Shown here: positions 1 to 10,001 of the stretch, one piece after another | Layout of the letters: each line of letters opens with the position of its first letter | How positions within the stretch are numbered: position 1 is the stretch's first letter | DNA from: a virus | Lineage: Duplodnaviria > Heunggongvirae > Uroviricota > Caudoviricetes | Length of the DNA: 10,001 nt | Virus record (IMG/VR): IMGVR_UViG_3300029517_000070 | Location: 1 to 10,001 of that record | Strand: one strand, 5' to 3' | Notes under the pieces: generated by a model | What the model was told of the DNA's origin: nothing | The model's database searches: none | The model's input: the letters and a program-made list of their open reading frames with translations, nothing else | Made by a program: the position numbers and the translations under genes

Positions 1-2
1 TT

Positions 3-77
3 GTCCTCTTAGTTAAATGGATATAACGAGCCCCTCCTAAGGGCTAATTGCAGGTTCGATTCCTGCAGGGGACACCA
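3..77 (+). tRNA. argW: tRNA-Arg, anticodon CCT (reads AGG), complete 75-nt gene ending in CCA
   Basis: Cloverleaf can be folded by eye: acceptor stem GTCCTCT (3-9) pairs with AGGGGAC (66-72), discriminator A, CCA at 75-77; anticodon loop CTCCTAA gives anticodon CCT; T-loop GGTTCGATTCC present. Matches the E. coli argW sequence as I remember it. Confidence 0.9.
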
Positions 78-172
78 TTTATCAGTTCGCTACCATCCGT
101 ACCAGTCCGCAAAATCCCCTGAATATCAAGCCTTCCGTAGATTCACAGTTCGTCATGGTTCGCGTAAGATCG

Positions 173-202
173 TTGACAGCCGCACTCCATGACGGGTAAA
201 AA
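173..202 (+). promoter_or_regulatory. Putative sigma70 promoter for the integrase (TTGACA at 173-178, AT-rich -10-like TAAAAA about 18 bp downstream)
   Basis: Consensus -35 hexamer seen directly; the -10 is weak. Position is inference only. Confidence 0.3.
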
Positions 203-238
203 GTGGATAAAATAATTTTACCCACCGGATTTTTACCC

Positions 239-1393
239 ATGCTCACCGTTAAGCAGATTGAAGCAGCAAAGCCGAAAGAAAAACCATACCGCCTACTCGA
301 TGGTAATGGCCTGTACCTTTATGTCCCTGTATCAGGGAAAAAGGTATGGCAGCTTCGCTACAAGATTGACGGTAAGGAGAAAATCCTGACCGTCGGAAAA
401 TATCCACTTATGACTTTGCAGGAGGCAAGGGATAAGGCATGGACTGCGAGGAAAGACATCTCGGTTGGTATCGATCCGGTAAAGGCGAAAAAGGCTTCGT
501 CTAACAACAATTCCTTTAGTGCGATTTACAAGGAATGGTACGAGCACAAGAAGCAAGTCTGGTCAGTAGGCTATGCAACTGAACTTGCAAAAATGTTTGA
601 TGACGACATTTTACCTATCATCGGCGGCATTGAAATTCAGGATATTGAGCCGATGCAACTGCTGGAAGTAATCCGCAGATTTGAAGATCGCGGTGCAATG
701 GAGCGAGCAAATAAAGCCCGCAGAAGATGCGGCGAGGTTTTCCGTTACGCTATTGTCACTGGTAGGGCTAAATATAACCCGGCACCTGACCTTGCTGACG
801 CCATGAAGGGATACCGCAAGAAGAACTTCCCGTTTCTTCCTGCAGACCAGATCTCGGCATTCAACAAAGCACTTGCAACATTTTCAGGAAGTATCGTATC
901 GCTCATTGCGACCAAAGTTTTACGCTACACAGCCCTAAGAACAAAAGAGCTTCGTTCCATGCTATGGAAGAACGTCGATTTTGAAAACAGGATTATCACC
1001 ATCGACGCCAGTGTGATGAAGGGACGCAAAATTCATGTTGTCCCGATGTCAGACCAGGTGGTTGAACTTCTCACTACACTAAGCTCAATCACTAAACCAG
1101 TATCAGAGTTTGTTTTTTCCGGGCGCAACGATAAGAAGAAGCCAATCTGCGAGAACGCGGTATTGCTTGTGATCAAACAAATTGGCTATGAAGGGCTGGA
1201 AAGCGGTCACGGATTCAGGCATGAATTCAGCACGATTATGAACGAGCACGAATGGCCTGCTGACGCTATTGAAGTGCAACTGGCACATGCCAACGGCGGA
1301 TCTGTGCGCGGGATTTACAACCATGCTCAGTATCTCGATAAGCGCAGAGAAATGATGCAGTGGTGGGCTGACTGGCTTGATGAGAAGGCGTGA
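239..1393 (+). CDS. intS: Tyrosine recombinase / P4-family prophage integrase (IntS-like)
   Basis: ORF-track protein (203..1393) from residue 13 onward (MLTVKQIEAAKPKEKPYRLLDGNGLYLYVP...) matches E. coli CPS-53 IntS as I recall it. C-terminal catalytic region contains R...HxxR...Y-type motifs (HGFRHEF, GIYNHAQY). The GTG at 203 lies inside the putative promoter, so ATG at 239 is preferred; the start is still uncertain. Confidence 0.85.
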   Translation: MLTVKQIEAAKPKEKPYRLLDGNGLYLYVPVSGKKVWQLRYKIDGKEKILTVGKYPLMTLQEARDKAWTARKDISVGIDPVKAKKASSNNNSFSAIYKEWYEHKKQVWSVGYATELAKMFDDDILPIIGGIEIQDIEPMQLLEVIRRFEDRGAMERANKARRRCGEVFRYAIVTGRAKYNPAPDLADAMKGYRKKNFPFLPADQISAFNKALATFSGSIVSLIATKVLRYTALRTKELRSMLWKNVDFENRIITIDASVMKGRKIHVVPMSDQVVELLTTLSSITKPVSEFVFSGRNDKKKPICENAVLLVIKQIGYEGLESGHGFRHEFSTIMNEHEWPADAIEVQLAHANGGSVRGIYNHAQYLDKRREMMQWWADWLDEKA

Positions 1394-1443
1394 TGCTTTC
1401 CATCTTTCCATTCGGATTCCTCCTACCAGATTTACCTAGAGAG

Positions 1444-1452
1444 TGATATAGT
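1444..1452 (+). promoter_or_regulatory. Possible extended -10 promoter element (TGATATAGT) upstream of the acyltransferase
   Basis: TGnTATAGT motif seen 30 bp upstream of the ATG at 1483; no good -35 at correct spacing. Inference. Confidence 0.3.
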
Positions 1453-1482
1453 TAATCTTTTAAAAAGTTACATGGGCTTTGC

Positions 1483-3318
1483 ATGTCTTCTAAATTTAGG
1501 AATGATATTAATGGGCTAAGGGCTCTAGCGGTCGCAGCTGTTATTATATATCACTTTAATAGCTCTTATATGTCAAGCGGATTTGCAGGAGTGGATGTTT
1601 TTTTTGTTATCTCTGGATACCTGATGACATCCATAATAGTTAATAAATTCAATGATGGTAATTTCAAGCTTTTTGATTTCTACCTATCAAGAGCAAAAAG
1701 AATCATACCATCATTAATAATAGTCTGCTTTGCTCTGTTGATTTTTGGTTTTTTATTAATAGAACCTGGTACTTATCAGCTAATAGGCAAGCATTCGGCA
1801 AGCTCTCTTACATTCATATCAAACTTTACCTATCTATTTGAATCTGGATATTTCGACCAATCATCCAAAGAAAAGTTTTTGCTGCACACTTGGTCACTAT
1901 CTGTTGAGTGGCAGTTCTACTTGATTTATCCATTTATAATAATATCAATTTCTAAGCTGTTTGGCATAACAAGGCTGCGAGCGGCGCTAGCGTCTCTATC
2001 GGTGATTGGATTTATAATTTCTTTAATTATATCAAAAGAAGATATATCTTTATCTTACTATATGTTTTTTAGTAGAGCATGGGAGATGATAGTAGGTGGA
2101 GTTATTTTCTTGCTTCCATCAATAATGACGCAGACAAAGAGACTGACTTTAGAAATAATAGGGTGCATTGGTATAATATTATCATTTTTTGTTTTTACTG
2201 AACAAACGTTATGGCCGGGGACTCCAACTCTAATGCCTGTAATGTTCACTGCATTGGTTATATATGCTAATAATGAAAAATCAATTCTATCTGCAAGGCC
2301 AATTCAATTAATCGGTAAGATATCATATTCTATATACTTGGTGCATTGGGTAATATTAGTATCATTAAAAAAACTGTATATAGACTTTGGGTTTGCTGCA
2401 TACCTGATATCAACATTAATGCTATCTTTTGCATTATATCACTTTGTTGAAAAAAGGCGTAGCTTTGGGAAAATATGGGTTTATTTGTATGTTTTATGTT
2501 TTCTCATTTCGCTGGCCGTCTCCTTGAATGGAGTCAGATCGCGAACAAGTGGGTCAGATGATTACAGAATGAGCCTTCAGGAGTTCAGAGACAAGTACGA
2601 AGGAAGTGATGGAGTAAAGGATAGCCTCAAACCTATCTTCTTCAACTCTAACGAAGATGACTTTGAATATATATTAATTGGAAGTAGCCATGCAAAGCAC
2701 TATTACTCATATATAAAATCAAAAGGTTTGAAAGTGGTGTCGCTTGCGCTTGATGGGTGTAACTCAACAAAAAACAGGTATACCAACTACCGTCCGGAAT
2801 CATGCGCCCCTCGCTATGATCAAGTGGTAAAATTCATCAATGGCCATCCTGGCAAAAAGGTAGTTTGGGCTACTTTGTGGACTTGGGTTGGGATCCCTAG
2901 AGATAGCTCCAAAAATAATAATGAGAGTACTCTAGATGTGATAAATGAAGAAGTAACTGCATTTATAGGTGACATTAATAAATCAAATAGTGACATTTAT
3001 CTTATAGGTGACGTTCCGGGCACTAAGAAACTAACATTTGAATGCATGGCTAAAAATTCGCTGCCTTTGAATAGATATTTCAATTTGGGCGGATGCAGTG
3101 ACAAGCAAAAGTATGAGGACGATGGTGTTGATGCAACACTATCATCCATAGCTAGAAAATATGATAACGTTCACTTTATAGGGGCTGCAAACTCCTTGTG
3201 TTCATCAGGTGAATGCATGTTGATATCTGAAGGTAAACCAATTTATACAGATTATGGTCACCTTTCAAAATATGGTGCAAATATAGTCGGAAAGTATATA
3301 TTCAGTAAAGTTAATTAA
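1483..3318 (+). CDS. Integral-membrane acyltransferase (acyltransferase-3 family) fused to a C-terminal SGNH-like domain; probable O-antigen O-acetyltransferase (Oac/OafA-like serotype-conversion moron)
   Basis: 611 aa. N-terminal about 370 aa are very hydrophobic with the AT3-type start (RNDINGLRALAVAAVIIYHF) and multiple predicted TM segments; the C-terminal about 240 aa are soluble. The gene is visibly much more AT-rich than its neighbours, and sits between int and tailspike as oac does in Sf6 and gtrABC do in CPS-53/P22. Confidence 0.85.
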   Translation: MSSKFRNDINGLRALAVAAVIIYHFNSSYMSSGFAGVDVFFVISGYLMTSIIVNKFNDGNFKLFDFYLSRAKRIIPSLIIVCFALLIFGFLLIEPGTYQLIGKHSASSLTFISNFTYLFESGYFDQSSKEKFLLHTWSLSVEWQFYLIYPFIIISISKLFGITRLRAALASLSVIGFIISLIISKEDISLSYYMFFSRAWEMIVGGVIFLLPSIMTQTKRLTLEIIGCIGIILSFFVFTEQTLWPGTPTLMPVMFTALVIYANNEKSILSARPIQLIGKISYSIYLVHWVILVSLKKLYIDFGFAAYLISTLMLSFALYHFVEKRRSFGKIWVYLYVLCFLISLAVSLNGVRSRTSGSDDYRMSLQEFRDKYEGSDGVKDSLKPIFFNSNEDDFEYILIGSSHAKHYYSYIKSKGLKVVSLALDGCNSTKNRYTNYRPESCAPRYDQVVKFINGHPGKKVVWATLWTWVGIPRDSSKNNNESTLDVINEEVTAFIGDINKSNSDIYLIGDVPGTKKLTFECMAKNSLPLNRYFNLGGCSDKQKYEDDGVDATLSSIARKYDNVHFIGAANSLCSSGECMLISEGKPIYTDYGHLSKYGANIVGKYIFSKVN

Positions 3319-3322
3319 ACTA

Positions 3323-3351
3323 AGGCCCCTCAATCCTGAGGGGCTTTTTTT
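3323..3351. terminator. Rho-independent terminator shared by the convergent acyltransferase and tailspike genes
   Basis: Perfect 8-bp GC-rich stem GCCCCTCA (3325-3332) / TGAGGGGC (3337-3344), 4-nt loop, then a run of seven T (3345-3351) on the + strand. The tailspike stop codon overlaps the T tract. Confidence 0.8.
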
Positions 3352-5182
3352 ACGCGGTTAATCTCCAGCGCTTATCATAGTAATGCATTAATCCTTGTGA
3401 TGTTATTTTCATATGCACGATTGCTTGAGAAAAAGTGGCGGCAGCAAAACTTACCCTAAGAAATGTTTGTGAGCCGTTATTGTATTTAGATGTGGTAATG
3501 CCGGTTAGGTTTTTACTTCCAGCAATCATATTTGACCAAACATTACTTGAAGCTAAAGTGGCTTGATCTTTTGCTGATACGCTTACCAATATAACTCCAC
3601 CGGTCTCACCAGTTCCGCCCAATCCATTCTGATTAATTGGCATAATCTTTAACTCTGCTGCGATAAAAACCCCCCCCGTATATGAAGCTTCTTCACCAAT
3701 CGTTGAAATAAGAATATCAATATTTCTTCCATATGGTACCAAAACCGTCGCATCTTCAGTTAATACCTGAGTGTATGTGGCGTTTTTAGCTTGGTGTTTA
3801 GCGGAAAGAACCACACCATCAGAACCAGTTCGAAAGCCGATTCCAGTATGTTCCCCGTAGTATTTACCGTAATAATTTATTCCTCTGACGTCAAATTCTG
3901 AAATAGCACTTCCGGTTGTGTTTTTTACGAAAATGAACTTATCACCGAAGGTGAAACCTCGGCACTGATATTGATTCGTTGGATCGGCAATGTTTTTAAG
4001 AAAGGAAATTCCCTTATAGGCTTTAACGTACCCACTTTCGAAACGAAAGTTCACAGGACCATTTTGTTCATTTGCTGGTAATTCAACAAAATGAGTAACC
4101 GTGGCTCCGCTAGGGTCCTGAATCCAGCAGGAAATGTTCTCAACGGTTGCAACTGATTGGCCGTCCTCTTCATTGTAATCTGCAAAATCAAGAGCGTGCG
4201 TACCATTTATCCCTTCGATACCCATACCTTTGATAGAAAGAGAGCGGAATCCATAGAACTTATGAGGTAAAGAACAACCATCTGCAGCAATATTATTTGC
4301 GGCAACGTACATTAATGGCCCCGGAGCCTTTACAGGTTCATAGGTTTCTCTATCAATCACAGCCCCCCAAAGATAACCAACACCACATTGCGAAGACCAA
4401 ATTGCAGAGACATCAGTACTTGTTCCCCATATTGCAAATCCGTATGTGCAATCATACATAAAAATATTTTGTATGACGCTGACAAATGGACACGATGGGA
4501 GCGCAAATTTATAATGGTAGAAGTCTATATTAGTTAGCTTCCAGTTCTTTCCGCCACCATACGTGGTGCTAGGACCACTTAGCAAAAGTGGACACCCTGT
4601 ATATTCAGAGTCAGTGTTTCTGAAACCAATATTTTCAATATGTAAATTATGACCCCATGAGGACATGTAAAAACCGCCATTTCCTGACGTATAAATCAAA
4701 CTCTGCCTCGGGTTATCACCCTTAATATTTAAGGTGATGCCTTCCCATCTAAACTGGCTAATGTCAATTTGAGTGTTACCAATATATATAGGCTGGTCTA
4801 TAAAAATAGGAAGTTTAGTTAGATAAGCTTTATTAAGTGCTAATCCATCATTTGTTACACCTGTTAAATCGACGCCACCCATGCTTGGCGCTTTTGGGTA
4901 AGGCGTTCCCTGAATAGTACTTCCATCAATATAAGGAGCATCCATCCACGCACCAAACATACGAGGAGTAACATATCCTTTCCCCTGCAGATCTCGTTTC
5001 CAGCGTTTACCACCCGCAGTGACAATGACCATGCCGTTATCATCTGCAGAAGTCGAATCTGTGAAATCGGCCACAAACAGACCACCACCAGTATCACCTG
5101 ATACTGTCGGCTTCATGCCTGTAGTGTGGAAGTCGACGAAAATCTTTTGCTGATCTCGCTCAGGCTCAATTGTCCTTAACAT
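3350..5182 (-). CDS. Tailspike / receptor-binding depolymerase-like protein (predicted beta-helix), lacking a P22-type N-terminal head-binding domain
   Basis: 610 aa, Gly/Asn/Thr/Ser-rich beta-type sequence with a pectate-lyase-like N-cap (GYVTPRMFGAW). Sits in the gene 9 position after ejection genes and convergent with the O-antigen acyltransferase. No Shine-Dalgarno before the ATG at 5182. No similarity to the conserved P22/Sf6/HK620 tailspike N-terminus as I recall it. Confidence 0.65.
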   Translation of the reverse strand: MLRTIEPERDQQKIFVDFHTTGMKPTVSGDTGGGLFVADFTDSTSADDNGMVIVTAGGKRWKRDLQGKGYVTPRMFGAWMDAPYIDGSTIQGTPYPKAPSMGGVDLTGVTNDGLALNKAYLTKLPIFIDQPIYIGNTQIDISQFRWEGITLNIKGDNPRQSLIYTSGNGGFYMSSWGHNLHIENIGFRNTDSEYTGCPLLLSGPSTTYGGGKNWKLTNIDFYHYKFALPSCPFVSVIQNIFMYDCTYGFAIWGTSTDVSAIWSSQCGVGYLWGAVIDRETYEPVKAPGPLMYVAANNIAADGCSLPHKFYGFRSLSIKGMGIEGINGTHALDFADYNEEDGQSVATVENISCWIQDPSGATVTHFVELPANEQNGPVNFRFESGYVKAYKGISFLKNIADPTNQYQCRGFTFGDKFIFVKNTTGSAISEFDVRGINYYGKYYGEHTGIGFRTGSDGVVLSAKHQAKNATYTQVLTEDATVLVPYGRNIDILISTIGEEASYTGGVFIAAELKIMPINQNGLGGTGETGGVILVSVSAKDQATLASSNVWSNMIAGSKNLTGITTSKYNNGSQTFLRVSFAAATFSQAIVHMKITSQGLMHYYDKRWRLTA

Positions 5183-5210
5183 TGCTATATCAGGGCATGT
5201 CCCGATGTAT

Positions 5211-5462
5211 TTAAGACCGTCTTACCAGACCACGACCAGCCTGTTCTGCAATTTGCCCTGCACTTTGACCACCAGTGAGCCAATCGCCAGCTTGTTGCAT
5301 CAATGATGGTTCTTCACGTGCTGGTTCATTGCTATCCTGGCTGACAGTTTGTTGCTGAACAGACTGTCCAGCAAAATACTCATCAATGGCAGATCCAATA
5401 TCTTCCGTGCTCGTACCATCAGGGAAGGTAAATGTCTTACCGTTTGCAGTTACTTTCATCAT
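5211..5462 (-). CDS. Hypothetical small protein (83 aa) at the position where a gp16-type ejection protein is expected; possibly an N-terminal remnant
   Basis: ORF with GGTGGA Shine-Dalgarno just upstream of tandem ATGs (GTGGAATGATGAAAG); the C-terminal half is low-complexity and Q/A/G/E-rich. Functional assignment is inference. Confidence 0.4.
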
Positions 5463-5572
5463 TCCACCGTAAATTGAATGCCTGATTTTGAGGTATATGA
5501 TCCAACCTGATTCCGTGGTTCTCCTGAAGGTGTCGAATCTTGCGCTGGTGCTGCGTCAGTATTCATTGACAT
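5459..5572 (-). CDS. Possible 37-codon ORF ([37 protein letters not shown]) overlapping the gp20-like stop and coupled by ATGA overlap to the 83-aa ORF
   Basis: Hand translation of the minus strand; below the ORF-track length cutoff. May be a gene remnant rather than a real gene. Confidence 0.2.
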
Positions 5573-6873
5573 ATACCGCTTAACGGCACTCCCAATGATT
5601 CACCTTTTTTAACATCCAACCCCAATATCTGACCGCCATTACGCGATTGTCCAGGGTTGCCATTCGCGCTCATCCACTCGGCTTTAAACTCATTAAACTG
5701 CGCGTTTCGTCGCTCAAGGTTTGCCATTGCATCAAGCCATCTTGCGACCGTCTCAGGGTTATCCATGTCAGTTGGTGCACCCTGACGAACGATCTCAACG
5801 TCTTTATCCGTTGCGGGGCCGGGAGGTAGGAATTTAAGAACCTGACTGTTAACAAGGGCATTTTGGCGAATGCGCAAATCACGCAATGTCGTATCGCTTC
5901 CGGTAAGTTTTGCGAACATGTTCTGTGCGTTACCGAACAAACCTGTCGTTGGTTTTTCTGCTCTGAACTGTTGAGCAAGCGCACTCATAGAATTGGCTGA
6001 GTTTGATGATGCTGTGGCATTGTTTACAGCCGTCTCGATGCCTTTTTCCATGTTTACTGACAGCTTAGGTGCTTCGCTAATCAACTGCTGAGCCTTTTCC
6101 TGCGCTTGCTGCATCTTAAACCCGAACTCTTGCTGATCCAGAGCCAAGCGTTGTGCTGCGATATTGTGCCCAGTCATTGCTGACTGATAGGAAAGGTTTT
6201 GCCCTCTCGCCTGAAGTGCTTCACCAGCCTGATTGCTGCGGATTGTCTCTGCCAGCCTGCCTCGGTCAATTTCACGACCAGCCATCTTATCCTGAACAGC
6301 AAACGCCTTTTCTGGCCCAAGCGCACCGAGAGACATAGTAGTCAGCATGTGTGATAGCTGCTCTGGATTCTGGATACCTGTCTGAATCATCCAGTCAGCA
6401 TTAGCACCAACGCGATTTAACCTGTCCTTGTTGTCAGTAATGAATTTACTGTAGGCTTCCGGTCCCTGAGAAAGAGCGACGTTAGCCCTCATGGCTAAAT
6501 CGCCCATATCGTTGCGTTGCTGCTCATTAAGACCGGAAAACGCCTGTTGTGCCTGTGCAACAAACGCTGGATTTTCCTGGGCAAACTTAAATAGTCCCGA
6601 TGGATCACCAGAAGCCCATGCATCAGCGTGAACCTTATTGAACGCACTAATCGCTTTCTGTTGCTGTTCCTGCTTATAAATATCAGCAACTCCAGCCAGA
6701 CCACGTAACGCGGTCAGACCAACGTTATTTGCACCTGAGCGAGCCAGTTCATTGTTTTCGCGGATCAGACCAAGCGTTGCGTTAATGTCGCTTGCCTTTG
6801 GCGCATTCTCGTTTTGCGCACCAATGCCAGCCAGAAAACCACCAGAATTAATACCCTGTTGCCACGTAGCCAT
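5563..6873 (-). CDS. Phage ejection / internal virion protein, P22 gp20-like
   Basis: 436 aa, Ala/Gln-rich and predicted alpha-helical; AAGGGG Shine-Dalgarno 7 nt upstream of the ATG; located directly downstream of the gp7-like gene in the same operon. Assignment by order and composition, recalled not searched. Confidence 0.7.
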
Positions 6874-6883
6874 TGATTACCCC

Positions 6884-7576
6884 TTAAAACAACGAGCCAA
6901 GCAATCCGATACCAGCACCAATGCCAGCGCCCCAAGGCGTTGATGTTCCCAAAATGCTGGCAAGACCTGCACCGGCAATCGCACCAGACGTGCCACCGCT
7001 AATTGCAGTCTGAAGACTTGATGGTTTATTGGCATTAGCAGCGGCAAGAGCTGCGCTTTGCTGTGCAATGCTGCTCATGTTGTTGGCGTACGTCTGCCCG
7101 GCGTTTGCCTGACCTTGCAGTGCACCAAGCCCAACGTTTGCCAGATTGTTGTAATTGCTCATCTGATTTGATAACCAAGACTGACCGAGTGTCGGCGCGA
7201 TCGTAGCCAGTTGATTGCTTGTGGCTGTCGAACCAAGTCCACCCGTCGCCTCCGCAGCAGCAAGACTCTGGTAACGAGCCTGACCTGCAAGGTCTTTATA
7301 CTGCTGAGAGTTGTAATACTGATTAAGTGCCTGCCCCTGACCTTCTAAACTGGAAAGGTTTTGAAGCTGGTTAACATACTGCTCCGCAAGAGGCGTGAAC
7401 GGAGCAAGGTTTTTCATGATCGTCTGCCACTGCTGATTTTGCAGGTCTGCGGCATACTTCTGAGCTTCTGCTGCATACTTTGCGCTTTTATCAGAGCTGC
7501 CACCTTTCCCGCCTTTTTCAGGGCAATAAGGTTCCTCGCCGCGCAGTTTTCTGCCCAGCTTAAATGCATATAACAT
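6884..7576 (-). CDS. Phage ejection protein, P22 gp7-like
   Basis: 230 aa; N-terminus MLYAFKLGRKLRGEEPYCPEKGGKGG and a Gly/Ala-rich hydrophobic C-terminus are typical of P22-type gp7 as I recall; GGGAGA Shine-Dalgarno 5 nt upstream. Confidence 0.7.
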   Translation of the reverse strand: MLYAFKLGRKLRGEEPYCPEKGGKGGSSDKSAKYAAEAQKYAADLQNQQWQTIMKNLAPFTPLAEQYVNQLQNLSSLEGQGQALNQYYNSQQYKDLAGQARYQSLAAAEATGGLGSTATSNQLATIAPTLGQSWLSNQMSNYNNLANVGLGALQGQANAGQTYANNMSSIAQQSAALAAANANKPSSLQTAISGGTSGAIAGAGLASILGTSTPWGAGIGAGIGLLGSLF

Positions 7577-7578
7577 AG

Positions 7579-9385
<1,807 letters not shown>

Positions 9386-9434
9386 TCCCCACCTCAATCT
9401 CGATAACCAAAAACAAACTATTTTTCATTTAAAA

Positions 9435-9516
9435 ACAATGGAGTTTGTTTTTCACGCCCCTTTTTACAATATTTCTTGTTTACAACATACAATCTTTCTT
9501 GTAATTTTAAGCCATC
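9435..9516 (+). promoter_or_regulatory. 434-type left operators (OL3 9435-9448, OL2 9466-9479, OL1 9489-9502) and PL promoter (-35 TTTACA 9479-9484, -10 TAATTT 9502-9507, start near ATCAG at about 9514)
   Basis: Three ACAA-N6-TTGT 14-mers seen directly: ACAATGGAGTTTGT, ACAATATTTCTTGT, ACAATCTTTCTTGT. Sequence downstream from CATCAGCAGGACGCACTGACC matches the lambda PL transcript leader as recalled. Confidence 0.75.
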
Positions 9517-9546
9517 AGCAGGACGCACTGACCACCATGAAGGTGA

Positions 9547-9577
9547 GGCTCTTAAAAATTAAGCCCTGAAGAAGGGC
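9547..9577 (+). promoter_or_regulatory. nutL antitermination site: boxA-like GGCTCTTAA followed by boxB hairpin GCCCTGAAGAAGGGC (9563-9577)
   Basis: boxB is identical to lambda nutL boxB as recalled (5-bp stem, GAAGA loop); boxA differs from lambda CGCTCTTA at the first base. Confidence 0.85.
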
Positions 9578-9845
9578 AGCATTCAAAGCAGAAGGCTTTG
9601 GGGTGTGGTGAAGCCAGCTAGTCACTGGCAAGTGCTTACCTACTGTTGAGCGGTGAAGCGCTCCCAACGCTAGCAATAGCGTGGACGAGATGGGGAGCCG
9701 CGGGCGATAAGGCCGCCATAACGCGCACGTTGTCGCATGGAAAAATCGCTGGGGTGCCGGTTATACCCCTCCGAATGAGACTCAACAAGCTGGAGCTAGA
9801 CTACCAGCCACCACACCACCAAAGCTAACTGACAGGAGAATCCAG

Positions 9846-9956
9846 ATGGATGCACAAGCACGCCGCCGCGAACGTCGCGCAGAGAAACAGGCTCAATGGA
9901 AAGCAGCAAATCCCCTGTTGGTTGGGGTATCCAGCGACGATTTTAGCGCCCAATAA
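9846..9956 (+). pseudogene. N: N antiterminator remnant: 36-codon ORF retaining the arginine-rich boxB-binding motif but lacking the NusA- and RNAP-binding regions
   Basis: AGGAG Shine-Dalgarno 7 nt upstream; MDAQARRRERRAEKQAQWKAANPLLVGVS is near-identical to lambda N residues 1-29 (107 aa in lambda), then diverges to SDDFSAQ-stop at about 9930. Confidence 0.7.
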
Positions 9957-10001
9957 ACACGTTTCCCCTCGTGCGTTAATTCCACTTTGCGATGGGAACG
10001 A

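What the first reader, a model, noticed from the sequence alone, without database searches (positions are those of the whole stretch)
1483..3351. AT-rich O-antigen acyltransferase moron (AT3 plus SGNH) convergent with the tailspike
The gene's base composition is conspicuously lower in GC than everything around it, indicating foreign origin. Its two-domain architecture matches O-antigen O-acetyltransferases that prophages use for serotype conversion and to block superinfection by phages sharing the receptor. It has its own terminator, so it is probably still functional even though the prophage is defective.
Basis: partly seen in the sequence, partly recalled or inferred. Interest (0 to 1): 0.45.

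Follow-up and report, generated by a model that had tools for sequence, protein, structure and literature searches.

The report
Prophage-borne surface-sugar acetyltransferase gene, still intact
This is an intact gene for a two-domain membrane enzyme of the kind temperate phages use to acetylate their host's surface polysaccharide and so block further phage attack; it is a divergent example of a well-known trick rather than a new one.

Summary
Bases 1483-3318 (+) are one 611-aa ORF with an AT3 domain and a fused SGNH domain, both far above Pfam cut-offs. A hairpin plus T7 terminator follows at 3325-3351. The gene is convergent with a tailspike gene and is the lowest-GC stretch of the window (35.3% against 46.2% elsewhere).

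All residues shown to be essential in Salmonella OafA are present. A confident model's C-terminal domain matches the OafB SGNH crystal structure best. dN/dS against an 86%-identical copy is 0.11.

The surrounding element is a roughly 9.5-kb remnant of a P22-like prophage at argW, with two internal deletions. The layout int, acyltransferase, convergent tailspike matches Salmonella phage BTP1, whose GtrC (29.5% identical) blocks BTP1 and P22 infection.

One refinement: the low-GC block is not just this gene. A 3.8-kb unit (upstream region, acyltransferase, terminator, tailspike receptor-binding part) recurs at 85.5% identity in an unrelated TL-2011b-like phage backbone. The two genes therefore travel together.

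Verdict: a new, rare, sequence-divergent member of a known kind. The acceptor sugar, the acyl group and expression are all inferred, not shown.

The parts
3..77 (+). tRNA-Arg (anticodon CCT), argW. This is the chromosomal integration site and left boundary of the prophage remnant.
   Evidence: ARAGORN and Rfam tRNA at 63.4 bits. The same tRNA precedes intS in E. coli records L101, L103 and L115.
203..1393 (+). IntS-type tyrosine integrase, 396 aa from the first GTG. Relatives are called at 384-385 aa.
   Evidence: Pfam Phage_integrase 2e-38, Phage_int_M and Arm-DNA-bind_3. It is 96-97% nt identical to intS of E. coli prophages.
1423..5221 (.). Co-inherited 3.8-kb unit: upstream region, acyltransferase gene, shared hairpin and the tailspike receptor-binding part. 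Its GC is 38.5%, against 47.8% outside it.
   Evidence: A single 3800-bp blastn block at 85.5% identity matches L106, whose flanks are unrelated (53-57% GC, TL-2011b-like). dS is equal for the two genes, 0.68 and 0.64. The right end, 5221, is the deletion joint, so the true right edge is not defined here. Against other E. coli argW prophages the variable block is 1463-4923 (L101).
1444..1452 (+). Candidate extended -10 promoter element, TGATATAGT, 31 nt upstream of the start codon. There is no good -35.
   Evidence: Read directly from the sequence. The 12-mer GTGATATAGTTA lies upstream of every copy of this gene, including the foreign backbone L106, and upstream of a different AT3-only cargo in L101. 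It occurs once in the window, where 0.05 is expected by chance. The consensus promoter scan did not pick it up. Function was not tested.
1483..3318 (+). AT3-SGNH fused membrane acyltransferase, 611 aa, intact.
   Evidence: The AlphaFold2 model has pLDDT 92.3 and pTM 0.82. dN/dS is 0.107 against L106.
1501..2439 (+). AT3 (Acyl_transf_3) transmembrane domain, residues 7-319. It carries R13-X10-H24, SGFAGVD (32-38), FFVISG (40-45), R70-x-x-R73 and S113.
   Evidence: Pfam. These residues are invariant in alignments A1 and A2 and were read off. Their OafA equivalents R14, H25, G34, F35, D39, R69, R72 and S112 are essential or important (PMC7448272).
2470..2658 (+). Eleventh helix (residues 330-349) plus the structured linker that leads to the periplasmic domain. 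E323, just before it, corresponds to OafA E325.
   Evidence: DSSP helices of the model. E323 is at least 90% conserved. OafA E325A retains 4.8% activity. Assigning this helix as TMH11 is my reading of the model.
2659..3294 (+). Periplasmic SGNH domain, residues 393-604. The catalytic triad is S402 (block I, G-S-S-H-A), D590 and H593 (block V, D-Y-G-H). Conserved Cys pairs are C426/C441 and C573/C578.
   Evidence: Pfam PF19040. The A2 profile hits the OafB SGNH crystal structure 6se1_A at E 4e-4, with block I and block V aligned. Foldseek's top hit is 6SE1, E 2.6e-6, TM 0.66. The residues are invariant or at least 90% conserved.
3325..3351 (+). Intrinsic terminator: an 8-bp G+C-rich stem, a 4-nt loop and seven T. 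It is shared with the convergent tailspike gene, for which it is a weaker terminator on the - strand.
   Evidence: The stem is conserved in L106 while the loop differs (ATCC against ATAG).
3350..5182 (-). Tailspike gene lacking its N-terminal head-binding domain. The remaining ORF is 610 aa; the full-length protein is 744 aa.
   Evidence: It is 99-100% identical to 744-aa E. coli tailspikes that carry Head_binding plus Phage_tail_beta. The model has pLDDT 87.4 and a parallel beta-helix depolymerase fold; top hits are the AM24, Fri1 and CBA120 TSP2 tailspikes, the Depo32 depolymerase and the Sf6 tailspike.
5211..5462 (-). Stub of ejection protein gp16 (83 aa). The joint of deletion 1 lies at 5222-5226.
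   Evidence: blastn against L001 shows window 63-5226 matching L001 8581-13744, and window 5222-6298 matching L001 18594-19671. About 4.85 kb is therefore missing: the tailspike N-terminus, ant, arc, mnt, sieA and most of gp16.
5563..8106 (-). Ejection protein genes gp20 (5563-6873) and gp7 (6884-7576), and a gp14-like DUF2824 gene (7579-8106). The 5' end of the last is altered by deletion 2.
   Evidence: Pfam Inj_translocase 3.5e-118, P22_gp7 9.3e-135 and DUF2824 3.2e-45. Homology to the intact phage stops at 7969, and homology to the immunity region starts at 8034.
8024..8984 (.). Immunity region: a Cro/DicA-like HTH ORF (-, 8024-8380) and a CI/LexA-like repressor (+, 8352-8984).
   Evidence: Pfam HTH_3 plus Peptidase_S24, NCBIfam DicA-like, and 98.7% nt identity to L102.

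Best explanation
The gene encodes a two-domain inner-membrane O-acyltransferase, most likely an O-acetyltransferase. It modifies the surface polysaccharide recognised by the neighbouring tailspike; in a P22-like phage of E. coli that is most likely the LPS O-antigen.

Mechanism, by analogy with OafA and OafB:
- The ten-helix AT3 domain binds cytoplasmic acyl-CoA in a cavity lined by R13, H24, R70 and R73, and presents the acyl group at the periplasmic face.
- An eleventh helix and a structured linker place the SGNH domain in the periplasm.
- There the S402/D590/H593 triad takes the acyl group and transfers it to a defined hydroxyl of the polysaccharide repeat.

Biological role: the modified glycan is no longer bound or cleaved by tailspikes of the cognate type. 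The lysogen is protected against superinfection and re-adsorption, and its serotype changes.

Origin and fate: the gene arrived as part of a low-GC unit together with the tailspike receptor-binding part. It has outlived the prophage, which has lost its head, packaging, lysis and replication genes.

Shown here: domain architecture, conserved catalytic residues, fold, synteny, co-inheritance with the tailspike, purifying selection, the terminator and prophage decay. Inferred: the acceptor, the acyl group, expression in the remnant and the phage-resistance phenotype.
For: - Architecture: both Pfam domains score far above their cut-offs.
- Catalytic residues: every residue whose alanine mutant abolishes or strongly reduces OafA activity has its equivalent here. 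The OafA set is R14, H25, G34, F35, D39, R69, R72, S112, E325, S412, D587 and H590 (PMC7448272). The equivalents here are R13, H24, G33, F34, D38, R70, R73, S113, E323, S402, D590 and H593. All twelve are identical in all 8 sequences of A1. In the 51-sequence A2, nine are invariant and F34, E323 and D590 are conserved in at least 90% of sequences (residues read off).
- Fold: the model has pLDDT 92.3. Its best solved-structure match is the OafB periplasmic domain 6SE1, and the family profile also hits 6SE1.
- Synteny with a tested system: BTP1 has int, then gtrC, convergent with its tailspike. BTP1 GtrC is 29.5% identical over 99% of the length. It is necessary and sufficient to block BTP1 and P22 infection and tailspike cleavage of the O-antigen (PMC4413052).
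- Intact-phage copy: the same gene, differing only by V237I, sits in the same place in a complete 40.5-kb P22-like genome.
- Association with tailspikes: relatives at 42.8-45% identity in E. coli phages and prophages are also tailspike-adjacent (L104 PAS61, L116, L119; L118 shows only an uncalled 2.5-kb gap beside the gene).
- Co-inheritance: one 3.8-kb block at 85.5% identity lies in an unrelated backbone. The acyltransferase is 86% and the receptor-binding part 90% identical at the protein level, and dS is equal at 0.68 and 0.64.
- Selection: dN/dS is 0.107 overall, 0.13 for the AT3 part and 0.06 for the SGNH part.
- The slot: other argW P22-like prophages carry gtrABS, an AT3-only acyltransferase or a hexapeptide acetyltransferase in the same position.
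Against: - No experiment bears on this particular protein.
- Identity to any characterised enzyme is low: 29.5% to BTP1 GtrC. A single-sequence search against PDB sequences found nothing.
- The tailspike fold is shared by O-antigen and capsule depolymerases, so it does not fix the acceptor.
- No consensus sigma-70 promoter was found upstream. Only an extended -10 candidate is present, and the Shine-Dalgarno sequence is weak.
- Related tailspikes (67-69% identical) pair with an unrelated AT3-only enzyme. The link between enzyme and tailspike is therefore not strict at greater divergence.
- AT3 proteins can transfer groups other than acetyl. The only NCBIfam hit is a weak, far sub-threshold match to a succinyltransferase model.
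Confidence: 0.72

Rival explanations
1. The enzymology is the same but the acceptor is not the O-antigen. The enzyme would acylate a capsular (K-antigen) or other exopolysaccharide that is the receptor of the linked tailspike. This would parallel NeuO of the argW prophage CUS-3, which acetylates the K1 capsule.
For: The tailspike's closest structural matches include capsule depolymerases: Acinetobacter AM24 and Fri1, and Klebsiella Depo32 and K2-2. Sequence relatives of the receptor-binding part occur in Klebsiella and K1-host phages. The same argW-dsdC slot is known to carry a capsule acetyltransferase that protects against K1 phage (PMC9659370).
Against: NeuO belongs to a different, cytoplasmic enzyme class; the record annotates the 183-aa gene in this slot in L103 as 'serine O-acetyltransferase', and its hexapeptide-type fold is from general knowledge. 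The characterised prophage AT3-SGNH enzymes act on O-antigen: BTP1 GtrC and OafA/OafB. Structural matches also include the O-antigen tailspikes CBA120 TSP2, Sf6 and HK620.
Confidence: 0.15
2. The gene is a silent relic. It looks intact but is not expressed, or has no matching substrate in this host, and survives only because the deletions that gutted the prophage are recent.
For: The prophage has lost most of its genes. No consensus promoter was detected. The window's copy differs by only 4-5 nt from copies in intact phages, so within this lineage there has been too little time for selection or decay to show.
Against: Purifying selection acts across the lineage (dN/dS 0.107). All catalytic residues are intact. 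A conserved extended -10-like motif and a terminator flank the gene. A comparably decayed E. coli island at argW has kept its integrase, glycan-modification genes (gtrABS), tailspike and repressor (L115). A further decayed island in Dryocola has kept two acyltransferase genes beside an integrase fragment (L107). BTP1 gtrC is transcribed in lysogens under many conditions.
Confidence: 0.08
3. The enzyme transfers an acyl group other than acetyl (for example succinyl or propionyl), or acts on peptidoglycan or enterobacterial common antigen. It would then be a general envelope modifier, not a phage-receptor mask.
For: The AT3 family includes peptidoglycan O-acetylases (OatA) and non-acetyl transferases (reviewed in PMC9558356, listed). 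There is a weak NCBIfam match to the succinyltransferase SucT, at 90.8 bits against a cut-off of 1275. PatB is the second-best structural match.
Against: The SucT match covers only the generic AT3 part and is far below cut-off. The best structural and profile match is the O-antigen enzyme OafB. Of the relatives whose neighbourhoods were examined, most in E. coli and Salmonella phages and prophages lie next to a tailspike gene; the Proteus copies are free-standing chromosomal genes.
Confidence: 0.05

Closest known systems
GtrC of Salmonella phage BTP1 (the OafB / family-2 GtrC type; a P22-like Lederbergvirus)
   Same: The AT3-SGNH architecture and length class are the same (640 against 611 aa). 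The genomic layout is identical: int, then the acyltransferase, convergent with the tailspike. The gene has its own expression signals and is independent of gtrA and gtrB. GtrC has been shown to protect the O-antigen from tailspike cleavage and to block BTP1 and P22 infection.
   Different: Identity is only 29.5%. The host is Salmonella and the tailspike is an endorhamnosidase type unrelated to this one. BTP1 keeps a gtrA remnant upstream; this locus has none. The integration site also differs.
OafA and OafB of Salmonella enterica (characterised AT3-SGNH O-antigen O-acetyltransferases; OafB SGNH structure 6SE1)
   Same: All mutationally defined essential residues are conserved, as are the R/K-X10-H, GG-F/Y-xGV-D, FFxISG and RxxR motifs, the Ser-Asp-His triad and the periplasmic Cys pairs. 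The SGNH domain is the best fold and profile match.
   Different: The first G of the GG motif is S here (S32). Block I reads G-S-S rather than G-D-S. According to the literature, OafA is a free-standing chromosomal gene and OafB sits in a gtr-like island (not re-checked here); this gene is phage-borne. Sequence identity is too low for a single-sequence PDB hit.
Oac of Shigella phage Sf6, and the AT3-only acyltransferases in the same argW slot of E. coli P22-like prophages
   Same: These are also serotype-converting O-antigen acetylases. The slot between int and the tailspike is the same in L101, L113 and L114. For Sf6 itself this placement comes from the literature. The R...H and FFxISG-type motifs in the first helices are shared.
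   Different: They have an AT3 domain only (332-349 aa) and no SGNH domain. They are essentially unalignable with this protein outside those motifs.
O-antigen acetylases annotated in Escherichia phage vB_EcoP_PAS61 (Uetakevirus, O146 host) and Enterobacter phage Tyrion
   Same: These are the closest phage-record relatives, at 42.8% and 41.7% identity over the full length with the same two domains. In PAS61 the gene is directly next to the tailspike gene.
   Different: In PAS61 the gene is co-directional with and downstream of the tailspike, and that tailspike is unrelated. Both functions are annotations only and have not been tested.
NeuO of prophage CUS-3 (argW, E. coli K1)
   Same: The chromosomal site (argW-dsdC) and phage type are the same, as is the logic: a prophage acetyltransferase masks the polysaccharide its own tailspike recognises. 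Functional copies are retained in decaying prophages.
   Different: It is a different enzyme class, a cytoplasmic hexapeptide-repeat transferase. It acts on the polysialic acid capsule and is phase-variable through a heptanucleotide repeat. No such repeat and no GATC sites are found here.

Membership tests
AT3-SGNH fused carbohydrate O-acyltransferases (OafA/OafB/OatA type) | An N-terminal Acyl_transf_3 (PF01757) domain scoring above the curated cut-off | tested here: met
   106.8 bits against a cut-off of 31, residues 7-319.
AT3-SGNH fused carbohydrate O-acyltransferases (OafA/OafB/OatA type) | A C-terminal SGNH domain of the AT3-fused type (PF19040) scoring above the curated cut-off | tested here: met
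   86.4 bits against a cut-off of 27, residues 393-604.
AT3-SGNH fused carbohydrate O-acyltransferases (OafA/OafB/OatA type) | The R/K-X10-H motif in TMH1 and the RxxR motif in TMH3 (OafA R14, H25, R69, R72) | tested here: met
   R13, H24, R70 and R73 are invariant in 51 homologues. The motif definitions come from PMC7448272.
AT3-SGNH fused carbohydrate O-acyltransferases (OafA/OafB/OatA type) | Fusion-specific residues: the GG-F/Y-xGV-D motif, a Ser in the TMH3-4 loop and a Glu after TMH10 (OafA G34, F35, D39, S112, E325) | tested here: met
   The motif reads S32-G33-F34-A35-G36-V37-D38, and S113 and E323 are present. The first Gly is Ser here; the OafA G33A mutant is fully active.
AT3-SGNH fused carbohydrate O-acyltransferases (OafA/OafB/OatA type) | SGNH catalytic triad: Ser (block I), and Asp and His (block V, DxxH) | tested here: met
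   S402 lies in G-S-S-H-A, and D590 and H593 in D-Y-G-H. In A2, S402 and H593 are invariant and D590 is at least 90% conserved. The profile aligns these blocks with those of 6se1.
AT3-SGNH fused carbohydrate O-acyltransferases (OafA/OafB/OatA type) | A 10+1 transmembrane-helix topology with an extended SGNH fold in the periplasm | tested here: met
   The AlphaFold2 model (pLDDT 92.3) shows eleven long helices before residue 350, followed by an alpha/beta domain. Foldseek's top hit is the OafB SGNH structure 6SE1, E 2.6e-6, TM 0.66. The helix count is my reading of the DSSP string; membrane orientation was not computed.
AT3-SGNH fused carbohydrate O-acyltransferases (OafA/OafB/OatA type) | Acyl transfer to a carbohydrate acceptor that requires both domains | not testable with these tools
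   This needs LPS analysis of mutants, or an in vitro assay.
Prophage-encoded receptor-masking / serotype-converting O-antigen modification genes of P22-like phages | Location in the conversion slot between the integrase and the tailspike gene of a P22-like genome | tested here: met
   In the window the order is int 203-1393, gene 1483-3318, tailspike 3350-5182. The order is the same in the intact phage L001 and in BTP1. The slot holds gtrABS or other acetyltransferases in sister prophages.
Prophage-encoded receptor-masking / serotype-converting O-antigen modification genes of P22-like phages | Expression in the lysogen that is independent of lytic genes | tested here: inconclusive
   A conserved extended -10-like TGATATAGT motif and a terminator flank the gene, but there is no consensus promoter hit and no expression data.
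Prophage-encoded receptor-masking / serotype-converting O-antigen modification genes of P22-like phages | The modification blocks adsorption or cleavage by the cognate tailspike | not testable with these tools
   Support is indirect only. The gene is co-inherited with the tailspike receptor-binding part across two phage backbones with equal dS.
Moron (in the sense of Hendrix and colleagues: an autonomous extra gene in a phage genome) | Its own promoter and terminator, a deviant base composition, and presence or absence among otherwise similar phages | tested here: inconclusive
   The terminator and the deviant composition are met. The promoter is only a candidate. The slot is never empty in the relatives examined: it holds alternative cargo, and the unit exchanged includes part of the tailspike gene. 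This is cassette replacement rather than simple insertion.

The most novel reading that the evidence does not exclude
The unit of horizontal exchange is not the acyltransferase gene alone. It is a compact 'recognise and mask' cassette: the upstream promoter-like region, the AT3-SGNH gene, one shared hairpin terminator and the convergent tailspike receptor-binding part. The cassette has moved as one piece between a P22-like and a TL-2011b/epsilon15-like temperate podovirus. A phage would thus gain a new host-glycan specificity and the matching self-exclusion function in a single recombination event. After the prophage decays, the masking half is kept by the host.
Probability: 0.55. Interest if true: 0.4.

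Novelty: new member of a known kind. Interest (0 to 1): 0.28.

Why it matters
O-antigen acetylation changes serotype, antibody recognition and phage susceptibility, so each new enzyme is a possible hidden source of serotype and phage-typing variation in E. coli.

This one is rare. It is absent, at megablast level, from 5,426 complete E. coli genomes and from 50,697 phage records. It is also divergent, at most 53% identical to any named protein. Current typing schemes would therefore miss it.

The equal divergence of the enzyme and the adjacent tailspike receptor-binding part across two phage backbones gives a clean natural example of a receptor-recognition function and a receptor-masking function inherited as one block. 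This is relevant to predicting phage host range and to phage-therapy cocktail design.

The finding does not open a new mechanism.

Tried and rejected
- Near-identical DNA: megablast of 1400-3400 against complete E. coli genomes matched only a 63-nt stretch upstream of the gene. The same search against phage records found nothing. No annotated twin record exists in those collections.
- Species-representative genomes: the GTDB scan gave relatives of at most 36% identity (best segment 48%) and no context of use.
- Solved structures: a single-sequence search of PDB sequences found nothing. A family profile was needed to reach 6SE1.
- NCBIfam: the only hit was a far sub-threshold SucT match. I rejected it as evidence for succinyl transfer.
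- Defence and RNA libraries: PADLOC gave no hit. Rfam found only the tRNA.
- Promoter scan: no consensus sigma-70 site lies in the 89-nt upstream region. The extended -10 candidate comes from direct reading and from conservation.
- Phase variation, considered and not supported: there are no GATC sites within 1300-1600 and no tandem or heptanucleotide repeat. The only candidate is a T8 run at 1598-1605, which is also present in L106.
- attR: no direct repeat of the argW 3' end was found in the window at 14 nt or longer.
- Tailspike as deacetylase: I considered whether the tailspike might be a deacetylase or esterase, which would make an acetylase/deacetylase pair. The model is an ordinary beta-helix depolymerase-type tailspike, so I rejected this.
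- Strict co-variation of enzyme and tailspike: tailspikes 67-69% identical are paired with an unrelated AT3-only enzyme, so I rejected this too.
Full report
**1. What is at the coordinates**

The window holds one long ORF at 1483-3318 on the + strand. It is 611 aa and begins at the first possible start codon after an upstream stop. Pfam assigns residues 7-319 to Acyl_transf_3 (PF01757, E 1.5e-30, 106.8 bits, cut-off 31). It assigns residues 393-604 to the AT3-fused SGNH domain (PF19040, E 3.3e-24, 86.4 bits, cut-off 27).

Six bases after the stop codon comes the hairpin GCCCCTCA-ATCC-TGAGGGGC (3325-3344), followed by seven T (3345-3351). It folds at -18.4 kcal/mol on the + strand.

The next gene is a tailspike on the - strand (3350-5182). 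Its stop codon overlaps the T-run, so the two genes converge on a single hairpin. The consensus scan reported the hairpin only for the - strand, and its site count is no higher than in shuffles. The terminator call therefore rests on direct reading and on the stem being conserved, with a different loop, in a diverged copy (L106).

**2. Composition**

| Region | GC | GC3 |
|---|---|---|
| Acyltransferase gene | 35.3% | 32.2% |
| AT3 part | 32.8% | not used |
| SGNH part | 38.5% | not used |
| Integrase | 46.9% | not used |
| Ejection protein genes | 49-51% | not used |
| Window excluding the gene | 46.2% | not applicable |
| Tailspike downstream of 4924 | not used | 32.6% |
| Tailspike N-proximal part (conserved among phages) | not used | 40.7% |

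The lowest 1836-nt window in the sequence coincides with the gene. No non-overlapping window of that size falls below 41.3%. The low GC3 shows that this is not merely the amino-acid bias of a membrane protein.

The tailspike receptor-binding part has the same low GC3 as the acyltransferase. The compositionally foreign block therefore covers both genes.

**3. Genomic setting**

- The window starts with tRNA-Arg(CCT), which is argW. An IntS-type integrase follows.
- The window aligns at 96-98% identity with the mlaA-yfdC-argW-intS region of many E. coli genomes. Every one of the 5,426 complete E. coli genomes matches some part of the window. The host is therefore E. coli or a very close relative.
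- A JGI metagenome contig of 40.5 kb (L001) is a complete P22-like genome. It carries the same int, acyltransferase and tailspike at 98.7% nt identity, and its acyltransferase differs only by V237I.
- Against that phage the window has two deletions. About 4.85 kb is missing with a joint at 5222-5226. This removes the tailspike head-binding domain, ant, arc, mnt, sieA and most of gp16, leaving an 83-aa gp16 stub.
- The second deletion removes everything between the 5' end of the gp14-like gene (around 7969) and the immunity region (from 8034). Head, portal, terminase, lysis and replication genes are all gone.

**4. Is the enzyme intact?**

Mutagenesis of Salmonella OafA defined residues that are essential or important for O-antigen acetylation: R14, H25, G34, F35, D39, R69, R72, S112, E325, S412, D587 and H590 (PMC7448272). 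An 8-sequence alignment that includes BTP1 GtrC, and a 51-sequence family alignment, show all the equivalents present here. They are R13, H24, G33, F34, D38, R70, R73, S113, E323, S402, D590 and H593. All twelve are identical in the 8-sequence alignment. In the 51-sequence alignment nine are invariant, and F34, E323 and D590 are conserved in at least 90% of sequences.

Two small departures were seen. The first Gly of the GG-F/Y-xGV-D motif is Ser, and the matching OafA G33A mutant is fully active. Block I reads G-S-S instead of G-D-S. Cysteine pairs C426/C441 and C573/C578 are invariant, consistent with a periplasmic, disulfide-bonded domain as in OafA.

An AlphaFold2 model built on the 51-sequence alignment is confident (pLDDT 92.3, pTM 0.82). 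It shows eleven long helices followed by an alpha/beta domain. The best solved-structure match is the OafB periplasmic SGNH domain 6SE1 (Foldseek E 2.6e-6, TM 0.66), followed by peptidoglycan O-acetyltransferase PatB. The family profile also reaches 6SE1, with blocks I and V in register.

Against the 86%-identical copy in L106, dN/dS is 0.107, with 0.13 for the AT3 part and 0.06 for the linker plus SGNH part. The gene family is therefore under purifying selection. Within the window's own lineage there are only 4-5 nucleotide differences. Intactness in the remnant itself could thus still reflect recent decay.

**5. What it most likely does**

The closest experimentally studied system is GtrC of the P22-like Salmonella phage BTP1. 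It has the same two-domain architecture and 29.5% identity over 99% of the length. Its layout is the same: int, then gtrC, convergent with the tailspike. GtrC(BTP1) needs neither GtrA nor GtrB and is not phase-variable. It protects the O-antigen from cleavage by the BTP1 tailspike, and it is necessary and sufficient to block infection by BTP1 and P22 (PMC4413052).

Closer but untested relatives are annotated O-antigen acetylases. They occur in E. coli phage PAS61 (42.8%, directly next to a putative O146-binding tailspike) and in Enterobacter phage Tyrion (41.7%). E. coli prophage relatives at 43-45% identity also sit next to tailspike genes.

The mechanistic model for this family is as follows. 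The AT3 domain brings acyl-CoA through a membrane cavity to the periplasmic face. The mobile SGNH domain then passes the acyl group to the polysaccharide (PMC7448272; PMC9833829).

I therefore read the gene as a surface-polysaccharide O-acetyltransferase, most likely acting on the O-antigen, that masks the receptor of the tailspike type encoded next to it. The acceptor, the acyl group and expression are inferred.

**6. The gene and the tailspike receptor-binding part travel together**

A Logan contig (L106) shares one uninterrupted 3.8-kb block with the window (1423-5221) at 85.5% nt identity. The block comprises 60 nt upstream of the start codon, the acyltransferase (86% aa), the hairpin, and the tailspike from residue 225 onward (90% aa).

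The flanks are unrelated to P22. They have 53-57% GC, a different tailspike N-terminal anchor, and a large terminase and internal virion proteins. These are about 71% nt identical to Escherichia phage TL-2011b and about 70% to Yersinia phages YeP4-6.

Synonymous divergence is the same for the two genes, 0.68 and 0.64. This fits one shared history rather than two independent acquisitions.

Against other argW P22-like prophages the variable segment is 1463-4923. It is flanked by conserved int and intergenic sequence on one side and by the tailspike N-proximal part on the other. In those sister prophages the slot holds other glycan-modifying cargo, or in one case a hypothetical gene:
- an AT3-only acyltransferase (L101, L113, L114);
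- a 183-aa 'serine O-acetyltransferase' (L103);
- gtrABS (L115);
- a 446-aa hypothetical protein (L102).

The linkage is not absolute. Tailspikes 67-69% identical to this one are paired with an unrelated AT3-only enzyme.

**7. Expression signals**

No consensus sigma-70 promoter was found in the 89-nt region upstream. However, TGATATAGT (1444-1452) has the form of an extended -10 element. The 12-mer GTGATATAGTTA is found upstream of every copy of the gene, including the foreign backbone L106, and upstream of a different cargo in L101. In the window it occurs once, where 0.05 is expected by chance.

There are no GATC sites nearby, so Dam/OxyR phase variation of the gtr type is unlikely. There is no NeuO-like repeat. 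The only candidate slippage site is a T8 run at 1598-1605.

**8. Rarity and retention**

At megablast sensitivity the gene is absent from 5,426 complete E. coli genomes and from 50,697 phage records. It is present in at least one draft E. coli genome (GCA_000703525.1), one IMG/VR contig and several metagenome or read-archive assemblies.

The nearest named proteins are 53% (Dryocola), 52% (Aeromonas) and 49% (Proteus) identical. In Dryocola the homologue lies next to tRNA-Arg(CCT) with only an integrase fragment and a second AT3 gene. Both are at 35% GC in a 54-56% GC genome. This is a still more decayed island that has kept its acyltransferases.

E. coli E3 shows a parallel remnant that keeps int, gtrABS, tailspike and repressor. 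Published work on CUS-3 and neuO at the same argW-dsdC site describes the same pattern: the prophage decays while a functional capsule acetyltransferase that protects against phage is retained (PMC9659370).

**9. Rivals**

- The acceptor could be a capsule or other exopolysaccharide. The tailspike fold is shared by O-antigen and capsule depolymerases.
- The gene could be silent in this remnant.
- The acyl group or target could differ from the O-antigen and acetyl paradigm.

None of these is excluded. Each is less well supported than the O-antigen masking reading.

**10. Verdict**

This is a new, rare and divergent member of a known kind, the prophage AT3-SGNH O-antigen acetyltransferases. It has one useful extra: evidence that it is exchanged together with the tailspike receptor-binding part as one cassette. 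Interest is modest.

Noticed in passing
window 5211-5462 and 5222-5226; 3350-5182: Deletion 1 fuses an 83-aa gp16 stub to a tailspike gene that has lost its head-binding domain. A 610-aa ORF with the complete beta-helix part remains, starting at an internal ATG 28 nt after the stub's stop codon. It is unknown whether a free, virion-independent depolymerase is still made. If it is, the acetyltransferase would protect the cell's own polysaccharide from it, as in BTP1.
   Followed up: partly
window 7969-8034: A second deletion joint lies here. The 5' end of the gp14-like DUF2824 gene is fused to the immunity region, giving a 175-aa ORF instead of 151 aa. All morphogenesis, lysis and replication genes are missing.
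   Followed up: partly
L106 667-4466 (Logan ERR11042089 contig): The same cassette (acyltransferase, terminator, tailspike receptor-binding part) sits in a TL-2011b/YeP4-like podovirus backbone of 53-57% GC, between the tailspike anchor and a holin gene. The identity and lifestyle of that phage and its host were not established.
   Followed up: partly
L106 868-2562 and L110 8268-9962: Automatic gene calls give a 564-aa product starting at Met48, although the full 611-aa frame is open upstream. That call would remove R13 and H24 and make the enzyme look truncated. It is an annotation hazard for this family.
   Followed up: yes
L107 7345-11836 (Dryocola sp. BD586, CP150452.1): Next to tRNA-Arg(CCT) lie an integrase fragment, an AT3-only gene (391 aa) and a 53%-identical AT3-SGNH gene. 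Both are about 35% GC in a 54-56% GC chromosome, and no other phage genes are present. This looks like an argW prophage worn down to its acyltransferases.
   Followed up: partly
L116 4744-10167 (E. coli GCA_024685585.1): A 45%-identical AT3-SGNH gene lies co-directionally between a tailspike gene and a gene with a SASA (sialate O-acetylesterase family, PF03629) domain. An acetylase and a putative esterase side by side next to a tailspike is curious.
   Followed up: no
window 8909-9385: A 158-aa ORF overlaps the 3' end of the repressor gene. It has a hydrophobic N-terminal segment and matches only PHROG 2651 (unknown function, E 1.8e-58), with no Pfam, NCBIfam or PADLOC hit. It may be a lysogen-expressed accessory gene next to cI.
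   Followed up: no
window 1598-1605: A T8 homopolymer lies inside the FFVISG motif codons and is conserved in L106. It is a possible slippage site, but there is no evidence of length variation among the copies seen.
   Followed up: partly
L115 (E. coli E3, NZ_CM130010.1): An independent argW remnant keeps int, gtrABS, tailspike, arc, cI, N, ral and torI next to dsdC. Like the window, it retains the integrase, the glycan-modification genes, the tailspike and the repressor after the rest has decayed.
   Followed up: no

Follow-up and report, generated by a model that had tools for sequence, protein, structure and literature searches.

A probable deletion-derived pseudogene of a P22-like tailspike in a defective Escherichia coli prophage at argW

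Analysis of a 10,001-nt stretch of viral DNA (the window) indicates that its 610-aa tailspike-like open reading frame (ORF; Table 1) is very probably a pseudogene fragment of a Lederbergvirus (P22-like) tailspike gene, left by a deletion of ~5.67 kb in a defective prophage. The ORF, which starts with ATG and encodes the N-terminus MLRTIEPERDQQ, is the last ~4/5 (3′ side) of a normal P22-type tailspike gene, and a pseudogene assignment is supported by the presence of a colinear intact allele elsewhere and of a defined deletion junction in this copy. The element that carries it is what remains, over ~9.9 kb, of a P22-like, imm434 E. coli prophage at tRNA-argW, and it cannot excise.

Intact alleles and the deletion junction

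Intact E. coli Lederbergvirus-type alleles (P0001; WP_250267663.1; P0002 = WP_248699835.1), found in P22-like prophages at argW, encode 744-aa proteins with both PF09008 and PF27114 and are 99-100% identical to the ORF product over all 610 residues. They also share its C-terminus and its neighbors (the 611-aa AT3-SGNH acyltransferase, IntS and argW). The intact alleles differ from the window copy in possessing residues 1-134, which comprise the PF09008 head-binding domain and a linker, in using their own start with a GGAG Shine-Dalgarno (SD), and in being preceded by an ant/immI region that the window lacks. The ATG of the ORF corresponds to codon 135 (Met135) of these alleles. The intact allele L016 differs from truncated copies at 0-3 positions in 1870 nt and truncated copies differ among themselves at 0-5 nt. 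The dN/dS of 0.14 between truncated and intact alleles is uninformative, mostly reflecting divergence that predates the deletion.

Alignment to an intact prophage (L006) revealed colinearity on either side of a 5.67 kb gap, with window positions 1..5226 aligning to L006 10359..15585 at 98.3% and positions 5222..5503 to L006 4407..4688. The gap comprises the remainder of gp16, two ORFs whose function is not known, repressors resembling Mnt and Arc, the antirepressor Ant and ~120 codons from the start of the tailspike gene. An earlier, sequence-only reading of this DNA had proposed that the 5′ end was deleted together with a sieA/immI region; the upstream alignment bears out the loss of the tailspike 5′ end and of the immI-type region, but sieA is not identifiable in the deleted interval.

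A three-way alignment of the junction demonstrates that a T from the gp16 side makes an in-frame TAA (5224-5222), located 14 codons upstream of the ATG. The 13 codons in between (GAC GGT CTT AAA TAC ATC GGG ACA TGC CCT GAT ATA GCA) contain no ATG, GTG or TTG, in agreement with the earlier observation that the upstream frame is open to a TAA without an alternative start. Since this TAA is a product of the junction, Met135, the first downstream ATG, is no start site but a methionine from the interior of the protein. Very probably, one illegitimate deletion at the 2 nt of exact microhomology joined gene 16 codon ~80 to tailspike codon ~121, removed the remainder of gene 16, the immI-type genes (mnt-like, arc-like, ant and the unknown ORFs) and the virion-binding domain, and itself created the stop codon closing the tailspike frame.

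The exact 610-aa protein is present in RefSeq (WP_336475503.1, 'phage tail protein') and is called in NCBI E. coli assemblies, two of which were examined and have it behind a different junction (type B, see below). Megablast of the gene against phage records returned a 99-nt match only, this allele was found in no complete E. coli genome, and a conserved 282-nt segment occurs in only three complete E. coli genomes, annotated as tailspike or head-binding-domain proteins. Scans of genome contigs with the junction 43-mer and the tailspike 37-mer gave zero matches, and a homologue search with the first 108 residues produced one uninformative match.

Domains, fold and expression signals

A PF09008 head-binding domain was detected in the ORF neither by a local Pfam scan, nor by precomputed Pfam, nor with the PHROG 33504 profile. 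The local scan, run with a copy that does not include the PF27114 model, gave no match at all, and the precomputed assignment for the identical protein is PF27114 (Phage_tail_beta) only, a family also matched by homologues of the ORF. The match of the ORF to the PHROG 33504 profile starts only at position 135, that of the intact protein at position 1. These results uphold the earlier claim that the conserved head-binding domain is lacking and, given its presence in the 744-aa alleles, identify the ORF as a fragment of a P22-like tailspike member, not a complete one.

The AlphaFold2 model of the ORF product (a monomer; mean pLDDT 81) yielded Foldseek matches in the PDB with probability 1.0 and E-values down to 1.6e-13. 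The best matches (AM24, CBA120 TSP2, Fri1 gp49, K2-2, Depo32, WceF and Sf6) are all parallel β-helix tailspike depolymerases, and the top 36 comprise, besides the tailspike-like WceF, only tailspikes, phage tail fibres and depolymerases. The β-helix tailspike character assigned from sequence is thus corroborated by structure comparison, with Sf6 among the matches. The fold class of the receptor-binding part is that of the P22, Sf6 and HK620 tailspikes, but the module is not related to them in sequence (a PDB sequence search gave one marginal match), and AM24, CBA120 TSP2 and Klebsiella depolymerases rank above Sf6, HK620 and P22. As modeled, the ORF product is a receptor-binding β-helix module (PF27114) minus the head-binding domain, and the conserved positions of this module are all kept from L2/R3 onward.

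The gene is located where a gp9-family member is expected, downstream of gp7-gp20-gp16 and convergent with a conversion gene and int. The P22 gp9, HK620 and Sf6 tailspike genes occupy the same genome position, after gp7/gp20/gp16 and before an O-antigen modification gene and int, and the head-binding domain of the intact allele is 57-91% identical to those of IME10, HK620, Sf101 and SEN22. Unlike P22 gp9, HK620 and Sf6, the window copy is without this anchor.

In the 20 nt scanned upstream of the ORF, the best anti-SD duplex reaches -3.0 kcal/mol, compared with -5.6 at the intact tailspike start in relatives and -7.4 to -9.3 for gp7, gp20, cI and cro. The earlier statement that there is no SD is hence better worded as a weak match in place of a strong site. 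Two apparently intact genes of the window are equally weak (acyltransferase, -2.4; intS, -3.3/-3.8), so that the SD alone decides nothing. No promoter-like site of at least 10/12 was found between gp20 and the ORF, the sole candidate (9/12) lying inside gp20. By inspection, the N-terminus MLRTIEPERDQQKIFVDFHTTG is hydrophilic and holds no twin-arginine or hydrophobic signal. The fragment is probably not expressed, or only incidentally and at a low level.

The prophage remnant and alternative readings of the ORF

The att core TTGCAGGTTCGATTCC occurs once only in the window, and att-right and part of dsdC have been deleted. A second large deletion took out replication, lysis and head genes, and none of the genes for head, portal, terminase, lysis or replication is left in the remnant. 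Essential functions other than the tailspike are therefore lost as well (gp20 frameshifted, gp14, gp16 and N truncated, a single att core), and loss of the head, lysis, replication, N and att-right functions leaves the element able neither to form a particle nor to excise. We take cro to be of the phage 434 type, from 434 Cro and operator sequences. As a result of the two large deletions, the ORF now lies downstream of the 434 PR promoter and no convincing terminator intervenes, so transcription after repressor loss is conceivable.

Table 1. Annotated features of the prophage remnant in the window
Feature	Position	Strand	Remarks
tRNA-Arg(CCU), argW	3..77	plus	att core at 48-63
IntS-type prophage integrase	203..1393	plus	
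AT3-SGNH O-antigen acetyltransferase	1483..3318	plus	intact, 611 aa, 35% G+C; lysogenic-conversion gene
G+C-rich hairpin, terminator-like	3325..3344	none	between the convergent tailspike and acyltransferase genes; T-run on plus strand
5′-truncated tailspike ORF	3350..5182	minus	610 aa, codons 135-744 of the intact 744-aa protein
Tailspike codons 122-134	5183..5221	minus	share the frame of the ORF and precede its only start codon
gp16′ fragment	5211..5462	minus	~80 initial codons of a P22 gp16-type ejection protein, followed by 3 foreign codons and stop
Deletion junction GG(T)AA	5222..5226	minus	gp16 codon ~80 joined to tailspike codon ~121; 2 nt exact microhomology
gp20 ejection protein	5563..6873	minus	frameshifted near 5593, where a G run has lost 1 nt; 436 aa, 468-471 aa in relatives
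gp7 ejection protein	6884..7576	minus	full length
gp14 (DUF2824)	7579..7969	minus	first 22 codons missing; right edge of the second large deletion
cro, presumably 434-type	8024..8248	minus	last codon fused to gp14-side DNA; homology ends at 8034
PR-like promoter	8304-8276	minus	
434-type cI repressor	8352..8984	plus	HTH and S24 peptidase, 210 aa, apparently intact

KplE1/CPS-53 and Kapi1, two argW-integrated P22-like E. coli (pro)phages, have the same attachment site and an IntS-type integrase, and KplE1 is, like the window prophage, a defective remnant. As in the window, O-antigen-modifying genes are located between int and the tailspike (PMC8787464). The window prophage differs from them in its AT3-SGNH acetyltransferase, which stands in place of gtr or an unknown conversion gene, in its tailspike module, in its imm434 immunity and in the loss at its right end. 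The O-antigen acetyltransferase gene is likely the reason why this prophage end is kept. On the sequence evidence, the ORF is most likely a recent, silent pseudogene carried beside that retained gene, and its persistence probably reflects both the very recent date of the deletion and the adjoining acetyltransferase.

Counting against a pseudogene, the 610-codon frame is still open and the positions of the receptor-binding module are kept, and the product might have been exapted as a free depolymerase, a soluble, particle-independent trimer that binds or cleaves O-antigen. Such a protein could be made by read-through from PR (cro - 'gp14 - gp7 - gp20 - gp16′ - 'tailspike) on SOS inactivation of cI, followed by weak translational re-initiation 28 nt past the gp16′ stop. 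This reading gains from a complete module with a confident β-helix model, from the location of PR and an intact LexA-like cI upstream along the same axis of transcription, and from truncations at the same point in other lineages, of which type D (WP_157921314.1) is in frame with a 33-codon leader. It gains as well from the P22 tailspike shortened by its N-terminal domain, which is reported to fold to a native structure and to keep oligosaccharide binding and endorhamnosidase activity (PMC2989905). The domain content of that protein is essentially the one encoded by the ORF and, as the module is kept, the ORF product would probably be active if made. The shortened P22 tailspike, however, is engineered and over-expressed, whereas the ORF owes its truncation to an accident of genomic deletion, has neither promoter nor SD, and begins only 14 residues into the conserved module. 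WceF of Pantoea stewartii, a host-encoded, tailspike-like glycanase among the Foldseek matches, shows that a protein of this fold, encoded in a bacterial chromosome and lacking a virion anchor, can be put to use by the host. WceF has a Tat signal peptide and is located in an EPS operon (PMC7949094); the ORF, in contrast, has neither an export signal nor expression signals of its own, its N-terminus being hydrophilic and its SD weak. No lysis genes are left to release the protein, gp20 of the same putative transcript is already frameshifted and, with truncated and intact alleles so nearly identical, an open frame is expected by default. Together, these considerations make a free depolymerase unlikely.

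The sequence-only reading had alternatively suggested a distinct attachment architecture. In such a natural architecture, the tailspike would bind its particle through a different N-terminus or be recruited by an adaptor, and MLRTIEPERDQQ would be the true N-terminus. The same receptor-binding module is indeed found behind other virion anchors (PF18668, T7-tail type) in lytic phages, among them Kagunavirus NRG857CP3, Kayfunavirus TH16/TH20, Kuttervirus fGh-Ecl02 and the vB_EcoD/KpnD Opt-79 group, whose proteins are 46-52% identical over the entire module and begin it with the same DGxKxIGxCxDIxxLRTIEP motif as the window tailspike. Module swapping at this point is thus real, and modular exchange of receptor-binding proteins between phages has been described (PMC10408124). 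Yet all of these proteins have an anchor, and their module begins at least 14 residues earlier (DGxKxIG...). In the window, by contrast, codons 122-134 are still present in frame upstream of the ATG, severed by the junction-made TAA, the upstream gp16 codon 80 is out of frame, and the element is without virion genes. Instead of matching the ORF in length and N-terminus, full-length homologues are 134 residues longer, which leaves this architecture with next to no probability. That gp16 and tailspike reads were joined into a chimera during sequencing or assembly, for which the scant microhomology (just 2 nt exact) and the mosaic nature of the phage DNA could be invoked, is similarly far-fetched: at least 12 contigs, obtained from independent samples and projects with different assemblers (metaSPAdes, MEGAHIT, Logan), share the identical junction, one 50 kb scaffold is 99.93% identical to the entire window, and the 610-aa protein is found in NCBI E. 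coli assemblies, albeit behind the type B junction in the two examined, so an assembly artefact is excluded.

A shared break point in truncated tailspike genes and its implications

Truncated tailspike genes from four independent rearrangements, with different left flanks and three receptor-binding types, at two chromosomal loci, all join the tailspike within the same 2-3 nt, between GGGG and AAGACGG. The left flanks correspond to gp16 codon 80, to DNA adjoining abc2, to a position 27 nt past another gp16 type, and to early-left DNA at the thrW/proA locus, and the receptor-binding side is always the one kept. The break point, between GGGG and AAGACGGTCTTAAATAC, falls at codon 121, within the cross-genus DGxKxIGxCPDIxxLRTIEP motif. 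Comparison of these junctions suggests that the shared end point is a recurrent break point at the boundary between anchor and receptor-binding module. That this boundary is a site-specific break or recombination point is a tentative proposition, to which we give somewhat less than even credence. Its cause might be a nuclease, from a co-infecting phage or from the host, that nicks the DNA or cuts both strands at a specific sequence, one end then being protected, and the same mechanism could underlie both the exchange of receptor-binding modules across phage genera and the recurrent truncation of prophages.

On the tailspike side, the junctions are marked by the 25-mer ACGGTCTTAAATACATCGGGACATG, which the left flanks precede; the type D left flank includes 11 nt, GGGACGGCAAT, that are candidate filler DNA.

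Several specific origins of the shared break point were considered, and the first four below are rejected. A hairpin or cruciform finds no support, as the DNA there folds no better than shuffled sequences (z = -0.09); no transposon-like inverted-repeat partner of AAGACGGTCTTAAATAC is present in the window; and an IntS pseudo-att site is discounted because the att core is unrelated. Derivation of one junction type from another by simple deletion does not account for the types either, since type A keeps cI to gp16′ without the early-left genes and type B shows the reverse. Self-targeting by a type I-E CRISPR system, with the AAG of the junction as PAM, appears unlikely because PAM and protospacer are kept in the deletion alleles and no spacer-like match was seen. 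Restriction sites of type IIS (GAAGAC) and type III (AGACC) overlap the break point, but their known cut distances would not fit.

The finding itself carries little weight, the ORF being very probably an ordinary pseudogene. It illustrates how a deletion remnant can pass for a normal gene in gene calling and in RefSeq (WP_336475503.1), and why an 'orphan' receptor-binding protein of an E. coli genome ought to be compared with intact alleles before a new architecture is called. It also adds one more stage to the known decay of P22-like prophages at argW, one at which the virus is gone but the O-antigen acetyltransferase remains. If confirmed, the recurrent break point would matter more, for it would provide a testable nucleotide position for the cut-and-paste of receptor-binding modules between phages, a process so far inferred from conserved motifs only.

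Origin of the truncated tailspike gene

The 610-aa tailspike-like ORF is a tailspike pseudogene that has recently lost its 5' end and lies in a decayed P22-like prophage at argW. The sequence-only reading had described both the ORF and its N-terminus correctly and had proposed, as its first alternative, that the 5' end was deleted together with the neighbouring region. A search of a 5.8-billion-protein collection returned E. coli proteins of 744 aa, named 'phage tailspike protein', with the PF09008 (Head_binding) and PF27114 domains; across the full 610 residues they match the ORF product at 100% and 99% identity. Met1 of the ORF corresponds to Met135 of these proteins, and the 13 codons upstream of it to residues 122-134. 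The head-binding domain is absent from the ORF, as had been claimed: an intact relative matches the PHROG 33504 profile from position 1 and the ORF from position 135 only, and PF27114 is the only domain in a public copy of the identical protein. The frame upstream of the ATG is likewise closed by a TAA (5224-5222) with no alternative start, the 13 intervening codons containing no ATG, GTG or TTG.

In L006, a seemingly complete prophage in a different sample, the order coat ... gp7 - gp20 - gp16 (711 aa) is followed by two ORFs of unknown function, Mnt-like and Arc-like genes, an 89-aa ORF, Ant and the 744-aa tailspike, and then by the same 611-aa acyltransferase - IntS - argW side. Window 1-5226 corresponds to L006 10359-15585 (98.3% identity) and window 5222-5503 to L006 4407-4688, so that approximately 5.67 kb are missing from the window. 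The intact 744-aa alleles and the colinearity of L006 around this gap bear out the proposed deletion; none of the genes lost with it was recognisable as a sieA homologue. The junction reads gp16 ...GGTCTGGT|AAGACGGTCTT... tailspike; its parental sequences, GGTAA|ACATACC (gp16) and GGGGAAG|ACGG (tailspike), share an exact microhomology of 2 nt, and the T from gp16 makes the TAA.

The junction is not an artefact. At least 12 contigs, drawn from independent metagenomes and sequencing runs, encode the 83-aa junction peptide, and a 50 kb scaffold from human gut shows 99.93% identity over the whole window. RefSeq lists the exact 610-aa protein as WP_336475503.1 ('phage tail protein [Escherichia coli]'). 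Between one intact allele (L016) and the truncated copies there are 0-3 nt differences in 1870 nt, which indicates that the deletion is young and that an open frame is expected without selection. The dN/dS of 0.14 obtained for truncated copies against intact alleles at a greater distance mostly records divergence that predates the deletion. The pseudogene, although correctly observed, is ordinary and already in public databases. Such tailspike remnants are frequent in these protein clusters: fragments of 173 and 338-487 aa occur, some of them contig-edge partial gene calls.

The surrounding prophage remnant

Megablast against 5,426 complete E. coli genomes mapped the window to the argW-intS...dsdC locus, the site of P22-like prophages and of the KplE1/CPS-53 remnant, with the window's own arrangement found in 0 of the 5,426.

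Features of the prophage remnant in the window
Feature	Position	Strand	Remark
tRNA-Arg(CCU) (argW)	3-77
IntS-type integrase	203-1393	+
AT3-SGNH acyltransferase, 611 aa	1483-3318	+	PHROGs: O-antigen acetylase
Tailspike-like ORF, 610 aa	3350-5182	-
gp16 ejection protein, 83-aa N-terminal fragment	5211-5462	-
gp20	5563-6873	-
gp7	6884-7576	-
DUF2824/gp14 fragment	left of cro	-
Cro-type HTH gene	right of gp14 fragment	-
LexA-like HTH-S24 repressor, 210 aa	8352-8984	+	intact

Decay extends well beyond the tailspike. Loss of 1 nt in a G run of gp20 near 5593 (GGGG to GGG) has replaced its last ~35 codons, leaving 436 aa versus 468-471 aa; this frameshift is common to L023 and L024 and absent from L008, a comparison locus with the same gp16/tailspike deletion, and is therefore later than that deletion. 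gp14 lacks its first 22 codons. At a second deletion junction (7970-8034) the last cro codon is fused to gp14-side DNA, homology ending at 8034; the replication, Q-type late control, lysis, terminase, portal and coat genes are gone between cro and gp14, and gp7, gp20, the truncated gp16 fragment (gp16') and the tailspike fragment now lie directly downstream of PR. Three ACAAnnnnnnTTGT operators are located between the divergent cro and cI (8262-8330), and cro, cI and OR1-3 look to be of the phage 434 immunity type. Just downstream of cI, and overlapping its end, lies an ORF (8909-9385, +) assigned to PHROG 2651, of unknown function, in which an internal start gives an N-terminus resembling a signal peptide or a lipoprotein leader; the gene may be a moron, in the place usual for genes of the rex/sieB type. 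Farther right are a presumably boxB-like hairpin (GCCCTGAAGAAGGGC, 9564-9578), judged by lambda nutL, and what, judged by lambda N, looks like the opening ~28 codons of an N-type antiterminator (9847-9929), directly followed to 10001 by DNA from inside a truncated dsdC. Lost in this third deletion were the remainder of N, ral, torI, the second att core and a portion of dsdC. The 16-nt att core TTGCAGGTTCGATTCC, common to full prophages, occurs once only, inside argW (48-63), and the ~9.9 kb remnant can neither excise nor make particles.

The acyltransferase gene is intact and has 35% G+C versus 41-51% in its neighbours, and this O-antigen acetyltransferase is plausibly the cargo under selection at the argW end of the remnant. 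Gene calls in some relatives (L007, L019 and L020) give it 564 aa, not 611 aa.

Expression and probable lack of function of the fragment

The ORF is most likely non-functional. It lacks a start codon of its own: Met135 is an internal methionine, with a weak Shine-Dalgarno (SD) only, 28 nt after the gp16' stop. In front of the ATG, anti-SD pairing is weak at best (-3.0 kcal/mol, versus -5.6 at the intact gene start and -7.4 to -9.3 for gp7, gp20, cI and cro), but the criterion alone is soft, since the starts of the acyltransferase gene and intS are just as weak. From gp20 to the ORF no promoter-like site reaches at least 10/12, and the one scoring 9/12 is inside gp20. The sole good same-strand upstream promoter is the 434-type PR (TTGACA-17-GAAAAT, 8304-8276), which the intact cI should repress. 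In the lysogen-like state, we infer, the fragment is silent; SOS cleavage of cI would bring at most read-through transcription, followed by poor translation.

An AlphaFold2 model built from 23 homologues (mean pLDDT 81) matched parallel beta-helix tailspike depolymerases in the PDB, with probability 1.0 for the top 31 matches, in agreement with the beta-helix character proposed from sequence; the sole match of a sequence-only PDB search was 48 residues to the AM24 tailspike. If made, the product would probably fold: P22 tailspike without its N-terminal domain keeps its structure and activity (PMC2989905). Unlike WceF, a host enzyme with a Tat signal (PMC7949094), the ORF product carries no export signal, and no lysis genes for its release are left in the remnant.

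In its intact form the protein is a standard tailspike of Lederbergvirus, with an anchor 57-91% identical to those of IME10, HK620, Sf101 and SEN22. Its receptor-binding module also occurs in Kagunavirus, Kayfunavirus, Kuttervirus and the Opt-79 group, where it follows other anchors and is 46-52% identical. Kapi1, a characterised P22-like phage integrated at argW, has a tailspike whose only part in common with known phages is the head-binding domain (PMC8787464).

A candidate recurrent break point

The same 610-aa ORF is also found behind a second junction (type B), whose left flank comes from the early-left operon beside abc2 (parent ...CCCGGCAAG|CGGCAG...) and meets the tailspike at the AAG that the window's own junction (type A) also uses. 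Type A keeps cI to gp16' without the early-left genes and type B the reverse; given this reciprocal gene content, neither derives from the other by simple deletion. Their tailspike parts are 1 nt apart. The type B loci L017 and L018 contain, to the left of their tailspike fragment and near the dsdC side, a reverse transcriptase (RVT_1) beside a PRTase-CE-domain gene and a resolvase, a group that could be a retron-like defence cassette in the same decayed prophage.

Two further junctions share the position. In type C (metagenome contig L028) the flank lies 27 nt beyond the stop codon of a gp16 of the lytic-transglycosylase type (parent ...GTGCAAAA|ACCAAAT...), and the receptor-binding domain diverges after 290 nt. 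In type D (WP_157921314.1, 654 aa), located at proA/thrW, a 33-codon early-left leader is fused in frame at ...GAA|GAC GGT CTT... to another receptor-binding domain; unlike the window's copy, this ORF is continuous across the junction. On L033 (8001-9965, GCA_002518125.1) it has the leader MKKTTIEVIAIPDVTSSDKRKTSASPPLWDGNE and a TTG start, and is annotated in RefSeq as a 654-aa 'phage tail protein'.

Four left flanks (gp16 at codon ~80, abc2-side DNA, DNA 27 nt after the other gp16 type and early-left DNA at thrW/proA) thus meet the tailspike within 2-3 nt, at GGGG|AAGACGGTCTTAAATAC in codon 121 (window 5222-5226, L017-L022, L028, L033/L034), with three receptor-binding types, two chromosomal loci and microhomologies of 2-3 nt. 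Chance is very unlikely to have placed four events within 2-3 nt, the rough estimate being of the order of 1e-6, even though the retrieval could find end points only in roughly codons 90-134 (types B and D) or anywhere left of the probe (type C). A hairpin, a transposon-like inverted repeat and an IntS pseudo-att site were each ruled out as the cause. The break point sits in the motif DGxKxIGxCPDIxxLRTIEP, with which the module begins in several phage genera. At the boundary of anchor and receptor-binding module there is thus a candidate for a recurrent break point, not an established mechanism, and it is the only element worth following up.

Follow-up and report, generated by a model that had tools for sequence, protein, structure and literature searches.

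Escherichia coli K-12 carries a cryptic P22-like remnant, CPS-53 (KpLE1), at argW, between yfdC/argW-intS and dsdC. It keeps an integrase and an O-antigen-modification gene, and most of its phage genes are deleted. Truncated gp16 N-termini, like cryptic P22-like remnants at argW, are an already known kind of object: NCBI holds "DNA transfer protein, partial [Escherichia coli]" entries, including 79-80-aa records (among them the 80-aa EGZ5147988.1) with the gp16 allele described below. An intact counterpart is provided by a complete 40.5-kb phage genome contig (JGI 3300076355 Ga0564394_00001, hereafter L015), which has a full virion gene set in the order gp14-gp7-gp20 (468 aa)-gp16 (613)-sieA (188)-orf193-mnt-arc-ant (300)-tailspike (744, with Head_binding and Phage_tail_beta domains)-acyltransferase (611)-int.

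The window analysed here, meaning the whole stretch of 10,001 nucleotides, is a cryptic P22-like (Lederbergvirus) E. coli prophage of ~10 kb, heavily deleted and inserted at the tRNA-Arg gene argW. Like CPS-53, it is a P22-like argW remnant that has kept an integrase and an O-antigen-modification gene. It differs in its deletion pattern and cargo, with an AT3-SGNH acyltransferase instead of gtr (yfdGHI); it also keeps gp7/gp20 and a 434-type cI/cro, and its deletion extends into dsdC. Its genes represent the late-operon end of such a prophage. Its main features are the following.

3-77: tRNA-Arg(CCT).
203-1393, plus strand: IntS-type integrase.
1483-3318, plus strand: AT3-SGNH acyltransferase, 611 aa.
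3325-3344: GC-rich hairpin GCCCCTCAGGATTGAGGGGC, between the convergent tailspike and acyltransferase genes.
3350-5182, minus strand: tailspike remnant of 610 aa, corresponding to residues 135-744 of the 744-aa intact form.
5183-5221, minus strand: former tailspike codons ~121-134, the same sequence as L015 10364-10402, in agreement with the intact tailspike of E. coli 573.
5211-5462, minus strand: 83-codon ORF with ATG start and TAA stop, made of gp16 codons 1-80 (5223-5462) and three junction codons, RRS, with the stop (5211-5222).
5222/5223, minus strand: deletion junction with AA microhomology, placed by three-way alignments and blast breakpoints against L015.
5463-5468, minus strand: SD-like GGTGGA of the ancestral gp16 start, inside the C-terminal coding sequence of gp20.
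5459-5572, minus strand: 37-codon ORF with ATG start, equal to residues 435-471 of phage N7 gp20.
5563-6873, minus strand: frameshifted gene of a gp20-type ejection protein, 436 codons (PF16928 Inj_translocase, E=3.5e-118).
5591-5593, minus strand: frameshift site found by sequence comparison, a run of three G where relatives have four (1-nt deletion).
6884-7576: gp7 (PF25688).
About 7579-8106: gp14/DUF2824 gene.
8024-8984: cI/cro region in phage 434-like DNA, with a cro-like HTH gene and an S24-peptidase cI repressor.

A 50-kb human-gut metagenome contig (L007) is 99.93% identical to the entire window, with a single gap at the frameshift G, and in it the element is flanked by host genes: yfdC on one side, a truncated dsdC and dsdX on the other. 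The 610-aa tail protein (WP_336475503.1) and the acyltransferase are also recorded from E. coli in NCBI. None of the 5,426 complete RefSeq E. coli genomes covers at least 80% of the window, and the element was found just in draft genomes and metagenomes. The hairpin at 3325-3344 is probably a terminator common to the tailspike and acyltransferase genes. An Rfam scan of the whole window returned the tRNA-Arg alone, with no RNA gene in 5183-5572.

Between the gp20-like gene and the tailspike lie two small ORFs of 37 and 83 codons, both on the minus strand; the sequence-only reading had placed them correctly, and had noted that a full-length gp16 is missing from this interval. L015 confirms the latter, having there the 613-aa gp16, sieA, mnt, arc and ant. 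The window contains 105 ORFs of at least 30 aa, so that small ORF size alone is common. As ORFs this long are frequent here, it is only homology that lifts the two above chance.

In tblastn, the first 80 residues of the epsilon34 gp16 homologue align to 5462-5223 in one frame with 90% identity (E=1.8e-35), and the same residues of P22 gp16 align to the same interval, in the same frame, with 74% identity. The alignment of codons 1-80 with the gp16 N-terminus of epsilon34, P22 and L015 is collinear, confined to a single frame, and stops exactly at the junction. The rest of gp16 has no match in any frame of the window. The 83-aa product matches phrog_770 (E=2.3e-27) over positions 1-90 of the 668-position profile. 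A precomputed hit to PF26808 (Phage_P22_gp16) exists on the record for this ORF, and our local Pfam copy gave none. Searches of both small products against local Pfam, NCBIfam and PADLOC returned no family, the informative tools being PHROGs and tblastn.

On these alignments, the 83-codon ORF is codons 1-80 of a deleted gp16 gene followed by the junction codons, a fragment of a family member and not itself a member. A full-length gp16 has ~600-710 aa with central and C-terminal parts; here the frame stops after 83 codons. Set against P22 gp16, epsilon34 gp13 and HK620 gp16, the fragment runs collinearly with their N-terminal 80 residues at 74-90% identity, and the position after gp20, the overlap and the SD are the same. 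What differs is the extent: 80 of ~610-710 residues are left, followed by three junction residues. Because the remaining 85-90% of gp16 is absent and the fragment amounts to less than 15% of the protein, it cannot serve as a working ejection protein.

The translation signals of the ORF follow the same ancestry. The minus strand at 5469..5450 reads CGGTGGAATGATGAAAGTAA, with two successive ATGs at 5462-5460 and 5459-5457; the 37-codon ORF has its TGA stop at 5461-5459. The resulting ATGA at 5462-5459 is a stop-start overlap, and the equivalent gp20/gp16 overlap is annotated in P22, epsilon34 and N7. P22 gp16 begins MKVTANGK. The spacing to the SD suits the second ATG better, and gene callers picked the 82-aa form in three contigs (L019-L021). 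The sequence-only reading had seen in the Shine-Dalgarno and the ATGA overlap the marks of a genuine small gene. Both are indeed present; as judged from the annotated relatives, they are the inherited translational-coupling junction of gp20 and gp16.

The end of the fragment was resolved at the level of single bases. Window 6298-5222 corresponds to L015 4432-5509 with 96.8% identity, and window 5226-63 to L015 10359-15522 with 98.7% identity. Since the alignment leaves L015 at 5509 and resumes at 10359 with a 5-nt overlap, the deletion measures 4,854 bp relative to L015. It removed gp16 codons 81-613, sieA, the unnamed 193-aa gene, mnt, arc, ant and the head-binding domain of the tailspike. 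L015 and three further relatives (L016-L018) carry the 4,854 bp that the window has lost, and share with it 97-99% DNA identity on either side of the junction, the same receptor-binding part of the tailspike, the AT3-SGNH acyltransferase and the integrase. DNA homology to all gp16-bearing phages and prophages ends at window 5222. Homology to intact tailspikes starts at 5226/5223 and continues through the internal Met, window 4670-5226 matching the interior of tailspike genes that have a head-binding domain.

In the base-level three-way alignment, the gp16 parent reads ...GGTCGTGGTCTGGTAA up to the breakpoint and ACATACC... beyond it; the tailspike parent reads ...TCTATCAGGGGAA before it and GACGGTCTTAAATAC... 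after it. The window reads ...GGTCGTGGTCTGGTAAGACGGTCTTAAATAC... across the junction, also given as ...CTGGTAAGACGG..., and the AA dinucleotide at 5222-5223 is common to both parents. The join brings gp16 codon 80 up against roughly the 120th codon of the tailspike gene. As the gp16 and tailspike frames differ, the gp16 frame past the junction reads AGA CGG TCT TAA and ends as RRS-stop. The stretch 5183-5221 supplies these codons and a 28-nt spacer. A fusion protein of gp16' and the tailspike was considered and is ruled out: the frames lie 1 nt apart and the TAA is reached three codons beyond the junction.

The sequence-only reading had overlooked that the neighbouring tailspike is itself truncated. 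The 610-aa ORF shares 605 of 610 positions with the stretch 135-744 of P0033, an E. coli tailspike of 744 aa that carries PF09008 Head_binding and PF27114; the Pfam scan gave no PF09008 hit in the 610-aa ORF. It matches phrog_33504 over positions 135-600 of 604. By these comparisons, the annotated "tailspike" is a 5'-truncated pseudogene, opened at an internal Met, from which the first 134 residues are gone.

As a separate observation, this internal Met coincides with the natural N-terminus of ~610-aa stand-alone tail proteins that are 46-52% identical over their full length, and on that ground it marks a module boundary in tailspike domain shuffling. Such ~610-aa stand-alone tailspike or tail proteins occur in unrelated Kagunavirus, in Enterobacter phage fGh-Ecl02 and in Escherichia phage TH20.

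The second small ORF has a different origin. In tblastn, residues 1-428 of phage N7 gp20 align to 6873-5590 with 99% identity, and residues 417-471 align to 5626-5462 in a different frame (E=3.3e-23). The 436-codon ORF consists of 428 native codons followed by eight out-of-frame codons (VPLSGICQ) and a stop. At the frameshift the window and one Logan contig (L013) have TTGGGAGT, and nine relatives (L002, L005, L007-L012, L014) have TTGGGGAGT; in a wider view, the window reads ...AATCATTGGGAGTGCC..., and N7, E. coli CUVET17-972 and seven sister metagenome contigs read ...AATCATTGGGGAGTGCC.... The early stop of gp20 and the detachment of its last 37 codons follow from the loss of one G from the run of four, and these codons survive as an ORF because gp20 codon 435 is an internal Met.

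The 37-aa product differs from residues 435-471 of N7 gp20 at a single residue (N21 in place of S) and matches the gp20 family, phrog_917, at positions 472-509 of 509 (E=6e-6). Its ORF overlaps the 3' end of the 436-codon ORF by 10 nt (5563-5572). Together, the two ORFs reconstitute the 471-aa protein represented by P22 gp20 and N7 ORF12 (PF16928, phrog_917); in contrast to these, the window gene is split by the 1-nt deletion and its extreme C-terminal segment is detached. By this correspondence, the 37-codon ORF is the last 37 codons of gp20, out of frame, a fragment and not a gene. The proposal of a gp16 N-terminal remnant thus holds for the 83-codon ORF, with its codons 1-80 collinear, and fails for the 37-codon ORF, which belongs to the C-terminus of gp20.

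The family trait of a single uninterrupted frame of ~450-472 codons is absent from the window, L013 and L019-L021. An intact 471-aa gp20 is found in 7-8 sister contigs (including L007-L012 and L014), where there is no separate 37-codon ORF. Programmed frameshifting of gp20 was also considered and is ruled out: in every relative the 471-aa protein is a single frame, from which the window departs by one missing G alone.

The same alignments bear on another origin put forward for the pair, that of distinct small genes, a moron, inserted at the sieA/immI hotspot in place of gp16. Its appeal is one of position only, the interval between gp20 and the tailspike being where P22-like phages carry accessory genes. 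Yet throughout 5222-5572 the DNA follows ancestral gp20/gp16 collinearly, 93-100% identical to relatives; nothing foreign separates the flanks, and the hotspot genes have been deleted, not replaced. The alignments found no DNA other than gp20, gp16 and tailspike at 5183-5572, and searches of Pfam, NCBIfam and PADLOC gave neither ORF any homology to exclusion, immI or defence families (SieA PF26849, Mnt/Arc PF03869, Ant PF10547). The suggestion of a small-protein pair in an exclusion hotspot is accordingly given up, with next to no probability left to it. We return to the two ORFs as fragments of gp16 and gp20, an identity that alignment with the existing intact parental forms establishes directly.

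A sequencing or assembly artefact could in principle have produced the frameshift, the deletion or both from a true genome with intact gp20 and gp16. The frameshift does sit in a homopolymer, with GGGG in most sister contigs, and the exact 36-mer across the junction has no match in JGI metagenome contigs or GTDB representative genome contigs. Against this, at least 12 contigs, drawn from independent ENA and Logan samples, carry the junction, and the 83-codon ORF is identical in at least 12; these contigs were gathered by exact-protein look-up, by which decayed variants of the fragment cannot appear. The gp16 allele of the window (S24/S34/S41/D43/S44) also occurs in NCBI E. coli records. The GGG variant recurs in L013 (Logan SRR9690646), 100% identical over 1,732 bp, and the exact 436-aa gp20 product in at least three further ENA gut-metagenome assemblies from different projects. 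As independent ENA, Logan, JGI and NCBI E. coli assemblies share the junction, and ENA and Logan data share the frameshift, we hold that neither lesion is an assembly artefact, an explanation that we consider extremely improbable. The junction and the frameshift are features of the element.

Decay is not confined to this locus. Three more microhomology junctions occur, N'/dsdC', cro/portal fragment and portal fragment/gp14', and make it general across the element.

About 9925-9929, in 9846-10001: N'/dsdC' junction with GGGTA microhomology.
About 8034-8036: cro/portal junction, from the cro 3' end to a piece of the portal gene.
About 7954-7969: portal fragment/gp14' junction, from the portal piece to gp14 near codon 20.
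7954-8036, minus strand: internal piece of the portal gene of ~83 bp, 92% identical to the CUS-3 and Kapi1 portal genes.

At the first of these, codon 28 of the antiterminator N gene is joined to the antisense of host dsdC near codon 88; attR is lost and the host D-serine regulator dsdC is cut to about 98 aa. The portal piece adds YWA to cro and makes a spurious N-terminus of a 175-aa TTG ORF. It was left behind by two separate deletions, which took away at least ~20 kb of early and head genes. The element has no replication, lysis, late-regulator or head gene left. Still intact are int, the acyltransferase, cI, cro, gp7 and, in most lineages, gp20. DNA comparison of the immunity region gives 98.5% identity with phage 434 and 99.7% with Sf101. 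The 611-aa acyltransferase, which is OafA/Oac-like, is probably an O-antigen acetylase. That int, the acyltransferase and cI/cro are intact fits an element that is losing its virion genes and keeping those for lysogenic conversion and immunity.

Next to the repressor, and overlapping cI at its 3' end, a 158-aa ORF (134 aa in the calls of L007) lies at 8909-9385 on the plus strand. It is a member of phrog_2651, a family of unassigned function, and in Sf6 (gene 38), Sf101 and HK446 its counterpart is the gene that follows the repressor. The N-terminus of its product resembles a signal peptide; Pfam and PADLOC gave no match.

We propose the following history. The ancestor had the canonical order 14-7-20-16-sieA-mnt-arc-ant-tailspike-acyltransferase-int. 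An illegitimate deletion of ~4.85 kb, mediated by the AA microhomology, then removed the DNA from gp16 codon 81 to about tailspike codon 120, leaving the 83-codon ORF still bearing gp16's own SD and the stop-start overlap with gp20. Later, and in a sub-lineage only, a homopolymer slip cost gp20 one G of GGGG about 36 codons before its end. Both small ORFs are thus very probably non-functional gene fragments, by-products of prophage decay.

The sole co-directional promoter upstream is a PR-like TTGACA-17-GAAAAT at 8304..8276. The late promoter and its activator are deleted and the intact cI should repress a 434-type PR, from which we infer that expression of the small ORFs would be negligible, at most incidental read-through from PR. 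Given its intact start, SD and coupling context, the 83-codon ORF may nevertheless have some expression and residual activity.

That context invites the thought that a small functional protein has been kept here, in the form of the gp16 N-terminal fragment alone or together with the gp20 C-terminal peptide. In detail, it might act as a dominant-negative decoy on the gp20 plinth of superinfecting P22-like phages, blocking assembly of the inner-membrane DNA channel and replacing sieA. The native SD, the ATG and the translational coupling of the fragment are all preserved; the 434-type PR now stands upstream in the same orientation, separated from the fragment by cro-gp14'-gp7-gp20; and the remnant occurs in many gut metagenomes and E. 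coli isolates. Moreover, the segment 5222-5497, made of the last 14 codons of gp20 and gp16 codons 1-80, matches epsilon34 at 93% and P22 at 75%, and the flanking gp20 does not. The detached gp20 peptide is the counterpart of P22 gp20 residues 436-471, which a 2026 preprint treats as a segment apart; in its AlphaFold3 models these residues shift position once the gp16 N-terminal region (1-205) is included, a hint at an interaction between the two. The homology pattern and the preprint models suggest that 5222-5497 is a co-inherited interaction module of the gp20 C-terminus and the gp16 N-terminus.

Several observations weigh the other way. The truncation point was set by a random 2-nt microhomology, out of frame, and less than 15% of gp16 remains; the 37-codon peptide is limited to a sub-lineage and stems from a homopolymer slip; the intact cI should keep PR repressed, and the activator of the late genes has been lost by deletion; PADLOC and Pfam gave no defence signature. 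Sister contigs are more than 99.4% identical, a sequence divergence too small to show selection either way. Preservation as a functional protein would seem very unlikely. Its specific form, an 80-residue fragment made by derepressible PR read-through (with the free 37-mer in the frameshifted sub-lineage) that serves as a decoy for the gp20-gp16 interface, would be highly improbable; if true, it would be a new type of superinfection exclusion, built from a broken ejection gene. We infer instead that neither fragment is functional.

The right annotation of the locus is therefore three pseudogenes, a frameshifted gp20, a truncated gp16 and a 5'-truncated tailspike, and not small-protein genes. 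It documents at base resolution the stepwise decay of a prophage at the argW hotspot, through four short-microhomology junctions and one homopolymer frameshift, with intact parents for comparison. An intact int, cI/cro and O-antigen-type acyltransferase amid eroding virion genes fit the usual picture of cryptic prophages that retain genes useful to the host.

Follow-up and report, generated by a model that had tools for sequence, protein, structure and literature searches.

A lambda-type N gene cut back to its arginine-rich motif by deletion into host dsdC, most probably an inert relic of a decayed Sf6-like prophage

Near the right end of the window, as we call the whole stretch of 10,001 nucleotides that was analysed, lies a short chimeric reading frame, N', in which the 5' end of a lambda-type antitermination gene N is joined to antisense DNA of the Escherichia coli gene dsdC. 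We conclude, with a probability of roughly 86%, that N' is an inert relic, a pseudogene of lambda-type N without a role in the decayed prophage that carries it. N' is an ordinary pseudogene and not a new regulator, and the class to which it belongs, truncated N in a defective lambdoid prophage, is already known.

The N' reading frame and its product

The frame begins with ATG, ends with TAA and encodes the peptide MDAQARRRERRAEKQAQWKAANPLLVGVSSDDFSAQ. Its stop codon (9954-9956) falls inside the window, so that the shortness of the frame is not an effect of the window end, as the first-pass annotation had stated. The features of the N' region are the following:

9834-9838, + strand: Shine-Dalgarno sequence AGGAG, 7 nt 5' of the ATG
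9846..9956, + strand: N', chimeric reading frame of 36 codons, made of 28 N codons, a junction Ser codon, 7 antisense dsdC codons and TAA
9846..9929, + strand: N-derived part, codons 1-28, encoding the arginine-rich boxB-binding motif (ARM), 99.6% identical to N of Sf6/HK446
9925..9929: GGGTA, 5-bp microhomology at the junction, common to the N and dsdC parents
9925..10001, - strand: dsdC', 5' part of the gene for a host LysR regulator, of which only codons 1-88 are left; continues beyond the window

The Pfam family N36 (PF11438) matches residues 2-30 of N' with 74 bits (E=6.5e-21; the Pfam cut-off is 25 bits). When N' was aligned to lambda N (PDB 1QFQ, 5LM7, 6GOV), a comparison that the first-pass annotation had proposed, 28 of residues 1-29 were identical and T5A was the sole difference. 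The ARM proper (residues 1-22) is complete and is a natural allele, and one full-length homologue, P0011, agrees with N' at every position across residues 1-29. The substitution at residue 5 had been pointed out before and is indeed present, but it is not noteworthy: among 116 N homologues, nearly all of them full-length, 58 have Ala at this position, 32 Thr, 19 Ser, 4 Asp and 3 Glu. We therefore ruled out T5A as a mark of decay, Ala5 being the commonest allele in full-length N.

Beyond the motif, N' differs from lambda-type N (lambda N, Sf6 gp37, 434 N), which has 107-110 residues and shares with N' the N-terminal 29 residues, the upstream arrangement of PL, OL, nutL, leader and Shine-Dalgarno sequence and the position after cI and hex. 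The central region of N (residues 34-47) is needed for NusA and the C-terminus (73-107) for RNA polymerase (PMC3526286); the structures 5LM7 and 6GOV were used alongside to place these regions. Neither is present in N', which departs from N after residue 29 and ends at residue 36, and tblastn with Sf6 N as query gave no match to residues 30-110 in the 20 kb around the locus (10 kb on each side). The earlier claim that both interaction regions are missing thus holds. N' has two of the four features that define a functional N, the ARM and a cognate nutL, and is without the NusA- and RNA polymerase-binding regions. Its tail beyond the N-derived part consists of seven residues (SDDFSAQ) that come from antisense dsdC. 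The best 120 N homologues are 95-162 aa long with a mode of 107-108, and none of them shares the C-terminus of N'; a natural full-length N with this ending, which the first-pass annotation had named as a refutation, is thus not among them. The product has already been deposited as an E. coli 'hypothetical protein' (HAW3053519.1), and in the two closest complete genomes the NCBI pipeline labels the equivalents 'antitermination protein N, incomplete'.

The N36 and N(1-22) peptides used in structural work on boxB and in RNA tethering (PDB 1QFQ) are essentially the same boxB-binding segment. By this likeness, N' would be expected to bind RNA in vitro. The peptides are laboratory constructs, whereas N' arose by natural deletion and corresponds to them only over residues 1-29.

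The deletion junction and the prophage remnant

In all 53 phage records the homology to N ends at 9929, after GGGGTA, and the N match stops at the same position in E. coli among the matches listed of more than 3,000 records. The stretch 9925-10001 is antisense to host dsdC and 100% identical to E. coli K-12. Since dsdC antisense starts at 9925 and N homology runs to 9929, five bases (GGGTA) are shared. The parental sequences are ...TGGTTGGGGTA in N and ...TGGTTCAGGGTA in dsdC, and TGGTT also occurs just upstream of GGGTA in both. At the junction, codon 28 of N meets codon 88 of dsdC, a gene convergent with it; antisense dsdC supplies the final seven codons of N' together with its stop, and in the opposite direction the dsdC' frame continues from 88 DsdC residues into 10 codons of antisense N'. 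The junction was made by a deletion with 5 bp of microhomology (GGGTA), which took away residues 30-110 of N, 223 codons of dsdC, xis, attR and the PL operon in its entirety.

The abruptness of the break is all that could be cited for an assembly or sequencing artefact, or for an IS insertion in place of a deletion. Five independent assemblies share the N-dsdC junction, no transposase or IS end is present, and in the 99.94% identical contig L004 (GCA_016682175.1) dsdC' (10048-10350 of that contig), dsdX, dsdA, emrYK and evgAS directly follow as contiguous chromosomal DNA. Artefact and IS insertion were therefore ruled out, their probability being close to nil. The truncated dsdC' retains the HTH domain only, the effector-binding domain of DsdC having been lost, and dsdXA is intact downstream. 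Inducible D-serine catabolism has probably been lost through this truncation. The first-pass annotation had the structure of N' right and missed its origin by deletion, the antisense dsdC tail and the prophage context of about 10 kb.

From its sequence, we assign the element between argW and dsdC to the decayed Sf6/P22-like (Lederbergvirus) prophages at the argW-dsdC site of E. coli. It measures about 9.85 kb, compared with 39 kb for Sf6, and begins with the following genes:

3..77, + strand: argW, tRNA-Arg(CCU), with attL; the core CTGCAGGGGACACCA at 63 is identical to the Sf6 attP core
1483-3318, + strand: intact acyltransferase of 611 aa (Acyl_transf_3 and SGNH domains; PHROG 'O-antigen acetylase')

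A P4-type integrase gene (intS-like) follows argW. The acyltransferase gene adjoins intS, and in other strains gtr genes or a gene for a 354-aa acyltransferase take the same position. As the likely cargo for lysogenic conversion, the acyltransferase would explain why the remnant persists in the genome. On the strand opposite to it, the tailspike gene is without the first ~135 N-terminal profile positions and a gp16-type ejection protein keeps its first ~80 residues; after this gp16 remnant come homologues of gp20 and gp7 and a gp14 homologue that lacks ~25 residues, and then, in this order, 434-type cro, cI, hex and PL-nutL-N'. Four structural genes are truncated in all. The late genes are 90-93% identical to those of phages N7 and HK620, and positions 8034-9929 are 99.3% identical to Sf6.

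The locus holds one att core, where K-12 has two, and since this is the core in argW, attR is gone. The region from nutR through gp4/gp10/gp26 has been deleted, and xis and the replication, lysis, terminase, portal and coat/head genes are absent from the 9.85 kb. With argW/attL and intS in place, no second att core and essential genes missing, the element is a defective prophage, locked and decayed. At least two internal deletions accompany the N-dsdC deletion: a second one removed the DNA between the cro stop codon and the gp14 homologue, where 64 nt of filler that could not be placed now lie (7970-8033), and a third one runs from gp16 codon ~80 into the tailspike gene (junction about 5182-5222), with removal of the head-binding domain. 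At about position 5591 the window has a 1-base deletion relative to L004, which shortens the gp20-type ejection ORF from 471 to 436 aa; this shortening is decay continuing within the lineage.

The cryptic prophage CPS-53/KplE1 of K-12 and the phage Kapi1 occupy the same argW-dsdC site with the order argW, attL, intS, O-antigen modification genes and, at the other end, xis, attR and dsdC. The published orientation of Kapi1, with int adjoining argW and with xis and attR adjoining dsdC, matches that of the element studied here (PMC8787464). CPS-53 is likewise a decayed P22-like remnant. However, K-12 retains attR, torI (xis) and an intact dsdC, all three of which are deleted in the window's element, and the latter differs further by its 434/Sf6-type immunity region. 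Further truncated N genes are known from E. coli genomes, and examples such as a fragment beside an integrase gene in O157:H7 and the 52-aa N'-lar' of 730V1 and KTE233, are of the same kind, in that a deletion left the 5' end of N and the remainder is annotated as incomplete N; the right-hand partner and the tail differ.

Expression signals, immunity and possible functions of N'

Positions 9386-9857 have 0 differences from phage Sf6. This bears out the first-pass statement that PL, OL1-3, boxA/boxB and a strong Shine-Dalgarno sequence are intact, and together with the Pfam match and the alignment to the N structures it upholds the description of N' as an N gene cut to its ARM behind an intact PL-nutL. 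The immunity region and the signals upstream of N' comprise:

8024..8248, - strand: cro of the 434 type, its stop replaced by a deletion junction, with 3 additional residues
8249-8351: OR/PR/PRM, 1 base off 434
8352..8984, + strand: cI, intact 434-type repressor, 208/210 identical to phage 434 cI
8981..9385, + strand: hex, 132/134 identical to phage 434 Hex
9435-9448, + strand: OL3, identical to the curated 434 record
9466-9479, + strand: OL2, 1 base off 434, within the 6-base spacer
9489-9502, + strand: OL1, 1 base off 434, within the 6-base spacer
9501-9506, + strand: -10 element of PL, mapped on the curated 434 record
9514, + strand: PL transcript start (+1), mapped on the curated 434 record
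9514..9845, + strand: PL leader RNA of the Sf6 type, 332 nt, including nutL
9547-9578, + strand: nutL, identical to Sf6 and 434
9547-9555, + strand: boxA, GGCTCTTAA, part of nutL
9563-9577, + strand: boxB hairpin, GCCCTGAAGAAGGGC, predicted in the fold, with the stem-loop at 9562-9578

The ACAA/TTGT half-sites of OL1 and OL2 are intact by comparison with 434. The PL leader is of the Sf6 type and not of the lambda type: a long closing helix (GGCUUUGGGGUGUGGUG / CACCACACCACCAAAGC) is kept around a different interior, and the predicted fold is better than 100 of 100 shuffles (z=-3.6). Between nutL and the Shine-Dalgarno sequence of N (9600-9810), an unrelated segment of ~200 nt, common to Sf6, HK446, HK633 and Sf101, replaces the lambda/434 version, with conservation of the long helix that flanks it; a 60-codon ORF without family match (9646-9828) lies inside this interior. 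In the region 7900-10001 no Rfam family was found at E<=1. Around N', a simple scan, which also misses the annotated PL itself, detected no other promoter-like site, and it detected no sigma-70-like promoter between PL and the N' frame. A scan for terminators on the + strand found none near N', and no intrinsic terminator was found on this strand between N' and dsdX.

Hex inhibits the RecA-stimulated cleavage of the 434 repressor (PMC3564112). Because the intact 434-type repressor, Hex and OR/PRM all remain, PL should be off. The N-terminus of Hex has a signal-peptide-like stretch, and an ORF listed at 8909-9385, which overlaps cI, is probably an over-extension of hex. The Sf6 GenBank record lacks one base of the repressor gene (window 8741; ~2343 in the Sf6 record, L001) that is present in the window and in 434; no repressor CDS is annotated there, and the cI of the window is the intact form.

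On the reading that we prefer, N' as an inert relic, the 434-type repressor, stabilised by Hex, would keep PL shut and the peptide would normally not be made. Given the perfect preservation of PL, OL, nutL, leader and Shine-Dalgarno sequence, N' could be expressed after loss of the repressor. In this event translation would yield a short, probably unstable peptide, able to attach to boxB and unable to recruit either NusA or RNA polymerase. Antitermination would not follow, and the transcript would most likely be ended by Rho in the untranslated antisense dsdC RNA. We infer the silence and the lack of function of N' because the ARM, NusA and RNA polymerase regions are known for N.

The first-pass annotation had raised the possibility that the peptide acts as a dominant-negative competitor against superinfecting phages of the lambda family, that is, as a boxB decoy blocking the antitermination of superinfecting or co-resident phages with lambda-type N. 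The complete ARM, with its 1QFQ boxB-binding part, and the intact PL, nutL and Shine-Dalgarno sequence fit such a role, and the only known natural model for it is Nun of HK022, which has an ARM that competes with N for lambda boxB and can exclude lambda (PMC4124055). N' would then resemble Nun-like exclusion without an arrest domain. Nun, however, requires its C-terminal RNA polymerase-arresting domain, which is absent from N'. Nun is expressed in the lysogen. N', by contrast, is placed downstream of OL/PL in an element that has Hex and an intact repressor, and should be silent at superinfection, and the promoter scan, insensitive as it was to PL, offered no repressor-independent start. The tail is an accident of antisense dsdC that varies among related alleles, some carriers of the parent scar are without PL and nutL, and the allele is rare (four other contigs and 0 of 5,426 complete E. 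coli genomes). Nothing relevant on a dominant-negative N fragment came up in a search of the literature. Hence we find the competitor role unsupported and very improbable, also in the variant in which the peptide acts after SOS induction.

A residual activity against Rho was also considered. Even when its RNA polymerase-binding domain is missing, N can overcome a Rho terminator close to nut (PMC3526286), and binding to boxB alone is thus not necessarily free of effect. N' might by analogy keep a partial anti-Rho activity near nutL through occlusion of the RNA, with PL transcripts reading through dsdC' in antisense and on toward dsdXA after SOS, and the lack of an intrinsic + strand terminator between N' and dsdX would allow this. 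Yet the activity was shown for N that retains the NusA-binding region, which is missing in N', the effect is confined to terminators next to nut, dsdX is ~1 kb away, and PL is repressed. We consider this proposal even less probable than the decoy.

Relatives of the allele and recurrence of breaks at GGTA

The exact 36-aa product was called on four further assemblies, all independent, of which one is an NCBI genome, two are Logan runs and one is an ENA metagenome, and it is absent from the 5,426 complete E. coli genomes. Neither the junction of the window nor any other junction with N28 on the left was found in GTDB species representatives or in JGI metagenomes (0 in each), and we therefore regard these scars as rare markers of lineages within E. 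coli. The 52-aa N' of KTE233 and 730V1, with 106 index blocks listed, is a related and commoner form at this locus; it has the same 28 N codons and a different tail. Some carriers of the 52-aa scar are without repressor, PL and nutL and keep only the equivalent of window positions 9762-9929. Four related right ends exist at argW-dsdC and are listed here, with a slash for the junction and codon numbers for the break points:

N28/lar' plus lar'/dsdC129: 730V1, KTE233 and many drafts
N83/dsdC129: Logan contig L020, a prophage with imm434-hex
N28/dsdC129: JSMCR1
N28/dsdC88: this window

Judged by sequence, the form in the window can be derived from that of JSMCR1 by a deletion between two copies of GGGTA that are 129 bases apart. 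The window's allele is derived from the commoner, different-tailed scar and is the rarer, deeper deletion. In L013-L018 the scar N28/lar'/dsdC129 is constant and the prophage DNA to its left varies widely between strains, with two immunity types, presence or absence of replication genes, or late genes that abut the N' leader. Such variation suggests that the prophage DNA was eroded repeatedly, or was replaced when incoming phages recombined with it. The population data (a rare allele, a variable tail and loss of PL/nutL in relatives) argue against selection on N', and it is plausibly the O-antigen acyltransferase and the 434 immunity, not N', that have kept the remnant.

Three other short N' ORFs from E. 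coli assemblies (P0122, P0129, P0131) break after ...SAKPV, at the HpaI site (GTT/AAC) of N. This HpaI site is the cloning site of PL vectors of the pKC30 type, so that the three ORFs may stem from engineered DNA carried by the strains that were sequenced.

GGTA occurs just twice in Sf6-type N, at nt 81 and nt 245 (codons 27/28 and 82/83), and seven of the ten types of N deletion junction that were read at base level lie on these sites:

N28/lar
N28/dsdC129
N28/dsdC88 (window)
N28/exo
gp10/N28
N83/dsdC129
N83/abc2

The coordinates are 9922-9929 in the window, 6226-6236 in L002, 6225-6235 and 6462-6472 in L003, 4060-4075 in L010, 1818-1830 in L012, and N nt 245-249 in L020 and L021. All partner sites that could be read end in G(G)NTA, as do both parents of the lar'/dsdC junction, and the dsdC codon-129 site has been re-used with three different left partners. 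N28/exo is from a metagenome contig, and gp10/N28 is from a Logan contig in which the ARM is the part that was lost.

The truncation might on these grounds be one outcome of a recurrent, sequence-preferring deletion at the two GGTA of N with joining to G(G)NTA, a proposal that concerns the origin of N' and not its function. N28/exo, gp10/N28 and N83/abc2 speak for it in that they cannot derive from scars at the dsdC locus. The sample of junctions, on the other hand, is small and was found by browsing rather than by census, and the four dsdC-locus junctions may be serial events that re-used an old scar. Breaks at N codons 75 and 78 are not on GGTA, and partial N matches in complete genomes end at ~nt 54, 61 (O157:H7), 66 and 95, where there is no GGTA, although these are ends of alignments and not junctions read at base level. 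Within the window, the internal junctions at about 7969/8034 and about 5215 show no clear GGNTA. In the sequence analysed, the motif (GGTA/GGNTA) occurs at 3.5 per kb. We know of no enzyme with a specificity for GGTA deletion, and nothing relevant on a hot spot of deletion at GGTA came up in the literature. Integrase action at pseudo-att sites was rejected: the likeness to the att core CTGCAGGGGACACCAT that had been seen by eye was not above background in an ungapped match test (P>=0.1 for most sites, ~0.02 for N83 only), and most junction partners are without arm sites. A sequence-preferring deletion process is thus a tentative and rather unlikely explanation, and we note the regularity as unexplained because the sample was browsed and the dsdC-locus events are possibly serial. 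If real, such a process would repeatedly disarm lambdoid prophages by cutting N behind its RNA-binding motif, and the preference for GGTA would point to a specific route by which E. coli domesticates them.

As an inert relic, N' itself matters little; it is a well-preserved case of prophage decay in which the deletion also destroyed the host D-serine regulator DsdC. It gives reason for caution in that a short ORF may be preceded by promoter, operator, nut site and ribosome-binding site, all intact, for no other reason than that the deletion is recent, as the 0 differences from Sf6 over 470 upstream bases illustrate here. For the host, N' may be of less consequence than the truncation of dsdC, whose phenotype could be that D-serine catabolism is no longer inducible, or than the acyltransferase and the 434 immunity that were kept.
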